Source: an uncultured Rikenellaceae bacterium
GTDB lineage: Bacteria; Bacteroidota; Bacteroidia; Bacteroidales; VadinHA17
NCBI GenBank assembly: GCA_964526345.1
Contig: CAZGKI010000003.1
Coordinates: 94,625 to 158,624 of the forward strand
Direction: 5' to 3'
Length of the DNA stretch: 64,000 nt
Shown: positions 1-64,000 of the stretch, in pieces
How positions within the stretch are numbered: the stretch's first letter is position 1
How the letters are laid out: each line of letters begins with the position of its first letter
Program-made: the position numbers and the translations under genes
The notes under the pieces: generated by a model
What the model was told of the DNA's origin: nothing
Database searches by the model: none
Seen by the model: only the letters and a program-made list of their open reading frames with translations

Positions 1-2178
1 GGTACTCTGAAACCACAAAACGGAAAGGTCCTGATTAACGGCATTGATCTTTATGATGATGAAGAAAAGGAATATCTGAATGGAGTTATCGGATTTGTAC
101 CCCAGGATGATCTTTTACTTGAAGAGCTTACAGTTTTTCAGAATATCTGGTTCAACGCAAGGATGTGCCTTAATAATCTGACGGAAGACAAAATAAAGGA
201 AGCGGTGAACAGAACGCTTATAGATTTTGATCTCGATGAGATCCGCGATCTGAAGGTGGGCAACCCTCTTAAAAAGATTATAAGCGGCGGTCAGAGAAAA
301 AGAGTCAACATTGCACTTGAAGTGCTTCGCGAACCTACAATTTTATTTGTTGATGAACCGACATCCGGACTATCTTCAGTAGATTCTGAAATGGTGATGA
401 GCCTGCTTAAAGAGCTGACATACAAAGGGAAACTGGTAATAGTGAATATCCATCAGCCTTCTTCCGATATCTTCAAAATGTTCGACAGGATCATGATCAT
501 CGATAAGGGCGGATACCAGGTTTTCTATGGCAATCCTACTGAAGCAATTGTTTATTTCAAAGCTCTTACCAATCACGCAAATCCGGAGGAAGATCAGTGT
601 GTGAAATGTGGTAATGTTGATACTGAACAGATTTTGCAAATCATTGAGACAAAGGTAATTGATGAGCATGGTAAACCTACACACATCAGGAAAGTTACTC
701 CTGAAGAATGGGCCGCAAAGTTCAGAGAGAGTTCAGGGAAGTCAGCGAAAAATGAAAGCCTTAAAAAAACTACTCTTCCTGAAAATAATTACAGCATTCC
801 CGGATTATTAAAGCAGGCAAAGATCTTTTTTATTCGTGACTTATTATCAAAATTAGCTGATAAGCAATATATTCTGATAAGTCTCCTGGGACCTCCGCTT
901 CTGGCTTTTCTCCTGGCTTTCTTTACAAAATCCGGTTCCGGAGAGACTTACAGATTCAGCGATAATGAAAATATGCCTGCATATCTGTTTATGTGTGTAA
1001 TAACCTCACTCTTTTTTGGCTTAATGGTAAGCTCAGAAGAGATCGTGAAGGACAGGAAAATCCTGAAAAGGGAGTCGTTTCTTAACCTTAGCTGGTTAAG
1101 TTACCTGAACTCAAAGGTCATGATAATGTTTATCTTTTCGGCAATCCAGACAATATCATTTGTACTGATTGGAAACTATATACTTGAGATAAAGGGAATG
1201 ACCCTTAGCTATTGGCTGGTCCTTTTTACCACTTCATGTTTCGCAAATATTCTCGGACTTAATTTATCTTCAGCTTTTAATTCAGTTATTACGATATATA
1301 TCCTTATACCTTTTATTATAATTCCGCAACTCTTATTCAGCGGAGTAATGGTAAAATTTGACAAGCTTCATTTATCGGCAAACTCTAATCATGAGTTTGT
1401 ACCGGTGATCGGTGATCTCATGGCTGCCCGCTGGTCATTCGAAGCACTTGCTGTCAGACAATTTAAGGATAATGAATACGAGAAACATTTCTTTAAAGCA
1501 AATATGGATGAAAGCCAGGACATCTATTATGCCACGTTCCTGATCAACGATAAATTAATTAACGACTTAAAGGCTTGCATGTATTATAAAGATAGTGTTG
1601 ATTTCAGGGATGAGGTTGGGAAAAGACTCGGAAGATTAAATTATCATATTGAAGAACTTGCAGAGTTGGCACAAGTATATCCCGGACAGTGGAAATCAAA
1701 TTTAAATATTAAAAATTTTAATACTGAAACCGGAAATAAGACTTTGCTTTATCTCGATTCATTGAAAAGACGATTCATAAGTTTGAACAAGGAAGCAACA
1801 ACAAGAACAAATACGATAAGCCAATCTCTGATAAATGCTATCGGGAGGAATCAGCTTGTTATACTCAGAGAAAACTATGAAAATAAAAGGCTTAATTCTC
1901 TTGTACTTGATGAAGAGACGATAAAAAAAATCTTTGAAACACCTGACAGGTTTATTCAAAAATATAACCCTGGTTATATGAAATCCACCTCCAAGGTCGG
2001 GCGTGCGCAATTTTTTGCACCATATAAAAAGCTGGGAAATTTTGAATTTGATACTTACTGGTTTAATCTGGCAGTTTTATGGATTGTTTCAATTATTCTT
2101 TATATTGCCCTGTATTATAACCTCTTAAGAAGACTGATCAATTATTTTGGAACTATTAGGTTTGTAAGATCAGATTAA
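1..2178 (+). CDS. ABC transporter with fused ATP-binding and ABC-2-type permease domains (ABCG-like); 5' end lies outside the window
   Basis: Frame 1 is open from nt 1 (GTLKPQNGKVLINGIDLYDD...) into the 163..2178 ORF. It has the ABC signature/Walker B block ISGGQRKRVNIALEVLREPTILFVDEPTSGLSS and the H-loop IVNIHQPS, followed by several hydrophobic helices. Confidence 0.85.
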   Translation, partial: GTLKPQNGKVLINGIDLYDDEEKEYLNGVIGFVPQDDLLLEELTVFQNIWFNARMCLNNLTEDKIKEAVNRTLIDFDLDEIRDLKVGNPLKKIISGGQRKRVNIALEVLREPTILFVDEPTSGLSSVDSEMVMSLLKELTYKGKLVIVNIHQPSSDIFKMFDRIMIIDKGGYQVFYGNPTEAIVYFKALTNHANPEEDQCVKCGNVDTEQILQIIETKVIDEHGKPTHIRKVTPEEWAAKFRESSGKSAKNESLKKTTLPENNYSIPGLLKQAKIFFIRDLLSKLADKQYILISLLGPPLLAFLLAFFTKSGSGETYRFSDNENMPAYLFMCVITSLFFGLMVSSEEIVKDRKILKRESFLNLSWLSYLNSKVMIMFIFSAIQTISFVLIGNYILEIKGMTLSYWLVLFTTSCFANILGLNLSSAFNSVITIYILIPFIIIPQLLFSGVMVKFDKLHLSANSNHEFVPVIGDLMAARWSFEALAVRQFKDNEYEKHFFKANMDESQDIYYATFLINDKLINDLKACMYYKDSVDFRDEVGKRLGRLNYHIEELAELAQVYPGQWKSNLNIKNFNTETGNKTLLYLDSLKRRFISLNKEATTRTNTISQSLINAIGRNQLVILRENYENKRLNSLVLDEETIKKIFETPDRFIQKYNPGYMKSTSKVGRAQFFAPYKKLGNFEFDTYWFNLAVLWIVSIILYIALYYNLLRRLINYFGTIRFVRSD

Positions 2179-2185
2179 TATTTCA

Positions 2186-2842
2186 TCATTTCAGGATATT
2201 AAAGAAAGTATCAAGATTCAGAATATTCAAATAAAAGACTCCCTGAACCAGGAACCTGACAATTCTTGCTATTCCGAAAAGGAGGAAGTACCTGAATGGA
2301 TATTTTAGCAAGCTTACGGCAATAACTACCATTGAATATGGGGAGAAAGGAAAAAGGGCAGCAATAATAATAAATGCTCCACCCCATTTTCTGACCAATA
2401 TTATATATTTATTCAAAGCACGTTCCGTATATGTTTTGATCTTTGGCCTGTTTGAAAGCCAGTGTCCGATATAATATGAAATTACCCCGCCTGTATATGA
2501 TAGTAGGCCAAGGATAAACAGAAAGAGAAATGGTGACCTGAATTTACCTGTCCAGATTACAAAAAGGTCCGGGGGGATCATGCCAAGGAAGGACTCTGAT
2601 GCCAGGAACAATAAAAGAACAAATCCATCGGACAGATTATCAAAAATATACTGGAAGAAAGGCTCGAAGTTTATATATTTCTTTGCAATCAAAACCAGAG
2701 GCACAATTACCAGGGTGTAAATGATAATTATTTTTAATCCGGCCCACCACATATATCCATAAGTCCCTCTTCTTAAATTTCTGAAGTGGTGCCTTTTCAG
2801 GTAAATCCATAAGTTTCTACGAACAGGAGTTCTTTTTACCAT
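2186..2842 (-). CDS. DedA/YqaA-like (VTT domain) integral membrane protein
   Basis: 218-aa ORF with about 5 hydrophobic helices. The segment ASESFLGMIPPDLFVIWTG resembles the VTT/DedA core. The family assignment is from memory only. Confidence 0.5.
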   Translation of the reverse strand: MVKRTPVRRNLWIYLKRHHFRNLRRGTYGYMWWAGLKIIIIYTLVIVPLVLIAKKYINFEPFFQYIFDNLSDGFVLLLFLASESFLGMIPPDLFVIWTGKFRSPFLFLFILGLLSYTGGVISYYIGHWLSNRPKIKTYTERALNKYIILVRKWGGAFIIIAALFPFSPYSMVVIAVSLLKYPFRYFLLFGIARIVRFLVQGVFYLNILNLDTFFNILK

Positions 2843-2846
2843 AAGG

Positions 2847-4580
2847 TTATTTAAGCCATTTTGCTACAGTCTCAGGACTTAAGCCGGATAAGCCAAGCTT
2901 ATTCTTTTTGTTATATCCGTTAAGATCATTTGCAAGCTTCCCAACTTTCTCTACCTCTTTAAATTTTTCAACCGAATCATATCCAAGGGCAAACAGTGGT
3001 TCCACCCATTCCTCCGGAACACCCAGTTTCATAAATGCCTCCCTGAGCCCTGCGCCCTGTGCCCTGTGCCCTCCCACGGGTTTCATTTGCGGAAAAAACA
3101 GGACATCCTGTATCGAAAGCTGGCCGGTCATCAGCATGGTCAGCCTGTCAATGCCCATACCCATCCCTGATGTGGGCGGCATGCCGTATTCCAGAGCCCT
3201 GACAAAATCCAGGTCTATGAACATGGCTTCATCATCTCCTTTTTCCGACAGTTTCAGCTGATCCTGGAACCGTTCCATCTGGTCGACAGGATCGTTTAGT
3301 TCAGAGTATGCATTGGCAATCTCCTTGCAGTTGATAAAAAGCTCAAATCTCTCTGTCAGACCCGGTTTGCTGCGATGCATCTTTGTGAGCGGCGATGTTT
3401 CTGTCGGATAATCAATTATAAATGTCGGCTGGACAAGTGTATGTTCACATTTTTCACTGAAGATGGCATCGATAAGCTTGCCTTTTCCCATAGTAGGATC
3501 ATGCTCAATACCAAGCCTGTTGCATTCTTCCCTGAGCTTTTGCTCATCCATTCCAGAGATATCAAGTCCGGTATTTTCCTTAATTGAATCAAGCATGCTT
3601 ATCCTTTTGTAAGGCGGTTTCAGGTTGATCGTTTTATTGTCAAAGATTATTTCCATCTTCCCATGAAGAGCCATTACAACCCTGCTGACTATCTCTTCAG
3701 TGAAAGTCATCATCCAGTTGTAATCTTTGTAAGCGATATAGATCTCCATAACAGTGAATTCTGGATTATGAGTCCTGTCCATTCCTTCATTACGGAAGTC
3801 CTTTGAGAACTCATAAACACCTTCATATCCGCCGACAATGAGTCGTTTAAGATACAACTCGTTGGCAATTCTCAGGTATAGAGGCATATCCAGGGTATTG
3901 TGGTGTGTTATAAACGGCCTGGCAGTGGCGCCTCCCGGAATAGGTTGCAATATCGGAGTCTCAACTTCCAGGTAACCCCGTGAATTGAAAAGCTCACGCA
4001 TTGTCTGGATTATCTGTGTCCTTTTACGGAATACATCCCTTACTTGCGGATTAACGATCAGGTCAACATAACGCTGACGATAGCGCATCTCAGGATCAGT
4101 TACAGCATCATAAAGGACACCATCCTTCTCTTTTACTATCGGCAGAGGCCGGATTGATTTACAAAGTATTGTGAATTCCTTTACATGAACAGTTATCTCT
4201 CCCATCTGTGTCCTGAAAACAAATCCTTTAACTCCTATGATATCACCAATATCGAGCAGATGCTTAAATACAGTATTATATAATGTCTTATCATCTCCCG
4301 GGCAAACATCATCGCGGCGAATGTAAATCTGTATCCTTCCTGAAGAGTCCATCAGTTCGGCGAAAGAAGCATTACCCATTATCCTCCTGCTCATAATCCT
4401 TCCGGCCAGGCTGACATCCTGAAAATTATTTTTTTCAGCGGAATAATTATTGTGAATATCGACTGCAAAGACGTTGGTCTTATATTCAGCGGCAGGGTAT
4501 GGATTTATGCCCAGTTTCCTTAATTCATCAAGAGTCTCTCTTCTTATTTGTTCCTGTTCACTTAATATCTGGTTGCTCAT
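2847..4580 (-). CDS. lysS: Lysine--tRNA ligase (class II) with a ~76-aa C-terminal extension
   Basis: 577 aa. It has an OB anticodon-binding N-domain and class II core motifs ([35 protein letters not shown]). The core ends at ...VLFFPQMKP and is followed by extra residues. Confidence 0.93.
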
Positions 4581-4599
4581 AGTGTATCTGAAATTTGTG

Positions 4600-4607
4600 C
4601 AAATATA
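4600..4607 (-). promoter_or_regulatory. Candidate Bacteroidota -7 promoter box (TATATTTG) for lysS
   Basis: Exact match to TAnnTTTG on the minus strand, 19 nt upstream of the lysS ATG. Confidence 0.4.
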
Positions 4608-4637
4608 GAAAAATTAAGAGTTCAGGTAAACTAAGAA

Positions 4638-5489
4638 TCAGCCTTTTAATGCCCCTGTTTCATCCCGGAACTTCTCAAGGATCTGCCTGGTTATTGGTCC
4701 CGGGACACCGTCTCCAATCATATTTCCACCTATTTCAGTTACAGGTGCAACCTCTGCGGATGTATTTGTAATGAAAGCTTCCTGTGTAAACCGGAGCCTG
4801 TTCTCAGGAATTGCTTCTTCTTTTATATTAATTCTGCATTCATGAGCTATTCGCAGAATATTTTTACGGGTGATTCCGGAGAGAATATAATTCGATTCCG
4901 GATGTGTATAAAGCGATCCATCACTCACAAAGAAGATATTTGAGTGGGATCCTTCAGTAATGAATCCGTTACGGACGAAAATACATTCCTTCAGACCGTT
5001 CTCCTTTGCCTCCTGGAAGCTGATGGTATTTGCCAGGAGAGATACAGATTTAATATCGCACCTGCTCCATCTTATATCCTCTTTTAGCATGACTTTGATC
5101 CCTGTTTCCTGGGATTCTCTGTCGGGTGTGAAACTAAAAGGATAAGCATAAGCCGTTGGGGCGGCCTCTGGTGAAGGGAAGTGATGCGTTCGTCTGGCAG
5201 CTCCCCTGGTAATTTGAATATATACCATAGCAGGCTGCTTCTCAAGTCCGTTCCTCTTAATCAGATCATTGGCAATTGAAGGGATCATATCGGCATCAGC
5301 CCAGTTAATACGTAATTCCCTTAAACTTCGTTTCAGTCTTATAAGATGACTCTCCATGTCGTAGAAAGATCCTTCATACCATCTCACTACTTCATAAATA
5401 CCGTCGGAAAAGATGAAGCCACGGTCGTCGGGACTGATGCTGATCTCTTCTTGAGGCAGGAATTTCCCGTTGAAATATGCTGTTTCCAT
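4638..5489 (-). CDS. dat: D-amino-acid (D-alanine) aminotransferase, class IV
   Basis: 283 aa. It is colinear with Bacillus Dat as I remember it (RGFIFSDGIYEVV, EDIRWSRCDIKSVSLL, ITEGSHSNIFFV, GITRKNIL). Confidence 0.85.
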   Translation of the reverse strand: METAYFNGKFLPQEEISISPDDRGFIFSDGIYEVVRWYEGSFYDMESHLIRLKRSLRELRINWADADMIPSIANDLIKRNGLEKQPAMVYIQITRGAARRTHHFPSPEAAPTAYAYPFSFTPDRESQETGIKVMLKEDIRWSRCDIKSVSLLANTISFQEAKENGLKECIFVRNGFITEGSHSNIFFVSDGSLYTHPESNYILSGITRKNILRIAHECRINIKEEAIPENRLRFTQEAFITNTSAEVAPVTEIGGNMIGDGVPGPITRQILEKFRDETGALKG

Positions 5490-5533
5490 AAGTACATGAT
5501 AGTTAAGTCTTTAAAATATAATCTGCCCCCAAT

Positions 5534-5594
5534 CCCTCTGAAGGGGGGCTAATTCAGTGCAGTATCTAGCCCCCCTTCAGGGGGGAACGGGGGG
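5534..5594. repeat. Inverted pair of a C6-TTCA-G6 mini-hairpin repeat unit (ACTGAATTAGCCCCCCTTCAGRGGG family)
   Basis: CTGAAGGGGGGCT (5538-5550) is the perfect reverse complement of AGCCCCCCTTCAG (5568-5580), with a 17-nt spacer. The same unit recurs at 16681-16765. Confidence 0.85.
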
Positions 5595-7002
5595 TTGGTT
5601 CTATGATTTCTGTTTTATAATCAATTCCAGCCCTCGCATCTTCAGGGGAAGCTGCATTACCACATGCTGCCTGTACAAAAAGAGAAGCTCCCAGCACTGT
5701 CGTTTCTTTCTGGTCAATCACTTTTATCGGCACTCCCGTATATGCAGCTCTCAGCCTGTTCCACAACCTGTTTTTTGATCCGCCTCCGACACATACTATA
5801 CTATCGGTTTTAAAACCTCCTGCTGACTCGAGCGCATTCTTTCCTTCAATAAGCCTTTCAGAAAGAGCCTCCAGCATTGCGCGATAAATCTCATCACGAG
5901 TCGATTCCATTGTCAGTCCGAGTATCTGACCTCCGGGTTTCCCCTTCAGCTCTTCATAGAACTTAGGTACTATCTTAATTCCATTTGAACCGGCTGGTAC
6001 TTTCTCCGCACCTGCGATCATTTTCTCATAAACATTTTCTTTAATATCATTGTAAAGGTTTCTCCTGGCCCATTCAAGTATACCTGAGGCAATCCATTGA
6101 TTACCGATATTATACAGTCCGGGACGGGCGTCAAGCTCCGTGGTTATTGACATATCCAGCTGCTCTTTTCCTGATTTACAGGCTTCAGACCTTACCATCA
6201 GGATTTCCCATGTTCCAGAGCTGAGCACCGGCTGATTTTTTTCAGCTCCCGATCCGAATATTGCAAACTGCGTATCGTGTCCGGTGGCAACAACAGGAAT
6301 ACCTGAAGGTAAACCAGTGACCTTTGAAGCTTCGGTTGTAACTTTTCCCGTCACAGTCCCTGCTTCCACTGTATCTCCAAGCTTTTCAGCAGGGAATCCG
6401 GTTTTCCCGAGAATATTATCTGAAAACTTTCGTGAGGAAAGACTTGTCACCATTGAGGTCCCTGCCATTGTTGTATCATTGACCATCTCACCTGTAAGAA
6501 AGAAGGAGAAAATTGACGGCATAAACAAGAACCTGTAACTTTTATCGATAATATCCGGCTTTTGTTCAACAAACCAGATGAGCTTGTTAATTGTATTGAA
6601 AGTAAACGGAAGAACGCCGCATTCTTTATACAGATCGGCCAGAGGGATGTATTTTCCTATATTTGCCATTATCGGGCTGGTCCTTTCACACTGCCATGAA
6701 ATGACCGGATATAGCATCTTCCCTGTTTTGTTAAAGAGTGTTCCATCAACACCGAATGTGGTTACAGTAACTCCCGCAATTTCATTTTTATTGATGTTCC
6801 CAGTAACTTTCAGCGAGGTCTGACACATTTTTCCCCAGATCTCGTCAACATCCCAGATCCTGTAAGAAGGATAGAAGGGATCCGGTTTGGTATTATTAGG
6901 CAGCGATTCTGAAGCAAGAATTATTCCCTTGCTGTTAATGGCAATAACCCTGACGTTTGTCGCACCGCAGTCAAAAACAATTACAATATCTCCTCCCGGC
7001 AT
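5566..7002 (-). CDS. fucK: L-fuculokinase (FGGY carbohydrate kinase)
   Basis: 478 aa. The N-terminus IVFDCGATNVRVIAIN resembles E. coli FucK LVLDCGATNVRAIAVN. It lies in a cluster with fucI. Its last ~9 codons and stop lie inside the repeat at 5566-5594. Confidence 0.8.
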   Translation of the reverse strand: MPGGDIVIVFDCGATNVRVIAINSKGIILASESLPNNTKPDPFYPSYRIWDVDEIWGKMCQTSLKVTGNINKNEIAGVTVTTFGVDGTLFNKTGKMLYPVISWQCERTSPIMANIGKYIPLADLYKECGVLPFTFNTINKLIWFVEQKPDIIDKSYRFLFMPSIFSFFLTGEMVNDTTMAGTSMVTSLSSRKFSDNILGKTGFPAEKLGDTVEAGTVTGKVTTEASKVTGLPSGIPVVATGHDTQFAIFGSGAEKNQPVLSSGTWEILMVRSEACKSGKEQLDMSITTELDARPGLYNIGNQWIASGILEWARRNLYNDIKENVYEKMIAGAEKVPAGSNGIKIVPKFYEELKGKPGGQILGLTMESTRDEIYRAMLEALSERLIEGKNALESAGGFKTDSIVCVGGGSKNRLWNRLRAAYTGVPIKVIDQKETTVLGASLFVQAACGNAASPEDARAGIDYKTEIIEPTPRSPLKGG

Positions 7003-7027
7003 AAAATAAATTTGGATTAACTAAAAA

Positions 7028-7100
7028 CCGAACCACGGTGTCGCCTTCGGCAGCTATAAGCTTGACGATGGCTGCACAGAATTGACACGCTGTAACACTG
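7028..7100. repeat. Degenerate copy of the CACAGAG-heptamer/hairpin element
   Basis: The stretch AACCACGGTG ... GCAGC-N16-GCTGC ... CACAGAA-ttga-CACGCTG-taa-CACTG matches the family. CTGCCGAAGGCGA (reverse complement of 7041-7053) resembles the TCTGCCGAAG hairpin arm at 37933. Confidence 0.5.
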
Positions 7101-7116
7101 TTTAATAAAAGATTTA

Positions 7117-7560
7117 TCACATACCTTTTAAAGCCACTGAGACTCCTGCTATTGCAAATGCAACAATATAAATAATAAGCATGACAATTATTAAAATACC
7201 GATATAGACAAAATAGGCCTTCATGTTCTTCAGCGCTTTATGAAGTTCACGGCTGTCCAGAGTTTTTACTGCATTGGCGGAATGTTTTGAATATCGGAAA
7301 AGGAAAAAAACAGGGAATAAATAGATAGCCCCTGCCAGTATGATCATGATAAAAAATGACCATTCAGGGAATCCTGCCAAAGCATCTGAAGTATTAAATA
7401 TTGTCAGAAAAACTCCTGCAAATAACCCAAATATAATGGCCAGGCTGATACCTATAAAACCAATAATGGCAAGGAACATGGTCCATTTTCGGGTTGTATT
7501 AATATCCCTTAGGGTATCTTCCCCGATCTCAATTTTCCTGGAATCAGGATTATTTTCCAT
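7117..7560 (-). CDS. Small integral membrane protein (about 4 TM), unknown function, between fucI and fucK
   Basis: 147-aa ORF with four clear hydrophobic helices. It fills the gap between fucI and fucK on the same strand. Confidence 0.6.
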   Translation of the reverse strand: MENNPDSRKIEIGEDTLRDINTTRKWTMFLAIIGFIGISLAIIFGLFAGVFLTIFNTSDALAGFPEWSFFIMIILAGAIYLFPVFFLFRYSKHSANAVKTLDSRELHKALKNMKAYFVYIGILIIVMLIIYIVAFAIAGVSVALKGM

Positions 7561-7582
7561 CGTATTTTAATTAATCCTTTAA

Positions 7583-9385
7583 TTATTTATAAAGTGCACC
7601 ATAAGTCTGACATGCCCTGTAATCGGATCCTTCCTTATCCATTCCGAAGGCATTCCACGAGCTTGGTCTGAAGATCTTATCCTCCGGTACATTATGCATA
7701 CATACAGGTATCCTCAGCAAAGAGGCAAGGGAGATAAGATCAGCTCCTATATGTCCGTAGCTGGAGGCAGAGTGGTTGGCTCCCCAGTTGGCCATCACGG
7801 AATATACATCTGTAAAGGCACCTTTACCGGTAAGTCTTGGAGCAAACCAGGTTGTAGGCCAGGTTGGATTGGTCCTGTCAGTCAGTATCTTATTCATTTT
7901 TTCAGGAAGCTCAACAGTAAATCCTTCTGCAAGCTGAAGGACAGGGCCAAGGCCTTTAACAAGGTTGACCCTGGAAATGGTTACAGGCATTTCACCTTTG
8001 GTATCAAACTGGGATGAGAATCCTCCGCCTCTGAAGTATCCGCTGTCTGCCGGAGGCCAGTCTGTGGCTTTAAGGCAGGCAGCTGCATCTTTTGAAGTTA
8101 TCTCCCAGAAAGGTTTGATACAGGCTTCGCCCTTAGTTGTCTGACGTCCTGAAAAATCGAGAGCAGAGGCCCCTGAATTGATCAGGTGAATTATTCCATT
8201 TGCCGCCAGCCCGGAAGGTTTGATTTTTGTAACTCTTTTAATTGCTTCCGGACTCCAGTAAGTCCTTATATCAGAAAACATCTGTGCTGTATTTGTCAGC
8301 AGATAACCAAACAGCATTGGGACGCCGTTCATGGCATCGTTCTCAGTGGCAACGAGATATGGAGGTCTGATGCCGTTCCAGTCGAACGAGGAACAGAGCA
8401 TTGCTTCAAGGAAATCACCGTTAGGCATATGGTCTGTCCACTGACGTTGTCCCTGGAAACCTGCAAGAATAGCATTATGACCCAGAGATTCTTCACCGAA
8501 ACCAAGCTTTTTAAGCTTCGGGCTTCCAACCATGAGGTCGCGAGCAATTATTGTCATTTTGACTACAATCTCCCACTCTTCATCTTTACGTGCCCTGGAT
8601 TTTGGTTTTGAATTGATGTCTTTTCCTTCAATACAGTTCTTTCTTGTCCATGCAAGAGCTTTTTTGAATTCTTCCTTATCAAATATTCCTTCGTTCAATC
8701 TCCTGTTGAACTCGCTCATGTCGATATATTCATTGCGCATCCCGAGATATTCCTGAAAAAAATCTTCCCTGACGATCGACCCGGCAATACCCATTGAAAC
8801 AGAACCCATTGACAGGTACGATTTTCCTTTCATAAAAGCAACGGCAAGACCGGAACGGACAAACCTGAGTATCTTTTCACTTACATCATCAGGGATAGTC
8901 TGATCGCCTGAATCCTGAACATCACGTCCGTAAATGCTGAAAGCAGGCAGTCCTTTCATTGTATGCCCGGCGAGTGCAGCTGCAAGGTATACCGCACCGG
9001 GACGCTCTGTACCATTGAAACCCCAGATTGCCTTTGGCATTTCATTATCCATATCTATTGTCTCGCTGCCGTAGCACCAGCAGGGAGTAACCGTAAGACT
9101 CACCCCGACTCCTGTTTTCCTGAATTTCCCGGCACATGAAGCAGCTTCCGCAACACCGCCGATTGTGGAATCGGCAATTACACATTCAACCGGCTTCCCG
9201 TTCGGATATTTAAGATGTCTGCTGATGAGATTCGCTGCAAGCTTTGCCATACCCATGGTCTGTTTTTCAAGAGACTCCCTCACTCCACGTTCACGACCAT
9301 CAATAGTCGGACGTATACCTACTTTAGGATATTCACCAATAACTCTCTGATAGCTATGATTTACTTTCAATTCATTATTTGCCAT
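7583..9385 (-). CDS. fucI: L-fucose isomerase
   Basis: 600 aa. It is colinear with E. coli FucI ([74 protein letters not shown]). Confidence 0.95.
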
Positions 9386-9424
9386 ATTATATATATTAGA
9401 AAAACACTATGTTTTGGGGCCAAA

Positions 9425-9432
9425 CAAATATA
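9425..9432 (-). promoter_or_regulatory. Candidate -7 box (TATATTTG) for fucI
   Basis: Exact TAnnTTTG on the minus strand, 39 nt upstream of the fucI ATG. Confidence 0.4.
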
Positions 9433-9457
9433 GTGATTTATTTTCCTCCCTGAGAAT

Positions 9458-9564
9458 CTCTGTGAATCTCTGTGACTTCTCTGTGGTCCTCAGTGCAAGT
9501 TCTTACACCGAGAGCCACAAAGTAAACACAACTTGTCCCGATCTATCGGGAGAGAACCACGGAG
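9458..9564. repeat. CACAGAG-family element: four phased CTCTGTG units, linker, two degenerate units, hairpin, terminal unit
   Basis: CTCTGTG occurs at 9458, 9468 and 9479, and CTCAGTG at 9489 (spacing 10-11-10). Next come the linker CAAGTTCTTA, then CACCGAGAG/CCACAAAG, then the hairpin TCCCGA-tcta-TCGGGA (9536-9551), then CCACGGAG. Confidence 0.9.
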
Positions 9565-9570
9565 TTTTAT

Positions 9571-9578
9571 TACCTTTG
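9571..9578 (+). promoter_or_regulatory. Candidate -7 box (TACCTTTG) for lipA
   Basis: Exact TAnnTTTG, 20 nt upstream of the lipA ATG. Confidence 0.4.
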
Positions 9579-9598
9579 TCATTCATTAGAAAAATATA

Positions 9599-10453
9599 AT
9601 GCAAAAAGGCAGACGCTTACCGGGATGGCTTAAGATGCAGCGAGCAAGCGGAGAGAACTATACAAGGGTCAAGAGACTTGTTGAAAATAATCATCTCCAT
9701 ACAATCTGTACCAGCGGCAATTGTCCCAATATAGGGGAATGCTGGAATGAAGGGACTGCAACTTTTTTGATACTTGGTGACATTTGTACCAGGGCATGTA
9801 GATTCTGTGCCACAAAAACGGGAAAGCCTTTGCCCCCCGACGAGGGAGAACCTTTACGTCTGGCTGAAACAGTACGGACATTAAACCTGAAACACTGCGT
9901 AGTTACCTCTGTCGACAGAGACGATCTTCAGGACGGAGGCGCATCATTCTGGGCACTGGTTGTTAAGACTATAAAAGAGATAAATCCAGGCCTGACAATC
10001 GAAACATTGATTCCTGATTTTAACGGGAAACAGGAAAATGTACAGATGATCATTGATGCAAATCCGGACGTTATTTCTCATAACGTTGAGACAGTCAGAC
10101 GACTAACTCCTTTGATCAGAACGAAAGCCAGGTATAAGAGAAGCCTCGATATAATCAGGTATATTTCTTCTGAAGGTAAAATTGCCAAATCGGGATTTAT
10201 GCTGGGACTGGGAGAAAATGAAAATGAAATATTTGAAACCATTGATGATCTGTATGATTCAGGATGCAAAGTAGTGACCATCGGGCAGTATCTCAAGCCG
10301 TCACAAAAACATATGGATGTTGTTCAATATATTTCGCCCGGGAAGTTTGAAAATTACACTGAATATGCACTTTCAAAAGGTTTCAGTTTTGTGGAATGCT
10401 CACCTCTTGTACGTTCCTCTTTTCATGCCGGCAAACATGTATATGCTCGATAA
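9599..10453 (+). CDS. lipA: Lipoyl synthase (radical SAM)
   Basis: 284 aa. It has the cysteine clusters CPNIGECW and CTRACRFCA and the typical LipA length. Confidence 0.93.
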   Translation: MQKGRRLPGWLKMQRASGENYTRVKRLVENNHLHTICTSGNCPNIGECWNEGTATFLILGDICTRACRFCATKTGKPLPPDEGEPLRLAETVRTLNLKHCVVTSVDRDDLQDGGASFWALVVKTIKEINPGLTIETLIPDFNGKQENVQMIIDANPDVISHNVETVRRLTPLIRTKARYKRSLDIIRYISSEGKIAKSGFMLGLGENENEIFETIDDLYDSGCKVVTIGQYLKPSQKHMDVVQYISPGKFENYTEYALSKGFSFVECSPLVRSSFHAGKHVYAR

Positions 10454-10492
10454 TTTTAATTATATTTGGATTCCATAATAAGGAAGCAGTAA

Positions 10493-11209
10493 TTGAGCTA
10501 TAGTGTTAAATATGAGGATGTTGGACTGAAAGATTATAAAGAAGTCTGGGATTACCAGGCAGAGATCTTTAAAAAGCTTGTTGATAAAAAAAGAGAGACA
10601 GGGAAAGATCAAAAAGGCGTAAAAGATATTGAGTCCGGGACACTAATATTTGTAGAACATCCTCACGTTTATACCATTGGCAAAAACGGCTCTGAAAATA
10701 ACCTGCTGATCGATTCCATTCAACTTAAGGCTAACGGTGCTTCGGTTTACAGGATTGACAGGGGAGGAGATATAACTTATCATGGTCCGGGGCAGATTGT
10801 CGGATACCCGATTTTTGATCTTGAAGAGATCGGGATTGGCCTGAAAGAATATATTTTCAGGATCGAGGAGGTTATCATCAGAAGCATGTCGATGCTGGGC
10901 ATTACTGGTTCAAGGCTGGAGGGAAGTACCGGAGTGTGGCTTGATCCTGATGTTACGGACAGAGCGAGAAAAATATGTGCAATAGGAGTGAAAGCCAGTA
11001 AATATGTAACAATGCATGGTTTCGCTTTTAATGTCAATACCGACCTCAGATATTTTAATTATATCAACCCCTGCGGATTTACTGATAAGGGGGTTACATC
11101 TCTTGAGAAGGAGTTGGGGAAGAAGCAGGACATGAACCAGATAAAAGATGTTGTTAAAAGTAAGTTCAGGGAAGTATTTGATCTGAAATGGGGAAATAAA
11201 AGCAGCTGA
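10493..11209 (+). CDS. lipB: Octanoyltransferase (lipoyl(octanoyl) transferase)
   Basis: 238 aa with DRGGDITYHGPGQIVGYP and KICAIGVK motifs. The ORF track gives a TTG start, and no in-frame ATG is nearby. Confidence 0.85.
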   Translation: MSYSVKYEDVGLKDYKEVWDYQAEIFKKLVDKKRETGKDQKGVKDIESGTLIFVEHPHVYTIGKNGSENNLLIDSIQLKANGASVYRIDRGGDITYHGPGQIVGYPIFDLEEIGIGLKEYIFRIEEVIIRSMSMLGITGSRLEGSTGVWLDPDVTDRARKICAIGVKASKYVTMHGFAFNVNTDLRYFNYINPCGFTDKGVTSLEKELGKKQDMNQIKDVVKSKFREVFDLKWGNKSS

Positions 11210-12930
11210 TGGAAAAGAGATGGGTAATAAAAGAGAGGGGAGACAGTGCTGTAATCAAGCGTCTGGCAGGAGCTCTGGGTGTGTCTGAATCGCTGGCAAA
11301 CCTGATGGTTCAGAGAAATATTACCAATCCTGAGGAGGCCAGTACTTTCTTTAATCCCAGCCTTGAATATATCCACGATCCTTTCATGATGAAGGACATG
11401 AATAAAGCCGTAGACAGACTCTCAACTGCCATTAAAAGAAACGAAAAGATCCTCGTCTATGGCGACTATGATGTAGATGGCACAACTGCTGTTGCTCTGG
11501 TATATTCTTTTCTGAAGGAACAGTATTCAAATGTGGAGTATTATATTCCTGACAGATACAAAGAAGGATATGGTGTATCATTAATGGGGATAGATTTTGC
11601 CTATAAAAACAACTGTAAGCTACTTATCACACTTGATTGCGGTATTAAAGCGATTGAAAAAATACGTTATGCAAGTAGCAAAGGAATTGATGTAATAGTC
11701 TGTGACCATCATTACCCCGGCGAAGAGATCCCAAAAGCACTTGCAGTACTCGATCCCAAGCAGCCTGGCTGCAGCTATCCTTATAAGGAACTGTCGGGAT
11801 GCGGAGTGGGCTTTAAGCTGATTCATGCCTATTCAAAAATAATGGGCATACCTTTCAGCGATATTTCTCATTATCTCGACCTTGTAGCTGTTAGTATTGC
11901 ATCAGACATTGTCCCGATAACCGGTGAAAACAGGATACTGGCATATTTCGGGCTTAAACAGCTTAATGAATCACCCCGTACCGGTTTGAAGGAGATAATA
12001 AAAGAAGCTGAAGTATCCAGGGCGCTTACAGTTGAAGATGTGGTTTTTAAAATAGGTCCCAGGATAAATGCCGCGGGAAGAATGGAATCGGGCAGTAAAG
12101 TAGTGGAACTTCTTATATCAGACGATATAGCACTCGCGGCAGGGATAAGCAAGGAGATAAACAACTTCAATATTGAAAGAAGAAGTATCGATCGGGTGAT
12201 CACCAGTGAGGCTATGCGGATGATATCGGAGGATCAGCGGACACTCAATGCAAAAACGACAGTGTTGTATAATCCTGACTGGAAAAAAGGAGTGATCGGA
12301 ATTGTGGCTTCACGGCTTATTGAGATTTATTACCGGCCTACTGTAATACTTACTGAATCAAATGGTTTTGCAACAGGATCAGCAAGATCGGTACAGGGTT
12401 ATGATCTGTACCAGGCTATAGAATCCTGCTCCGATCTGCTTGAAAGCTTCGGCGGACATATGTATGCAGCCGGACTTACTTTGAAGAAAGAGAATATAAA
12501 GCCATTTATTGAGAGATTCGAACAATATGTTAACAGTACAATAACTGAAGACCAGTTGGTCCCCAGGGTATTTATAGATACCGAACTCCGGTTTTCAGAG
12601 ATAAACGAGGATTTTTTCAAAGTGATGAGCCAATTCCAACCCTTTGGCCCTGAGAACATGTCGCCAGTTTTTGTTTCAAGAAATGTCTTTGATGCCGGGA
12701 CCGGACGGATGGTAGGATCAAGCGGTGAGCACCTGAAGCTGGATCTTCTCCAGGATAATTCAACGGCCGCAACAGTTCCTGCAATAGCGTTCAACCAGGC
12801 TGATCATTTTGAATATATAAAAGGAGGAAATCCTTTTGATGTCTGCTATTCACTTGAAATGAATGAATTCAGGGGAAACAGGAATCTTCAGTTGAACGTA
12901 CGCGATATCAAGACGCCATTTGACAGGTAA
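11209..12930 (+). CDS. recJ: Single-stranded-DNA-specific exonuclease RecJ
   Basis: 573 aa. It has DHH motifs (GDYDVDGTTA, VCDHH) and the DHHA1 motif GGHMYAAG. Its start overlaps the lipB stop (ATGA-type overlap). Confidence 0.9.
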   Translation: MEKRWVIKERGDSAVIKRLAGALGVSESLANLMVQRNITNPEEASTFFNPSLEYIHDPFMMKDMNKAVDRLSTAIKRNEKILVYGDYDVDGTTAVALVYSFLKEQYSNVEYYIPDRYKEGYGVSLMGIDFAYKNNCKLLITLDCGIKAIEKIRYASSKGIDVIVCDHHYPGEEIPKALAVLDPKQPGCSYPYKELSGCGVGFKLIHAYSKIMGIPFSDISHYLDLVAVSIASDIVPITGENRILAYFGLKQLNESPRTGLKEIIKEAEVSRALTVEDVVFKIGPRINAAGRMESGSKVVELLISDDIALAAGISKEINNFNIERRSIDRVITSEAMRMISEDQRTLNAKTTVLYNPDWKKGVIGIVASRLIEIYYRPTVILTESNGFATGSARSVQGYDLYQAIESCSDLLESFGGHMYAAGLTLKKENIKPFIERFEQYVNSTITEDQLVPRVFIDTELRFSEINEDFFKVMSQFQPFGPENMSPVFVSRNVFDAGTGRMVGSSGEHLKLDLLQDNSTAATVPAIAFNQADHFEYIKGGNPFDVCYSLEMNEFRGNRNLQLNVRDIKTPFDR

Positions 12931-12954
12931 TTCTGTAACCGAATGTTACCTTAT

Positions 12955-13030
12955 AAGATGAAGGGGAGAGTGGGTTATCCTCCTTCGCTGAAACTTCGAT
13001 GGACAGGGGAGGGTGATGGGGAGATTGAAG
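12955..13030. repeat. GGGGAGAG-family intergenic repeat
   Basis: GAAGGGGAGAGTGGGT and GGTGATGGGGAGA match GAAGGGGAGAGAGGGT and (in reverse complement) GTGATGGGGAGA at 18695-18755. Confidence 0.6.
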
Positions 13031-13088
13031 AAATGCATTATGTATTATAGATGATTGGCAATCTTGCAGGGTGGGTGTTTGTGCGGGA

Positions 13089-15077
13089 TTAAAACCAAAG
13101 GCGGAGTTGTAATTTTAATTCGTCTTTATCCTCTGTTATATCTGTATTTCTTAATAGTGTTGTCAATCCATATTTTATTCGGAGCTCTGAAAATTTCCCG
13201 ATCTTCCATTTTATCATTAAATAACTGCGGCTTCCTTCACCAGATAAAGCGGGAATGCTGAAGTTGTAAAGCAGGTCATTCTCATACGTGTAAAGTCTTG
13301 TATCCCAGTCGTCTGTATTGAAGATGCAATATCTGAACCAGAAAGTCAAAGGTAATTGATGAAACCTGTAAATTATATCCTGCATCATCAGCATGCCTTT
13401 ATTACCAGAGGGATCAACAACCTTATAGTCCAGTCGTGTTGCCATTGTGAGGCAATTATTAAGTGTATATTTTACACTTCCTCTTATCGTACGGCTTATG
13501 GTCTCTGCAATTCCTGAAATACCCTGATCTGCCTGGTCATCAAACATTGCATGCCGGTAACTATACAGAAAATCACAGGTAATCTTTTCGGATGGGAGAT
13601 ATTGAATCCTAATTTCATATCTCTTACCCATAGAGGGGAAGCTGCACCTGTACCTTAACCACGGGTAATAGCAAAGATCGCAACCCGCACTGATGAAGAG
13701 ATGCTTTGCTGCCTCGAAAGTAAAATTTCCCAGAATCCCCCTCTCATTATTGTTATGCGAACTGTTACCCGGACCATTTCCGTGGAAGCTGATAAACTCC
13801 CGGGCATAATCCCTGTAAAGAACATTTATTGATAATCTGTCAGATGGCCTTAAGGTTGCCCCTTGTACAACGGCAAAATTATCCATGTTATTTAACGAGA
13901 TTTCACCGTAAAGCAGAATCCTGCTGATCAGGCTGTTGTAATACAATGAGAATATATTGTTTTTTCTGTTATTAAAATCATAAAGGTTTTCAGGATCTGT
14001 AACTTCAGCCAATATGGGAATAGAAAACATAATTGCCGACCATGTCATTCCGATTTTCATTGATGTAAGGTTACATGAGAAATTAAATCCACTGGCCGTC
14101 TCAGAGAGAATATCCTTTTTCAATATCTGACTGGAAGTTGTATGTAAGCCTGTCCGGTAAAGGTTTTCAATATATGTGTAAGATGAATCAGGCCTTAACG
14201 CAGGTGTTGCATCAATTTTATTGTATGAACAAAAGATTGAGAGATCAAATTTCCTGAGACTGAATTCTGCTGCAACACCCCTGAAATAGTTATTCTCATC
14301 AGTTGATGTATAAGGTCTTATTTCATTTCTTGCTGACATATATCCTGGTGAAGTCAGCGACAATCCTGTACGTATTCCTGTATTTATATTGGTCCCCTGG
14401 CCAAAACGGGATGAAAAATCGCCGACTATAATTTTTTTAACCACTCCTTTTCCGGAATAAGATGCATGTGCTGAGAAAAAATCAGGAAGAGGTGGTGATC
14501 CGGTAAAAAATTTTTCTCCCGGGTCTTTTTCGATTGTAAATCCTCCTTCGAAGGGACCGGCCCTAAGCCTGTATTTTGTAAGAAATTTAAGGGATGAGCC
14601 CGATAATGAAGTATCTCTTTCTCCGGGGTTTACGATCAGGTTTGTAAGCAGGGTATTGTTCCATTTTAATGAATCAGGTATATTATCAGCAATTAAGCCA
14701 AACGATATAAAAGGACTTATCATTTCTGCAACGGAGCGATCAAATCCCGGAATGGCTGCTATTTCATAAAGTGAGACTATCTTACCTGTTGTTTGTATAT
14801 AATCTGTCAGTGATTTGATCTGGAAGTCGGAGAGGAAAAAGAGCCTGGAGATCTCGGAAATGGTTCCTGAATTTATGGTTACAGGTTTTTCATATAATTC
14901 GTAAAGCTGTTCAGTCAGCAGTGATGCTCCCTCAGGATCTGTTTCATTGGCTGCCAGTTCCTCCGCAATATCTGTAATTACCTCTGAAACAGCTATTTCC
15001 TGGCATTCTGCACTGAAAGGGAAGAATAGAATTATCATTAAAAAATAATGTAAAATATTTTTGAATAGGTATTTCAT
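13089..15077 (-). CDS. Secreted helix-hairpin-helix domain protein with a C-terminal outer-membrane beta-barrel-like region
   Basis: 662 aa. It has a signal peptide and a ComEA-like HhH segment (IVSLYEIAAIPGFDRSVAEMISPFISF). A long alternating beta-rich region ends in the aromatic terminus ...LRLWF. Confidence 0.6.
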   Translation of the reverse strand: MKYLFKNILHYFLMIILFFPFSAECQEIAVSEVITDIAEELAANETDPEGASLLTEQLYELYEKPVTINSGTISEISRLFFLSDFQIKSLTDYIQTTGKIVSLYEIAAIPGFDRSVAEMISPFISFGLIADNIPDSLKWNNTLLTNLIVNPGERDTSLSGSSLKFLTKYRLRAGPFEGGFTIEKDPGEKFFTGSPPLPDFFSAHASYSGKGVVKKIIVGDFSSRFGQGTNINTGIRTGLSLTSPGYMSARNEIRPYTSTDENNYFRGVAAEFSLRKFDLSIFCSYNKIDATPALRPDSSYTYIENLYRTGLHTTSSQILKKDILSETASGFNFSCNLTSMKIGMTWSAIMFSIPILAEVTDPENLYDFNNRKNNIFSLYYNSLISRILLYGEISLNNMDNFAVVQGATLRPSDRLSINVLYRDYAREFISFHGNGPGNSSHNNNERGILGNFTFEAAKHLFISAGCDLCYYPWLRYRCSFPSMGKRYEIRIQYLPSEKITCDFLYSYRHAMFDDQADQGISGIAETISRTIRGSVKYTLNNCLTMATRLDYKVVDPSGNKGMLMMQDIIYRFHQLPLTFWFRYCIFNTDDWDTRLYTYENDLLYNFSIPALSGEGSRSYLMIKWKIGKFSELRIKYGLTTLLRNTDITEDKDELKLQLRLWF

Positions 15078-15093
15078 TTACTTCTATTTGTTA

Positions 15094-15131
15094 CACAGAG
15101 CTTCACAGAGGGGTCACAGAGGACCACAGAG
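15094..15131. repeat. Array of four phased CACAGAG heptamers
   Basis: CACAGAG occurs at 15094, 15104, 15115 and 15125 (spacing 10-11-10). The array ends 1 nt before the stop codon of the GxxExxY gene. Confidence 0.95.
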
Positions 15132-15132
15132 G

Positions 15133-15504
15133 TTATCTTATGAATCTCCTGATACCGCTTTTAAGTATCATAACATTGAAATTTATAAGTAAACCGATTT
15201 TCTTGTTGGCAAATTTCATATAGGTAAGAATCTGGGCTTCATGAACGGGGTTGAATTCATCAACCACCTTAAGTTCTATTATGACCAGGTTCTCAACTAA
15301 AATATCGATACGGTAACCAAAGTCCAGTTTTATATCCTTATAGACTACCGGAGCAGGTTGTTGTCTTTTAATACTCAATCCAGCCTTACTAAGTTCAAAA
15401 GCCAGGCACTCTTCATATGCGGATTCCAGCAGACCTGGTCCCAGATTTTTATGTACCTCAATTGCACAACCTATTATCACTCTTGTAATTTCGTTTATTT
15501 CCAT
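15133..15504 (-). CDS. GxxExxY protein (PD-(D/E)XK nuclease-fold family, PF13366/TIGR04256-like)
   Basis: 123 aa. GLLESAY is the GxxExxY motif. The segment YRIDILVENLVIIELK fits a D...E-x-K restriction-endonuclease-like core. The gene is flanked on both sides by heptamer arrays. Confidence 0.85.
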   Translation of the reverse strand: MEINEITRVIIGCAIEVHKNLGPGLLESAYEECLAFELSKAGLSIKRQQPAPVVYKDIKLDFGYRIDILVENLVIIELKVVDEFNPVHEAQILTYMKFANKKIGLLINFNVMILKSGIRRFIR

Positions 15505-15524
15505 ACCTGATTATTATTTATTTT

Positions 15525-15602
15525 TCTCTGTGGTTCTCTGTGTCTTTTTATCCGCCGAAGCACCAGCGAAGGCGGATTCTGTGATCCTCTGTGTAAGTTC
15601 TT
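15525..15602. repeat. CTCTGTG x2, hairpin, CTCTGTG x2, TAAGTTCTTC block
   Basis: CTCTGTG occurs at 15525 and 15535. The hairpin is ATCCGCC-N14-GGCGGAT (15549-15576). Then come TTCTGTG at 15576, CTCTGTG at 15586, and TAAGTTCTTC at 15593-15602. Confidence 0.95.
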
Positions 15603-15670
15603 CAAAAAATAGCATCATTCCTGTCCGTTAATTCCGCTTTTACTTTGCTCTATTTTCGGTTAAACTTTTT

Positions 15671-16519
15671 TTATTTTATTATATATACAATAGAAACAGC
15701 TGAGGTAATTCCGAGTCTCTCATGTGATGCAAAACCTAGGTCGAGTTTTAAGGATTTTATCTGGTAACCAAGCCCCATGGTAAAGGATGTATTTTCAGTG
15801 CTGAATCCTCCCTTCAGCCAAAGCTTTTTTGCTGCCTCATACTCAAACCCTGTTCGAATAATGAGTTTTTCACCTGAGCTCATCTCTGATTCAACCCCTG
15901 CAAAAAGCTCTTTGCTGAGATCAATACCGGCTCCGGCCCTTAATGACACCGGCAGGAATGATTTTCTGATAGAATTCGGAACAGGGTTAAACAGATGAAC
16001 ACCAATACTGATTTTGTCAGAAGGCATGAATAAAATGCCGGCTTCATATGTAATTGCCTGGTAATTATCATATTCCCCGTAAGTCTTTTCTGAAAAATAA
16101 TCGATCTGGATGCCGGCAGCAATATTATCGGAAAGGGCCATGCCGCATGCAATGCCTCCCATCTCCCTTCTGAAGTCTGAATACCCGAAATGTGAATAAA
16201 TAAGACCCAGCGATGTCTTTCCGACAGGTAAAATAAGGCCTGCAGTCTTCGTTCCCAACTCATTGATGCCGAATCTGTTTTCGTAGTTGATCCCTATCGA
16301 CAATGAAGTATTATTAGCAAGAGAAGCCTGGTTCCTGAATGATGGCCAGAATCCTTGGCGCATGACGCAAACAGATCCCATTCCTGTTTCTCCGGCACCG
16401 TCAGATACCCTGTATGGGTTGCTTCCGTAAGCGGAAATGGTCAGGAAAATAAAAACAATCGAAACAGATATTTTGTGCAGCGAGAACAACTGTTTCTGGC
16501 ATAAACCACTAAGGTACAA
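15671..16519 (-). CDS. Putative outer-membrane beta-barrel protein (PorQ/PorV-like; uncertain)
   Basis: 282 aa with a signal-like N-terminus and alternating beta-strand pattern. The track start is TTG. A second in-frame TTG at 16489 gives a more typical signal peptide (M-FSLHKISVSIVFIFLTISAYG). Confidence 0.5.
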   Translation of the reverse strand: MYLSGLCQKQLFSLHKISVSIVFIFLTISAYGSNPYRVSDGAGETGMGSVCVMRQGFWPSFRNQASLANNTSLSIGINYENRFGINELGTKTAGLILPVGKTSLGLIYSHFGYSDFRREMGGIACGMALSDNIAAGIQIDYFSEKTYGEYDNYQAITYEAGILFMPSDKISIGVHLFNPVPNSIRKSFLPVSLRAGAGIDLSKELFAGVESEMSSGEKLIIRTGFEYEAAKKLWLKGGFSTENTSFTMGLGYQIKSLKLDLGFASHERLGITSAVSIVYIIK

Positions 16520-16585
16520 AAAAAATTAATCCGAAAAAAAGGATTGTTTTTTTTATTTTGCCTTATAGTTACAGAAGACACCCCC

Positions 16586-16765
16586 GGCCATACTACGTAT
16601 GGCCACCCCCTAAAGGGGGTCTAATACTCTGCATTATATATAATTATACTATATTCGTATGCATAATTTTTAATTACTTAAACTGTATTAGCCCCCCTTC
16701 AGGGGGGTCGGGGGGTCGGGGGGTCGTTTCACCCGGTACTGAATTAGCCTGTCTTCAGAGCCTGT
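16586..16765. repeat. Cluster of GC mini-hairpins and two direct copies of the TTAGCCCCCCTTCAGGGGGG-type unit with a (TCGGGGGG) tandem
   Basis: GGCCATAC-tac-GTATGGCC lies at 16586-16604, CCCCC-TAAA-GGGGG at 16606-16619, and CCCCCC-TTCA-GGGGGG at 16692-16707. These are followed by TCGGGGGG TCGGGGGG TCG. A degenerate second unit, GTACTGAATTAGCCTGTCTTCAGAGCC, lies at about 16736-16762. Confidence 0.85.
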
Positions 16766-16801
16766 CACAGCCGGAGGACGAGAGGGGTTGGGTGGTAGTC
16801 T

Positions 16802-17308
16802 TCAATTGGTCTTATATGGAAACTTTACCTTTTTAAGCTCTTCATTGGCATCAACAATCTTCTTCTTAAGATTCTCCTTGAATTTTACGACATCCTTCAT
16901 TATTTCCTCATTGCCTGTGCCTATTATCTGCGCAGCCAATATACCTGCATTCTGTGCAGCATTAACGCCGACAGTAGCTACCGGAATTCCGGGAGGCATC
17001 TGGAGGATAGAGAATATTGAATCGAGACCCTCAAGGGAGGCTTTTATCGGAACACCTATTACAGGCAATGGCGTCATTGCGGCAATGACACCCGGAAGAT
17101 GAGCAGCCATGCCTGCTGCTGCTATGATAACTTTAATACCCCTTCCTGCCGCACCCTTTGCAAACTTTTCAACTTCTTCAGGGGTCCTGTGAGCAGATAA
17201 AGCATTAAACTCAAAAGGTATCCTGAAATCATTAAGAACCTGTGCTGCCTTCTCCATTACAGGCAGGTCGGAAGTGCTTCCCATTATTATGCTTACTAAT
17301 GGTTCCAT
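16802..17308 (-). CDS. purE: 5-(carboxyamino)imidazole ribonucleotide mutase
   Basis: 168 aa with IIMGSTSDLPVM and AAGMAAHLPGVIAAMT motifs. Confidence 0.92.
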   Translation of the reverse strand: MEPLVSIIMGSTSDLPVMEKAAQVLNDFRIPFEFNALSAHRTPEEVEKFAKGAAGRGIKVIIAAAGMAAHLPGVIAAMTPLPVIGVPIKASLEGLDSIFSILQMPPGIPVATVGVNAAQNAGILAAQIIGTGNEEIMKDVVKFKENLKKKIVDANEELKKVKFPYKTN

Positions 17309-17340
17309 AGAAATAATTATATTTAACTTTCTGACCGGAG

Positions 17341-17348
17341 CAAAAATA
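17341..17348 (-). promoter_or_regulatory. Candidate -7 box (TATTTTTG) for purE
   Basis: Exact TAnnTTTG on the minus strand, 32 nt upstream of the purE ATG. Confidence 0.35.
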
Positions 17349-17510
17349 AGCTATTATTTTCATATTTTCGCACCAGCTTGATGTTCAAAAAATTCCATTA
17401 TAAAACCCACATGCATTTAAACACACAGATTCAATATTATAATGACCCGCTGCTTTCGGACTCTTCAGCTTTCCGGAGCAGGCTAACTAACATTAAATCC
17501 AGATAAATAA

Positions 17511-18050
17511 ATGGCTAAAGAAACAGTAATACGAGATAAAAAGTTCCGGGAGCTTATTACAGGAGAAACCATCAGCAAGCGAATACATGAGATGGCGCAG
17601 GAGATAAATCGGGATTATGCAGGCAAGGAAGTGGTATTCCTCGGGATACTTAATGGAGCATTCCTGTTTGCTGCCGATATGTTTAAAAGTATTGATCTTA
17701 AAGCCAGGATCTCTTTTGTTAAGCTGGCGTCATATGAAGGAACAAGAACTTCCGGATCCGTTAAGGAACTTATAGGATGGAATGAGGATATAAGTGGTAT
17801 GAATGTAATAGTACTTGAAGATATTGTTGATACCGGTCATACCCTCGAACGAATTATTGGTGAATTAACTATAAGAAAGGTGACAGGCATCAAGATTGCA
17901 GCTCTGCTTTTTAAACCTGACGCTTATTTGAAGAATATACCAATAGACTATATCGGCTTTAAGATTCCGAATGATTTTGTTGTGGGCTATGGTCTTGATT
18001 ATGATGGCTACGGTCGTAATTTGCCCTCAGTTTATACCCTTGTTCATTAA
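17511..18050 (+). CDS. hpt: Hypoxanthine phosphoribosyltransferase
   Basis: 179 aa with the PRPP-binding motif VIVLEDIVDTGHTL and the C-terminal FVVGYGLDY. Confidence 0.9.
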   Translation: MAKETVIRDKKFRELITGETISKRIHEMAQEINRDYAGKEVVFLGILNGAFLFAADMFKSIDLKARISFVKLASYEGTRTSGSVKELIGWNEDISGMNVIVLEDIVDTGHTLERIIGELTIRKVTGIKIAALLFKPDAYLKNIPIDYIGFKIPNDFVVGYGLDYDGYGRNLPSVYTLVH

Positions 18051-18081
18051 TTCATAATTTATATTACTTAATTTATTTTTT

Positions 18082-18657
18082 ATGGTTAACTTTTTAATTT
18101 TCGGACCTCCCGGATCGGGCAAAGGTACCCAGTCAATAAAGCTGGCAGAGAAATTCAATCTTACTCATCTTTCAACCGGCGATATGCTGCGCGCCGAGAT
18201 AGCCGCAGGAACGGAGCTGGGAGAAAAGATGAGTTCAATAATGTCAAAAGGGCAGCTTGTTCCCGATGAGGTGGTAATTGAAATGATAGCTGCGAAGGTC
18301 GACAGTATAAAAGGATCTACAGGATTCCTTTTTGATGGTTTCCCGAGAACGGTTGCCCAGACAGAGGAACTTGAGGCGATGCTTAACGACAGAGGGATGA
18401 AGATTGACCGTATGCTTGTTCTCGAGGTGGATCATGATGAACTTGTAAGGAGACTGATTACCAGAGCGGAAATTTCGGGAAGACCTGATGATAAAGATCC
18501 GGCAGTTATTGAAAACCGTATCGATGTTTATAAGGAAAAAACCGAACCTATAATAGAATACTGCCGTAAACGTGGTATATACCAGCCGGTTGACGGTATG
18601 GGAACTATTGAAGATATTTTCAGACGACTGGCAGGATATATGAAGAAAAAGCTCTAA
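18082..18657 (+). CDS. adk: Adenylate kinase (short LID form)
   Basis: 191 aa with the P-loop GPPGSGKGTQ and the LFDGFPRT motif. No zinc-knuckle cysteines are present. Confidence 0.92.
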   Translation: MVNFLIFGPPGSGKGTQSIKLAEKFNLTHLSTGDMLRAEIAAGTELGEKMSSIMSKGQLVPDEVVIEMIAAKVDSIKGSTGFLFDGFPRTVAQTEELEAMLNDRGMKIDRMLVLEVDHDELVRRLITRAEISGRPDDKDPAVIENRIDVYKEKTEPIIEYCRKRGIYQPVDGMGTIEDIFRRLAGYMKKKL

Positions 18658-18694
18658 TTAGAAAATTTACAATTATGGATCATAATCGAAAGGG

Positions 18695-18755
18695 AGAAGG
18701 GGAGAGAGGGTGAATGGGAAAATTAATCTCCCCCTCTCCCCATCACTTCTTCTCC
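18695..18755. repeat. GGGGAGAG-family repeat forming a 12-bp hairpin between adk and obg
   Basis: GGGGAGAGAGGG (18699-18710) pairs with CCCCCTCTCCCC (18730-18741) with one mismatch and a 19-nt loop. It is related to 12955-13030. Confidence 0.7.
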
Positions 18756-18795
18756 TCATCCTTATCAGAAAATGATAATTTATTAAAGCAATAAT

Positions 18796-19788
18796 ATGTC
18801 TGGTTCTAACTTTGTCGATTACATAAAGGTTTTCTGTCGCTCGGGTAACGGTGGCGCCGGGTCAGCTCATTTCCGCAGGGAAAAGTTCGTCCCAAAGGGT
18901 GGTCCCGATGGTGGTGACGGAGGAAGAGGCGGACATATTATACTTCGCGGCAATGACCAGATGTGGACACTCCTGCACCTGAAATACCAGCGTCATATTT
19001 TTGCAGGAAATGGTATTAACGGAGGAGCGCAGCAGTCGACGGGCGCAGACGGCAAAGATGTCATCATCGAGGTACCCCTGGGAACTGTGGCAAAAACAGC
19101 AGAAAAGGAAGATCTTATTTTTGAAATAACAAGCCATGAGGAGGAAAAGATCCTTGTAAAAGGAGGACGTGGAGGGCTTGGGAATGTACATTTTAAATCT
19201 TCCACTAACCAGGCTCCACGATATGCTCAGCCAGGAGAGCCGGGTCTGGAAGACTGGTTTGTTCTGGAACTTAAAGTACTAGCTGATGTCGGACTGGTTG
19301 GCTTTCCGAATGCTGGCAAATCAACACTTCTATCCGTTGTTTCGGCAGCAAAGCCTAAAATTGCCGATTATGCCTTTACAACTCTTGTCCCCAATCTTGG
19401 TATTGTGAGCTACAGGGATGATAAATCATTTGTAATGGCCGATATACCTGGTATAATAGAGGGCGCTCATGAAGGTAAGGGGCTGGGAATAAGATTTTTA
19501 AGACATATAGAACGAAATTCAATACTGCTATTTATGATACCAGCCGACAGCAGGAATATACGTGAGGAATATAATATTCTTCTAAATGAAATGAAAATGT
19601 ATAACCCTGAATTGCTAGATAAAAAAAGAGTACTGGCAATATCCAAGTCGGATCTGCTCGATGAGGAACTGATAAATGAGGTGAGGAAAGACCTGCCGGA
19701 CCTGCCACGGGTGTTTATATCGTCGTTAACAGGATTGGGGCTGACCACTCTTAAGGATATGCTCTGGAAAGCTATGACAAACTATTAA
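18796..19788 (+). CDS. obg: GTPase Obg/CgtA
   Basis: 330 aa. It has the glycine-rich Obg fold ([12 protein letters not shown]) and G motifs [13 protein letters not shown] and SKSD. Confidence 0.92.
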
Positions 19789-19798
19789 AAACCGGATT

Positions 19799-20353
19799 AT
19801 GTTAGAGCATCTTGACCAGCAGCTTTTTCTTTTTCTGAATTCACTGAACTCGTCCTTTTTCGATAAGGTAATGTATGCGATCAGCGGAAGGGTGATTTGG
19901 GCACCACTTTATCTTGCAATACTTATTTATCTGGGGTTCAAATATAAAAGGAAATTCCTGGTTATTCTGCTATTCGTTATTCTTGCAATCACACTTTCTG
20001 ACCAGGTGTCGGTGCACCTTTTTAAAAATATTTTTCACAGACTCCGGCCATGTCATGAGCCTGCACTGGTGGGGATGGTGCATCTGGTAAGGGGAGAGTG
20101 CGGCGGGCTTTACGGGTTTGTCTCTTCTCATGCTTCAAACTGTTTCAATGTAGCCCTGTTGAGCCTGATGCTGGTACAGAAGAAATGGTTTTCTGTATGC
20201 ATGCTAATATGGGCCTCTGTAATTGGATACAGCAGGATCTACCTTGGTGTTCATTACCCGGGCGACGTTATATGTGGTGCAATGGTGGGCGCGTTTATAG
20301 GCTGGGGAGTATATAAGTTGTATGAATTTACAGATAAAAAGGTACTAACCTGA
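19799..20353 (+). CDS. PAP2-family lipid phosphatase (membrane)
   Basis: 184 aa with the PAP2 motifs KNIFHRLRP, SSHASN and SRIYLGVHYPGD and several TM helices. Confidence 0.8.
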   Translation: MLEHLDQQLFLFLNSLNSSFFDKVMYAISGRVIWAPLYLAILIYLGFKYKRKFLVILLFVILAITLSDQVSVHLFKNIFHRLRPCHEPALVGMVHLVRGECGGLYGFVSSHASNCFNVALLSLMLVQKKWFSVCMLIWASVIGYSRIYLGVHYPGDVICGAMVGAFIGWGVYKLYEFTDKKVLT

Positions 20354-20356
20354 ACC

Positions 20357-21307
20357 ATGCTTTGTCTCAACCTCAAATCAAACGATCCTTATTTTAATCT
20401 TGCAACCGAAGAGTTTCTGCTAAAGAACAAAAGTGAAGATTATCTGATCCTTTACATTGATTCTCCATCGGTAATTATCGGTAAACACCAGGTTGCTCAC
20501 CGGGAAGCAGATACAAAATACGTTTTTGAGAATAATATTCCTGTAATAAGACGAATTTCAGGAGGCGGGACAGTATACCATGACAGCGGAAATCTTAACT
20601 TTTCATTCATTACCCAAAGTGATCAGGGAAAGCAGGTCGATTTCAGAAAATACACGCTTCCAATAATTAAATACCTTGAATATCTTGGAGTTACAGCATA
20701 CTTTGAAGGTAAAAATGATCTCAGGGTGAACGGATTGAAAATATCAGGCAATGCTGAACATGTCTTTCATGAAAGGGTGCTGCACCACGGTACTCTTCTT
20801 TTCGATACAAACCTGCAGGCACTTGGAAATTCTTTAAGAAAAGACCATGCAAATTATACATCAAGAGCAGTCAGTTCGAACCCTTCGTCTGTAATGAACC
20901 TGAAAGAAATTTTACCCGGAGTGCAAGGTATTGAAGGATTAAGGAATATGATGATTGAGTTCTTTCTGAATCAGGACGACAATAATATGGAAGTTTCACT
21001 TGAGCCAGATGAGTTTCAGAAAATAGTATCGATTTCGGAATCAAAATATAGGACATGGGAATGGAACTTTGCATATGGTCCTGAATATCAGTTTGTTAAT
21101 AATTTTGAATTTGACAATCGGCCTCATTATTGCAGATTGATGGTGAAAGATGGCATAATAAACCAATGCGAAATTGAGGGGTCAGACAGGATGCGGCAGG
21201 CAGCAGGAAAGCTGAAAAGTTGCCGCCATATGGCAGAGGATATGCTTAAAATACTTGAGGTAGAGGATATTTTATTCAATGAATCGGATATCTTTAATTT
21301 TTTCTGA
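20357..21307 (+). CDS. lplA: Lipoate--protein ligase
   Basis: 316 aa. It is colinear with E. coli LplA (DPYFNLATEE, RRISGGGTVYHDSGNLNFSF, KISGNAEH, HHGTLLFD, WEWNF). Confidence 0.88.
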   Translation: MLCLNLKSNDPYFNLATEEFLLKNKSEDYLILYIDSPSVIIGKHQVAHREADTKYVFENNIPVIRRISGGGTVYHDSGNLNFSFITQSDQGKQVDFRKYTLPIIKYLEYLGVTAYFEGKNDLRVNGLKISGNAEHVFHERVLHHGTLLFDTNLQALGNSLRKDHANYTSRAVSSNPSSVMNLKEILPGVQGIEGLRNMMIEFFLNQDDNNMEVSLEPDEFQKIVSISESKYRTWEWNFAYGPEYQFVNNFEFDNRPHYCRLMVKDGIINQCEIEGSDRMRQAAGKLKSCRHMAEDMLKILEVEDILFNESDIFNFF

Positions 21308-21337
21308 GTATTTTCGGTTTGATACTATTTATTGTTA

Positions 21338-21354
21338 CACGGAGAACCACAGAG
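21338..21354. repeat. Two-unit remnant of the heptamer array (CACGGAG-aac-CACAGAG)
   Basis: TTGTTACACGGAGAACCACAGAG has the same TTGTTACAC prefix as 15088 and 10-bp spacing. Confidence 0.6.
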
Positions 21355-21363
21355 TAGAATGGA

Positions 21364-22110
21364 ATGGATATTTTAAAGTCAATAATTTTCTGGCTTGAAG
21401 GGATTGTTCTCATGCTCCTCTTTTTTCCTCTTACGTTAATTGTATGGATTATTGTACTGCCCTTTGACAGGAATCGTATAATAACTCACTGGATGCTTGT
21501 ATACCAGGCTCTTATTATTTCTTATGTGATCCCAATCTGGAAAATAAAGATTGAAGGAAGAAAGAAAATTGAACCTGATAAAACCTATGTTATCATTTGC
21601 AACCATCAGTCGATCCTTGATATACTTCTTATTAACTGCCTGAGATACAGGTATAAGTGGATCTCAAAAATTGAAGCTGTTAAAGTACCTGTCTTGGGTT
21701 GGTACCTTAAGATGGCTGGTTATATTACTGTCGACCGGGGTGATAAGGATAGCAAGGAGAAGATGCTTGAAGAGGCCTTTTTGTGCCTGAAAAAGGGGAT
21801 TTCCATTATGATATTTCCTGAAGGAACACGTTCTGCTGACAACCAGATCGCATTTTTTAAACGGGGAGCATTCCAGCTGGCAATTTCTGCAGATATCCCA
21901 ATTCTGCCTGTAATGATAGATGGAAGCGGTGGTGTTCTTCCGAAACATGGGTTTATTTTTGGCGGGTTCCACAGGATAATCATTAAGGTTTTTGACCCGG
22001 TACCACCCGACAAATTCAGTTCACGGATTCCGGAGGAGCTGGCATCTGAATTTCAGGATATGATGGCGATGAAACTTAAAGAAATAAGAGCCAACCGGCA
22101 CACCAAATGA
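21364..22110 (+). CDS. plsC: 1-acyl-sn-glycerol-3-phosphate acyltransferase
   Basis: 248 aa with an N-terminal TM helix, the HX4D motif NHQSILD, and FPEGTRS. Confidence 0.85.
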   Translation: MDILKSIIFWLEGIVLMLLFFPLTLIVWIIVLPFDRNRIITHWMLVYQALIISYVIPIWKIKIEGRKKIEPDKTYVIICNHQSILDILLINCLRYRYKWISKIEAVKVPVLGWYLKMAGYITVDRGDKDSKEKMLEEAFLCLKKGISIMIFPEGTRSADNQIAFFKRGAFQLAISADIPILPVMIDGSGGVLPKHGFIFGGFHRIIIKVFDPVPPDKFSSRIPEELASEFQDMMAMKLKEIRANRHTK

Positions 22111-22880
22111 CTTACGATCAGTCATATCGCAGGATACTCCAAAAGATGGGTTACTATGACTACCAGCACGGACTCATTTTTCGCCACCTGAAACAGGATA
22201 ATGAATGGAACAGACATCTGGAAAATTGCAGAAACTTCATACTCCATGCTGCCGATATTATTAAACCTGAGAAGATTACAGTTCTGGGCAGCGGCTGGCT
22301 TCTCGAGTTTCCCCTGGCGGAACTGGCAGAAAGAACTGAGAATATATGCCTGATTGATATTTTACACCCTAAAGAAGTTGTGGAGCAGGTCGGACAATTG
22401 AAAAATGTTGAGCTGGTGGAAGAGGATGTTTCAGGTGGCCTTATCAGAGAGGTATGGTTAAAAGCAGGAAAACGTACTTTCTTAAATAAACTGTCTTTTC
22501 TTGAAAATATTAGAATACCCGAATTCAATCTGGAAGATCCCGGAATGGTAATTTCATTAAATATTCTTACTCAGCTTGAGTCACTTCCTGTTAAATTTCT
22601 GAGAAAAAAAGCAAAAGTAAGTGAATCTGATCTTTCTAATTTCAGAAAAAAAATTCAGGAGAGTCATATAAGATTCCTGAAAAAACATAAATCTGTAGTC
22701 ATAACAGATACACACGAAGTATTTTTAAAAACTACTGGCAGTATCACTGATATTAAGACTCTTATCGCAGATCTTCCTGATGGCATCCATAAAAAATCAT
22801 GGAGATGGGATTTTGATATTAAGGGACTGGATTTTAATACGAAGCGGTCGGTTTTTGAGATTACGGCAATAATTCTTTGA
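22107..22880 (+). CDS. Hypothetical protein with a possible Rossmann/SAM-methyltransferase-like fold
   Basis: 257 aa. ITVLGSGWLLEFP...ICLIDI resembles methyltransferase motifs I/II. Its start overlaps the plsC stop (ATGA). The fold assignment is weak. Confidence 0.5.
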   Translation: MTYDQSYRRILQKMGYYDYQHGLIFRHLKQDNEWNRHLENCRNFILHAADIIKPEKITVLGSGWLLEFPLAELAERTENICLIDILHPKEVVEQVGQLKNVELVEEDVSGGLIREVWLKAGKRTFLNKLSFLENIRIPEFNLEDPGMVISLNILTQLESLPVKFLRKKAKVSESDLSNFRKKIQESHIRFLKKHKSVVITDTHEVFLKTTGSITDIKTLIADLPDGIHKKSWRWDFDIKGLDFNTKRSVFEITAIIL

Positions 22881-22885
22881 TCCGA

Positions 22886-24688
22886 ATGGAAGCAATAACC
22901 CTGGGGGAGAAATATTTCAGTAAGGCAGAAACATACAGAATTCAGGCTGAGAATGAAAATAAAACTCTTCTGCTGTTATCTGCTATGCGCCTTCTGACAT
23001 TTATCGGTGGTATTATTCTTATCTGGATCTGTTTTAACATATCAAAATACTATGGATTAATATCTGTTCTTGGAATTATTTCTTTATTTCTTTACCTGCT
23101 CAGAAGCTATTCATTTCATACTTCCCGGAAAGAATACCTTGTTAACCTTGAATTGATAAACCGGAATGAAGAAAAAGCTGTGTCAGGTGATTTTTCAATG
23201 TTTGAAAATGGCAGTTCCTTTGCCAGCACCACACATGATTTTTCGCACGATATTGATATTTTCGGGCCCTCGTCGCTTTTCCAGTATCTGAACAGAACTT
23301 CAACAGGATATGGCGGGGAGGTGCTTGCAGGATGGTTGTCAGATCCATATATTCTCTCAACCTCTTTATTATCGAGACAGGAGACAATAACCGAAATAGG
23401 TCCAAAGCTTGAGTGGAGGCAGAAGTTTCTTGCCACGGCCATGAATAAGAATCTCGACAGGGAACATATTTCAGGCCTGTTAAAGTGGCTGAAAGAAAAG
23501 CCAATGATAAATCCTTCATTGAAAAGAAAAGCTTTTATATGGATTCTGCCTTCCATAACCATTTCTTCCCTGCTGCTGCTGGCAGCTGGTTTAATGAGTT
23601 ATTATATCTTTCTGTCACTTTTCCTTGCGACTCTTTTCATTACTTTTTACAATTTGCGAAGAACTTCCGCAATTCATGAAGAACTGACAGGCAAGTACAG
23701 ATTCCTTTCTTCATTCAGTAGTCTCCTTGCATTATTGAAAAACGAATCATTTAGATCAGAGGCAGTTAATGCAATGAAAAAAGAAATTGCCGGAGAAAAC
23801 AGATCTGCAGTCACTGCACTGAAGGAGCTCAGCAGGATAATCCGGGCGTTTGACAGCAGGCTTAATATACTTGTTGGATTTTTTCTTAACGGATTATTCT
23901 TATGGGACCTGCACTGTATTAGGAGGCTCGAAAAGTGGAAATATGTTAACAGGGATCAGTTCCCGTTATGGCTGGATATGCTGGGACAGGTCGATGCATT
24001 AATAAGCCTGGGGAATTATACTTATAACAATCCTGGTTTTATATATCCCCGGCTGGCAGATGATGGCGCTCCCTTCAGAGCAAGAAAACTTGGACATCAG
24101 TTAATTGATCCGGTCAATCGTGTTTGTAACGACTTCGCACTTTCAAGCCGTAGCAGGATTTGCATAATTTCCGGAGCCAATATGGCCGGGAAAAGCACTT
24201 TTCTCAGAACAGTAGCTGTTAATTTTATTCTGGCAATGGTAGGAGCTCCTGTTTGTGCAGAAGAAATGCATTTTACTCCTGTAAAGCTATTTACAAGTAT
24301 GAGGACAACTGATTCTCTTTCTACAAATGAGTCATATTTTTATGCTGAGCTTAAAAGGCTAAGGTCTCTGGAACAAAAACTTTTAGAGGGTGAAAACCTG
24401 TTTTTTATTCTTGATGAGATTCTGAAAGGCACAAATTCGGAAGACAAGAGTCAGGGATCTAAATTATTCATAAAGAGGATCATAGAGTTAGGAGGAACAG
24501 GCCTTATAGCAACTCACGATACTACTCTTGGTGAGATGGAGAAGGGACACCCGGGGGTAATAATAAATAAATGTGTTGAAGTTGAGATAGATGGGGAGAA
24601 GATTATTTTCGACTATTTATTACGTGATGGTATTGCAAGTAAAAGGAATGCCGTTCTTTTAATGAGACAGATGGGTATTCTCGGCTGA
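22886..24688 (+). CDS. Membrane-anchored MutS-related ATPase (MutS domain V only)
   Basis: Walker A GANMAGKST, Walker B FFILDEILKGTN and THD are present. Several N-terminal and central TM helices are predicted, and there is no mismatch-binding domain. The track start is TTG at 22877. The ATG at 22886 is preferred. Confidence 0.8.
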   Translation: MEAITLGEKYFSKAETYRIQAENENKTLLLLSAMRLLTFIGGIILIWICFNISKYYGLISVLGIISLFLYLLRSYSFHTSRKEYLVNLELINRNEEKAVSGDFSMFENGSSFASTTHDFSHDIDIFGPSSLFQYLNRTSTGYGGEVLAGWLSDPYILSTSLLSRQETITEIGPKLEWRQKFLATAMNKNLDREHISGLLKWLKEKPMINPSLKRKAFIWILPSITISSLLLLAAGLMSYYIFLSLFLATLFITFYNLRRTSAIHEELTGKYRFLSSFSSLLALLKNESFRSEAVNAMKKEIAGENRSAVTALKELSRIIRAFDSRLNILVGFFLNGLFLWDLHCIRRLEKWKYVNRDQFPLWLDMLGQVDALISLGNYTYNNPGFIYPRLADDGAPFRARKLGHQLIDPVNRVCNDFALSSRSRICIISGANMAGKSTFLRTVAVNFILAMVGAPVCAEEMHFTPVKLFTSMRTTDSLSTNESYFYAELKRLRSLEQKLLEGENLFFILDEILKGTNSEDKSQGSKLFIKRIIELGGTGLIATHDTTLGEMEKGHPGVIINKCVEVEIDGEKIIFDYLLRDGIASKRNAVLLMRQMGILG

Positions 24689-24829
24689 ATTTTTATCAAT
24701 ATTCAGCATATTATTAAACCATCATTGCGACGATCTGATAATTCATTTTGAGACATTTGGGTAAGGCGTCCGGATGATAATTCAGGTCGATTGTTGAAAA
24801 ATTGGTAATCAGCGACACCTCTATTTGAC

Positions 24830-24837
24830 TATATTTG
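24830..24837 (+). promoter_or_regulatory. Candidate -7 box (TATATTTG) for parE
   Basis: Exact TAnnTTTG, 17 nt upstream of the ATG at 24855. It lies inside the TTG-extended ORF, which argues for the ATG start. Confidence 0.4.
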
Positions 24838-24854
24838 CGCAAAATTTCTGCAAA

Positions 24855-26702
24855 ATGTCGGTTGTTGGATATTCGGAAGAGCATATAAAAACCCTGGAAT
24901 GGAGAGAGCATATCCGTCTGAGACCCGGTATGTATATAGGTAAGCTTGGTGACGGTTCATCGCAGGATGATGGCGTTTACGTATTGCTCAAGGAGGTTAT
25001 GGATAATGCCGTCGACGAATACATGATGGGCTTCGGGAAGAAGATAGATGTTTCGATAACCGGCAAGGAGGTAAAAGTGCGTGATTATGGCAGAGGGATA
25101 CCGCTTGGCAAGGTCCTGGATGCCGTTTCAAGGATGAATACCGGCGCAAAATATGATTCCAAAGCCTTCAAAAAATCGGTAGGGTTGAACGGTGTCGGAG
25201 TAAAGGCTGTTAATGCCCTCTCGGCAAAATTTGTTATCAGGTCAATACGCGACGGCCAGATTAAAGTGAGCGAGTTTGAACACGGGATAACTGTTAAAGA
25301 TCATCCTGTTAAGACAACAACCGAGGAGAATGGTGTTGAGGTGATCTTTCAGCCTGATGAGGAAATGTTCGGTAATTATTTTTACATTTCTGAATACGTA
25401 GACACAATGTTGAAAAACTACGTATATCTTAATTCAGGACTGGTTATTAATTTTAACGGTAACAAGTTCTTCTCACGGAATGGTCTGGCTGATCTCCTGA
25501 ATGAAAATATGAGCAAGGAGGGGCTCTATCCTCTGGTTCACCTGATGGGCGACGACATTGAATTGGCATTTACCCATGGTCTGCAGTATGGTGAGGATTA
25601 CTACAGTTTTGTGAATGGTCAGAATACAACACAGGGCGGCACTCACCTTATTGCTTTCAGGGAAGCCATTGTTCGCACCATCAGGGATTTTTACAAGAAA
25701 GATTATGATCCGGCCGACATACGGTCGTCGATAATTGCAGCAATAAGCATAAAAGTTGAAGAACCGATCTTTGAGTCTCAGACTAAAACAAAGCTGGGTT
25801 CAAAAGATATGGCTCCCGGGGGTCAGTCTGTCAGGAATTTCATTTCGGAATTCATTAAGAAACAGCTCGACGATTACCTTCATAAGAATTCTGAGACTGC
25901 ACATATATTGTTGAAGAAGATCCAGGACTCTGAAAAAGAAAGGAAAGCTATCTCCTCGATACAGAAGCTGGCCCGCGACAAGGCTAAAAAAGTTAATCTT
26001 CACAATAAAAAGCTGAGAGATTGCCGAATACATTATAATGCAAATGACGACAGGAAACTGGATTCAACCATCTTTATAACCGAAGGCGATTCTGCCAGCG
26101 GGTCAATCACCAAATCGAGGGATGTGGAGACACAGGCAGTCTTCAGCCTTAGAGGAAAGCCGCTCAATTCTTTCGGCCTTACCAAAAAGATTGTTTACGA
26201 GAACGAAGAATTCAACCTGCTTCAGGCAGCGCTGAATATAGAGGATGGCATTGAGAACCTGCGCTATAACAATGTTGTTATTGCCACCGATGCCGATGTC
26301 GATGGTATGCATATAAGGCTCCTGCTACTTACTTTTTTCCTTCAGTTTTTCCCGGAGCTTGTGAGAAAAGGACATGTTTTTATTCTTCAGACTCCTCTCT
26401 TCAGGGTGAGGAACAAAAAGGAAACAAGGTATTGCTATTCTCCCGATGAAAAGGCAAAAGCCATTAAGGATCTGGGACCTAACCCTGAAATCACAAGATT
26501 TAAAGGTTTAGGAGAAATATCTCCCGATGAATTTATCCATTTTATTGGGAAAGATATACGGCTGGAGCCTGTCCGGATGAAAAAACATGATGCCATCAAC
26601 GGTTACCTGGAATTTTATATGGGGAAGAATACTCCTGAAAGACAGGATTTTATAATTGAGAATCTCAGAGTTGAAGAGGATCTGGCAGAAGAGGAGAAAT
26701 AA
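24855..26702 (+). CDS. parE: DNA topoisomerase IV subunit B (type IIA, GHKL + Toprim)
   Basis: [11 protein letters not shown], the GHKL ATPase, and Toprim motifs EGDSASG and [11 protein letters not shown] are present. At about 615 aa it lacks the long GyrB insert and is followed directly by parC. Confidence 0.85.
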
Positions 26703-26732
26703 AATAATTATTGGAAGATCACGGGTGTATAT

Positions 26733-29342
26733 ATGGAAGATTTTGAACTGGAGATTGAAAAACCTGAGGATGATGAAAGCACTCCCCTTGGACCTGAAGC
26801 CCTTCATTCGGTAACAGCCCTGTCGGGCATGTATCAGGACTGGTTCCTTGATTATGCTTCCTATGTAATTCTCGAACGTGCTGTCCCTGACCTTTTCGAC
26901 GGGCTTAAACCGGTTCAGAGACGTATTCTCCATTCCATGAAAAGGATGGATGACGGCAGATTCAATAAAGTTGCCAACATCATCGGCCATACCATGCAGT
27001 TCCATCCACATGGCGATGCCTCGATAGGTGATGCACTGGTACAGCTTGGTCAGAAGGATCTTCTTGTTGATATACAGGGTAACTGGGGAAACCTTCTTAC
27101 CGGCGATGGAGCAGCTGCTCCCCGTTATATAGAGGCCAGGTTATCAAAATTTGCCCTCGAGGTTGTCTTTAATCCCAAGACCACAGAGTGGAAGCTGTCG
27201 TACGACGGGCGTAATAAAGAGCCGGTAACTCTGCCGGTAAAATTCCCATTGCTGCTTGCACTGGGAGTTGAAGGAATCGCTGTGGGACTTGCCTCAAAAA
27301 TACTACCTCATAATTTCCTTGAGCTTATAGACGCTTCGATAGATTATCTGCAGGGTAAAGACTTTGTTCTTTATCCCGACTTCCCGACTGGCGGAATGAT
27401 AGATGTATCGAGATACAACGACGGGAAAAGGGGTGGAGTTGTTAAGGTCAGGTCAAAGATTGAAAAACTCGATAAAAAAGCCCTGGTGATCACTGAGATA
27501 CCTTATGGAAAGACAACCACGACCCTAATCGAATCGATTATCAAAGCCAGCGAAAAGGGAAAGATCAAGATCAGAAAAATTGACGATAATACTTCCGCTA
27601 ATGTTGAAATTGTAATTCATCTGATGCCCGGCGTATCGCCCGATAAAACCATTGATGCCCTTTACGCTCTCACTGATTGTGAATACTCCATTTCTCCAAA
27701 TACATGTATAATCACAGACAACAAGCCTTCCTTCATGGGGGTAAGCACTATCCTCAGACATTGCGCAGATAGAACAGTGGAATTGCTTAAGACAGAGCTT
27801 GAGATCAGGAAAGGAGAATTGCAGGAAGAATGGCATATGTCGTCGCTTGAAAAGATCTTTATTGAAGAAAGGATTTACCGCGATATTGAGGAATGTGAGA
27901 CATGGGAAGCAGTGATCAAAGCTATCGACGACGGACTTAAACCATTTAAGAAAAGGCTCTTACGGGAAGTGACCCGTGAAGATATCATTCAGCTGACCGA
28001 GATAAAAATCAAACGTATTTCAAAATTTGATGTTAAAAAGGCTGATGAACATATCAAAGGACTTGAAGCTGAGCTTGAGGAAGTAAAGAATCATTTACTT
28101 AACATCATTCCTTTTGCAATAAATTATTTCAGACAGATAAAGAAGAAGTACGGCAAAGGTAAAGAGCGGAAAACAGAGATCAGGAGCTTTGATACCATAC
28201 AGGTTACAAAAGTTGTGGCAAATAACGCCAAGCTGTACATCAACTATAAAGAGGGTTTTGTTGGTACAGGTCTGAAAAAAGATGAATTCGTTTGCGACTG
28301 TTCTGATATAGACGATATAATTATAATCAGAAAAAATGGTGTCTACCTGATCACTAAAGTTGCTGAAAAAGTTTTTGTTGGAAATGATGTCCTTTATGCC
28401 CAGATATTCGGGAAAAATGATGAACGCACCATTTACAACATAGTGTATCAGGATGGAAAAGATGGGCCGCTGCTGGTAAAAAGATGTGCTATAACAGGGC
28501 TTACACGCGATAAGGAATATAACCTCACACGGGGGGCGCCCGGTTCCAGAATAATATATTTCTCTGCTAATCCAAATGGTGAAGCTGAAGTCATCAGAGT
28601 ACATCATAAGCCAAAAGCCCACCTTAAAAAGCTTGTTTTTGAATTTGATTTCGGCCAGCTGACCATAAAGGGCAAATCATCTATGGGTAATATACTTACA
28701 AAGAATGCTATACATAAGATTGCATTGAAGGAAAAGGGCCTTTCAACACTTGGCGGTAGAAAAATATGGTTTGATGATGCGGTATTAAGGCTGAATGTCG
28801 ATGGAAGGGGCAATTATCTCGGGGAGTTCGGCGGCGATGATAAGATACTTGTCATTACTAAAGACGGTTTTTTCAGGCATACAGGCTTTGATTTGTCAAA
28901 CCATTTTGAAGAAAATATCCTTATAATAGAAAAATTCAGGCTGGGAAAAGTTTATTCAGTTGTCTACTGGGACGCTGAGCAGAAATATTATTATGTCAAA
29001 AGATTCATGATAGAGGAATCGGAAAAACCTCAATGTTTTATCAGTGAAGATCCGGAATCGAAGCTTATAAGCATTACTGAAGTTGAGTATCCACGCTTAG
29101 AGATAGAATTTGGCGGGAAGCATATAAATCGTGAGAAGGAGATAATTGAAGTAGCTGAATTCATAGGTGTTAAGAGTTATAAAGCAAAAGGGAAAAGACT
29201 AACAAGTTATATGGTTGACAATATCCATGAAATTGAACCGGTTGTTAAAAAAGAAACCAGTGCTTCTGATGCAAACAAGGAGGAAGAGAACCATGTTAAA
29301 CCATCTGATGAGGATCCTGCACAGATGAAACTGGAACTGTAA
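26733..29342 (+). CDS. parC: DNA topoisomerase IV subunit A
   Basis: 869 aa with LKPVQRRILHSM, HPHGD and the catalytic-Tyr block AAPRYIEARL. Calling it ParC rather than GyrA rests on the pairing with the short B subunit. Confidence 0.85.
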   Translation: MEDFELEIEKPEDDESTPLGPEALHSVTALSGMYQDWFLDYASYVILERAVPDLFDGLKPVQRRILHSMKRMDDGRFNKVANIIGHTMQFHPHGDASIGDALVQLGQKDLLVDIQGNWGNLLTGDGAAAPRYIEARLSKFALEVVFNPKTTEWKLSYDGRNKEPVTLPVKFPLLLALGVEGIAVGLASKILPHNFLELIDASIDYLQGKDFVLYPDFPTGGMIDVSRYNDGKRGGVVKVRSKIEKLDKKALVITEIPYGKTTTTLIESIIKASEKGKIKIRKIDDNTSANVEIVIHLMPGVSPDKTIDALYALTDCEYSISPNTCIITDNKPSFMGVSTILRHCADRTVELLKTELEIRKGELQEEWHMSSLEKIFIEERIYRDIEECETWEAVIKAIDDGLKPFKKRLLREVTREDIIQLTEIKIKRISKFDVKKADEHIKGLEAELEEVKNHLLNIIPFAINYFRQIKKKYGKGKERKTEIRSFDTIQVTKVVANNAKLYINYKEGFVGTGLKKDEFVCDCSDIDDIIIIRKNGVYLITKVAEKVFVGNDVLYAQIFGKNDERTIYNIVYQDGKDGPLLVKRCAITGLTRDKEYNLTRGAPGSRIIYFSANPNGEAEVIRVHHKPKAHLKKLVFEFDFGQLTIKGKSSMGNILTKNAIHKIALKEKGLSTLGGRKIWFDDAVLRLNVDGRGNYLGEFGGDDKILVITKDGFFRHTGFDLSNHFEENILIIEKFRLGKVYSVVYWDAEQKYYYVKRFMIEESEKPQCFISEDPESKLISITEVEYPRLEIEFGGKHINREKEIIEVAEFIGVKSYKAKGKRLTSYMVDNIHEIEPVVKKETSASDANKEEENHVKPSDEDPAQMKLEL

Positions 29343-29866
29343 TGTCAAAAAAGCATATTATCTATATTATTGGTTTTATGGGCAGCGGTAAGTCTACTGC
29401 CGGGAAAAAGCTTGCAGCTTCAATGGGGTGGAATTTCATTGACCTGGACCGTAAAATTGAGGAAATTGAAGGCATAGCTATCCCGGATATATTCTCACGC
29501 GATGGAGAGGAACATTTCAGAATGATTGAAGCCAGGGTTTTGAAAAGCATGGGATCATTAACTGATACAGTAATTTCAACTGGTGGAGGAGCACCTTGCC
29601 ATGGTGATAATATGGATTTTATGCTGAAAACAGGATTGACAATATATCTGAAACTGACCCCCGGACAGCTGACAACCCGTCTTCTTGAATCATCTGGCGA
29701 AAGACCATTGATCAAAAATGTACCTGATGATGAGCTCAGAGGGTTTATTGAAAAAAAGCTTGCGCAACGTGAAAAATGGTATAACATGGCTGGCGTAATC
29801 GTGGAAGGTATTAACCTGGATATGAGTCTTCTGCGTTCATTGATACATTCAAACAGAGAAATCTGA
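29342..29866 (+). CDS. aroK: Shikimate kinase
   Basis: 174 aa with the P-loop GFMGSGKST and STGGG. Its ATG overlaps the parC stop (TAATG). Confidence 0.88.
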   Translation: MSKKHIIYIIGFMGSGKSTAGKKLAASMGWNFIDLDRKIEEIEGIAIPDIFSRDGEEHFRMIEARVLKSMGSLTDTVISTGGGAPCHGDNMDFMLKTGLTIYLKLTPGQLTTRLLESSGERPLIKNVPDDELRGFIEKKLAQREKWYNMAGVIVEGINLDMSLLRSLIHSNREI

Positions 29867-30001
29867 TTTAACTGTTTTTTAGAAATATATATTGTCTTAT
29901 ATCAAGCTTGTGCGGCTTTTCGTCAAAAAAAAATATTGACAGTAATGCAAATAAGATTAAATTACTAATTTTAGTGTGCATTAATCTAGCAGAGGAATCT
30001 T

Positions 30002-33000
30002 ATGAAAGACAGATTGTTTACACTTCTGGGAATCGAGCCAGGTGAGGAATCAATGGTCTCAATGCTCCTGACCCAGTCTGTTTTTCTGGGTATTTTTTTC
30101 GGAACTTTCGATATTAGTGCTCATTCTCTTTTCCTTTCCATATTTGATGAAAAAATGATGGCCAGGGGGTATGTAGTATCCGGACTTGCAGGTATCATAC
30201 TCACAACAATTTATACACGGCTTCAAACCAGATTGATATTCAGAGAGTTTGCAACAATAAACCTTATTTTTGTTACTCTGCTTACCTTTGTTCTTTGGTT
30301 TTTGCTTTTGCTGGCGCCTTCACACTGGGTTGTTTTCATGGTATTCATTTTACTTGGTCCCCTTAATATTCTTGCCATGCTTGGTTTCTGGGGTACTACC
30401 GGGCGTATATTTACACTCCGTCAGGGAAAACGTCTGTTCAATCTTGTTGATGCAGGGTTAATCATCGGTATCATCATCAGCTGTTATGCAATTCCTATGT
30501 TACTCTCGTTGAACTTCAAGTCTCATAATATTCTGCTTATCAGCGCTGCGGCATTAATGGCCGGTAGTGTCATCCAGATGCTGATAGGGAAACGCTTTCT
30601 CAAAGAGTCGGTGAAAAGCAGTTCGATATCGGAAAGTTTTTCAAAAAAGAGATCGGTGTTTGTTCAGTTTCGCTACGACCGATATATCAGGATTATGGGG
30701 ATATTTATTGCTTTGTCGGTAATGACGGCATTTTTTGTTCAGTATTCATTCATGGCTGTTACGAGGGAACAATATCCTGCCGAAGTAGATATGGCTCGCT
30801 TCCTGGGTTTTTTTATCGGCAGTATGATGATCTTTACTTTACTCATCAAGTTACTTGTATTCTCTTATCTGATAAGAAATTATGGCCTGAAAACTTGTCT
30901 TGTATTATCCCCGGTGCTTGTTGCTGCTTTCACAGTTGTTGCTGTTCTGATAGGAATGCTCATGGGTTATACACCTGCCTCCAGCGGGTTTATGCTCTTC
31001 TTTATGCTCCTTGCACTCAGCCGGCTTTTTTCAAGATCTCTTAAAGATTCTATTGAGTTGCCTTCATGTAAAGTTATATATCAGACTATTGATGAAAATA
31101 TCCGTTTCGAGGTACAATCCGGATTGAATGGTACGGTCAATGAAATTGCAGCATTATCTTCGGGACTTCTTCTAGCTTTCCTTGGCATAATAAGTTTCAT
31201 TAAGCTTATTCACTTCTCGCTTGTACTTTTTATTATTACTATCCTGTGGGTATTAGTGGCGACAAAGCTGTATTCCGGATACAGGAAATCGATCAGAGAA
31301 GCGCTGGAATCTGGAAGGGATACTCGGGCGGAAAGAATTAATAATGGCAAACCGGCTGATTTTAAGAACAGATTCGCAGCAGGCATGACCTTCAGGAGAG
31401 AATATTTTGACCTGATTTCCGGTAATAAGACCAGCGAGGAACTTAAAAATAATGAACTGTTGCGCAACCTGATACTTGAATATGCAGATGCTGAAAAAGA
31501 TATCAACCTGTTACCTGTTGTAAAAAGTATTTCTGCTGACCCGGCTTCGGAAGATGAACGTCAGCGGTCGTTGATTGTGGTTGAAAACCTGAAATATATT
31601 TTATCTTCTGTACATAAAAAGTTTGATAAAATACTGGATGCCCAAAAGATGCTGGCCGATTCGAGGCAGCCTCAGACAACACATATTTTAAGGCTTCTCC
31701 GCGAAAAATCCGTTGAGTCAAGGAAGCTCGGGATTTATATGATCGGTAAATTCAGGTTTGCAGATTTGATACCGGAGGTTTGTTCCTGTTTAAATAACCC
31801 TGAAACAAATGTCCCTGCTACGGCTGTTCTGAAAAGTTTTGGCAATGAGGCAACTCAGGAACTTGAACGATATTTTATGAAGTCATCAGGGAATACCAGG
31901 ATAAGCAAGACGATCCTTCAGCTTCTTGGTGATGACTGCAGAATTGAAAATATGAACTTTTTATTTCTGTGCTTATGGTCAAGTTCAAGGCAGATAAGAG
32001 AAATAGCACTCAAATATCTTATCAGTTGCAAATTTAAAGCCCCTGATGAAGATAAGGATCGTCTGCACCAGCTGATTTCTGATGTTATAGGGGTGATGGT
32101 TTGGAACCTCTCAGCAAGGATCTCTCTTCAGCGGCGAAGTGATAAATTATTACTCGAAGCTCTGGAACTGGAAATAGCAGGATGGAATACATTTTTGTTT
32201 AACCTCCTCTCAATTACTTATGACCCCGGCTCTGTACAACGTATCAGGGAGAACCTTGAAAGCGGAACAGTTGAAAGTTTAAATTTTGCACTTGAAATAA
32301 TTGATATAGTCATAGATGAAGTGATAAAACCTAAACTGATTCCACTACTTGATATTATCTCCGACGAGGAGAAAGTAAAAAGTCTTTATCAGTTTTATCC
32401 TGGTGAAGTGCCGGTATATGATAAACTTGTCGAGGATATTATAAACCGCGATTATAATCTTTTCGGAATCTGGATCAGGGCCTGTGCCATAAGAAACATA
32501 CCTCAGGTTGAAAATGAAAATCTTGCTGAATCACTTGTCGCTCTTATGTTTAGTCCGGAAATAATACTTCAGGAAGAATCAGCTAGACTGATTAATCGAT
32601 CGGGGAAAGAGTTATATAAATCAGCATCCCGGAGATTACCGGAAATTACTAAAGAAAGACTGGACAGGATAGTAAATTATGAGACTTTTACGGAAGAAAT
32701 GGTTTATGAAAAGGTCATGTTTCTTTCCGGCTTTATTCCAGGGGCAAGTAAGGATAACTTGCTTTATCTTGCTGAATCACTTGAGTTCCGCAAAAAAAAT
32801 CAGTTCGACCAATTAGCGGTCAATGGTTATATCATGTGGTCCCAAAAAAAGGGAGAAACGGATTTTAATGTTGAAATAATTTATGAACCGACAGGCAATG
32901 AAGGAGGGAATGAAGAAAAAGAATCCGGCAGTTTCTATTATCTTCCTCTTAAGACCCTGGAAGAATTCCTTAATCAGAATCCGGAATTTAGTAATGAATT

Positions 33001-33031
33001 TAACAAGTTAATTGAGGCTTCAGGGAAATGA
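30002..33031 (+). CDS. 12-TM transporter-like protein (MFS or ATP:ADP-antiporter-like) fused to a large HEAT/ARM-like helical region and a C-terminal cNMP-binding-like segment
   Basis: 1009 aa. About 12 hydrophobic helices occupy residues 1-425. The remainder is alpha-helical with HEAT-like repeats (ESRKLGIYMIGKFRFADLIPEVCSCLNNPE...). The tail EKVMFLSGFIPGASKDNLLYLAESLEFRK resembles the start of a cyclic-nucleotide-binding domain. Confidence 0.55.
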   Translation: MKDRLFTLLGIEPGEESMVSMLLTQSVFLGIFFGTFDISAHSLFLSIFDEKMMARGYVVSGLAGIILTTIYTRLQTRLIFREFATINLIFVTLLTFVLWFLLLLAPSHWVVFMVFILLGPLNILAMLGFWGTTGRIFTLRQGKRLFNLVDAGLIIGIIISCYAIPMLLSLNFKSHNILLISAAALMAGSVIQMLIGKRFLKESVKSSSISESFSKKRSVFVQFRYDRYIRIMGIFIALSVMTAFFVQYSFMAVTREQYPAEVDMARFLGFFIGSMMIFTLLIKLLVFSYLIRNYGLKTCLVLSPVLVAAFTVVAVLIGMLMGYTPASSGFMLFFMLLALSRLFSRSLKDSIELPSCKVIYQTIDENIRFEVQSGLNGTVNEIAALSSGLLLAFLGIISFIKLIHFSLVLFIITILWVLVATKLYSGYRKSIREALESGRDTRAERINNGKPADFKNRFAAGMTFRREYFDLISGNKTSEELKNNELLRNLILEYADAEKDINLLPVVKSISADPASEDERQRSLIVVENLKYILSSVHKKFDKILDAQKMLADSRQPQTTHILRLLREKSVESRKLGIYMIGKFRFADLIPEVCSCLNNPETNVPATAVLKSFGNEATQELERYFMKSSGNTRISKTILQLLGDDCRIENMNFLFLCLWSSSRQIREIALKYLISCKFKAPDEDKDRLHQLISDVIGVMVWNLSARISLQRRSDKLLLEALELEIAGWNTFLFNLLSITYDPGSVQRIRENLESGTVESLNFALEIIDIVIDEVIKPKLIPLLDIISDEEKVKSLYQFYPGEVPVYDKLVEDIINRDYNLFGIWIRACAIRNIPQVENENLAESLVALMFSPEIILQEESARLINRSGKELYKSASRRLPEITKERLDRIVNYETFTEEMVYEKVMFLSGFIPGASKDNLLYLAESLEFRKKNQFDQLAVNGYIMWSQKKGETDFNVEIIYEPTGNEGGNEEKESGSFYYLPLKTLEEFLNQNPEFSNEFNKLIEASGK

Positions 33032-33118
33032 AGAGGTCTGGAAGGATATTAAACAGAGCAGAGCAGATAAATGATATAAACGTTATAGAGCTTAAAACCA
33101 CAGTCAGTCATTATATTT

Positions 33119-36100
33119 ATGGGATCAATTAAAAATACCACTGATTTCAATCCATTTCCAGGACTAAGACCTTTCGATCCTGAGGATAAAGACCTGTTTT
33201 TTGGTCGTGAATTGGAAAGCACGGAAGTCCTGAAGAAACTACTGAAAAACCGTTTCATTACAGTAACAGGAGGTTCGGGAACCGGTAAATCTTCACTTGT
33301 TTATTGCGGTGTTTTGCCACAACTAATAGAGAAGAGTAACAGTGAATCAGTTTCCTGGAAAGTTATAGCTTTCAGGCCGGGTAATGATCCTTTCAGCAAT
33401 CTTGGAGAGGCTATTTCAGAGAATATCACCGAAAGCGGACTTTCAAAAGTGGGAATAGAAACTATCCTTCTGGATATGCATTTAAACGCCGACGGTATTT
33501 CTTCAGCACTGAAAAAATACTTAATTAAGAATAATGAAAAAGTACTGGTTGTTATTGACCAGTTCGAGGAGCTTTTCAGATACAGCGCTCTGGGTACAGG
33601 CGGCAGCAAGGGCATTCATGCCGCAGAGTTTATTGAGAAAATGGTAAATGCAGTCAATCAGCCAGATTCGGATGTTTATACCATAATAACCATGCGCTCC
33701 GACTTTATCGGAGAATGCGCATATTATCAGGGACTTACACTACTGATCAATAACAGTAATTACCTCGTGCCGCACATGGACCTGCACAATTACAGGCAGG
33801 CAATCGAAGGTCCTGTAAAATATGCCGGAGCAGCAATAGACCCTAAACTTGTTGATACAATTCTTGATGATATCGGGGACAGAACCGACCAGCTTCCGGT
33901 ATTACAGCATGCAATGATGCGAACCTGGACATACTGGCAGGAGATGGATGAACCGGATCGCCCTCTCGGCAACACTGATTATGATGCAGTGGGGACAATG
34001 AGCGATGCCATGTCGAGACATGCCAATGAGGCATTTGAAGAGGTTGATCAGCATGGTAAGGAGATCTGTGAGAAAATGTTCAAGACCATTACAGAAAAGG
34101 GACCTGATAATAAGGGGATACGTCATCCTTCAAGTGTGGCAACTATTAAATCCATAGTGCATTGTTCCAGTGAAGAACTTTTTAATATTATCGAAAAATT
34201 CAGAAGTCCCTCAAGATCCTTTATAACCCCGCGTCACAACATTCCTTTGAGCGATGATTCGATTATTGACCTCTCTCACGAAAGCCTGATGAGGTTGTGG
34301 GATCGGTTGCGGGGATGGGTTGATGACGAAGCTGCATCGGTGCAGATGTACCTGCGTCTTTCAGAAGCATCGGCAATGTATCAGCAGGGTAAGACAAGCC
34401 TCTGGCGATCCCCTGATCTTCAGCTTGCAATAAACTGGAGAGATCAGCAGAAACCTACTCTTTCATGGGCACAGAGATATGATCCTGCTTTTGAAAGGGC
34501 AATGGTTTATCTCAGGACCAGCGAAAAGAAGTACCTAGAAGAGGAAGAAAGAAAATTAAGGCTTCAGAAAAAAAAGGTTCGAAGAACAAAGTTCATTGCT
34601 TCGATTTTTGGAACTGCTGCAATTATTTCTGTCGGATTTATGCTTTTCGCCTTCATACAGAGAATAGCGGCTGACAGGGAGACTAAAATTGCTGAACAAC
34701 AAAGGGCTGAGGCCGAACTGCAAAAGGCTAAAGCAGATTCAAATGCTGTTGAAGCCGCAAATCAGCGAACTCTGGCTTTAACAAATGCCACAATTGCTGA
34801 ACAGAGGGCTGAAGAGGCCAAGATAGAAAAGGAAAATGCGGAAAGAGGAAGGCAATTAGCTGAGCATAATACCGCACTGGCGCAAAAGAATGAAAAATTT
34901 GCCGTTCAGCAGACAGATTCAGCTATCATGGCCAAAGACCTGGCCCTGGAAAATGAAAAACAGGCAAAAGAACAAAGTATAGAAGCATTGCGACTGAGAA
35001 TGCTTTCAATAGGTAAATCAATGGCGGTAAGATCGTTGCAGATGCAAGGGCAGAAAGATTTGCAGGCATTGCTTGCATACCAGGCTTATTTGTTTAATAA
35101 ACGAAACGACGGGTTTGAGAATGACGCTGATATTTTTAGCGGCCTCTACCATGTGGCAGTTCAATACGGGAACCAGGATTACAAATCTCTTATGGGACAT
35201 AAAGGTCAGGTAACAGGCATTGCATTTGTTCCGGGTAAAAGAGAATTTTATACCGCAGGCGATGACGGACAGGTACTTAAATGGTCACTGGACGGACAGG
35301 TCAATACTTATCAGGTTATTTATTCCAATCATGAGATCATTGACGTTCTTGCAATAAGCCCTGATGCTTCATGGCTGGCATGCGGGAGCTTGAATTCCTC
35401 AATAAGGATGATTCCGCTCAAGGGCAACAACATGCAATATGAACTGAAAGGGCATACCGGGAAAATAACATCACTCATTTTTTCATTCGACGGAAAGTAT
35501 TTGTATTCTGCCTCACTGGACGGGAAAGTCCTGAAATGGGATATGGCAACGCGGACAAGTAAAGATGTGAATACTGAAGCTACGCAGATAACTTCCATCG
35601 ATATTTCTTCCAACGGGAATTACCTGGCCGGAATCAGTAAAGACGGCAATGTAATAGTATGGAATCCTGAAAGCAATGAAGACAATTTCAGAGTTGAAAC
35701 TTCCCTGAAACATATTACGGCTATTCGTTTCAAACCCGATGAAAACAAACTTGCACTTGGTGATATTAACGGAAATGTTGAGCTGTGGGATATTAATACA
35801 CATAAAAGGATCTCTGCGGTCAAGGCGCATACGGCCCAGGTAAATGATATTCAGTTTAATCCTATACTGAACCAGATGGCTACTGCAAGTAATGATAAAA
35901 CATTGAAGATCTTTAATATAAAGGATATGGCCGACCTTACAGAAGCTCCAATCACGTTCACAGACAATGACGGTTTTGTACTTGTCATACAATTCAGTCC
36001 CGACGGACAGCTTATTGTTGCAGGCGGGTATGTAGCCACCAATAACCTTGTCTGCAGGCCCGTTCGTACTGACAACCTGGTTAAAGATATCTGTACGCTT

Positions 36101-36214
36101 GTTTCAAGGAATATGACACAGGATGAATGGAATGCATATGTTGCTAAAGATATCCCTCTGGAAGAGACCTGTTCAGAGAAGGGTTATAATATTAAAGTCA
36201 ATGTAGTGCAATAA
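33119..36214 (+). CDS. nSTAND1-type STAND P-loop NTPase with a TM helix, coiled coil and 7-bladed WD40 propeller
   Basis: 1031 aa. It has the N-terminal NPFPGLRPFDPEDKDLFFGRE, Walker A GGSGTGKSS, Walker B VLVVIDQFEELF, and LSHESLMRLWDRLRGWVDDE. The TM helix FIASIFGTAAIISVGFMLFAFIQ lies at nt 34592-34660, followed by an A/E/Q-rich coiled coil. Seven WD repeats follow (e.g. GHKGQVTGIAF...LKWSL, GHTGKITSLIF...LKWDM). Confidence 0.8.
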   Translation: MGSIKNTTDFNPFPGLRPFDPEDKDLFFGRELESTEVLKKLLKNRFITVTGGSGTGKSSLVYCGVLPQLIEKSNSESVSWKVIAFRPGNDPFSNLGEAISENITESGLSKVGIETILLDMHLNADGISSALKKYLIKNNEKVLVVIDQFEELFRYSALGTGGSKGIHAAEFIEKMVNAVNQPDSDVYTIITMRSDFIGECAYYQGLTLLINNSNYLVPHMDLHNYRQAIEGPVKYAGAAIDPKLVDTILDDIGDRTDQLPVLQHAMMRTWTYWQEMDEPDRPLGNTDYDAVGTMSDAMSRHANEAFEEVDQHGKEICEKMFKTITEKGPDNKGIRHPSSVATIKSIVHCSSEELFNIIEKFRSPSRSFITPRHNIPLSDDSIIDLSHESLMRLWDRLRGWVDDEAASVQMYLRLSEASAMYQQGKTSLWRSPDLQLAINWRDQQKPTLSWAQRYDPAFERAMVYLRTSEKKYLEEEERKLRLQKKKVRRTKFIASIFGTAAIISVGFMLFAFIQRIAADRETKIAEQQRAEAELQKAKADSNAVEAANQRTLALTNATIAEQRAEEAKIEKENAERGRQLAEHNTALAQKNEKFAVQQTDSAIMAKDLALENEKQAKEQSIEALRLRMLSIGKSMAVRSLQMQGQKDLQALLAYQAYLFNKRNDGFENDADIFSGLYHVAVQYGNQDYKSLMGHKGQVTGIAFVPGKREFYTAGDDGQVLKWSLDGQVNTYQVIYSNHEIIDVLAISPDASWLACGSLNSSIRMIPLKGNNMQYELKGHTGKITSLIFSFDGKYLYSASLDGKVLKWDMATRTSKDVNTEATQITSIDISSNGNYLAGISKDGNVIVWNPESNEDNFRVETSLKHITAIRFKPDENKLALGDINGNVELWDINTHKRISAVKAHTAQVNDIQFNPILNQMATASNDKTLKIFNIKDMADLTEAPITFTDNDGFVLVIQFSPDGQLIVAGGYVATNNLVCRPVRTDNLVKDICTLVSRNMTQDEWNAYVAKDIPLEETCSEKGYNIKVNVVQ

Positions 36215-36284
36215 ATATAATCTGGAAAATCTTAAATAGTTACAGGATAGAATCGCCTGAATTTTCTATAACTTAATTTTTACC

Positions 36285-36292
36285 TAACTTTG
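36285..36292 (+). promoter_or_regulatory. Candidate -7 box (TAACTTTG) for gpmI
   Basis: Exact TAnnTTTG, 69 nt upstream of the gpmI ATG. The leader contains the hairpin GTACCCT-gaaca-AGGGTAC (36305-36323). Confidence 0.35.
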
Positions 36293-36361
36293 CGCCGCAT
36301 TCAGGTACCCTGAACAAGGGTACTTCGTTTTATGTTTATGTATTAAAATAGCATTATAAAA

Positions 36362-37882
36362 ATGAATAATAAAAAAACATTTTTAATGATCCTCGACGGG
36401 TGGGGTATAGGAGATGGCACTAAAGCAGATGTAATCAGTGTTGTACCCACGCCAAACATCACTACATTAAAGAAAAATTATCCGAACAACAGGCTTTTTG
36501 CCTGTGGTGAGGATGTAGGGTTACCTGACGGACAGATGGGTAATTCGGAAGTGGGACACCTGAATATAGGAGCGGGAAGAATAATTTACCAGGACCTTGT
36601 GAAAATAAACAAGGAATGCAGGACAGGCGAAATAAAACATAACAAAATATTGAAAGATGCATTTTCCTATGCCCGCGACAACAATAAACAGGTTCATTTT
36701 CTTGGACTTATGTCCGATGGAGGAGTTCACTCACTAGATAAGCATCTGTATTATCTCTGCGACATGACCATGGATTATGGTCTGAAAAATGTTTTTATTC
36801 ATGGTTTTGGTGATGGAAGGGATACTGATCCGCGCAGCGGCAAAGGATATATGAAAAACCTCCTCGACCATTTAAAAAAATCAAACGGGGAAGTGGCATC
36901 TTTTATCGGAAGATACTATGCAATGGACAGGGATAAAAGGTGGGAAAGGATCAAAAAAGGGTACGACCTGATTGTAAACGGAAAAGGAACACCGGCAACC
37001 GATATTCTTGATGCGATGCAGAAGTCGTATGACCAGGGTGTAACTGACGAATTCATGAAACCGATAATAGTGGTTAATAATGAAGGGAATCCGGTCGGGA
37101 AAGTTAAAGAAGGAGATGTGATCATCTTTTTCAATTTCAGGAATGACAGGGCAAAAGAGCTCACTATTGTGCTTACACAGAAAGATATGCCGGAAAACAG
37201 CATGAAAACGATACCATTATATTATTGTACGATGACCCCTTATGATGCAACCTTTAAAGGGCTTCATGTTATTTATCCAAAGGAGAATGCCGACAATACT
37301 ATTGGAGAGGTGCTGGCTGCAGCGGGTAAGACACAGCTCAGGATTGCTGAAACAGAAAAATATGCTCATGTGACATTTTTCTTTTCCGGGGGAAGAGAAG
37401 AAAAATTTGAAAATGAGGATCGAATTCTTATACCCTCGCCCAAAGTGGCGACATACGATCTCCAGCCGGAGATGAGCGCCTATCTGGTTAAAGATGCGGT
37501 TATTAAGGCAATTGAGACAGAAAAATATGATTTTATATGCCTCAATTTTGCAAATGGCGATATGGTAGGCCACACCGGGGTTTATGAAGCAATTATGAAA
37601 GCGGTAGCGACCATTGATGAGGTTGCCGGGGCAGTAGTCTCTGCTGCTCGCAGCAAGGGCTATGAAGTACTTATTATTGCCGATCATGGCAATGCAGATA
37701 AGGCTTTAAATGAAGATGGTACTCCCAACACTGCACATTCTCTCAATCCGGTTCCATGTATACTGGTTAGTGATGATTATAAAGAAATTAAAGAGGGGAT
37801 ACTTGCCGATGTGGCACCTACATTGCTGAAAATCATGGGGATACAGATACCGAAGGAAATGACTGGGAAAATACTTGTTTAA
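36362..37882 (+). CDS. gpmI: 2,3-bisphosphoglycerate-independent phosphoglycerate mutase
   Basis: 506 aa with [21 protein letters not shown] and ADHGNA motifs. Confidence 0.93.
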
Positions 37883-37908
37883 TTATTTGATTTATATCGA
37901 GTTAACAC

Positions 37909-38037
37909 CTCCGTGGTCCTCTGTGTTTTTTATCTGCCGAAGCTTTAGCTGAGGCAGACTCTGTGGTTCTCTGTGTAATAATATAAATTGAAGAACTTAC
38001 ACAGAGGTTCACAGAGCAGGCACAGAGATTCACAGAG
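37909..38037. repeat. Complete gene-less copy of the heptamer/hairpin element
   Basis: CTCCGTG lies at 37909 and CTCTGTG at 37919. A T-run precedes the hairpin TCTGCC-N14-GGCAGA (37933-37958). CTCTGTG follows at 37959 and 37969, then a 24-nt AT spacer ending GAAGAACTTA. CACAGAG then occurs at 38000, 38010, 38021 and 38031 (spacing 10-11-10). Confidence 0.95.
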
Positions 38038-38048
38038 AGCAACCATTA

Positions 38049-38642
38049 ATGATCAGTGGAATGCTCCGGATAGAAGACACCATATTGAGCTTTGACGTAC
38101 TAGAGAAGAAATTCAAATGCGATCTGCCGCATTGCCTTGGAAATTGTTGCCGGTACGGTGATTCCGGTGCACCTTTGACGAGTGATGAAAAACAAGTACT
38201 CGGTGAGATATGGCCTCTGGTAAAACCCTATCTGAGACGCGAAGGTATCAAAGTGATTGGAGATCTTGGAACAAGTATTGTCGATTCAGAAAATGACAGG
38301 GTGACACCTCTTATTAATAATGAAGAATGTGCCTACACAATTCTCGAGGGTAATATTTTTATGTGTGGAATAGAAAAAGCATGGTCGGAAGGAAAAATCA
38401 GCTTCAGAAAACCTCTGTCATGCCACCTATTCCCTGTACGGATAAAAATTTTTTCAGGATTCAGGGCTGTTAATTATGAGGAACTTCAAATCTGTTCATG
38501 TGCCCGCGAGAAAGGATCAGGAGAAGGAATTTATATTTATGAATTTCTTAAAGAACCGCTGATCAGGGCACTGGGTCAGGGGATCTATGGGAAGCTTTGT
38601 GAAGCTGCAAACGAATTACGGAAAAGAAATAAAATCGGGTAA
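38049..38642 (+). CDS. Cys-rich DUF3109-like protein
   Basis: 197 aa. The N-terminal pattern LSFDVLEKKFKCDLPHCLGNCCRYGDSGAPL matches my memory of DUF3109. An alternative ATG lies at 38061. Confidence 0.6.
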   Translation: MISGMLRIEDTILSFDVLEKKFKCDLPHCLGNCCRYGDSGAPLTSDEKQVLGEIWPLVKPYLRREGIKVIGDLGTSIVDSENDRVTPLINNEECAYTILEGNIFMCGIEKAWSEGKISFRKPLSCHLFPVRIKIFSGFRAVNYEELQICSCAREKGSGEGIYIYEFLKEPLIRALGQGIYGKLCEAANELRKRNKIG

Positions 38643-38715
38643 AGTTATTTTATATTAAATGACTATCTGGAAAGATTAAAATAAACTTATTATATAATAG
38701 CAAGCATAAATAAGA

Positions 38716-38900
38716 GATTCCTCACTTCGTTCGGAATGACAGGTTCATGGGCAGAGAGCAAGGGAAGAAGTGGCGATTCGCCAGAGTTCTTTTTATTCTT
38801 TTGCAAGTCAGAAGCGAATCGCCACTTCTTCCTATTTACCTTAATTAATGACTTGTCATTCCGAGCGTTAGCGAGGAACCGAGTCCCGCTTAGGCGGGAC
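38716..38900. repeat. Nested palindromic element (GTCATTCCGAGCG...GAGGAA family)
   Basis: The outer imperfect inverted repeat is GATTCCTCACTTCGTTCGGAATGACAG (38716-38742) with CTTGTCATTCCGAGCGTTAGCGAGGAACC (38852-38880). The inner perfect 19-bp inverted repeat is GGAAGAAGTGGCGATTCGC (38763-38781) with GCGAATCGCCACTTCTTCC (38814-38832). An extra hairpin, GTCCCGC-ttag-GCGGGAC, lies at 38883-38900. Confidence 0.9.
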
Positions 38901-39130
38901 GAGCTCATCGAAAGTAATCCTATTCACACTGCACAAATATATTTAAAATTTTATTTCGGACTTAATTATTATATCGTCTAAATTTATTTAGGAGAATTTA
39001 CAATTACTTTAATATTAACGAGAAACTGATTTATATCATAAAAGTCACAGGTTAAAAAAGCTTTCGCATGCTGATTATATCACTTAATGAAAAATTAATG
39101 ACTTTAATTTTGTTTTTGTAAAAAAACAGG

Positions 39131-39138
39131 TATCTTTG
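39131..39138 (+). promoter_or_regulatory. Candidate -7 box (TATCTTTG) for the susC-like operon, with TTTG -33-like motifs at 39109/39115
   Basis: Exact TAnnTTTG, 32 nt upstream of the susC-like ATG. A TTTG lies 18 nt upstream of the box. Confidence 0.45.
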
Positions 39139-39170
39139 GCAGGTTAACTTAAAACCTAAAACTAATTCGT

Positions 39171-42100
39171 ATGAAGAAACTATTTCTGCTGATTGTTTTG
39201 TTTGTGTTTGCGGGAGCTACCCTATTGGCACAGACAAAAGTCATTACAGGTACGGTTACCTCTTCAGTTGAAGGGGAAGGTGCAATTCCCGGTGTATCTG
39301 TCTCTGTTACCGGTACCACGATTGGTGCACTTACAGATATTAATGGGAAGTACTCTTTACCTAATGTTCCACAGAATGCGACTTCGCTTACTTTTTCCTA
39401 TATCGGGATGAAGAAACAGGAAGTTCAGATTGGTGGCAGCTCCGTAATTGACGTGGTAATGGAGCCTGATATTCTGGGCTTGAATGAAGTTGTTGTAACT
39501 GCTTTTGGTATAAAGAGACCGGCGAAAGAACTTGGTGTTGCTACAGCTCAAGTGTCTGATAAAGAGCTTACACAGGCAGGCGTAAGTAATGTTGTGAATG
39601 GTCTGACCGCAAAAGTTTCAGGATTGCAGATTAACACAGTAAATAACGGTGTTAACCCGGATACAAGGATCACCCTGAGAGGAAACAGACACTTTCTGGC
39701 TAGTAACCAGGCTCTGGTTGTACTTGATGGTGTGCCTGTAAGTGCGACTTACCTTAACTCCATAAACCCGAACGACATTGCAAATGTTAACGTTCTTAAA
39801 GGAGCAAGTGCTTCGGCTCTTTATGGTAATGATGCATCCAACGGAGTTATTGTGATCACTACCCGCAGGGGAACAGGCAATACTCCTGTAATAAAGATAA
39901 GTAATACGACAACCTTTGAAACAATCTCCTACCTTCCGAAACTGCAGAATCGTTTTGGTGCTGGTTCCGGTGAGGATACTGTAAACTATCTGCCGCAATA
40001 TACTTTCTGGATTGGGCGCGACCGTCAAACAGATCCTTATACTACTTATGAAAACCAGAGTTGGGGTCCGGAACTTAACGGTCAAATGGTAATGCTGGGA
40101 GGTGTCCTTGCAGATGGCTCATATCAGATGATCCCATATAGTGCTGTGCCAAATCAGAAAAGGAAATTTTTTGATACTGGTATTTCAACGCAGAATGATG
40201 TTTCATTTTCTATGGGAAATGCCGACAACAATTTTTACATCTCTATCCAGGATGTTAATACCACAGGTACAATTCCAAAAGATAAGAACAGAAGAACAGG
40301 TTTCCGTGTTGCAGGAGCAAGAACAACAGGTATGTTCCATGCAGATTATTCATTAGGTTATTCTCAAACCAATACAGATGTTTCTGGCGATGACTTTTTC
40401 CAGCAGAGACCTGTTTACTGGATGGTCCTGAATACACCTGTCGAAATCGACCTGACTAACTATAAAGATATTGTCAATAATAAGTTTGCAAATCATAATG
40501 GCTTTTTTAACGGCTATTATGCCAACCCTTACTGGGTAATTGATAATTCGCGGAATCAAACCAGGGCAGATAATTTACTTGGTTCCGCAACTCTGGGGTT
40601 GAAACCGGCAGAATGGATTGACATTTCATACCGTGGAGGTCTGATCTATAATACAAACGACAGATCCTATTACAGAAATGGTTGTGTATTTGAATCATAT
40701 TACCTTTCTGACCCGTGGCAAGCCGGCGGTTCTCCAACAGGATCTCCTTATGCCGGAGTGACCAATGAATCGTTGTCAAGCAGTTTTATTTTAACCGGCG
40801 ACCTCCTGGTCCAGCTGAATCATAAATTCGGCGATATTACAAGCAAGGTTATTCTTGGTAACTCGATGTATACCAACAAATACAGGTATGTTTATGTTGC
40901 GAATAACTCTATTGTGATTCCTTTCTTGTATAACGTTGATAACCGTCTTGGAGAACCTGGTGTCGACCAGCAACATTTAAATCGTAGTTCAATTGGAGTA
41001 TTTGGTGATGTGACACTTGGTTACAGGGACTTTGCATTCCTTCATGCTTCAGTCCGTAACGACTGGGATTCAAGATTGACAAAAGAAAACCGTTCATTCC
41101 TTTATCCGGGAGTTGATGCCAGCGTTATTATGACAGATGCCATCCCTTCTCTTAAAAGTGATATCCTGACTTTCATGAAAATTCGGGGTGGCTGGTCACA
41201 AACAGGGCAGATTGCATTGAGTAACTGGTACGCCACATTGCCTTCTTTCGATGTAGGACCAGGCTTCCCGTATGGCAGTACAACTGGTTTCAATCTCAGC
41301 ACAACACTTAGCAATCCTTTGCTAAAACCTGAGATCACACAGGAAATAGAAGCCGGTTTTGAACTCAGTTTTCTCAAGAACAGGATACATCTTGAAGTAA
41401 ATGGTTATCAGTCCAAAACCAAAGATCAGACAATACCTGCAACAATATCCTATGCAACAGGATATGCCAGCGCTTATATTAATGCAGGTGAACTTCAGAC
41501 ACAGGGACTCGAAACAGACCTGAGACTTACTCCGCTTCTTAACCTTGGAGATTTTGTCTGGGATGTCACGGTAGCATATACTTATAATACCAGCAAAGTG
41601 CTTTCCATTATGGAAGGACTGGATGAGCTTCCTATTCAGGATGCCTCATATGCCATTAAAGGTGAACAGTTTCCTGCAATAAAAATATCAGATCTGAAAA
41701 GAGATCCCCAGGGCCATATAATTGTTGATGCCATTACAGGCATGCCGATAAAAAGCTCAGAACTGACGGTGTACGGACATGGTAACCCGAATCACATTCT
41801 CGGCATCACCAGTACACTAAGCTGGAAGGGTTTGGTCTTAAACGCTGTTGCAGATTACAGGAGCGGTAACGTTATTGTTAACGATGTTGGTTCTGACCTG
41901 AGTTTCACTGGTACATCGTGGTTCTCAGCACAGAACGGCAGACAGAATTTTGTGATACCTAACTCTGTAATTGAAGTGTCAGATGGTGTTTATCAGCCAA
42001 ATACAAATATAATTACCCGCACTGCAGCACAGAAATTCTGGTATAATGGCGATATTAACGCGGTAGAGAGTACATACACTACCAGTGCTGCATTCTGGAA

Positions 42101-42341
42101 ATTAAGAGAGGTGTCTCTTTCCTATGATGTGCCTGTTAAGAATATACTGGGAGGCGCAATAAAAGATGCCCAGATTGGTATCGTAGGGAGAAACCTTCTG
42201 ATGTTCAGGCCGGTAACTAACGTATGGACAGATCCTGAATTCAATACCCGTGGTGGAACAAGTAATGCGGTAGGTTATACTGACGTTTATCAGACCCCGC
42301 CAACAAGAATTTACGGATTTAGTGTTAAACTTACTTTCTAA
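39171..42341 (+). CDS. SusC/RagA-family TonB-dependent outer membrane transporter
   Basis: 1056 aa. It has a signal peptide, a CarboxypepD_reg-like N-domain (ITGTVTSS...IPGVSVSV), a plug (VVVTAFGIKR), and a barrel ending ...YGFSVKLTF. There is no STN (anti-sigma signalling) domain. Confidence 0.92.
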   Translation: MKKLFLLIVLFVFAGATLLAQTKVITGTVTSSVEGEGAIPGVSVSVTGTTIGALTDINGKYSLPNVPQNATSLTFSYIGMKKQEVQIGGSSVIDVVMEPDILGLNEVVVTAFGIKRPAKELGVATAQVSDKELTQAGVSNVVNGLTAKVSGLQINTVNNGVNPDTRITLRGNRHFLASNQALVVLDGVPVSATYLNSINPNDIANVNVLKGASASALYGNDASNGVIVITTRRGTGNTPVIKISNTTTFETISYLPKLQNRFGAGSGEDTVNYLPQYTFWIGRDRQTDPYTTYENQSWGPELNGQMVMLGGVLADGSYQMIPYSAVPNQKRKFFDTGISTQNDVSFSMGNADNNFYISIQDVNTTGTIPKDKNRRTGFRVAGARTTGMFHADYSLGYSQTNTDVSGDDFFQQRPVYWMVLNTPVEIDLTNYKDIVNNKFANHNGFFNGYYANPYWVIDNSRNQTRADNLLGSATLGLKPAEWIDISYRGGLIYNTNDRSYYRNGCVFESYYLSDPWQAGGSPTGSPYAGVTNESLSSSFILTGDLLVQLNHKFGDITSKVILGNSMYTNKYRYVYVANNSIVIPFLYNVDNRLGEPGVDQQHLNRSSIGVFGDVTLGYRDFAFLHASVRNDWDSRLTKENRSFLYPGVDASVIMTDAIPSLKSDILTFMKIRGGWSQTGQIALSNWYATLPSFDVGPGFPYGSTTGFNLSTTLSNPLLKPEITQEIEAGFELSFLKNRIHLEVNGYQSKTKDQTIPATISYATGYASAYINAGELQTQGLETDLRLTPLLNLGDFVWDVTVAYTYNTSKVLSIMEGLDELPIQDASYAIKGEQFPAIKISDLKRDPQGHIIVDAITGMPIKSSELTVYGHGNPNHILGITSTLSWKGLVLNAVADYRSGNVIVNDVGSDLSFTGTSWFSAQNGRQNFVIPNSVIEVSDGVYQPNTNIITRTAAQKFWYNGDINAVESTYTTSAAFWKLREVSLSYDVPVKNILGGAIKDAQIGIVGRNLLMFRPVTNVWTDPEFNTRGGTSNAVGYTDVYQTPPTRIYGFSVKLTF

Positions 42342-42359
42342 GTAGAAAAACTAAAAAAA

Positions 42360-43847
42360 ATGAAGAAACTAATTATAATTTTAACTGTACTGCTTGTCCT
42401 GGGAAGTTCATGTAAGGATTTCCTTACAGTTAATGAAACGAACCCCAATTCAGCATCTGTTGTTCCGGCAAACCTTATGCTTCCGGCGGCCCTTAACTCA
42501 ACAGCCGATATTTATAACAATCCATTCAACTTCATCTTTGTTTATATGTGGCACGGCTGTTTTTCAGTATATAGCAACTATGTCGCAAATACTACTCTGA
42601 CCCAGTATAACCTGCTTAACAGTTCATACCAGGCCAGATGGTCCAATATCTACCTCAACCTTCAGAATTATGATTATCTTGATAAGATATCCTCGGATCC
42701 TAAAGATTGTTATTTCAGTGCTATAGCCAAGATCATGAAGGCTTACCAATTTCAGAATCTTGTAGATATATGGGGTGATGTCCCGTATACCGAAGCCCTC
42801 AGATCAAATGAAGGAATTCTGAAGCCCAAATATGATGATCAGCAGGATATTTATGAGGATCTGGTACTTCAGCTTGATGTGGCAATGAATCTTATAAGCA
42901 ATGCTCCTGCTGATGTAAATGAAGTGGGTGACGATGATATAATGTTCGGTGGAGACATGAATCTCTGGTGGAAATTTGCCAATACGGTAAAATTGAGAAT
43001 TCTTGTAAATCAGTCAGGAATGACCGACAGGAGTACCTATATAACTACTGCACTTGCAACACAGCCGCATACAACAGCTGATTTCCTGGGGGTAGATGAA
43101 AGCGCAACTGTGAATCCGGGCTATGTAAAGTCTGCAGATAAGATGAATCCTTTCTGGGAGACTTTTTACAAGCAGGATGACTCGCAACAGGCCGACGGAT
43201 TGACTTATTTTGCAGCAAACCAGGATGCATGCGATTTTCTCGGTGATAATAACGATCACCGCGCTGACAGATTCTTTGTTCCCAATTCAGCAGGTATCGT
43301 CAGAGGTAACTATTATGGTGCAACCACAACTATTACTTCTTCTCTCACTTCTGCATTGGGCCCGGGTCTGATTCGGTCATACGATCAGGATGCCATAATA
43401 ATGCCCGATTTCGAAAGCCTCTTTCTTCAGGCTGAAGCTGCACAGAGAGGATTTATTAGCGGCGATGCAAAAACACTTTACGAGAGCGCTGTTACAAGAT
43501 CTTTTATTTATATGGGAGGGCCATTCGGAAATGCTGGAGCTGCAGGTGTTTATCTGGCTCAGAGCAGCAAGCCGCTGGTCAATTTTGATGCAGCAACAGA
43601 TAAGATTCAGACAATTCTTACTCAGAAATGGCTCTCGCTTATAGGCATCAGCCCCATGTCATTATGGACTGATTACAGAAGGTCAGGTTATCCAGATTTC
43701 ATCCATTGGTCACAAGATGCCAATAAGAAAAACGAAACACCTCCTGTTAGGTTGTTATATCCTCAGACAGAACTGAACGTTAACAATGATAACGTTCCTA
43801 AGAGTATTAGCGCGTTTACATCAAAAATATTCTGGCAGAACCGTTAA
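42360..43847 (+). CDS. SusD/RagB-family outer-membrane lipoprotein
   Basis: 495 aa with the lipobox LGSSC. It lies immediately downstream of susC, and its C-terminal region (WTDYRRSGYP) is typical of SusD-like proteins. Confidence 0.88.
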   Translation: MKKLIIILTVLLVLGSSCKDFLTVNETNPNSASVVPANLMLPAALNSTADIYNNPFNFIFVYMWHGCFSVYSNYVANTTLTQYNLLNSSYQARWSNIYLNLQNYDYLDKISSDPKDCYFSAIAKIMKAYQFQNLVDIWGDVPYTEALRSNEGILKPKYDDQQDIYEDLVLQLDVAMNLISNAPADVNEVGDDDIMFGGDMNLWWKFANTVKLRILVNQSGMTDRSTYITTALATQPHTTADFLGVDESATVNPGYVKSADKMNPFWETFYKQDDSQQADGLTYFAANQDACDFLGDNNDHRADRFFVPNSAGIVRGNYYGATTTITSSLTSALGPGLIRSYDQDAIIMPDFESLFLQAEAAQRGFISGDAKTLYESAVTRSFIYMGGPFGNAGAAGVYLAQSSKPLVNFDAATDKIQTILTQKWLSLIGISPMSLWTDYRRSGYPDFIHWSQDANKKNETPPVRLLYPQTELNVNNDNVPKSISAFTSKIFWQNR

Positions 43848-43861
43848 CCTGAAATTAATAA

Positions 43862-44782
43862 ATGTATAAAATGAAGAATATGAAAACTAAAATATTTTTA
43901 ACCTTATCCTTTCTGGCTATGGTTTTTATAATCAGTTCCTGCCTGAAAGATGATGTTGGGATTAACTGGACTGCTTCCCTCAAAGGGAAGATGTACGCTG
44001 AGTTCCCGAGCAATGGAGCCAATACATTTGTCATCCAGCCGGTAGCTACTGATCAGGTCTTTAAAGTCCTTGTCAATATTGCTACAGATGCGTTGCCTAC
44101 ATCAGATATTTCATTGACATTTGTCGTTGATCAGGATGCAATGGAGACATATAGTGATGATTTACAGGCAGCAGATACTTCAATGCATTGGAGATATAAG
44201 TTGTATCCCGGAGCCACAATTCTTGACCAAACGCTTGTGATCAAGAAAGGAACAAGAAATGCTTATATGCATGTCAAACTACCAGAGGCCGATACACTTA
44301 ATCTGAATACAAAATACATGTTTCCTGTTACCATATCAACTGTTACAGGCGGAGTAATAATTGCAGCAAACAAAAAGACTGTCCTTTACAGGCTTCCTGT
44401 AGCAAATAAATGGGAAGGAACCTATAAAGGGAAAGGATATATTCTGAGGGATGCTCCTTTCGATCCTGTGCTATCTGGAAACCGCAAATTTAATGTTAAG
44501 TTAGCTACTTTGGGTCCAAATTCTGTTGTGTGGACTTCTACGCACATATGGGGTGACGGTGTTGGTGGTGTCGGCGGAATAGGTAACTGGGAGATCACAA
44601 TTAACGAATCTACGGTACCCAATCCACTTTCGCTTGTGGATCCCGATAACGCTACTGTTGGCTTGCTCCCGGGCTTCCAAAGCAGGTATGAACCATCTGA
44701 AAGGACGTTTTATATTTATGCTGTATGGTCCGGAGGTATAAGGCAGGAATTGGATACACTCGTATACTATGGGCCATATTAG
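43862..44782 (+). CDS. PUL-associated surface lipoprotein (DUF1735-like?), unknown function
   Basis: 306 aa with the lipobox IISSC. It is beta-rich and third in the Sus-like operon. The family guess is weak. Confidence 0.6.
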   Translation: MYKMKNMKTKIFLTLSFLAMVFIISSCLKDDVGINWTASLKGKMYAEFPSNGANTFVIQPVATDQVFKVLVNIATDALPTSDISLTFVVDQDAMETYSDDLQAADTSMHWRYKLYPGATILDQTLVIKKGTRNAYMHVKLPEADTLNLNTKYMFPVTISTVTGGVIIAANKKTVLYRLPVANKWEGTYKGKGYILRDAPFDPVLSGNRKFNVKLATLGPNSVVWTSTHIWGDGVGGVGGIGNWEITINESTVPNPLSLVDPDNATVGLLPGFQSRYEPSERTFYIYAVWSGGIRQELDTLVYYGPY

Positions 44783-44827
44783 GGTACTGGTAACTGATAT
44801 TAAAACCTGAAATAAAAAAATCATTAT

Positions 44828-46096
44828 ATGAAAAGGAAAGCTTTAATTTTTGTAATGCTGTTGTTCTTCTCAGGCACATTTGTTTTCCAAAGCTGCGAAG
44901 AGGAATCAACACTGGTTAAAACATATAACGCCTTTACTATTCCTGAACCGATAGCTCCTGCAAATGGTGCTTTTTTGAGTCCTGCAGGAACTACGGTCGA
45001 ATTGCAATGGTCATCGACTAATGCTGATGGAGATCCCCAGAACTGGGATGTTTATTTTGGTCCATCGGAAGATCCGGCAAAAGTCATAACTGGCAATACA
45101 TCACAGTCATATACAGTAACCGTTGCTATAGGAACAAAGTATTACTGGCGAGTTGTTGGCTGGGATAAAAACGGAGTGCCCACAAATAGCGATATCTGGA
45201 GCTTTGAAATAGTTGATCCGGATTCTCCTCTTAATGTAAAAATGGAATGGTCTACAAATGTAAAGGATGTTATTGGTCTGGACCTGAAACCACAAGTTGC
45301 TGCTAATTTAAGAATGATAATCTTTAAGCCGGACAGTACACTTTTAACTACAGTGAATACTACCGAATTTGAAGAGTATTCATTTAACAGCTTAATGGCA
45401 GATGGTAAGTACTTTATTATAGCCGATCTGGCATCAAGTATAGATGCTGGTGATTTTACTGAGACATTTGATATAGACATCAAACTAACTTTTAGTCAGA
45501 GAGGTATAATATTTAAGTCATTTGAGTTTCCAGTTGTGATGAACACTCAGAATCCATGTCCTCTGTATTCGACTTTACTGACTTCAATTACAAAAACAGG
45601 ATCAAGTTATGCTCTTAAAGATGCATTGCAGAGTGTAACGCCACCGGTGATAACCTGGTATGGAACAGATGCAACATATCCAAGTGAGGTTACAACAACT
45701 GAAAGTTGTGTTGCCAAGACAATGAGTATGCTTGGGAACGGCTGGATGTTCGATTGGTGGGGAGAAACTATCGTCAAAGGGGGCACACTTAATTATACTA
45801 TTGATGGATCAGGTAATATTACCATCCCATTCCAGTATTATTGTACTACTACATATGGTGGTACTGTTCAACCTGACTATTCTATTCAGGGTACTGGTAC
45901 GGTTGATAATACTGGAGCTTATCCTGTTTGGACATTACATTACGATTTTCAGCAAGCGGGTACCTGGATCGGTCATTATTGTTTCCTGAATTATGGTTGG
46001 GAACAAGATGGGTTCGATGCCGTAATTACAACAGAACCTGACCCTGGTAAAAAAGGCGGAACTATGTCAATACGACCACCTAAACCAGTGAGATAA
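44828..46096 (+). CDS. PUL-associated lipoprotein with an N-terminal Ig/FN3-like domain, unknown function
   Basis: 422 aa with the lipobox VFQSC. ELQWSSTNADGDPQNWDVYFG...YYWRVVGWDKNG...WSFEI is a recurrent Ig-like module of Bacteroidota lipoproteins. Confidence 0.6.
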   Translation: MKRKALIFVMLLFFSGTFVFQSCEEESTLVKTYNAFTIPEPIAPANGAFLSPAGTTVELQWSSTNADGDPQNWDVYFGPSEDPAKVITGNTSQSYTVTVAIGTKYYWRVVGWDKNGVPTNSDIWSFEIVDPDSPLNVKMEWSTNVKDVIGLDLKPQVAANLRMIIFKPDSTLLTTVNTTEFEEYSFNSLMADGKYFIIADLASSIDAGDFTETFDIDIKLTFSQRGIIFKSFEFPVVMNTQNPCPLYSTLLTSITKTGSSYALKDALQSVTPPVITWYGTDATYPSEVTTTESCVAKTMSMLGNGWMFDWWGETIVKGGTLNYTIDGSGNITIPFQYYCTTTYGGTVQPDYSIQGTGTVDNTGAYPVWTLHYDFQQAGTWIGHYCFLNYGWEQDGFDAVITTEPDPGKKGGTMSIRPPKPVR

Positions 46097-46119
46097 TTAC
46101 TGAAATATTTAAATTAAAT

Positions 46120-46152
46120 AGGATGCCTCATTACAGGCATCCTATTTTTTTT
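46120..46152. terminator. Bidirectional intrinsic terminator between convergent operons
   Basis: AGGATGCCT (46120-46128), loop CATTAC, then AGGCATCCT (46135-46143) followed by ATTTTTTTT. An A-rich tract upstream serves the opposite strand. Confidence 0.8.
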
Positions 46153-46176
46153 ATGATATTAAAACAGGATGAGGTA

Positions 46177-47442
46177 TTACTGCTCATCTTTCTTAAGATT
46201 AACCAGTTCCAGTCTCGTGGCAGTAACTTTGAGCACTTTAAAGACAAAATTTTTGAACCTTATTACATCATTATTCCCGGGAATGCTCCCGTGAATATAA
46301 AGGATCATACCGGCAAGAGTCTCATAGTCGTCTTCTTCAGGAAGCCCCAGGTGGTATTTTTCATTCAGGTAGTCAATTTCAAGCCGGCCCGAAAAAATAT
46401 ATTCATTATTGCTGATGACTTTTTCAGTAAGCTCATTTACATCATGTTCATCTTCAATATCGCCAACTATCTCCTCGAGTATATCCTCAATTGTCACCAT
46501 GCCGGACGTCCCTCCGAACTCATCCACCACAAGTGCAACATTCTTTTTTTCTTCAACGAAAACCTTAAGGAGCTTATTGGCGGCCATCGTTTCAGGTACA
46601 ATTGCAAGCTTGCGAATACCTGAGGTGATGTCTGCAGGATTCTTGTAAATATCCTTCAGCTCAAAATATCCAATTATATTGTCAATTGAATTCTCATATA
46701 CAAGTATTCTTGAATGCTGAGTTTCAATAAACTTATCCTTAAGCTCTTGCAGTGAACTGCCTGATTCAATTGCTACTATCTCTGTCCTGGGAATCATGCA
46801 TTCTCTTAACTTGACATTTGAAAAATCAAGAGCATTCTGGAATATTTTGAAGTTATGATGATCTGGTTCATTCTCCTCGTTCCTCTGCTTGCTTAAATTC
46901 ACAAAATGATCAAGATCGACCTTGCTGAAAACAGCATTCTCATGTACAATACCAACGGGTTTACTTTTAAAAAATATCCTTATAAACAAGTTTGAGGCGG
47001 CAAGAGTGAATTTGCTTACCGGATAGAATATCCAAAAGAAAAAAAGAGTCGGTACACTGAAAGTTTTAAGAAAGAAATTCGAAGAAATGATAAATATTGT
47101 TTTCGGTAGAAACTCAGCTACGAAAAGAATAATTGCTGTTGATATTACCGTATTTATTATCAGGACCAGGATATCAGAACCTAACACAGGAGTAAGAACG
47201 GGTCCGAGAAGTCTGGTAAAAACCAGACCGTAAATTACCAGGGCTATATTATTTCCAATGAGCATTGTTGCAATAAACTGCCCAGGGTTTCTTGTGAATA
47301 TTTTAATGATTTCAGCCCCGAATACTCCCTGCTTCTTATCTAGTTCAATCCTTAACTTGTTCGAAGATACAAAAGCAATCTCCATGCCTGAGAAGAAAGC
47401 AGAAAACAGAATCGCAATGAGTATGACCAGGATCCCATTCAT
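46177..47442 (-). CDS. CNNM/CorC-family hemolysin-like membrane protein (DUF21 + CBS pair + CorC_HlyC; GldE-like)
   Basis: 421 aa. Four N-terminal TM helices are followed by a CBS pair and the C-terminal transporter-associated domain (ETLAGMILYIHGSIPGNNDVIRFKNFVFKVL). Confidence 0.8.
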   Translation of the reverse strand: MNGILVILIAILFSAFFSGMEIAFVSSNKLRIELDKKQGVFGAEIIKIFTRNPGQFIATMLIGNNIALVIYGLVFTRLLGPVLTPVLGSDILVLIINTVISTAIILFVAEFLPKTIFIISSNFFLKTFSVPTLFFFWIFYPVSKFTLAASNLFIRIFFKSKPVGIVHENAVFSKVDLDHFVNLSKQRNEENEPDHHNFKIFQNALDFSNVKLRECMIPRTEIVAIESGSSLQELKDKFIETQHSRILVYENSIDNIIGYFELKDIYKNPADITSGIRKLAIVPETMAANKLLKVFVEEKKNVALVVDEFGGTSGMVTIEDILEEIVGDIEDEHDVNELTEKVISNNEYIFSGRLEIDYLNEKYHLGLPEEDDYETLAGMILYIHGSIPGNNDVIRFKNFVFKVLKVTATRLELVNLKKDEQ

Positions 47443-47451
47443 ATCCCAAAG

Positions 47452-47634
47452 TTAGCTTTTTTTTCTCTCTCTGTGCCGCAGCCATGCAAAGAGAAATGAA
47501 ACAAGAGCCATAATAATAAAGATATATATCCTGGTTCCGCCCGTGATTATGGCATTTCTGATCCCCGCAGCAATACAAAGAATACCTGTGGAGATCCATA
47601 CTATTTCAAGAATAAGAAGATGTTTTTTACTCAT
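47452..47634 (-). CDS. Small 2-TM membrane protein
   Basis: The ATG at 47634 (MSKKHLLILEIVW...) overlaps the lptC stop (GATGAGTAA). Two hydrophobic helices are followed by a basic tail. The track lists a longer non-ATG form starting at 47661. Confidence 0.45.
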   Translation of the reverse strand: MSKKHLLILEIVWISTGILCIAAGIRNAIITGGTRIYIFIIMALVSFLFAWLRHRERKKS

Positions 47635-48202
47635 CGCGCAGATAAATTGGTCCCTGAACATTTTTGATCTTTCGTTTTGTAAGCCTGGAGTCAGACACCA
47701 GGCCTGTGCCCATAACTATCTGGTCCTCAGATGTAATTTTAACGAATCTATCTGTATAAATTATATCTTTTTCCTGATCCCAGAATAGATCCTCAGTCTC
47801 CAGCTTATCTTTTGTTTCACCAAAAACCACAACACTGTCTTTCAGTTCCCAGAGTTTATCTTTATTTGTATATTTTGCATATTTTGCCGACACGGAAGCG
47901 ATAGTATCTTTGTGTCCTTCAAAGAAGATAACTTTTATTCCGGATTTAAATTCAGAATATGGTGATTCTGAATTATCATAAGATTGCATAAGTGGAGCGA
48001 TAAGAATCAATTGTACTTTCCCTGAATCATCAAAGACGGATTGAAAATCTTTAACAGTAACCGTGGGTAGCGAGAGGATATCTGTTTTTTTAATGATATC
48101 AACTTTTCTCTCGCAGGCACAATAAAGGAAGAGAGTTGCTATGAATATGGGCAACAGAAATTGTGATTTGCGGGTTCTGACATTATTTTTCAAAGAGGAC
48201 AA
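47627..48202 (-). CDS. lptC: LPS export system protein LptC
   Basis: 191 aa. A single N-terminal anchor is followed by a beta-jellyroll-like repeat pattern typical of Bacteroidota LptC. It sits in coaX / OMP / lptC / hemolysin synteny. The start is TTG. Confidence 0.65.
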   Translation of the reverse strand: MSSLKNNVRTRKSQFLLPIFIATLFLYCACERKVDIIKKTDILSLPTVTVKDFQSVFDDSGKVQLILIAPLMQSYDNSESPYSEFKSGIKVIFFEGHKDTIASVSAKYAKYTNKDKLWELKDSVVVFGETKDKLETEDLFWDQEKDIIYTDRFVKITSEDQIVMGTGLVSDSRLTKRKIKNVQGPIYLRDE

Positions 48203-49486
48203 TCAATCATACTTTTGTTTCAGGAACCAGAAATCAAAGAGGTTGAGACTAGCCCCGAATGTAAAATAATTTTCGAAATGTGAAAAAGTATCACTGTTCA
48301 GCGATTTCCTGGTAAAGTCGATAAATATGTTAGTTTTGGATAATCTTTTCATCGGAATGCCGAATCCAAGGCTAAATCCATATTCCTTAACCTGTCTTCC
48401 TTCATATACAAGATAATTGTCTTCTATGTGTCCACCGATACGGTATTCAATTCTCTTAAAATAATTGTAATTGGAATATTTGTCGGGAATATATTCAGCG
48501 CCGAACAGAAGTGATCGTGTATCTCCTGCATAATCACCGGATCCGGGAAATTTAGCCTTTGACCAGTTTGTAATTACATAATCAATTCCGGCAGTGAATT
48601 TATTTTTTTTGCCAAATGAAATTCCGAAACGAAGAGAACCGGGGAGATAAGAAGTTGTTGAATCGTTATTTGAATAACTAAGAGTATCAATGGAACCGTA
48701 TGCATTAAAACTGTAAGAGAGGTTTTCAAATTTTGATTTGTAATTATGTCCCGAACTTAATGAAGTTCCTGCATTAAAGAAGAAGTTCTTTTTTAGTGAA
48801 GTCGAATATTGTAATCCATAATCAAAATTTATCCCGGTAAGCTGTAATCTCTGGGTCATATTATCATGATAAACATTATAATAATCTGTAAAATCAAACT
48901 CATTAACTCTTTTAACTGATCCAAAAAGCAGGTTCATGTTTATCCCTGCAGAGATTTTTTTTGTAAGATTTATACCTGAGCCAAGGAAGAACCTGGTAAG
49001 GTTACCATCGCCTACATGAAAAGCAGTATATTCACCTGTTACCGGATCATAATCAGGGTCGCTTTTCAGAACCTCTTTCGATATTTTATAGTACCCGTTG
49101 GTATAAGGAACTAAGCCTGTTGCAACACCCCAATTTTTTGTAATGGGAAAGCCCATCATCAGGTGGTCAAAGTTCATATCGTCAGAAGAATATTTTGATG
49201 TTCCGTCAGATAAAATATTTATACCGTAATTAATTCCGAAATCAAATATAAATGAGTTTGTATCGAGACTGCTGTACGATGCAGGATTGCAAAAACTGAG
49301 AGACATATTATCCCTCAGAGCAACTCCGGTACCGCCCATTCCCATGCTTCTGAATGAACCTTGTTGCGGTTCAAGAATACCAAGATTATATCTTGCAAAA
49401 GGCGAATTTACCTCTTTTTGACCCGATAAGGTTAAGGATATGGTTATAAGGATAAATAAAAATATTGCTGCCAGTTTATTTTGCAT
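48203..49486 (-). CDS. Putative outer-membrane beta-barrel protein, unknown function
   Basis: 427 aa with a signal peptide (AAIFLFILITISLTLSGQ), an alternating aromatic/glycine beta pattern, and an aromatic-rich C-terminus. Its start overlaps the coaX stop by 11 nt. Confidence 0.6.
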   Translation of the reverse strand: MQNKLAAIFLFILITISLTLSGQKEVNSPFARYNLGILEPQQGSFRSMGMGGTGVALRDNMSLSFCNPASYSSLDTNSFIFDFGINYGINILSDGTSKYSSDDMNFDHLMMGFPITKNWGVATGLVPYTNGYYKISKEVLKSDPDYDPVTGEYTAFHVGDGNLTRFFLGSGINLTKKISAGINMNLLFGSVKRVNEFDFTDYYNVYHDNMTQRLQLTGINFDYGLQYSTSLKKNFFFNAGTSLSSGHNYKSKFENLSYSFNAYGSIDTLSYSNNDSTTSYLPGSLRFGISFGKKNKFTAGIDYVITNWSKAKFPGSGDYAGDTRSLLFGAEYIPDKYSNYNYFKRIEYRIGGHIEDNYLVYEGRQVKEYGFSLGFGIPMKRLSKTNIFIDFTRKSLNSDTFSHFENYFTFGASLNLFDFWFLKQKYD

Positions 49487-50198
49487 TGTATTCCAGTATA
49501 AAATTTAAGCCATCAATCACAATATCAGGTAGATAAGTGATTTTGTGGCCGATTTTTCCCTTCAGATATTCGCTGTCTCCACCCGTAAGTATCACTTTAA
49601 CATCGACATGCTTTTTCTCAAACGTGCGAATATACTCATTTATTTCATAAGTTAATCCGTTGATGACTCCTGCTTTAATAGCATCTGTGGTATTCCTTCC
49701 GGGAGAAGAAAAATTTCCATCGAAATTAACCAGGGGCAGCTTGCCGGTAAATTTATGGAGGGCTCTGAACCTCATTTTTAAACCAGGAGATATATTACCT
49801 CCTTTGTAACTACCCGGGAAAAGGAAATCATATGTTATAGCACTTCCTGCATCAATAATAAGGACATGGTTGTCAGGGAAGAGGATACAGGCTCCTGCTG
49901 CTGCAGCAATTCTGTCAGTACCCAAAGATTCAGGAGTCTCATATTCAATCCTGAACGGCAGCAAAGTTTTGTATGAAAGAATATGAACAAAAGTGATATT
50001 GATGGAAAGCAAATCAATAATAAATTCAGGGATCACTTTTACAGACGATAATATTGCCTTCTTTATTTTAAAAGGGGCCATTTTCTTCTCAACCATTTCG
50101 CAGCTTAATTCCCTGGTATGGAAAGAGACAATTTTCTCCATGTCTTCATAAACTGCCATTTTGGTGCTTGTATTTCCTATGTCAAATATCAGGTTCAT
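49476..50198 (-). CDS. coaX: Type III pantothenate kinase
   Basis: 240 aa with MNLIFDIGNTSTK, GTDR and TGG motifs. Confidence 0.9.
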   Translation of the reverse strand: MNLIFDIGNTSTKMAVYEDMEKIVSFHTRELSCEMVEKKMAPFKIKKAILSSVKVIPEFIIDLLSINITFVHILSYKTLLPFRIEYETPESLGTDRIAAAAGACILFPDNHVLIIDAGSAITYDFLFPGSYKGGNISPGLKMRFRALHKFTGKLPLVNFDGNFSSPGRNTTDAIKAGVINGLTYEINEYIRTFEKKHVDVKVILTGGDSEYLKGKIGHKITYLPDIVIDGLNFILEYNAK

Positions 50199-50235
50199 AT
50201 ATAAATAAAATGCAAAGTTAGATAATTATTTTCAG

Positions 50236-50325
50236 CCACTAAGACTCTAATTCACAAAGTTTCACGAAGTCAGGCAGTTAATTGAATATTAACTTTGTGA
50301 TCCTTAGCGTCTTTGTGTCTTTGTG
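50236..50325. repeat. Variant heptamer element (CACAAAG/CTTTGTG)
   Basis: CACAAAG lies at 50253 and CACGAAG at 50263. On the other arm, CTTTGTG lies at 50293, CTTAGCG at 50303, and CTTTGTG at 50311 and 50319. The inverted-block layout matches the CACAGAG family. Confidence 0.7.
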
Positions 50326-50338
50326 GCATTTTTAAGAA

Positions 50339-53300
50339 TTAAATATCCACCATAATATTTTGTAATATCTGAATGGCTGATTTAACAGATTTAATTTCTG
50401 AGATAGAAAGACTCAGCTTTGCTTCCTTCTGTTTTACAGACATTTTACGCTGATGCCGGTTTACGTAGTTCATGATAGAAATAAAATCGGAGCTTTTATA
50501 AAACGGGGAATCAGGATCCGAAATGAAATTTGCTATCAGAAGATTATTTTTCAGTATTATCTTCTCGATACCCAGCTTTACTGCTATCCATTTAATTCGT
50601 ACAATATCAAGAAGCGCTGCTGCCGGTAGGGGTACCGGTCCGAACCTGTCGATGAGTCTCTTTTCAAAAGAGAGCAATGAATCTTCATTCCCGATCTCAT
50701 TAAGTTCTTTATAAAGCCGGATTCTTTCGGCAATATTTGAGATAAATTCATCGGGGAACATAATTTCCAGGTCGGTATCAATTTGAAAATCATTAACATA
50801 GACTCTTTCTTCCGTAATTTCAGATTTGTTAATATCCTTTTTAACTACTGCCTTTTGCTCCGCAAATTCTGTTTCTTTGAGCTCAGCCATAGCTTCATTA
50901 AGAATTCGCTGGTAAGTCTCAAAACCTACATCGGCAATAAAACCGCTTTGCTCACCTCCGAGAAGGTTACCCGAACCCCTTATATCGAGATCCTGCATCG
51001 CTATGTTAAAACCGCTGCCCAGTTCTGAAAATTCCTCAATTGCTTTAAGCCGGCGTCTGGCTTCATGTGTCAGGGTACTCAGCGGCGGAGCAAGAAGATA
51101 ACAAAAAGCTTTTTTATTTGATCGTCCTACTCTGCCACGTAGCTGATGCAGCTCTGAGAGACCAAAATGGTGAGCATCATTAATAAATATAGTATTGGCA
51201 TTGGGAATATCAAGACCCGATTCAATTATGGTCGTTGCAATCAATACGTCGTAATCGCCCTGAATGAAATCGAACATTACGTTTTCAATCTCCCCGCCAT
51301 CCATCTTACCATGAACAATTGCAGATTTTACATTAGGGCAGATACGATCGATAATAGCCTGTATTTCTTTTATATTTTCAACCCTGTTATGAATTATGAA
51401 CACCTGCCCGTTTCTTGAGACTTCATACTCGATTCCCTCTTTTATGATCTCTTCATTGAAGCCGTGCAGCTCGGTGACAATTGGCATCCTGTTCGGAGGG
51501 GGTGTATTGATAATGGAGAGATCGCGTGCTCCCATAAGTGAGAATTGTAAAGTACGAGGTATCGGAGTTGCTGTAAGGGTAAGTGTATCCACATTTGCTC
51601 TTAACTTCTTGAGTTTTTCCTTTACTGATACTCCGAATCGCTGCTCTTCGTCAATAATAAGCAGTCCGAGATCCTTGAATTTAACATCCTGTCCTGTAAG
51701 CTTATGCGTTCCAATGATAATATCAATCCTGCCTTCACCAAGATCTTTAATAATTCTCTTCTGTTCGCCCGGTTTTCTATGCCGGCTCAGGTAATCAATG
51801 TTACAGGGAAAGTCTTTCAGGCGGGAAGTGAAGGTTTTATAATGTTGAAACGCAAGGATTGTTGTTGGTACAAGAATTGCAGTCTGTTTGCTGTCGGAAG
51901 CCGATTTGAAAGCAGCTCTTATAGCCACTTCTGTTTTTCCGAATCCCACATCACCACATACCAGGCGATCCATCGGATGTGGCGCCTCCATATCTGCCTT
52001 GACAGCCATTGTTGCAGTAAGCTGATCAGGTGTATCCTCGTAAATAAATGATGCTTCGAGCTCTCGTTGAAGATATGAATCCGGAGTAAATGAGTATCCG
52101 CCTGAGGCCAGCCTTTTAGCATAAAGTTTTATCAGATCCTTCGCAATATCCTTTACCCTGCTTTTTGTGCTCTGTTTAAGCTTCTGCCAGGCGCCAGATC
52201 CCAGCTTATAGATCTTTGGCACGGTGTTGTCTTTGCCTTTATATTTGGAAATGCGATGCAGTGAATGAATACCAACATATAATATATCATTGTCCTTGTA
52301 AACCAGTTTCATCGCTTCCTGGATCTTTCCGTTAACCTCAATTTTTTCAAGGCCCCCGAATCTGCCAATACCGTGGTCGATATGAACAACATAATCGCCG
52401 GGGTTAAGTCCTGTTAATTCTTTAACAGATATGCTTTCCTTTCTAGTAAAATATCCCCTTATCCTGAACTTATGATACCTGTCAAAGATTTGATGATCGG
52501 TGAATACCGAAATCTTCAGATCATGGTCAGTAAATCCGTTGTGAAGATTCAACAGCAACGACCTGAATTCAATATCCGGATTTATCTCTGAAAAGATGTC
52601 CCTCAGTCTGTCAACCTGTGACTGGCTTTCAGAAACGATGATAGTCTTATAATCATTGACTTGGTTTGACAGCAGTTTTTCAGAGAGCAGTTCAAAATTC
52701 TTGTTAAATACAGGCTGAGGTTCGGTACGAAATTCAAACTGCCTTTCAGCCTGAGATGCCACTGTTTTACCGAATTCAACGATTCTGAACTTATTGCAAT
52801 GCTCCATAAACCGGTGGCCGGTCATTATCATATCTTTCTTGCGGATATCCTGACCCGATTCTTCTTTCTGGAGAATCTGGGCATATATATTATTGATTTT
52901 TTCTTTAATCAATTCTGCTTCTTCAATCCATATTATTGAAGATGGAGATAAAAAGTCAGTAAAAGAGTCACTTACCTCTTCTATCGATATATCCTGGATG
53001 TTCGGGATTACTGAAATTTGTTTTTGCATCGAAACCGAAAGCTGGTCGTCTGTATTAAAGGACCTGATTGAATCGACATCTTCTCCGAAAAAATCTATTC
53101 GGTAGGGAAGATCAGCTGAATAGGAAAAAAGATCAACAATACTCCCCCTGATAGCATACTGTCCTGGTTCATAAACAAAGTCGACCCGTTCGAAGTTATA
53201 TTCATGAAGGACTTCTTCGAGGAACTCAAGTGAGAGTCTGTCGCCTTTTGATATGCTTAATGTGTTCTTCTTCAGATTTCTACGGCTTATTACCTTCTCC

Positions 53301-53689
53301 ATGACCGATTCAGGATAGGTGACAATGATGCCTTTTTTCTTGCCTGAAGCCAGATGGTTAAGAACTTCCGTTCTAAGAACAATGTTGGCCGGCTCGGTTT
53401 GTTCGTACTGAACAGAACGTTTATATGTTGACGGAAAGAAGAATATGGAATCATCACCAGAAAGAGCAACAAGGTCGTTGTACAGATAGGCAGCATCTTC
53501 TTTTTCGGGTACAAACACAACATGATTGAGCTGTGTCCCGGAAAAAACCTTTGTAAGAACCAGCGAGACTGATGAGCCGGATAATCCTCTTAATTGAATC
53601 CTCTGGTCATCGGATCTGCTCACAGATTCGATTAATCCATTGAGTACGGGGTGATTATTATAAAGACCTGTTAGTTCGTTTTCTTTCAT
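50339..53689 (-). CDS. mfd: Transcription-repair coupling factor
   Basis: It has the CarD-like domain (PGDYVVHIDHGIGRF), the helicase motifs GDVGFGKTEVA and DEEQRFG, and the TRCF domain. The track start is TTG at 53758, which overlaps the kinase gene. The ATG at 53689 is preferred. Confidence 0.9.
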   Translation of the reverse strand: MKENELTGLYNNHPVLNGLIESVSRSDDQRIQLRGLSGSSVSLVLTKVFSGTQLNHVVFVPEKEDAAYLYNDLVALSGDDSIFFFPSTYKRSVQYEQTEPANIVLRTEVLNHLASGKKKGIIVTYPESVMEKVISRRNLKKNTLSISKGDRLSLEFLEEVLHEYNFERVDFVYEPGQYAIRGSIVDLFSYSADLPYRIDFFGEDVDSIRSFNTDDQLSVSMQKQISVIPNIQDISIEEVSDSFTDFLSPSSIIWIEEAELIKEKINNIYAQILQKEESGQDIRKKDMIMTGHRFMEHCNKFRIVEFGKTVASQAERQFEFRTEPQPVFNKNFELLSEKLLSNQVNDYKTIIVSESQSQVDRLRDIFSEINPDIEFRSLLLNLHNGFTDHDLKISVFTDHQIFDRYHKFRIRGYFTRKESISVKELTGLNPGDYVVHIDHGIGRFGGLEKIEVNGKIQEAMKLVYKDNDILYVGIHSLHRISKYKGKDNTVPKIYKLGSGAWQKLKQSTKSRVKDIAKDLIKLYAKRLASGGYSFTPDSYLQRELEASFIYEDTPDQLTATMAVKADMEAPHPMDRLVCGDVGFGKTEVAIRAAFKSASDSKQTAILVPTTILAFQHYKTFTSRLKDFPCNIDYLSRHRKPGEQKRIIKDLGEGRIDIIIGTHKLTGQDVKFKDLGLLIIDEEQRFGVSVKEKLKKLRANVDTLTLTATPIPRTLQFSLMGARDLSIINTPPPNRMPIVTELHGFNEEIIKEGIEYEVSRNGQVFIIHNRVENIKEIQAIIDRICPNVKSAIVHGKMDGGEIENVMFDFIQGDYDVLIATTIIESGLDIPNANTIFINDAHHFGLSELHQLRGRVGRSNKKAFCYLLAPPLSTLTHEARRRLKAIEEFSELGSGFNIAMQDLDIRGSGNLLGGEQSGFIADVGFETYQRILNEAMAELKETEFAEQKAVVKKDINKSEITEERVYVNDFQIDTDLEIMFPDEFISNIAERIRLYKELNEIGNEDSLLSFEKRLIDRFGPVPLPAAALLDIVRIKWIAVKLGIEKIILKNNLLIANFISDPDSPFYKSSDFISIMNYVNRHQRKMSVKQKEAKLSLSISEIKSVKSAIQILQNIMVDI

Positions 53690-53706
53690 CTGCCAGAATG
53701 TGGCAG

Positions 53707-53714
53707 CAAATTTA
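53707..53714 (-). promoter_or_regulatory. Candidate -7 box (TAAATTTG) for mfd
   Basis: Exact TAnnTTTG on the minus strand. It lies between the kinase stop (53737) and the mfd ATG (53689). Confidence 0.35.
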
Positions 53715-53736
53715 ATATCTATTTCCCGGAATTCCT

Positions 53737-55095
53737 TTAACCCTTGAAGCTCAAACAAAAGATTGTTTCGATGTTCGGTATTGACCTTACTTTAAGACTT
53801 CCTCCGTGAGCTCCTATTATCTGTTTTGAGATACTCAGTCCAATCCCGGTACCTTTTTCACGGGTTGTAAAGAAGGGCACAAATATTTGTTCAAGGTTTT
53901 CTTCACTTATTCCGGGACCATTATCAGATATGCAGATTTCAGGTTTATGGTCCTGATTTGTATCTGCGATTATATTTATTTTACCGTTAGGATTATTTTC
54001 ATTGGCCTCGATAGCATTCTTTATCAGGTTTATAAGCACCTGTGAGATCAGATTTTCATCACCAAATATTTCAAGATCAGGATCAGAAAGATGATAAGAT
54101 AACGTACAATTATTTAATTTCTCCATCGAATTATTTAATATCTCGATACGGGAAAGAAGATCGGATACCTTAAACAATTTCTTTTCAGGTTTTGGGATTC
54201 TGGTAAGTTTCCTGTAAGATTCGACGAATGCCATCAGTCCTTTTCCCTGTTCCTTTATCACATTCAATCCCTGCAATGTTGTTGATATTGTCTTATTTGT
54301 GATCTGTTCCGTTTCAACGGGTTTCCCTCCTGTACTGTATATGTTTGTCAGGCTTTCTGATAAAGAAGTTATAGGAGCGATGGAATTCATTATTTCGTGC
54401 ATTAAAACCCTGATGAGCCTCATCCACGACTCAAGTTCTTTTTCATCAAGTTCATTTTTGATATCCTGTACCGCGAGTATAATCAACTCGTTTTCCCCTG
54501 TCCTGAATGAAGCAGATTTAAGTGAAAGTTGTGTCTCTCCATTTTTTGTGGTCATAGATATCAGCTTCCTTTCATCAGGTTTGAGATTTTTTATTGATTC
54601 ATAGAGTTTTTCATCTATCCGGGAAAGTTGTTTCAGGTGCGTAAGAACCTCAGCTGACAGAAGCCTTTTCGCTGATGAATTGGCATGCAAGATGAATCCT
54701 TTATTGTTATAGGTAAGTATGCCCGTGGCGATATGTTCGAGTATTTTCCCGAAATATTGTTCCCGTTCCCTGTTTTCAATTTTTAATTGCTGTATCTGGC
54801 TGTTTACGCGATTCATACTTTTATATAATTCTTTCAGACTTTTATTCTTTGAATCAACAGGGAAGGAGAGGCTGGAATCGTCATTTTTGACTGAGTCGAA
54901 AAAATATCGTAAATTTTTATTTGTTGCATTCAGGTATGAAATCAGACCGAACGTCAAACCGGTGATTGCCAGGAAGCATATTATTGAAAGGCGTACCGAT
55001 TGTATCGCAACAACAAGATACGCCATTAGTAATGAGAGCAATACTATTAGCAGAACTCTTGTAATAATATTAAAATAGAAATTCCTGCTGCTCAT
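53737..55095 (-). CDS. Sensor histidine kinase with two closely spaced N-terminal TM helices (intramembrane-sensing type)
   Basis: 452 aa. TM1 ends ...AYLVVAI, the loop is QSVR, and TM2 is LSIICFLAITGLTFGLISYL. It has the H-box HEIMNSIAPI, the N-box NLIKNAIEA, the G1 box DNGPGI and the G2 box GTGIGL. Confidence 0.88.
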   Translation of the reverse strand: MSSRNFYFNIITRVLLIVLLSLLMAYLVVAIQSVRLSIICFLAITGLTFGLISYLNATNKNLRYFFDSVKNDDSSLSFPVDSKNKSLKELYKSMNRVNSQIQQLKIENREREQYFGKILEHIATGILTYNNKGFILHANSSAKRLLSAEVLTHLKQLSRIDEKLYESIKNLKPDERKLISMTTKNGETQLSLKSASFRTGENELIILAVQDIKNELDEKELESWMRLIRVLMHEIMNSIAPITSLSESLTNIYSTGGKPVETEQITNKTISTTLQGLNVIKEQGKGLMAFVESYRKLTRIPKPEKKLFKVSDLLSRIEILNNSMEKLNNCTLSYHLSDPDLEIFGDENLISQVLINLIKNAIEANENNPNGKINIIADTNQDHKPEICISDNGPGISEENLEQIFVPFFTTREKGTGIGLSISKQIIGAHGGSLKVRSIPNIETIFCLSFKG

Positions 55096-56462
55096 TTATT
55101 TTGTTTTTTCAGCCGATTGTAAAGGGTTTGCCTGGTTATTCCAAGTTGTTCGGCAGCAGCAGTGAAGTTACCATTATTTTTTTCAAGAGCTTCCTGCATC
55201 ATAAGCTTTTCCATTTCATCAAGTGTATTAAAAGGCCTGCTGCCTAGTACCGATCCGTGTTGCCGGAAAAATAAATCTTCAGGTTTTATAACGGATGATT
55301 CACTTAAAATAACTGCTTTTTCGATAGTATGCTGAAGCTCCCGGATATTTCCCGGCCAGGAATAGCTGAGCAGCTTCTCATGTGCAGAATTATTGATCTT
55401 CAGGTTTGGCTTATTGTATTTCCAGGTGTATTTTTTGAGGAAGAATTCAGCAAGGATTTCAATATCATTGTCACGTTCACGTAAAGGAGGGAGCTCTATG
55501 TGGATCGTATTGATACGGTATAGGAGATCTTCGCGAAAAAGACCTTCAGTTACCATATTATCAATATTTCTGTTTGTTGCACATATTAGTCTGATATCCA
55601 CAGGAACAGGCTGATTGGATCCTATTTTTGTTATCTGCCGGTTCTCAATTGCTGTGAGCAGCTTGGATTGCAGGTGAAGAGGCAGGTTGCCTATTTCGTC
55701 GAGAAAAAGTGTGCCTTTATCTGCAATTTCAAATTTCCCCTGGCGATTATCTCTGGCATCGGTGAAAGATCCCTTAATATGCCCGAACAGTTCGCTTTCA
55801 AAAAGTGTCTCACTTAATGCACCCATATCAACACTTACGAGTATCTCACCGGCCCTTAATGACAAGCGATGGATCTCTTGTGCAATGAGTTCCTTCCCCG
55901 TGCCATTCTCCCCTGTGATAAGTACATTAGCATCGGTTTTTGCCACTTTCCTGGCAAGATTAAGTACCTTCATAAGCTGAGGTGAAGTGCCGATAATGTG
56001 TTTCTGGTCACGGTTTATCTCTTTTTTTAGTCCTGTCTCTCTTTCCTTCAGTTGCCTGATTTCATTTTTTGACATATTAAGCTGAATTGCAAGCTGCAGG
56101 GTTGCAAGAAGCTTCTCATTATCCCATGGTTTTAATACAAAATCAGAAGCCCCTGCTTTAAGTGCTTTTACTGCCAGGTCAATATCGCCGTAAGCGGTGA
56201 TCATTACAACAGAAATCTCGGGATTAGCTTCTTTTATCCTGCCAAGCCAGTAAATTCCTTCATTCCCGGTATTTACCCCCGCGCGGAAATTCATATCCAG
56301 AACCACCAGGTTATAATCTTTTCTTTTCAGTTCGGAGAGTATACTGTTTGGAGATGAAAGAAGAGTCACCTCTTTAAATTCCCTGGCAAGTAAAATTTCC
56401 AGAGCGCTCAGGATGCTTTTATTATCATCTACAATAAGGACGTTTCCTTTATGAACTGCCAT
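55092..56462 (-). CDS. Sigma-54-dependent response regulator (REC + AAA+ bEBP + Fis-type HTH)
   Basis: 456 aa. It has REC (VLIVDDN...VLDMNF), Walker A GENGTGKE, the GAFTGA-like loop GSFTDA, and the C-terminal HTH AAAEQLGITRQTLYNRLKK. A 4-nt overlap links it to the kinase gene. Confidence 0.9.
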   Translation of the reverse strand: MAVHKGNVLIVDDNKSILSALEILLAREFKEVTLLSSPNSILSELKRKDYNLVVLDMNFRAGVNTGNEGIYWLGRIKEANPEISVVMITAYGDIDLAVKALKAGASDFVLKPWDNEKLLATLQLAIQLNMSKNEIRQLKERETGLKKEINRDQKHIIGTSPQLMKVLNLARKVAKTDANVLITGENGTGKELIAQEIHRLSLRAGEILVSVDMGALSETLFESELFGHIKGSFTDARDNRQGKFEIADKGTLFLDEIGNLPLHLQSKLLTAIENRQITKIGSNQPVPVDIRLICATNRNIDNMVTEGLFREDLLYRINTIHIELPPLRERDNDIEILAEFFLKKYTWKYNKPNLKINNSAHEKLLSYSWPGNIRELQHTIEKAVILSESSVIKPEDLFFRQHGSVLGSRPFNTLDEMEKLMMQEALEKNNGNFTAAAEQLGITRQTLYNRLKKQNK

Positions 56463-56512
56463 TTTCTCAAAGCTTTATTTAAATAATCTATTTTGGATAA
56501 CAACTTTTAAAC

Positions 56513-56611
56513 CACAGAGTTACACAGTGTTTGAACGGAGTTACACGGCTTATCATTAACATAGTAGTCTAACTCTGTGTACAACTCTGTGTAACTCAGT
56601 GTAACACCGTG
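56513..56611. repeat. Gene-less, partly degenerate inverted heptamer element
   Basis: The left arm has CACAGAG at 56513, CACAGTG at 56523, ACGGAG at 56535 and CACGG at 56544. The right arm has CTCTGTG at 56573 and 56585, CTCAGTG at 56595 and CACCGTG at 56605. Confidence 0.85.
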
Positions 56612-56649
56612 GTTAAGATAGACGAAATTAAAACCAAGAACAATAGAAT

Positions 56650-56687
56650 GTAAAAATGTTTTACACATGACAGTAAAAAATGTTTAC
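56650..56687. promoter_or_regulatory. Two tandem palindromes: candidate enhancer (UAS) sites for the adjacent NtrC-type regulator
   Basis: GTAAAA-atg-TTTTAC (56650-56664) and GTAAA-aaatg-TTTAC (56673-56687) have centres 23 bp apart. They lie about 55-90 bp upstream of the TGGCA motif. Confidence 0.35.
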
Positions 56688-56740
56688 TATTCAGAGCAGC
56701 GTGTTTTTATATATAGCAGAATATCAGATCAATATGATTT

Positions 56741-56756
56741 TGGCATTAAAATAGTA
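56741..56756 (+). promoter_or_regulatory. Weak candidate sigma-54 -24/-12 promoter (TGGCAT-N5-TAGT)
   Basis: The GG and the -12-region G have canonical spacing relative to TGGCAC-N5-TTGC, but the -12 element matches only 2 of 4 positions. It lies about 40 nt upstream of the first FtsX-permease ATG. Confidence 0.3.
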
Positions 56757-56794
56757 TTGTATTAAAGATTTATATTCATGAATTTTTACAGGAT

Positions 56795-59104
56795 ATGATA
56801 AAGCTGGTTATGCTTATACGAAGCCTTTTTAAAAACAGGACTACATCTGTAATTACCATAGCCGGATTTTCCATAAGCATTTCGATGGCGATAATTATGA
56901 TAGCCTTTCTTATTAATGAATTCAGTGTTGATAAGGGATATCCAAATATAAACCTCATTTACAGGGTTATTGCCAATAATAATTTAGCATCGGTCAGAGA
57001 GGATTTTCGTGAATATTTTCTTCATAACTATCCTTCTGTTAAAGATGCATGCAGGTATAACAGTTATGGGGCTACAGTTACAAGTGATGATAAGCCTTTC
57101 AGAGGGCAGATGATTGTGACTGACTCTTCTTTCTTTAATATATTTTCATCCAGATTCATTATAGGAAACCCTCTTTCATCATTCAGTAATCCAAATGATA
57201 TTATTCTGACCGAAAGCTTCTCCAGGAAAATTTTTGGTGAAGAATATCCCATAGGAAAAACACTCATAGCGGAGTATATGACTCCTCTTGTGGTAAGTGG
57301 CGTGGTTAAAGATTTTCCTGAAAATTCAAGTATTCAGGGTGATTTTTTTACAAATTCAAAGGTGAAAATCATATACGAAGGGAGTAGTGATGGTCTTGGG
57401 AACCAGGTAAACTATTTCAGGGAATTTATACTGGTCAGGGCAGGTACAAATATTTCAGGACTTGAAAAATTACTTACTCAAGACATAACTTCCATCAAAT
57501 ACGTTGTGGGCTATTCAATTGAAAATATCACCCTTGTACCTTTCAGAAAATCTTATTTTATACAGGGTATAAACAGGAGCCAGACAGCTCATGCTAACCT
57601 TAAACTGATCTGGTTACTTTCAATAATTACCTGTTTGATAGTACTGTTAGCAGTGTTCAATTATATAAATCTGACCACTGCCAGCCATACAGGCAGGTTA
57701 AAGGAGATCGCCATAAAAAAATCACTTGGTGCTTCAAGATTCCTGATTTTCATTCAGTTTATTTCAGAATCTTTCCTTGTATGTTTTATCTCATTCCTTA
57801 TTGCCCTGTTAATATCTTCATTATGGGTTCCCTTTTTTGAAAGATTCCTGGGGAAAAGCATTAACCTGTCGCTTTTATATTCACCTGTATGGTTAGGATG
57901 GCTTATTTCCGGAATTCTCGTTATTTCATTTATATCAGGGATTTATCCTGCAGTTCTGATCTCTGGACTCAGACCTGTTAATATCCTGATGAAGCGTGGA
58001 GGAGTTATTCAGAATTCACTAGGTTTAAGAGCTATATTAAATATCTTCCAGTATGCTGTTTCAGTTACCCTTATTATTGCACTGATTGTAATTTCAAGGC
58101 AGATTGAATATGTCAGGACCAGGGATTTCGGATTTAATACGAGCAGTTTATTAAGGGTTGATATTCACTGGCGTCTGGCAGAAAAGTGCCATATACTAAG
58201 GGATAAACTATTATCAGTTCCGACAGTTGAGAATTTGTGTTTTTCACATGGCACACCCGGAAATATCCGATCAACGTCGTCCTGGGATTTTCAGGGGAAG
58301 GAAAATATTGTAAATGACCTGACTGTTGATTCAGCATTTTTTAAGGTGTTCCGGATTCCTATCATTAATGGAAGAGAACCCGTACAATCAGATTTCAATA
58401 AGGTATGTTATATCAATGAAACGGCATTTCAGGAAACAGGATGGGACACCTTTGAAGGTAAAAAATATCATGGTAAGGAAATAATTGGTTTGGTTAAAGA
58501 TTTTCATTTTGCTGATATGTATAATAAAATTGCGCCGCTCGTCATTATTATTTCTTCCGAGATGGGTGTTTCCCATTTGACATTAAGAATAACCTCGAAT
58601 AATATTCCCGGTACTTTAAACGCCCTGACAGACATATGGAAAGAAGTATGCCCCGGGTATGAGTTGAAATACCAGTTTTATGATGAATGGCTTGACTCGA
58701 TGTACAAAGGAGAAGAGAGGTTGTCAGCCGCCATACGGCTTTTTTCCATACTGGCAATTTTCATTGCATGTCTTGGTATAATTGGTCTGGCAGAGTTCTC
58801 AATAAAGAAAAGGACTAAAGAGATCGGACTCCGTAAGGTAAACGGGGCTAATATAGCTGAAGTAATGTTCTTACTTAACTGGGAGTTCATAAAGTGGGTT
58901 GTGTACTCGTTAATGATTGCTGTACCTGTTGCATGGTTTATCTTAAATAAATGGCTTCAGAATTTTGCTTACCGGACAAATTTAAGCTGGTGGTTTTTTG
59001 TCCTTGGAGGTTTGATAGCTATGATAATTGCACTTGTTACAATAAGCTGGCAGAGCTGGAGAGCAGCAACGAGGAACCCGGTTGAAGCTTTGAGATATGA
59101 ATGA
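56795..59104 (+). CDS. MacB/FtsX-family ABC transporter permease, paralogue 1 (two FtsX 4-TM modules with large extracytoplasmic domains)
   Basis: 769 aa. It has an N-terminal TM helix, a MacB-like periplasmic domain, TM bundles, a second periplasmic domain, and the family-typical C-terminus LQNFAYRTNLSWWFF...SWQSWRAATRNPVEALRYE. Confidence 0.85.
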   Translation: MIKLVMLIRSLFKNRTTSVITIAGFSISISMAIIMIAFLINEFSVDKGYPNINLIYRVIANNNLASVREDFREYFLHNYPSVKDACRYNSYGATVTSDDKPFRGQMIVTDSSFFNIFSSRFIIGNPLSSFSNPNDIILTESFSRKIFGEEYPIGKTLIAEYMTPLVVSGVVKDFPENSSIQGDFFTNSKVKIIYEGSSDGLGNQVNYFREFILVRAGTNISGLEKLLTQDITSIKYVVGYSIENITLVPFRKSYFIQGINRSQTAHANLKLIWLLSIITCLIVLLAVFNYINLTTASHTGRLKEIAIKKSLGASRFLIFIQFISESFLVCFISFLIALLISSLWVPFFERFLGKSINLSLLYSPVWLGWLISGILVISFISGIYPAVLISGLRPVNILMKRGGVIQNSLGLRAILNIFQYAVSVTLIIALIVISRQIEYVRTRDFGFNTSSLLRVDIHWRLAEKCHILRDKLLSVPTVENLCFSHGTPGNIRSTSSWDFQGKENIVNDLTVDSAFFKVFRIPIINGREPVQSDFNKVCYINETAFQETGWDTFEGKKYHGKEIIGLVKDFHFADMYNKIAPLVIIISSEMGVSHLTLRITSNNIPGTLNALTDIWKEVCPGYELKYQFYDEWLDSMYKGEERLSAAIRLFSILAIFIACLGIIGLAEFSIKKRTKEIGLRKVNGANIAEVMFLLNWEFIKWVVYSLMIAVPVAWFILNKWLQNFAYRTNLSWWFFVLGGLIAMIIALVTISWQSWRAATRNPVEALRYE

Positions 59105-59170
59105 CCCCCTCTCCCGCCAGGGCGGGATCTCCCCCACGGGGGAGATTGACCCCAAACCCCCCAAGGGAGG
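59105..59170. repeat. GC mini-hairpin cluster between FtsX paralogues 1 and 2
   Basis: TCCCGC-cagg-GCGGGA lies at 59112-59127, ATCTCCCC-cacg-GGGGAGAT at 59127-59146, and CCCCCC-AA-GGGAGG at 59157-59170. Confidence 0.75.
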
Positions 59171-59196
59171 CTTACGGATAATAATAAGAATTAAAA

Positions 59197-61563
59197 ATGA
59201 AATTAATAATTCGTAATCTTTTAAGGTACAAGCTCTTTTCGGGGTTAAATCTGGTTGGATTAAGCATCGGACTGACAAGTGTATTGATAATAGCCGCATG
59301 GGTCTATAATGAGTCGCGTTATGATAAATTCAATAAAAATTATGATAGTATTTATCAGGTTAACTTCAAAAATGATAAAGGCGAGTTTAGTATGGCAGGA
59401 ACTCCAGCTCCACTTGCACTTGAAATTATTAATGATGTCGCTGCCGTTGAATCTGCTGTAAGGCTAAGAAATGCACCTGCCTTTGCATTCAGATATGAAA
59501 ACAATATGTATTTTGAAGAACATGGAATTACATCCGACCCTCAACTATTTGATATTTTCAGTTTTAAAACTATTGAAGGTGATCCGAAAGAGGCTCTTGA
59601 CAATTCGAACAGTATTGTGATCACCAGGTCATTTGCCAAACGATATTTTGGTTCAGCAGAACCGTTAAATAAGGAAATACAGATTGAGGGGCAGGGATAT
59701 CTTGTAGTGATGGCAGTAATTGAAGATCTCCCGCTTAATTCACATATTCAGTTTGATTATCTTTTATCACAAAAGTTTGCAGAGGAAAATCATCTTTGTG
59801 GAATGGAATGGGGCGATCCAAATTTCAGGACCTATATTTTACTTCAAAGAAACGCCAATCCAGACGAGGCTGCAAAAGCAATTACCCAGGTTGCATATAA
59901 TAAAGGTATGCCTCATGTGAAGTACGGTAGAAATGAAGTAATTCTCAGGCCGTTAAAAAGCATTTATCTTGATTATAAAGTCCATAACAGGTTAGGAAAA
60001 ACAGGAGATTACCGGTATTTGTATATTTTCAGCACAATTGCTCTTTTAATTCTGATCCTGGCCTGTATCAATTACGTTAATCTTACTATATCACTTCATG
60101 TTAAAAAATACAAAAGCACCTCAATCAGAAAAGTCTTTGGTGCCAGCGGGTTTATAATATTCCGCGATAACTTTTTTGAAAGTGCAGCTATGGTTTTTCT
60201 GTCTTTTGTGTTGTCTGTGGCGATTTTATGGCTTTTTAGCCCGATATTTCCGGCATTTATAAATAGCCTGATAAATAAACAGTTACTTAACCCCTTTTTT
60301 ATTAGTCTTACCGGGAGTCTTTTTATTGCCACAATAATTTTATGCTCAGTTTACCCTTCTCTTATTCTTTCTGGCTCCAGATCAATCGAAATAATGAGCG
60401 GGTTTTCAAGAAAAAAAACAGGATTTTTGAGAAGCCTTGTTATATTTCAGAACATTATAGCAATCATTCTGATTACTGCTGTAATAGTGATGAACAAACA
60501 AATGCAATTTATCAGGCATAAGAAACTTGGTTTTAATACTGAACATATTGCTTATACTTATTTAAGGGGAAACATATATAAAAAGATCAATACAGTTAGA
60601 AATGTTTTATCAGAAAATCCTGATATTACAGAGATCAGCTTAAAGGATTGTCTCCCTTATAACCAGGTGAACGGTACAGTTGGTATTTCATGGAAACTGA
60701 ACGGGGAGTGGCAAAACGACGGGAAAGCCAATCCAATAAGTATGGAAACAACCAGAATTGATGATGAGTATCTTAAAATGATGGATGTGGAATTTGTTTA
60801 TGGGCGCAACTTTTCAAGAGAGATCGCCGGTGATAGACAAGATTATATAGTAAATGAAAAAGCAGTGCATCTGATGGGATTAACCGATCCAATCGGGACA
60901 GAATTTATGCTCTATGGAAGGAAGGGGAAAATAATCGGAGTAATTAAGGATTCATATTTCAAATCTTTACATGAGCTCATCAATCCCCAGGTCTTCCATT
61001 TGTACAGTGATGAAACATCAGAATCCTATTTAAGTGCATTATTCTTTAAAATTAGCGGAAATTTAAATGGCACAATATCCTATGTTCGGAAAATATGGAG
61101 CCAGTATAACCCCGGAATTCCATTTGAATATCATTTTTTAGATCAGGATTATGAAGCATTGTATGAGACAGATAACCATATTGCAGGTATGATTGTCCTC
61201 TTTTGTTCACTGGCAGTTTTTATAGCTTGTCTGGGGTTGTTTGGGCAAGCAGTTATTTCCATTGAAAACAGCATAAAGGGAATCGGAATCAGAAAAGTGA
61301 ATGGAGCGAGAGTAATCGAGATTATTATTATGCTTAACAAAAATTTTATTACATGGATCGCTATAGCTTTTATTATTGCAATACCGATAGCCATGTATGG
61401 TATGCAAAAATGGCTGCAAAATTTTGCTTATAAAACCGAACTCAGCTGGTGGATATTTGTGCTGGCAGGTGTGATAGCGTTTGGTATTGCATTACTCACT
61501 GTCAGCTGGCAAAGCTGGAGAGCAGCAACGAGGAATCCGGTTGAAGCACTCAGGTATGAATAA
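59197..61563 (+). CDS. MacB/FtsX-family ABC transporter permease, paralogue 2
   Basis: 788 aa with the same architecture and C-terminus (LQNFAYKTELSWWIF...SWQSWRAATRNPVEALRYE). Confidence 0.85.
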   Translation: MKLIIRNLLRYKLFSGLNLVGLSIGLTSVLIIAAWVYNESRYDKFNKNYDSIYQVNFKNDKGEFSMAGTPAPLALEIINDVAAVESAVRLRNAPAFAFRYENNMYFEEHGITSDPQLFDIFSFKTIEGDPKEALDNSNSIVITRSFAKRYFGSAEPLNKEIQIEGQGYLVVMAVIEDLPLNSHIQFDYLLSQKFAEENHLCGMEWGDPNFRTYILLQRNANPDEAAKAITQVAYNKGMPHVKYGRNEVILRPLKSIYLDYKVHNRLGKTGDYRYLYIFSTIALLILILACINYVNLTISLHVKKYKSTSIRKVFGASGFIIFRDNFFESAAMVFLSFVLSVAILWLFSPIFPAFINSLINKQLLNPFFISLTGSLFIATIILCSVYPSLILSGSRSIEIMSGFSRKKTGFLRSLVIFQNIIAIILITAVIVMNKQMQFIRHKKLGFNTEHIAYTYLRGNIYKKINTVRNVLSENPDITEISLKDCLPYNQVNGTVGISWKLNGEWQNDGKANPISMETTRIDDEYLKMMDVEFVYGRNFSREIAGDRQDYIVNEKAVHLMGLTDPIGTEFMLYGRKGKIIGVIKDSYFKSLHELINPQVFHLYSDETSESYLSALFFKISGNLNGTISYVRKIWSQYNPGIPFEYHFLDQDYEALYETDNHIAGMIVLFCSLAVFIACLGLFGQAVISIENSIKGIGIRKVNGARVIEIIIMLNKNFITWIAIAFIIAIPIAMYGMQKWLQNFAYKTELSWWIFVLAGVIAFGIALLTVSWQSWRAATRNPVEALRYE

Positions 61564-61591
61564 AACGAATCTGAAATAAATAACCCTGATT

Positions 61592-64000
61592 ATGAGCGGA
61601 CTATACTTAAAAGTTGCAATACGTAGAATTTCAAGGAATTTAAAATCAAACCTGCTTATTTTTATTGGACTGACCATTGGATTGACCAGTTGTTTTGTTA
61701 TCTACACAAAGATAAATTATGAACGGAGCTTCGATAAAACACATTCTCAAAATAGAAATATCTTCAGAGTTGTGCGGGTTACTTCAGGACTAGAGTACAC
61801 AGCCGGTGGATTGGAATACCGGACAGGAGTCTTTTCAGCCTTCCCGGAGGAGATTAAAAGGAATATCCCTGATTTACAAAATGTTGTTACCATGTTTTAC
61901 GTTTATGGTCAGAAAATCGTACTCCCCGCACAGGAAAATACCGTTGAAAAGTCATTTGTTCTTGAGGATGGCGTTGTCTTTACTGAACCTTCATTTTTTG
62001 AAGTTTTTGATTTTGGGAATGCTAGTATAAAATGGCTGAAAGGCGAGGGCAGGAAGGTTCTGGAACAACCATTTACTGCTGTGATTACCGAGGAAACTTC
62101 ACAAAGACTATTTTCAGATGATGATGCTCTTGGCAGGGATATTATATTGTTTGGAACGAGATTTACAGTCGAAGGTGTAATTCAGAATTTTCCAAAAAAT
62201 ACCGATTTCCCGTTTAAAGTTATCCTGTCCTTGCCTACTTATTATGAGAAGCTTAATCCCGGATCCGCAACTGACTGGGGAAATCTTTCCGATAATTTTC
62301 AATGTTATGTTGTTTTAAATAAGAAGAGCGATAGAGAATCAATCGAAAAGAAATTCAAAGAGCTTTATTCTCCTCATGCAGATGGTGATTATGCTGAGCG
62401 ACGACTCTTTAAATTACAACCTCTCTCACAGGTACACAAAGAAGCCAGGTTTGGTAACTATAATAACCGCACTGTAAGTGGTGGATTACTATTGGCCCTG
62501 ACTGTTATCGGAAGTTTTATTTTTCTGATAGCATGTTTCAATTACAGTAACTTTTTTCTGGCTGAAACTTTCAAGCAGAATAAACAAATTGCACTAAAGA
62601 TTATCCTGGGTAGCAAACCTGTATCCATTTTCATTCAGTTTCTTACCGAATCTCTGTTCGTATACTCCCTTGCCCTGCTGCTAAGCCTGGAATTGACATT
62701 ATCTGTTATTAGAAATTTTTACTCTTTCATCGATATCCAGATGGGATATATTCCTGAGATAAATTTTTCTGCTATATTGTTTGTTCTTTTACTACTGATA
62801 AGCGGAGGAGTTCTTTCAGTTGTATTCTCTATCTTTAATTTAAATCTCAGGTCCTTATCCTCTCTGTTAAGAGGGCGTAATTCGGGCGTTTCAGGAATGG
62901 GAAACAATTTCGGGAAATCAAGTATTATTCTTCAGTTTGTTGTAGCGCAAGCAGTTATAATAGCGACACTCTTTATTGTCAAACAAATATATTTCATCAA
63001 TCATTCCAAACTTGGCTATAATACTGATAATATCATTTATGCCAGATTACCGGAGAATCCAAAGTCAAAACTGACAGCATTATCCAATGAATTGTTTTCC
63101 ATTTCCGGAGTTAAGGGGGTAAGTTATAGTTCCGTTGTACCTGCCGAATCGCAGCAATGGACATCATTCAGTCTTTATAAAAATAATGAAGAAAAAAGAA
63201 TTGATGCTGAAATAAAATTAATCGACAGTTCTTATCTAAATTTATATTCCTTCAGGCTGATAGCCGGGCACAATTTTTCTTTGCACGATACTGCAGGGGC
63301 AATTATTTTAAATAGAGAATTTTTACTCGAAATAGGTCTCAAAAATTCAGATGAAGCCATTGGAACTATTATAAAAGGACCCGGAGGTATGAGGTTATAT
63401 ATTACAGGTGTTGTCGAAGATTTTCATTCCGGATCACTCCACGAAGAAATAAGACCTTGTGTATTTTTAAACAATCCTGCAGGATACAGAACTGTGAATA
63501 TAAAACTATCATATTCAGGAGCTGCGGGCAGGAGCAGACTTAAAATACTGCCAGACGATATTGATAAGTTAGATAAAATCTGGAAGAGAATTTTCCCAGA
63601 CCAGGTATTTCCGTACAAATTTCTTAGTGACAGAATAGCTGACTATTATATTTCTGATCATAAAGCACTGAATCTCTTTTTACTATTTGCTTCAATTACA
63701 CTCTTTTTAAGCGTTCTTGGAATTTTAGGTCTGTCATTAAGTATGAACGAAAGAAGAACAAAAGAAATAGGTTTGCGCAGGGTAAATGGTGCTACAATAA
63801 TGCAGGTAATTGTTTTGCTAAATAAGGATTTTGTGAATTGGATAGTTCTGGCATTCATTGTAGCCACTCCTGTTGCCTGGTTGTCAATGCACAAATGGCT
63901 TCAGAATTTTGCATATAAAACGGAGCTAAGCTGGTGGATTTTTGCTCTGGCAGCAATGATTGCTCTGGCTATTGCTTTGTTAACTGTCAGCTGGCAAAGT
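61592..64000 (+). CDS. MacB/FtsX-family ABC transporter permease, paralogue 3 (3' end just beyond the window; absent from the supplied ORF track)
   Basis: My manual translation from the ATG at 61592 is open for 803 codons to nt 64000. It runs MSGLYLKVAIRRISRNLKSNLLIFIGLTIGL ... KWLQNFAYKTELSWWIFALAAMIALAIALLTVSWQS. Confidence 0.85.
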   Translation, partial: MSGLYLKVAIRRISRNLKSNLLIFIGLTIGLTSCFVIYTKINYERSFDKTHSQNRNIFRVVRVTSGLEYTAGGLEYRTGVFSAFPEEIKRNIPDLQNVVTMFYVYGQKIVLPAQENTVEKSFVLEDGVVFTEPSFFEVFDFGNASIKWLKGEGRKVLEQPFTAVITEETSQRLFSDDDALGRDIILFGTRFTVEGVIQNFPKNTDFPFKVILSLPTYYEKLNPGSATDWGNLSDNFQCYVVLNKKSDRESIEKKFKELYSPHADGDYAERRLFKLQPLSQVHKEARFGNYNNRTVSGGLLLALTVIGSFIFLIACFNYSNFFLAETFKQNKQIALKIILGSKPVSIFIQFLTESLFVYSLALLLSLELTLSVIRNFYSFIDIQMGYIPEINFSAILFVLLLLISGGVLSVVFSIFNLNLRSLSSLLRGRNSGVSGMGNNFGKSSIILQFVVAQAVIIATLFIVKQIYFINHSKLGYNTDNIIYARLPENPKSKLTALSNELFSISGVKGVSYSSVVPAESQQWTSFSLYKNNEEKRIDAEIKLIDSSYLNLYSFRLIAGHNFSLHDTAGAIILNREFLLEIGLKNSDEAIGTIIKGPGGMRLYITGVVEDFHSGSLHEEIRPCVFLNNPAGYRTVNIKLSYSGAAGRSRLKILPDDIDKLDKIWKRIFPDQVFPYKFLSDRIADYYISDHKALNLFLLFASITLFLSVLGILGLSLSMNERRTKEIGLRRVNGATIMQVIVLLNKDFVNWIVLAFIVATPVAWLSMHKWLQNFAYKTELSWWIFALAAMIALAIALLTVSWQS

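Follow-up and report, generated by a model that had tools for sequence, protein, structure and literature searches.

GxxExxY-family nuclease genes lie between inverted arrays of phased heptamers that also occur, in greater number, without the gene

A gene of the GxxExxY family, together with the two inverted heptamer arms that enclose it, forms one composite unit (positions 15091–15605) in the genome of an uncultured Rikenellaceae bacterium. Such gene-plus-array units are found in bacteria of about eight phyla, accompanied by more numerous gene-less copies of the array. The window, as we call the whole stretch of DNA analyzed here, comprises 64,000 nucleotides of contig CAZGKI010000003.1 (GenBank assembly GCA_964526345.1), and coordinates are those of the window. 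In a survey of PD-(D/E)XK enzymes the GxxExxY family is filed under "Unknown" (PMC3424549), and our searches of the literature on GxxExxY/PF13366, on this heptamer itself, on heptamer repeats, and on TIGR02436 turned up no account of an association of gene and array. We suggest, tentatively, that the encoded nuclease recognizes the arrays that flank it.

Results

The Gene-Bearing Unit

The features that a first-pass annotation of this DNA had described are all present in the window, essentially at the coordinates it gave (Table 1). A single nucleotide (position 15132) separates the GxxExxY stop codon from the (CACAGAG)4 array, as had been claimed; on the ATG side the inverted, hairpin-interrupted array is likewise in place, at a distance of 21 nt rather than the 20 nt originally reported. 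The window contains 25 exact copies of CACAGAG, as against 5.0 ± 2.3 in shuffles (25 was reached in 0 of 100), and no array of at least three phased units arose across 50 shuffles of the window. The hairpin of the upstream arm, which takes the place of the 4-nt middle spacer, has a DNA folding energy of −8.4 kcal/mol (z −3.5). It has a paralogous copy, with a compensatory change, at 37927–37958, and arms in other genomes carry different hairpins at the same central position.

Table 1. Features of the gene-bearing unit (locus A) and of the gene-less arrays in the window
Feature	Position	Strand	Description
Downstream arm	15091..15131		+ strand: TTA + 4 exact CACAGAG (15094–15131), spacing 10-11-10
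Downstream arm, gene-strand reading	15091..15131		(CTCTGTG)4-TAA(C)
GxxExxY protein gene, 123 aa	15133..15504	−	PF13366 and TIGR04256 profile matches
A/T-rich 21-nt leader, upstream arm to ATG	15505..15525	−	
Upstream arm, gene-proximal half	15526..15542		2 exact units, CTCTGTG on + strand
Small GC-rich hairpin, center of upstream arm	15545..15577		Stem 15550–15556 / 15571–15577
Upstream arm, gene-distal half	15577..15593		TTCTGTG (one mismatch) + CTCTGTG
Head + linker	15594..15605		TAAGTTCTTCAA; gene strand TTGAAGAACTTA
Gene-less doublet, heads facing (locus B)	37909..38037		Between iPGM gene and DUF3109 gene
Gene-less doublet, heads facing, second arm degenerate (locus C)	9458..9564		Flanked by divergent promoters
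Degenerate gene-less doublet, topology of locus A	56513..56610		CACAGAG-type arm, ~30-nt loop, CTCTGTG-type arm
Partial arm	21335..21354		TTA-CACGGAG-aac-CACAGAG; position matches arms of relatives

Gene-Less Copies in the Window

Loci B and C hold the same modules and no ORF, with linkers of 24 nt and 10 nt, respectively, as had been noted. Locus B consists of two units, the hairpin, two units, the 24-nt linker ending in AAGAACTTA, and (CACAGAG)4, and its DNA fold has a z of −5.4. The hairpin block had been described as common to all three loci; it is of the same family in A and B, and the hairpin of C (TCCCGATCTATCGGGA, 9536–9551) belongs to another family. The first-pass annotation had also interpreted B and C as the empty state of A, and here we differ. 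The arms stand head-to-head in B and C, (CTCTGTG)4-TAA..TTA-(CACAGAG)4, and tail-to-tail in A, where they enclose the gene, so that B and C are not A minus its gene; their permuted, heads-facing topology is equivalent to a right-end/left-end junction. Because TTA and TAA also face inwards in heads-facing doublets, they belong to the arm. True empty-topology solos and decayed genes are represented in the window by the degenerate doublet of Table 1 and elsewhere by L201 and L220, which retain gene remnants between their arms (L220, E = 2e-10; L201, weakly). The site orthologous to locus C holds solo arrays in four relatives (L203, L204, L207, and L214).

Architecture of the Arms

An arm consists of a TTA head and, after it, about four heptamers of a clade-specific class. 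Among relatives, 28 of 37 downstream arms share the 10-11-10 spacing, and unit pairs recur every 21 bp, which is two turns of B-DNA. The TTA head is kept in 85–93% of arms; AAGAAC occurs on the upstream side only, within the Bacteroidales subset. Within the heptamer, the free positions 2 and 5 are conserved at 89–99% and position 4 at only 66–73%, and the spacers carry 0.1–0.5 bit of information, except for 1.0 bit at one middle-spacer position. At orthologous solos the heptamers are retained and the spacers divergent; the heptamers are thus under purifying selection, remaining unaltered where both the spacers and the synonymous sites have reached saturation.

The heptamers of paired arms are 92% complementary, so terminal inverted repeats are present. 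G·U-type mismatches are equally frequent on the sense and antisense strands (16 versus 16), and spacer complementarity is 4.6 of 10 within elements versus 4.3 between them (p = 0.18). The 10-11-10 spacing, the noncomplementary spacers, and the lack of a G·U strand bias point to the arms being putative protein-binding sites on double-stranded DNA rather than an RNA stem, and the last two of these observations weaken the RNA-stem reading. Rfam yielded no match at gathering score anywhere in the window, rRNA included, and, for the elements only and at E values up to 1, nothing but chance matches to microRNA precursors. We recognized no target-site duplication, and none other than the TTA/TAA of the arms was seen when filled and empty sites were compared.

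The GxxExxY Protein

The window protein matches PF13366 (PDDEXK_3; E = 5.5e-43, 146.5 bits, cut-off 22) and TIGR04256 (E = 6.9e-45, 152.2 bits, cut-off 35); PD-(D/E)XK is the only family matched by the ORF, and there is no match to an HUH/Y1 transposase. All motif residues are in place (G24..E27..Y30, D67, E77-x-K79, Q91..Y95), and G24-LL-E27-SA-Y30, D67, and E77-L-K79 are invariant across 45 homologues. In comparisons with syntenic relatives, synonymous sites are saturated (pS at least 0.72), dN is 0.10–0.14, and dN/dS is below about 0.05. Tandem two-domain fusions also occur in the family. In an AlphaFold2 model (pLDDT 78.5), helices and strands follow one another as expected for a restriction-endonuclease-like alpha/beta fold, and the Foldseek matches, all of them weak (best E 0.05), are mostly, not solely, to PD-(D/E)XK proteins. 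The PDB, searched by sequence, contained no homologue. Weak Cas4-like matches appeared in PADLOC (Cas4, E = 3e-4) and Foldseek (Cas4 family, E 0.05–0.25); since PADLOC and PHROGs gave only such matches, they offer no evidence for a known defense system.

Association of Gene and Array across Phyla

The association of gene with repeat is real and general: at least two oriented heptamers lie within 120 nt on both sides of 67 of 91 related GxxExxY genes, compared with 1 of 1065 control positions, and 81 of the 91 have such heptamers on at least one side. In 39 of 77 cases the first downstream heptamer lies 0–2 nt beyond the stop, and the modal distance from the upstream arm to the ATG is 14–22 nt in relatives. 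When ORFs between a CACAGAG-type and then a CTCTGTG-type arm are collected, 43 of 50 encode GxxExxY proteins. The class of heptamer (CACAGAG, CGCAAAG, CACAAAG, or CACGAAG) follows the protein tree. This coupling persists inside a single host order and even at a single orthologous site, where proteins of the CACAGAG clade are about 80% identical to the window protein and those of the CGCAAAG clade 52–59%, and one genome (L137) has two GxxExxY genes with two different heptamer classes. Such covariation could also result from co-descent within a unit that something else mobilizes.

The sample of arrays and the sample of genes have at least 8 genomes in common, against a chance expectation of about 0.04, a co-occurrence that is confounded by taxonomy. 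In place of heptamer arrays, the more distant members of the family have a plain inverted repeat or direct repeats on their flanks. Phages and plasmids can be ruled out as the general vehicle: viral contigs gave 2 pattern matches, both of them long direct (CTCTGTGggg)n tandem arrays, which are a different thing, and the pattern was found in 8 of 72,556 plasmid records, mostly large replicons and none typed as mobilizable.

Gene-Less Arrays and Their Turnover

Only 7 of 120 array-anchored loci carry the GxxExxY gene. Apart from two hot-spot sites close to a porin-like gene, the density of arms is about 44 per Mb, and 385 kb of sequence yielded no further copy of the gene. Intergenic DNA holds 103 + 76 inverted doublet junctions; gene-less doublets of gene-bearing topology, with short loops, make up 76 junctions, and the commonest gene-less form has its heads facing. 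Some solos lie between divergent promoters and others between a stop codon and a terminator. Heads-facing solos showed no clear bias with respect to the orientation of neighboring genes, most cases being ambiguous.

In related Bacteroidales, orthologous intergenic sites are empty or hold a solo array, a GxxExxY gene of either class, a decayed gene, or a four-helix-bundle gene of the 23S-IVS family with arrays of its own, and occupancy differs between sister taxa at three such sites. The presence/absence polymorphism that the first-pass annotation proposed looking for at orthologous loci is thus seen in related genomes, and neither of the computable outcomes that it gave as refuting its reading was obtained. 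The four-helix-bundle gene (PF05635) forms sister cassettes at the orthologous site in L202, L209, L221, and L224, and the arms of these cassettes differ from GxxExxY arms; homology between L205 and L202 ends directly after the first heptamer. Decay of the array after loss of the gene, as in L207 compared with L204, is a lead only, with no clean pattern elsewhere.

One alphaproteobacterial MAG contains two near-identical multi-copy elements (L039, L103). A protein identical to that of the window has one context throughout 22 contigs from different samples, which show no sign of very recent movement, and the arms are invariant in the 10 of these contigs examined. Spacers differ among copies of one genome, so that, in contrast to typical MITEs or REPINs, most copies do not stem from recent transposition.

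Discussion

We consider it a real possibility, if somewhat short of probable, that the GxxExxY nuclease reads its own arrays of heptamers, as part of a system akin to REPIN/RAYT or to a minimal transposon. The heptamers would be double-stranded DNA binding sites for the nuclease, several protomers occupying each arm and the arms being paired; cleavage would take place at or in the arms, candidate sites being the TTA head and the spacer at the center, and the breaks, acted on by host repair, would lead to arms and cassette being copied, exchanged, or lost. The gene-bearing copy would be the autonomous or "keeper" member, and the gene-less doublets would be dependent derivatives, some of which may have arisen by internal deletion of the gene. 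By analogy, the evolutionary logic would resemble that of REPINs kept by a single-copy RAYT, or the element could equally be a minimal transposon with several binding sites per end.

Support for this recognition of arrays by the nuclease comes from the association of gene and array, the coupling of heptamer class to protein clade, the constraint on both, the signature of DNA sites, the excess of gene-less copies, the dynamics of occupancy, and the co-occurrence of arrays and genes. The earlier suggestion that the gene is a selfish unit or encodes an enzyme maintaining the repeat fits the clade-specific heptamers, the purifying selection on them, and the degree to which gene-less arrays outnumber genes. 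Several considerations stand on the other side. No strand-transfer activity is known for a 123-aa PD-(D/E)XK domain, and no target-site duplication is recognizable; spacers vary among the copies of a genome, and the identical protein, always in one context, gives no sign of very recent movement; the heads-facing form is not simply derivable from the gene-bearing form; and there are distant family members that lack heptamer arrays, with taxonomy confounding the co-occurrence.

REPINs are doublets of REP sequences whose upkeep depends on a REP-associated tyrosine transposase, RAYT (PMC3116915, PMC5581495, bioRxiv 10.1101/2021.07.10.451892). In both systems a small enzyme gene is accompanied by short repeats scattered through intergenic DNA in the form of inverted doublets; in the GxxExxY unit inverted copies of the repeat lie on either side of the gene as well. 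There are few gene copies and many doublets, a relation observed here in stretches of 64 kb and 20 kb, the gene is vertically inherited under purifying selection, and each gene lineage has its own class of repeat. The enzymes are different, a PD-(D/E)XK nuclease here and an HUH/Y1 (IS200/IS605-like) transposase there. So are the repeats: an arm has about four phased heptamers with free spacers where a REPIN has a single REP hairpin, within-genome copies vary in their spacers, and the doublets are both heads-facing and tails-facing.

The transposons Tn7 and Mu have ends with several phased transposase-binding sites, and one of the cuts made in Tn7 transposition is the work of a PD-(D/E)XK nuclease, TnsA. 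With these elements and with MITEs, the GxxExxY unit shares inverted ends composed of several repeated (here putative binding) sites and gene-less copies, which here may in part be deletion derivatives. Unlike them, it measures only about 0.5 kb in all, target-site duplications were not found, and it encodes just the 123-aa nuclease, with no DDE or other strand-transfer enzyme; among the window Pfam families listed (25 of 102) there is no transposase with strand-transfer chemistry. The core motifs D..ExK..QxxxY are held in common with Cas4 and RecB-like nucleases. The GxxExxY protein differs in being single-domain and half the size and in having no CRISPR context; Cas4 carries an iron-sulfur cluster. 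Tandem heptamers with a patchy distribution across phyla are known as the STRR repeats of cyanobacteria and as the TAACTGA repeats (PMC4679880), in which, too, a 7-nt word is repeated in the intergenic DNA of distant phyla. Those repeats run head-to-tail, without spacers, inverted partners, or a described gene family.

Some free-standing homing endonucleases, for example I-Ssp6803I, are PD-(D/E)XK enzymes, and the GxxExxY gene resembles homing endonuclease genes in being a small nuclease gene with presence/absence polymorphism at fixed sites. The arrays might be older than their occupant, a free-standing homing endonuclease gene whose product cuts gene-less doublets of its own heptamer class between their arms and which is then copied in by repair, with an occupied copy as template. 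We regard this as unlikely. A nuclease alone would suffice, the gene fits the space between the arms exactly (stop 0–2 nt and ATG 14–22 nt from an arm), gene-less doublets of the gene-bearing topology with short loops exist at the 76 junctions, there is one heptamer class per protein clade, and different clades occupy the same intergenic site. However, the arms offer only about 40 nt of imperfect homology, and both the origin of the gene-less arrays and the heads-facing form are left unexplained. The gene stays at a fixed site under strong purifying selection, whereas homing genes usually decay after fixation, and recent spread is not seen. GxxExxY genes, moreover, are not within an intron or intein, and the arrays that flank them also occur gene-less at many other places, in both respects unlike homing endonuclease genes.

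The intervening sequences of 23S rRNA encode S23p, a four-helix-bundle protein (PF05635/TIGR02436), and that of Coxiella has heptamer repeats adjoining the ORF (PMC4990558). In the GxxExxY unit, too, terminal inverted repeats enclose a small ORF some 120 aa long, and S23p-family genes are found in relatives at the very same intergenic site. It is conceivable, with a similarly low likelihood, that the arms pair in read-through transcripts, from which RNase III excises a promoter-less selfish ORF whose protein has an unrelated function. The Coxiella sequence, with its RNase III-cut terminal stem and tandem heptamers (PMC4990558), speaks for such insulation at the RNA level, as do the co-orientation of the gene with its upstream gene in 80 of 86 cases, the solos located between stop codon and terminator, the 92% complementarity of arm heptamers, and the 23S-IVS protein family encoded by sister cassettes at the same site. 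Yet the noncomplementary spacers would limit the helices to 7 bp, with 3–4-nt loops between them; G·U-type mismatches have no strand bias; a stem needs neither identity of heptamers across phyla nor 10-11-10 phasing; and some solos lie between divergent promoters. The unit also differs from the rRNA intervening sequences in its location between protein-coding genes, not in helix 25 or 45 of 23S rRNA, in its PF13366 ORF, the fold of which is not the S23p four-helix bundle, and in its phased heptamer arms, where they have a continuous 28-bp stem.

That the arms are sites of an unlinked recombinase or transposase, with GxxExxY and four-helix-bundle genes as passive, integron-like cargo, strikes us as distinctly improbable. 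In its favor, cassettes replace one another at a given site, which may hold a four-helix-bundle gene or GxxExxY of either class, and there is no strand-transfer enzyme inside the element. But each arm class goes with one protein clade, unlike the diverse cargo of integrons, the four-helix-bundle cassettes carry different arms, and no recombinase is among the 25 of 102 window Pfam families listed; unlike integron cassettes, too, these have heptamer arms, not attC, and a cargo that is almost only GxxExxY (43 of 50). We give very little credence to arrays that benefit the host as nucleoid-organizing, terminator-like, or insulator sites with GxxExxY as a domesticated binding factor: heptamers are kept at orthologous gene-less sites despite saturated neutral sites, and the gene, under strong purifying selection, groups with that of L204 as the host tree does, but occupancy is patchy even among sister taxa, sites are empty in many related genomes, and the catalytic nuclease residues are retained.

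Recognition of the arrays by the nuclease is directly testable in cultured carriers, which include Aquimarina, Arcicella, Dysgonomonas, Rosettibacter, and Bacteroides finegoldii. If true, it would provide the first functional handle on the very large GxxExxY family (23,291 clusters at 50% identity), would explain conspicuous intergenic repeats that gene callers turn into bogus small ORFs, and would tie the arrays to the four-helix-bundle 23S rRNA intervening-sequence cassettes, the origin of which has been a question since the 1990s. More speculatively, GxxExxY proteins may be the enzymatic partners of cross-phylum palindromic phased-heptamer arrays, each clade keeping or spreading its own 7-bp word; they would then constitute a second, independently evolved REPIN/RAYT-like replicator, related to the 23S rRNA intervening-sequence cassettes and having a naturally varying recognition code. 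Should the clade-specific heptamers indeed be read, the family would supply a natural series of small modules that bind or cut DNA in a sequence-specific manner.

Architecture of the Element

The window comes from the chromosome of an uncultured Bacteroidales bacterium and is ordinary in content: its genes include adk, hpt, purE, a gyrase/topoisomerase IV subunit A gene, iPGM, obg and SusD-like genes. It has 25 exact copies of CACAGAG, where dinucleotide-preserving shuffles give 5.0 ± 2.3, and phased arrays of at least three units appeared in none of 50 shuffles; the first-pass annotation's description of a gene set between inverted heptamer arrays is borne out at the gene-bearing locus A. Its ORF is a full-length member of PF13366 (E 5.5e-43) and TIGR04256 (E 6.9e-45); database sources name these proteins only "GxxExxY protein," and PMC3424549 gives the family's function as unknown. 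We call a TTA head with about four CACAGAG-type heptamers an arm, and arms without a gene solos or doublets.

Features of the element in the window and at one orthologous site
Feature	Position	Strand	Remarks
Downstream array, locus A	15094-15131		four exact units, 10-11-10 spacing
GxxExxY ORF	15133-15504	-	123 aa; ends 1 nt from the downstream array; ATG 21 nt from first CTCTGTG unit of the other arm
Gene-proximal upstream-arm units	15526-15542		two CTCTGTG
GC-rich hairpin, upstream arm of A	15550-15556 / 15571-15577		stem
Gene-distal upstream-arm units	15577-15593		TTCTGTG then CTCTGTG
Outer linker, locus A	15594-15605		TAAGTTCTTCAA
Locus B	37909-38037		A's modules without ORF
Locus C	9458-9564		A's modules without ORF
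Degenerate doublet	56513-56610		A's topology
Partial arm	21335-21354
Arm-centre hairpins (A, B, C)	15545-15577, 37927-37958, 9536-9551		replace 4-nt middle spacer
Four-helix-bundle gene	L202 1890-2360; also L209, L221, L224		site orthologous to window 15505-15670

On the strand of the gene, locus A reads TTGAAGAACTTA-(CACAGAG)2-hairpin-(CACAGAG)2-21 nt-GENE-1 nt-(CTCTGTG)4-TAAC, and loci B and C are (CTCTGTG)4-TAA..-linker-..TTA-(CACAGAG)4. Loci B and C do carry the modules of A without an ORF, as had been proposed, but the central inference drawn from this, that they are the empty state of A, fails: their TTA heads face each other, whereas those of A point outward with the tails toward the gene. 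Since strand reversal cannot interconvert the two forms, B and C are not "A without its gene"; formally they are a junction of A's right end to A's left end. The degenerate doublet, however, is tails-facing like A, and loss of the gene by internal deletion can give rise to doublets of this form. That the gene homes into arrays already in place strikes us as unlikely.

The small GC-rich hairpins lie exactly at the arm centre. Those of A and B are 81% alike, with a compensatory C:G to T:A change, and an 18-nt palindrome, TCCCGATAGCTATCGGGA or a one-base variant, occupies the arm centre in four other genomes (L127, L139, L209, L216) and two heptamer classes; the orthologous arm of L123/L204 has no hairpin. 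The window also contains a separate family of C6/G6 hairpins at 5526-5600 and 16590-16730 (GCCCCCCTTCAGGGGGG, and GGGGGGTC three times), and locus L220 has a similar G/C-run hairpin.

Association of GxxExxY Genes with Heptamer Arrays

We scanned close relatives of the window protein, one genome per species, which gave at least 80 loci in many phyla; 80 scan loci and other fetched loci make up a set of 91 genes. Counting heptamers of the form C[AG]CN[AG]AG upstream and its complement downstream, at least two within 120 nt, we found them on both sides of 67 of the 91 genes and on at least one side of 81, against 1 of 1065 random positions in the same loci. The tie between other GxxExxY genes and arrays that the first-pass annotation had made a test of its reading is therefore present, and the gene-plus-arms unit is conserved. 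In 39 of 77 cases no more than 0-2 nt separate the stop codon from the first downstream heptamer; on the upstream side the last heptamer mostly ends 14-22 nt ahead of the ATG. The 10-11-10 geometry dominates (28/37 downstream and 15/37 upstream arms), with 9-13-9 or 9-12-9 spacing in other heptamer classes. Conversely, 43 of 50 ORFs enclosed by a CACAGAG-type and then a CTCTGTG-type arm are GxxExxY genes; the remaining seven are host genes between separate elements.

The heptamer class tracks the protein clade in a neighbour-joining tree of the 91 proteins. CACAGAG accompanies the window's clade (~64-87% identity to the window protein), CGCAAAG a second clade (52-61%), CACAAAG Aquimarina (66-68%), CACGAAG Planctomycetota (~62-66%) and CGCAGAG a Chloroflexia genome (60%); one locus, L137, has two GxxExxY genes and two different classes. 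These clade-specific heptamers do not merely mirror host taxonomy, because the CACAGAG and CGCAAAG clades occupy the same orthologous site in closely related Bacteroidales. Among distant members on plasmid records (37-57% identity to the window protein), those of Bernardetia and Bacteroides finegoldii retain CACAGAG arrays, that of Sphingomonas has (C/G)GCGAAG units upstream, that of Treponema a plain 12-nt inverted repeat, and those of Prevotella and a fusobacterium direct repeats. Flanking repeats are thus a trait of the family, and heptamer arrays the form they take in the window's subfamily.

In 80 of 86 loci the gene points the same way as its upstream neighbour, and in 70 of 86 the same way as its downstream neighbour, these loci being partly orthologous and so not all independent. 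It often lies in tight intergenic gaps or inside operons (e.g., fabD-fabG in Sphingomonas), a placement that suggests read-through expression. Solos lie between stop codon and terminator or between divergent promoters. Some cluster representatives among P0121-P0131 have 266-295 aa and two tandem GxxExxY domains, which hints at a dimeric mode of action or at fusion of neighbouring genes.

Distribution of the Arrays

At least 120 stretches of species-representative genomes contain the exact four-unit pattern. Record titles assign the hosts to Bacteroidota, Ignavibacteriota, Chloroflexota, Kiritimatiellota, Verrucomicrobiota, Gemmatimonadota and Alphaproteobacteria, with an Alcanivoracaceae MAG and a cyanobacterium in addition; individual contigs may be misplaced by MAG binning, but several matches lie on contigs longer than 100 kb. 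On array contigs of 61-71% G+C the AT-rich word is conspicuous. Gene-less copies are abundant: among the array matches listed, 7 of 120 have a GxxExxY gene, mostly abutting the array, and the others are single arms or doublets without a gene. Taking all loci together, 103 doublet junctions are heads-facing and 76 tails-facing. Eight genomes are common to the array and gene samples among the matches listed (~95 and ~77 of 185,579), with ~0.04 expected by chance, an overlap inflated by shared taxonomy. Outside hot spots there are ~44 arms per Mb and no further copy of the gene in 385 kb.

The element is rare on plasmids, and a pattern search of viral contigs found no gene-plus-arms unit; matches on two of them (L226 5657-5825, L227 9658-10076) are long direct CTCTGTG tandem arrays with GC-rich 3-14-nt spacers, a different kind of repeat. 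Twenty-two contigs from different samples encode a protein identical to the window's; its context never varies, and its arms are invariant in the 10 contigs read. In one alphaproteobacterial MAG (67-71% G+C), two tails-facing elements, L039 4641-4819 and L103, have their arms, a ~75-nt loop and their outer flanks in common, and look like recent copies of one MITE-like element.

Selection on Heptamers and Protein

In a profile of 162 arms chosen independently of the exact search pattern, conservation is 85-93% at the TTA head and 89-99% at the free heptamer positions 2 and 5, and position 4 is A in 66-73%; spacers hold 0.1-0.5 bit, save that base two of the middle one reaches 1.0 bit. Six species have orthologous heads-facing doublets between purE and the gene that follows, and in these the heptamers are preserved and the spacers differ (alignment A2). 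The window gene and its syntenic relatives show saturated pS (0.72-0.97), dN of 0.10-0.14 and dN/dS below ~0.05, the adjoining heptamers are still perfect, and E27, D67, E77, K79, Q91 and Y95 are invariant. Set against saturated neutral sites, this conservation indicates purifying selection on the protein, with its catalytic site intact, and on the heptamers, not the spacers. That the arrays are host-beneficial binding sites with a domesticated factor would also entail selection, and we consider it improbable.

The geometry is helix-phased: the 10/11 alternation sets unit pairs 21 bp apart, in register with the 10.5-bp turn of the helix. Where paired heptamers mismatch, 16 cases would be G.U in the sense RNA and another 16 would be G.U solely in the antisense RNA, and spacer complementarity is 4.6 of 10 within elements versus 4.3 between elements (p 0.18). 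Together these argue that the heptamers are read individually as words on double-stranded DNA rather than selected as a stem. Like any inverted repeat, the doublets are able to form interrupted hairpins or cruciforms (z -2.8 to -5.4); they matched no Rfam family. The architecture resembles that of 23S rRNA intervening sequences (PMC4990558), and insertion sites are shared with cassettes of that protein family, but the present element lies outside rRNA and encodes a different fold; RNA insulation of that kind seems a poor prospect.

Turnover at Orthologous Sites

Anchored on the porin-like gene (15671-16519), 25 syntenic loci have the order hpt-purE-porin-[X]-662-aa gene.

Contents of site X
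Content	Loci
CACAGAG-type gene	window, L204, L205, L206, L216
CGCAAAG-type gene	L203, L210, L211, L214
GxxExxY gene, 59% identity, mixed CACAGAG/CACAAAG arms	L225
Four-helix-bundle gene with own inverted arrays	L202, L209, L221, L224
Gene-less doublet	L201, L207, L212
Single arm or remnant	L217, L213
Arms around decayed gene	L220
Weak CACTAAG remnant, or nothing clear	L223
Nothing	L215, L218, L219, L222

The states of X are scattered on the host tree. Sister taxa differ: L202 (four-helix-bundle gene) from L205 (GxxExxY gene), their homology stopping directly past the first heptamer of the upstream arm, and L204 (gene) from L207 (doublet) and L218 (nothing). Genes decay in place: L220 retains a match to residues 89-109 (86% identity, E 2e-10), and L201 a weak match to the first 11 codons. 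Similar turnover, with different classes by species, is seen in the purE-to-porin gap and at the site of locus C. Occupancy is therefore polymorphic, as the comparison of orthologous loci proposed earlier was meant to reveal, and it changes at fixed sites quickly on the time scale of species divergence.

The four-helix-bundle gene belongs to TIGR02436 (E 2.4e-22) and PF05635, "23S rRNA-intervening sequence protein," with arrays of ~14-nt units (AAGAACAAACGAAT) inverted around it; the AAGAAC linker of CACAGAG arms is similar to one such unit. Other short-word arrays share the hot spots (purE-porin gap of L213, L219 and L220; L221, L225, L101, L110, L116; L005, L008, L011, L024, L031), among them AGTGCCT-type words and ATCTGCG/ATCAGCG-type words that sometimes partner a CACAGAG arm; head-to-tail heptamers like cyanobacterial STRR repeats also adjoin CACAGAG arms there. 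At the site of locus C, L204 and L207 have the same spacers, and the heptamers are decayed in L207, which has no CACAGAG-type gene at the porin site. This contrast is a lead toward a gene that maintains its repeats; other loci are inconsistent.

Possible Mechanism

Our preferred, though tentative, reading is a system like REPIN/RAYT or a minimal transposon. The nuclease would bind its own heptamers as an array of protomers, pair two arms and cut at the head or centre of an arm, and host repair might then copy, exchange or delete arms and cassettes; the repeated hairpins would mark the arm centre as a point of breakage or insertion. REPIN/RAYT (PMC3116915, PMC5581495) is similar in its working, but its defining HUH transposase is absent here. 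Passive cassettes moved by an unlinked recombinase would also change the contents of a site, and we give that explanation little weight; an integron cassette and a known defence system were rejected as identities of the element.

Within the searchable literature we found no published account of the arrays or of their link to GxxExxY; the nearest report concerns unrelated TAACTGA tandem heptamers (PMC4679880). The arrays are also rendered by ORF finders and gene callers as false small proteins such as ...HRASQRGHRGPQR... (window 15061-15192 (+); L234 2887-2991), probably one origin of the spurious "hypothetical proteins" that annotations contain. As a feature it is genuine and not due to chance, and it extends to a large protein family and to about eight phyla: the element is a nuclease gene with associated intergenic repeats, which may work in the manner we suggest.

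Follow-up and report, generated by a model that had tools for sequence, protein, structure and literature searches.

At 37909-38037 lies an inverted doublet without a gene, one member of a large repeat family that occupies intergenic DNA in many phyla. The canonical module of this family, a block of ~38 nt, is TTA-[CACAGAG N3 CACAGAG]-(N3-4, often AAGA)-[CACAGAG N3 CACAGAG], that is, two heptamer pairs held by a 3-4-nt joiner with TTA in front, and its heptamer is more generally CRCRGAG. The family is restricted to intergenic DNA, is associated with the gene for a small GxxExxY protein, keeps its heptamers under constraint and turns over at orthologous sites. Whether the GxxExxY nuclease and the phased heptamer arrays form a partnership resembling that of REPINs and RAYTs is, in our judgement, evenly balanced. 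The DNA analysed, referred to here as the window, is a stretch of 64,000 nt from an uncultured Rikenellaceae bacterium (GCA_964526345.1, contig CAZGKI010000003.1, 94,625-158,624, forward strand).

Exact CACAGAG occurs 25 times on the two strands of the window, against 4.99 ± 2.32 (maximum 10) in dinucleotide shuffles, and the 17-mer CACAGAG-N3-CACAGAG, with up to three mismatches, gives 25 matches against 2.88 expected. Same-strand heptamers (≤1 mismatch) are spaced by 10 nt in 14 cases and by 11 nt in three, and in the three best arrays (9458, 15094 and 38000) the spacing is exactly 10-11-10, as the original prediction had stated. Intergenic DNA makes up 7.5% of the window and contains 22 of the 25 exact heptamers as well as 10 phased pairs; in 1000 first-order Markov simulations the heptamer count averaged 0.21 (maximum 3) and a phased pair never appeared. 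The observation first described is confirmed. An nhmmer profile made solely from 122 arrays of other genomes was then run on the window, where it recovered 15085-15134 (E 1e-14), 37994-38038 (E 1e-13) and 9456-9502 (E 3e-11), with further matches at 56571-56607, 37957-37983, 21330-21357, 15578-15599, 56512-56546, 9498-9530 and 15525-15544. Six of the eight array loci originally proposed are recovered in this way, whereas 7028-7100 and 50236-50325, the latter a CACAAAG variant, are unmatched by this profile at E < 10 and are at best decayed or variant copies. Every locus proposed is indeed intergenic, the arrays do occur as inverted blocks, and an artefact is ruled out, the repeat family being real, modular, non-coding and intergenic. 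Of the two open reading frames that had been dismissed as translated repeats, 9414..9599 is a spurious ORF over an array and 16558..16836 lies within a different, C5-loop-G5...G6 repeat family, not within CACAGAG arrays. Spurious ORF calls over arrays recur elsewhere as 34-aa 'genes'.

The right arm of the doublet is the four-unit array CACAGAG-gtt-CACAGAG-cagg-CACAGAG-att-CACAGAG (38000..38037, plus strand; spacing 10-11-10; E 1.3e-13 with the foreign-array profile). It ends 12 nt upstream of the ATG of a DUF3109 gene (38049), and it shares 83% identity with 15091-15131 and 88% complementarity with 9457-9504. The A/T-rich spacer TAATAATATAAATTGAAGAACTTA (37976..37999, plus strand) separates it from the diverging left arm; the 3' part of this spacer, (G)AAGAACTTA, is a conserved extension preceding left-hand arrays, AAGAACTTA being found before most upstream arrays of GxxExxY cassettes, and the 10 nt preceding the array are 73% identical among orthologues. 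The leftward array, on the minus strand, comprises an inner pair that reads CTCTGTG-gtt-CTCTGTG on the plus strand (37959..37975; nhmmer E 3e-5) and an outer pair, CTCCGTG-gtc-CTCTGTG, with one mismatch (37909..37925), which alone gives a weak profile E of 0.2. Its middle linker has received an insert at 37926..37958, a T-run followed by a small GC hairpin (atctgcc gaagctttagctga ggcagac), which is 81% identical to 15545-15596, has counterparts at five other loci and is predicted to fold as a side branch. The doublet as a whole (37900-38048) is predicted to fold at -60.1 kcal/mol, with z -7.2 against shuffles.

Other arrays in the window show the same modules in different states. The most complete is a full cassette at 15091-15605, in which a GxxExxY gene (15133-15504), overlooked in the original prediction, is bracketed by arrays at 15094-15131 and 15526-15593; in this full form one array lies ~20 nt before the ATG and another, inverted, begins 1-3 nt past the stop codon. 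Read on the sense strand of the gene, the cassette closes at its downstream (3') end with the four-unit array that abuts the stop codon (15091..15131, plus strand; nhmmer E 1.2e-14), and this position 3' of the gene is matched in 58/67 loci ascertained by protein similarity. The 5' (upstream) end (15526..15605, minus strand) consists of a pair at 15526-15542, a hairpin insert at 15543-15576, a second pair at 15577-15593 and TAAGTTCTTCAA, the complement of TTGAAGAACTTA; it is 96% complementary to 37988-38015, with nhmmer matches at 15578-15599 and 15525-15544. Between fucI and lipA lies a diverging doublet (9458..9564; nhmmer E 2.6e-11 and 8.5e-3), which runs from a minus-strand four-unit array (9458-9495) through CAAGTTCTTA to a degenerate plus-strand pair (9506-9522) and ends on the right with the hairpin tcccgatctatcggga, followed by a final CACGGAG unit (9558-9564). 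A single pair, CACGGAG-aac-CACAGAG (21338..21354, plus strand; nhmmer E 7.6e-4), stands 10 nt upstream of the ATG at 21364 and reads as a remnant, because the orthologous spacer in a Rikenellaceae MAG has a full array plus a pair. At 56513..56611, between divergently transcribed genes, there is a converging, partly degenerate doublet with TTA/TAA linkers (nhmmer E 8.5e-6 for 56571-56607 and 3.5e-3 for 56512-56546). Two further candidates are not significant and are negative with the profile: a diverged CACAAAG/CTTTGTG copy at 50253..50325, with 3-mismatch matches only, and a doubtful, heavily decayed copy at 7028..7100 (CCACGGTG, a gccttcggc hairpin and CACAGAA), in which no block was called.

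We ascertained at least 120 array loci by pattern, in many phyla. The four-unit array is found in Bacteroidota, Chloroflexota, Ignavibacteriota, Gemmatimonadota, Proteobacteria and other phyla with a patchy distribution, and GC-rich hosts have CGCAGAG or CGCGGAG variants adjoining their GxxExxY genes. Each arm begins with a conserved TTA-CACAGAG head and consists of four direct heptamers, itself non-palindromic; inverted arrays, with their TTA...TAA ends, form terminal inverted repeats; blocks make up inverted doublets with spacers of 14-25 nt, and doublets alternate in mosaics. Long expansions at three loci are tandem decamers such as CACAGAGTTA. Almost all blocks (201/202) are intergenic, they neighbour unrelated housekeeping genes, and their orientation relative to those genes is unbiased (26 vs 27 at 5' ends, 37 vs 29 at 3' ends), which removes a polar regulatory element from consideration. 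The median distance from block to stop codon is 27-38 nt, and at several loci an array ends 10-35 nt before a start codon (38037 to 38049, 21354 to 21364 and 9564 to 9599). A coding repeat is also rejected: a period of 10 + 11 = 21 nt could hold frame, yet 59 arrays have an inner gap of 3 nt and 83 have one of 4 nt, and the reading frame is therefore not conserved. DNA-uptake and Chi-like sequences are single oriented words that lie largely in genes, unlike the intergenic arrays in inverted pairs seen here. A phage origin was set aside, as only eight viral contigs have the array and none could be confirmed to encode a GxxExxY relative among the viral contigs searched. A blastn search of plasmids with the consensus array gave no match, for which the low-complexity filter may be responsible. 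The share of intergenic DNA taken up by arrays can be measured, with at least six loci per 64 kb here; arrays also break assemblies, several of them lying at contig ends.

The gene within the cassette (15133..15504, minus strand, 123 aa) matches TIGR04256 (E 6.9e-45; 152.2 bits, cut-off 35) and PF13366 (E 5.5e-43; 146.5 bits, cut-off 22), and its product is a minimal RecB/Cas4-like PD-(D/E)XK nuclease whose catalytic motif is intact. Invariant residues are E27, D67, E77-x-K79 (here E77-L-K79) and Q91-xxx-Y95, the GxxExxY motif itself being G24-L-L-E27-S-A-Y30. The AF2 model has a pLDDT of 89.9, and its fold matches to Cas4, lambda exonuclease, LHK-Exo and I-Bth0305I are weak (best E 4e-3, TM 0.44); a sequence search of solved structures returned nothing. 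Given its invariant catalytic residues and confidently modelled fold, the nuclease appears to be active. It is a bare nuclease domain of ~123 aa, without a separate DNA-binding domain, in a PF13366 family whose members have 120-140 aa and which comprises 23,291 clusters at 50% identity (E ≤ 1e-3). A defence system was considered and rejected, as PADLOC yields weak Cas4-like similarity only. In a 2012 survey of PD-(D/E)XK nucleases, the function of GxxExxY/PDDEXK_3 is listed as unknown (PMC3424549), and the literature that we searched held no link between GxxExxY and any DNA element.

To gauge the association of gene and array, 80 metagenome loci were selected purely for their protein similarity (72-87% identity). 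Of these, 67 could be evaluated, and arrays lie within 200 nt of the GxxExxY gene on both sides in 58/67, on one side in 9/67 and on neither in 0/67. Gaps adjoining the gene contain an array in 115/125 cases, compared with 17/72 of the other gaps at the same loci and 1/24 outside the shared context. These loci represent 22 distinct genomic contexts and ~49/80 are orthologous, so the independent events number ~22 rather than 80 and the association is weaker than the raw count suggests. Orientation of GxxExxY relative to the flanking genes is the same in 49/49 orthologous loci, and an inverton is accordingly rejected. The association extends to Ignavibacteriota, Chloroflexota, Lentimicrobiaceae, Bernardetia (WP_338790993) and Bacteroides finegoldii (WP_032839887), the last two cultured; an alphaproteobacterial MAG has a GxxExxY pseudogene with arrays, and the Chloroflexota locus L014 has a gene remnant between arrays, from which it follows that at least some doublets stem from cassettes. 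The architecture varies: Bacteroidales have one array on either side of the gene, pointing inwards (-> gene <-), and Gemmatirosa (73% GC) has CGCAGAG doublets flanking it, (-> <-) gene (-> <-), with three more gene-less doublets within 50 kb. In Sphingomonadaceae three CGCGGAG units lie upstream of the gene and there is no downstream array. Strict co-variation of motif and protein subfamily was rejected, since Gemmatirosa, sphingomonads, Treponema and Fusobacteria carry variants of one motif, CRCRGAG/CACGGAT. Beside the genes of Prevotella and Persicobacter (37-38% identity) there are short direct repeats of other kinds. GxxExxY is the only recurrent cargo; no known transposase recurs, neighbouring ORFs are unrelated host genes, and the 1.2-kb interval at one locus (L041) proved to be an ordinary host gene; other cargo genes were rejected.

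Constraint on the arrays was assessed across 47 orthologous GxxExxY loci. At most one mismatch over the 28 heptamer positions is seen in the downstream array at 34/47 loci and in the upstream array at 32/47, against 12-17 mismatches in control segments. Heptamers are better conserved than second codon positions (identity 0.90), while linkers, at 0.36-0.52, drift like third positions (0.48). Between the two arms, 169 changes are one-sided and four are matched, three of the four involving the commonest variant, and the N3 linkers are no more complementary than chance. The heptamers, almost invariant, are conserved far beyond their linkers, and compensatory changes show no clear excess; this supports sequence-specific recognition of the heptamers and disfavours a hairpin kept by covariation. 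Of the roles offered in the original prediction, a protein-binding scaffold, taken as sequence-specific recognition of each heptamer, is supported by this conservation pattern.

The same data bear on an explanation at the RNA level, which we consider rather unlikely. On this account, 5' CACAGAG and 3' CUCUGUG arrays would pair unit by unit in transcripts to form a stem of 7-bp helices and 3x3 loops, closing either the GxxExxY ORF or the short doublet loop, and the stem would serve as an RNase III site, an mRNA stabiliser or a terminator, in the manner of REP hairpins or the stems bounding rRNA intervening sequences. It would account for the very stable hairpins that the arrays also form as RNA or ssDNA, with predicted folds far more stable than those of shuffles (z -7.2 for the doublet above and z -5.3 for the whole cassette with its end arrays paired), for the closeness of blocks to stop codons, and for the middle linkers, whose consensus is complementary between arms (AAGA vs TCTT). 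It would also suit the upstream array, which always lies on the sense strand just 5' of the GxxExxY start and supplies GGAG in sphingomonads, and the gpmI-DUF3109 spacer, which in relatives has a plain terminator-like hairpin (one relative) or other palindromic repeats (three) instead of the doublet. However, the four matched changes against 169 one-sided ones give no clear compensatory excess, complementarity of the N3 linkers is at chance, and pairing alone would not keep both arms at one exact heptamer across phyla. Orientation relative to flanking genes is unbiased, sphingomonads have an upstream array only, so that no stem is possible there, and Rfam 15 has no match in the window at gathering thresholds and only chance-level matches in E-value mode.

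Turnover is evident at the gpmI-DUF3109 spacer, where the element has been gained and lost among relatives. For the Bacteroidales elements at gpmI-DUF3109 and 21308-21363, the spacers are too diverged for insertion boundaries to be placed, and neither a target-site duplication nor a clean empty site could be made out. A clear transposition signature is found only in Anaerolineales HSG24, in which arrays lie inside a MITE of ~170 nt with outer inverted repeats and 8-bp target duplications; this suggests that a DDE-type transposase acted on the larger MITE, the arrays being simply part of its contents. It is conceivable, although we think it quite unlikely, that arrays in general are passengers: non-autonomous repeats of the MITE or BIME kind, spread by host recombination or by DDE transposases in trans rather than by GxxExxY, with GxxExxY as a selfish free-standing nuclease gene that inserts preferentially into them in the manner of a homing endonuclease. 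Besides HSG24, this would fit the embedding of arrays in different longer repeat units in other genomes (three similar copies at L041, for example), the lack of a GxxExxY gene within 8 kb at ~115/120 pattern-ascertained loci (leaving only ~5/120 with one), and Gemmatirosa, where the gene sits between two complete doublets and not inside one. The weak fold match to I-Bth0305I is also relevant here, as PD-(D/E)XK homing endonucleases exist. Strict conservation of the heptamer would nevertheless still require a binder, and arrays beside a vertically inherited gene have stayed intact past synonymous saturation, which is unexpected of a mere landing pad. The gene remnant at L014 shows that some doublets are cassette-derived, and the gene has CRCRGAG units beside it even in settings where no dispersed copies were seen, such as the sphingomonad fab operon.

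Finally, the arrays might be sites for a host factor, such as a nucleoid-associated protein or a transcription factor, and control the adjacent genes in the way of iterons or operator arrays, which was the main picture of the original prediction. Helical phasing at 10-11 bp, conserved heptamers and the several arrays just upstream of start codons would suit such a role, but it is very unlikely: the neighbours are unrelated housekeeping genes, orientation is random, the same spacer occurs with and without the element among close relatives, the patchy phylum distribution is more in keeping with a transferable element than with a conserved host regulon, and there is a strong association with GxxExxY. 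The comparison with iterons or transcription-factor arrays made in the original prediction consequently fails for a local regulator, given one array at 120 or more loci in many phyla, with unbiased orientation and with gain and loss, and of its three proposed roles the REP/MITE-like one fits best.

We favour a model in which the heptamers serve as sites for sequence-specific binding, probably by the GxxExxY nuclease. Each heptamer would be recognised individually, and phasing at 10-11 bp would place the four sites of an array on one face of B-DNA, so that several protomers of one protein could load side by side. The likeliest such binder would be the GxxExxY nuclease itself, encoded by a single, mostly vertically inherited gene amid its own sites. 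It may bind or cut the arrays, and it may mobilise them; gene-less doublets could arise by internal deletion and by copying or recombination and accumulate where intergenic DNA tolerates them. A diverging doublet reads exactly as the right-left junction of a circular form would. A bolder extension, which we offer tentatively as possible rather than probable, is that a whole class of bacterial repeat systems has gone unrecognised and has GxxExxY proteins as its dedicated enzymes. The minimal nuclease would recognise phased CRCRGAG sites in order to copy, excise or maintain small palindromic elements, a nuclease-driven analogue of REPIN/RAYT that would have spread over at least six phyla with the same 7-bp site. 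GxxExxY is a very large orphan family, and its near-obligate embedding in conserved phased arrays gives a functional lead. Should the protein prove to bind or cut them, REPIN/RAYT would be joined by a second vertically persisting partnership of repeat and enzyme with a different mechanism, at work in Bacteroidota, Chloroflexota and other phyla where REP-like biology is essentially unexplored.

In the literature searched we found no description of the CACAGAG repeat, and its relation to known systems is one of partial likeness. CRISPR arrays, with repeats of 23-48 nt, unique spacers of similar length and cas genes, do not match a period of 10-11 nt with linkers of 3-4 nt, which had been recognised as far too short from the outset, and no Rfam CRISPR model scores above threshold. 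Iterons are direct repeats of 17-22 bp at one origin with a Rep gene, unlike 7-mers that are inverted and lie between housekeeping genes at six or more loci in 64 kb. The subterminal transposase-binding repeats of Tn7 and Mu offer a parallel, as there too an element carries several short binding sites at each end, the two sets being inverted, and Tn7 uses a PD-(D/E)XK nuclease, TnsA; the CACAGAG element, however, is ~0.5 kb, has no DDE partner, ATPase or target selector, and its gene-less doublets vastly outnumber full copies. Intergenic direct repeats of the heptamer TAACTGA have been described in Beggiatoaceae, Cyanobacteria and Bacteroidetes (MacGregor 2015, PMC4679880). Like these and the cyanobacterial STRR heptamers, CACAGAG is an exact intergenic heptamer, often just upstream of start codons, with a patchy distribution over distant phyla that suggests horizontal spread; unlike them (contiguous, period 7, direct only), it recurs at 10-11 nt in inverted blocks and is linked to a gene. 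Enterobacterial BIMEs share the modular mosaics of alternating units, the short linker motifs and the extra small hairpin modules, and differ in unit sequence, internal phased structure, host range and associated gene. Bacterial MITEs (Correia/NEMIS, ERIC, RUP, Nezha) are likewise small, non-coding and intergenic with terminal inverted repeats, and the family resembles them further in being partly made of internal-deletion derivatives of a gene-carrying element (L014) and in including a true array-bearing MITE in HSG24. It departs from them in that its inverted 'ends' are composed of phased heptamer repeats, its cargo is not a known transposase, and in the lineage of the window, where diverged spacers blur the insertion boundaries, neither target duplication nor transposase was found. 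The reference system is that of REP/REPIN sequences and their RAYT transposase (Bertels & Rainey 2011, PMC3116915; PMC3337134). A REP is an imperfect palindrome of 20-40 bp with a GTAG/CGTC head and is lineage-specific, whereas an arm here has four phased direct heptamers of a sequence common to many phyla, and the gene between the arrays encodes a PF13366 PD-(D/E)XK nuclease rather than an IS200/IS605 TnpA-like HUH tyrosine transposase. In both systems, short, high-copy intergenic repeats pair up as inverted doublets across a short spacer and build alternating mosaics. Both also have a single small gene of nuclease type that is flanked by repeats and is inherited largely vertically at a fixed locus, and in both the repeats persist over long divergence.

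Counting both strands, the window has 25 exact copies of CACAGAG, where dinucleotide-preserving shuffles give 4.99 ± 2.32 (maximum 10), and the 17-mer CACAGAG-N3-CACAGAG, allowing up to three mismatches, matches 25 times against an expected 2.88. Near-exact heptamers on the same strand are spaced by 10 nt 14 times and by 11 nt three times, and the exact 10-11-10 spacing attributed to the three best arrays in the original prediction is present at 9458, 15094 and 38000. Intergenic DNA, 7.5% of the window, contains 22 of the 25 exact heptamers together with 10 phased pairs; simulating the intergenic segments 1000 times under a Markov model yielded a mean of 0.21 heptamers and never a phased pair, so enrichment and phasing both withstand comparison with randomised intergenic sequence. 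A profile trained solely on arrays outside this genome, 122 in number, picks up ten window segments (15085-15134, 37994-38038, 9456-9502, 56571-56607, 37957-37983, 21330-21357, 15578-15599, 56512-56546, 9498-9530 and 15525-15544). The arrays are thus real and most of the loci originally listed stand, but the profile has no match at 7028-7100 or at the CACAAAG locus 50236-50325, whose reading as decayed or variant copies is unproven.

The basic unit of the repeat is the pair CACAGAG-N3-CACAGAG, and two such pairs either follow one another at 3-4 nt or enclose a ~35-nt insert that has a small GC hairpin; the inserts of this kind at 15543-15576 and 37926-37958 are 81% identical. In the 156 arrays compared from other genomes, an inner gap of 4 nt is commonest (83 arrays), followed by 3 nt (59) and 5-7 nt (14). 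The consensus is TTA-CACAGAG-TTA-CACAGAG-AAGA-CACAGAG-TTA-CACAGAG, in which the TTA head is conserved at 73-88% per position and the remaining linkers weakly. Blocks form inverted doublets, as had been proposed, either converging on a loop of ~14-20 nt or diverging from a ~20-nt spacer that reads TAA...AAGAACTTA. The doublet at 37909-38037 is of the diverging type, and its left array bears the hairpin insert. Small GC hairpin modules (tcccgatNNNatcggga; ccgccgaagc...gaaggcgg) recur in the middle linker in the window (9540-9556, 15543-15576, 37926-37958) and elsewhere (loci L038, L131, L138, L141, L164, L168, L180 and L198 of other genomes); this reflects either preferred insertion into that linker or a variant type of array that bears a hairpin.

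The original prediction overlooked a gene between the arrays at 15094-15131 (+) and 15526-15593 (-). This ORF (15133-15504, minus strand) belongs to the GxxExxY family (TIGR04256, E 6.9e-45; PF13366 PDDEXK_3, E 5.5e-43), and the residues invariant in an alignment of 36 relatives, E27 (in G-x-x-E-x-x-Y), D67, E77-x-K79 and Q91-x-x-x-Y95, make up the RecB/Cas4-type PD-(D/E)XK active site known from this superfamily. Its AlphaFold model is confident (pLDDT 89.9). Compared with the PDB, the model has at best weak fold matches, to Cas4 SSO0001, lambda exonuclease and LHK-Exo (E 4e-3 or worse, TM 0.44-0.53), and a sequence search found no solved relative. The gene apparently encodes an active minimal nuclease; our literature search found neither a function for GxxExxY nor a description of the CACAGAG repeat. 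Many representatives of 266-295 aa (P0241-P0251 and others) have two tandem GxxExxY domains, being either true fusions or gene-call read-through of neighbouring cassettes.

The CACAGAG family is tightly associated with this nuclease gene. Among 80 metagenome loci selected solely by protein similarity (72-87% identity), 67 had at least 120 nt on either side of the gene, and arrays lay within 200 nt on both sides in 58, on one side in nine and on neither in none. Since ~49 of the 80 are orthologues of the window locus (purE, PorQ-like gene, GxxExxY, 662-aa gene), the sample counts as 22 genomic contexts; by inspection, ~15 of these have arrays on both sides, ~6 on one and none on neither. An array is present in 115 of the 125 gaps that adjoin the gene, compared with 17 of 72 other gaps in the same loci; among those of the latter that lie beyond the shared context, just 1 of 24 has one. 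In the canonical cassette (A)AGAACTTA, four CACAGAG units and an A-rich 15-25 nt precede the ATG of the ORF, and behind its stop codon come 1-3 nt, then four CTCTGTG units and TAAC(A)n. Conversely, GxxExxY is the sole recurrent small neighbour among the 120 array-chosen matches listed (L045, L047, L112, L109, L032). L054 has a GxxExxY pseudogene adjoining arrays, and L014 retains a remnant of the N-terminus between two arrays, indicating that at least some gene-less doublets are deletion derivatives. Denser arrangements also occur: in L112 (Lentimicrobiaceae MAG, 3480-4330) four same-orientation five-unit arrays with 50-nt spacers follow the cassette as a higher-order tandem repeat (period ~90 nt), and in L187, L192, L194, L195 and L202 the cassette sits in an alternating field of at least 10 arrays, with a DNA methyltransferase-like gene on one side and a helicase/restriction-like gene on the other.

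Orthologous loci, 47 in number, were compared with the gene rather than the arrays as anchor: the best-placed four-unit array differs at no more than one of 28 positions downstream in 34 loci and upstream in 32, whereas control segments have 12-17 mismatches. Pairwise identity is 0.36-0.52 in the linkers and, in the adjacent gene, 0.84, 0.90 and 0.48 at codon positions 1, 2 and 3. Conservation of the heptamers thus exceeds that of non-synonymous sites, through selection or continual homogenisation. The main rival to recognition by a protein is that the arrays pair in RNA as an RNase III or stabiliser stem, comparable to the stems bounding rRNA intervening sequences. The doublet has a predicted fold of -60.1 kcal/mol (z -7.2), and in the fold predicted for the complete cassette (z -5.3) each unit of the 5' array pairs with one of the 3' array, enclosing the ORF. 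However, paired arms show 169 one-sided changes and four matched ones (~1 expected), three of which involve the commonest variant, so there is no clear compensatory change, and N3 linkers are not complementary above chance. This pattern is more in keeping with recognition of the sequence of each heptamer than with preserved base pairing, and we consider the RNA stem unlikely.

Almost all blocks of at least three units (201 of 202) are intergenic, nearer stop than start codons and randomly oriented relative to the neighbouring gene (37 versus 29 at 3' ends, 26 versus 27 at 5' ends). In the gpmI-DUF3109 spacer, which holds the 37909-38037 doublet, relatives differ: L227 (DUF3109 87% identical) has the same doublet, L233 (80%) a CACAGAG array, L234 (83%) a plain 47-nt hairpin then a T-run, and L229, L231 and L232 (74-77%) a different family, C5-loop-G5. 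This element has therefore been gained, lost or replaced over short evolutionary timescales, unlike the stably inherited cassette beside the PorQ-like gene. The second family, likewise intergenic, in which C5-6-loop-G5-6 hairpins precede a (T/A)CGGGGGG run (e.g. CCCCCCTTCAGGGGGGTCGGGGGG), lies at 5526-5600 and 16590-16730 in the window and in L229, L231, L232, L076 and L081; in relatives it occupies spacers that hold CACAGAG doublets in the window genome, and CACAGAG arrays are its immediate neighbours in L076 and L081. In Anaerolineales HSG24, arrays sit inside a ~170-nt MITE, which has terminal inverted repeats of its own and is flanked by target duplications of 8 bp, so the module can also ride conventional transposition. 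This multi-copy MITE (L004, L040, L050, L069, L071, L073, L085) has outer repeats CTTGCTACCCGAC.../...GTCGGGTACTRAG, a converging doublet inside, and duplications TTTGGGAA in L050 and ATCATAGG/ATCATAAG in L085. The repeat also affects annotation and assembly: spurious 34-35-aa genes, with translations such as TQR/HRE repeats, are called across arrays (L121-L130, 2887-2991), arrays end contigs in L004, L008, L049 and L233, and, of two window ORFs originally ascribed to repeat translation, 9414..9599 is likewise a spurious call, whereas 16558..16836 sits in a different repeat family.

An exact four-unit pattern search returned at least 120 loci, the matches listed including Bacteroidales, Rikenellaceae, Chitinophagaceae, Saprospiraceae, Cyclobacteriaceae, Ignavibacteria, Anaerolineae, Ktedonobacterales, Promineifilaceae, Kiritimatiellota, Bdellovibrionota, Gemmatimonadaceae, Acidobacteriota, Verrucomicrobiota, one cyanobacterium and several Proteobacteria. 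This apparent host range is inflated because some matches are plain tandem decamers, not true arrays. Such long, uniform runs, (CACAGAGAAA)n or (CACAGAGTTA)n of up to at least 13 units (L087, Prevotellaceae; L089, Limnohabitans; L103 and L017, Ktedonobacterales; L105; L106), resemble either microsatellite-type expansion of the unit or decamer satellites unrelated to it. GxxExxY genes flanked by arrays are present in Bacteroidota, Ignavibacteriota and Chloroflexota at least. In more distant family members from cultured organisms the flanks are CACAGAG/CTCTGTG in Bernardetia (57% identity to the window protein) and Bacteroides finegoldii (55%), three-unit CGCAGAG(G) arrays in Gemmatirosa (73% GC; 52%), where two of five inverted doublets in 50 kb flank the gene, CACGGAT in Treponema and a fusobacterium (38%), and other short phased direct repeats in Prevotella and Persicobacter (37-38%). 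In Sphingomonadaceae (40%) a conserved CACGCGGAGGCGCGGAGACGCGGAG precedes the gene, fixed between fabD and fabG, and the downstream array is absent, which also speaks against pairing in RNA. A CRCRGAG-type motif thus accompanies much of the family, in forms adapted to the GC content of the host. Across sphingomonad genera (L222, L238-L246; Sphingomonas, Sphingobium) the gene lies in the fatty-acid synthesis operon, its stop codon abutting or overlapping the fabG start, and the GGAG directly before its start codon is part of three conserved CGCGGAG units. In a Prevotella nigrescens conjugative transposon (L235, 21131-26085), a ~70-nt direct repeat, made up of the hairpin cggcgaagccg and phased ACAAATNG units, is present in six copies around a distant GxxExxY gene; three of them are 120-nt tandem repeats within an annotated hypothetical ORF.

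A family of constrained heptamers is thus present in many phyla and confined to intergenic DNA. The best overall model, which we regard as an even call, is that the heptamers are protein-binding sites, that the 10-11-bp spacing would place four of them on one face of the DNA, and that the binder may be the GxxExxY nuclease itself; the enzyme gene, mostly single and vertically inherited, would sit among its own sites in the manner of a REPIN/RAYT pair, with gene-less doublets as putative non-autonomous derivatives. Slightly less probable than the RNA stem is a passenger or homing-target model, and operator arrays for a host factor are improbable. Among known systems, the dispersed 7-mers in inverted blocks reject an iteron set, and the 10-11-nt spacing rejects a tandem-heptamer array and, as originally argued, CRISPR; a search of Rfam matched the arrays to no family. 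The system resembles BIME mosaics and MITEs, although neither a target duplication nor a known transposase was found in the window lineage, and in its working it comes closest to REP/REPIN-RAYT, whose defining HUH transposase and GTAG/CGTC-headed palindrome are absent here. A truly new, nuclease-driven class of element is possible but doubtful; we rate the system as a variant within the known kind of intergenic elements that combine a repeat with an enzyme.
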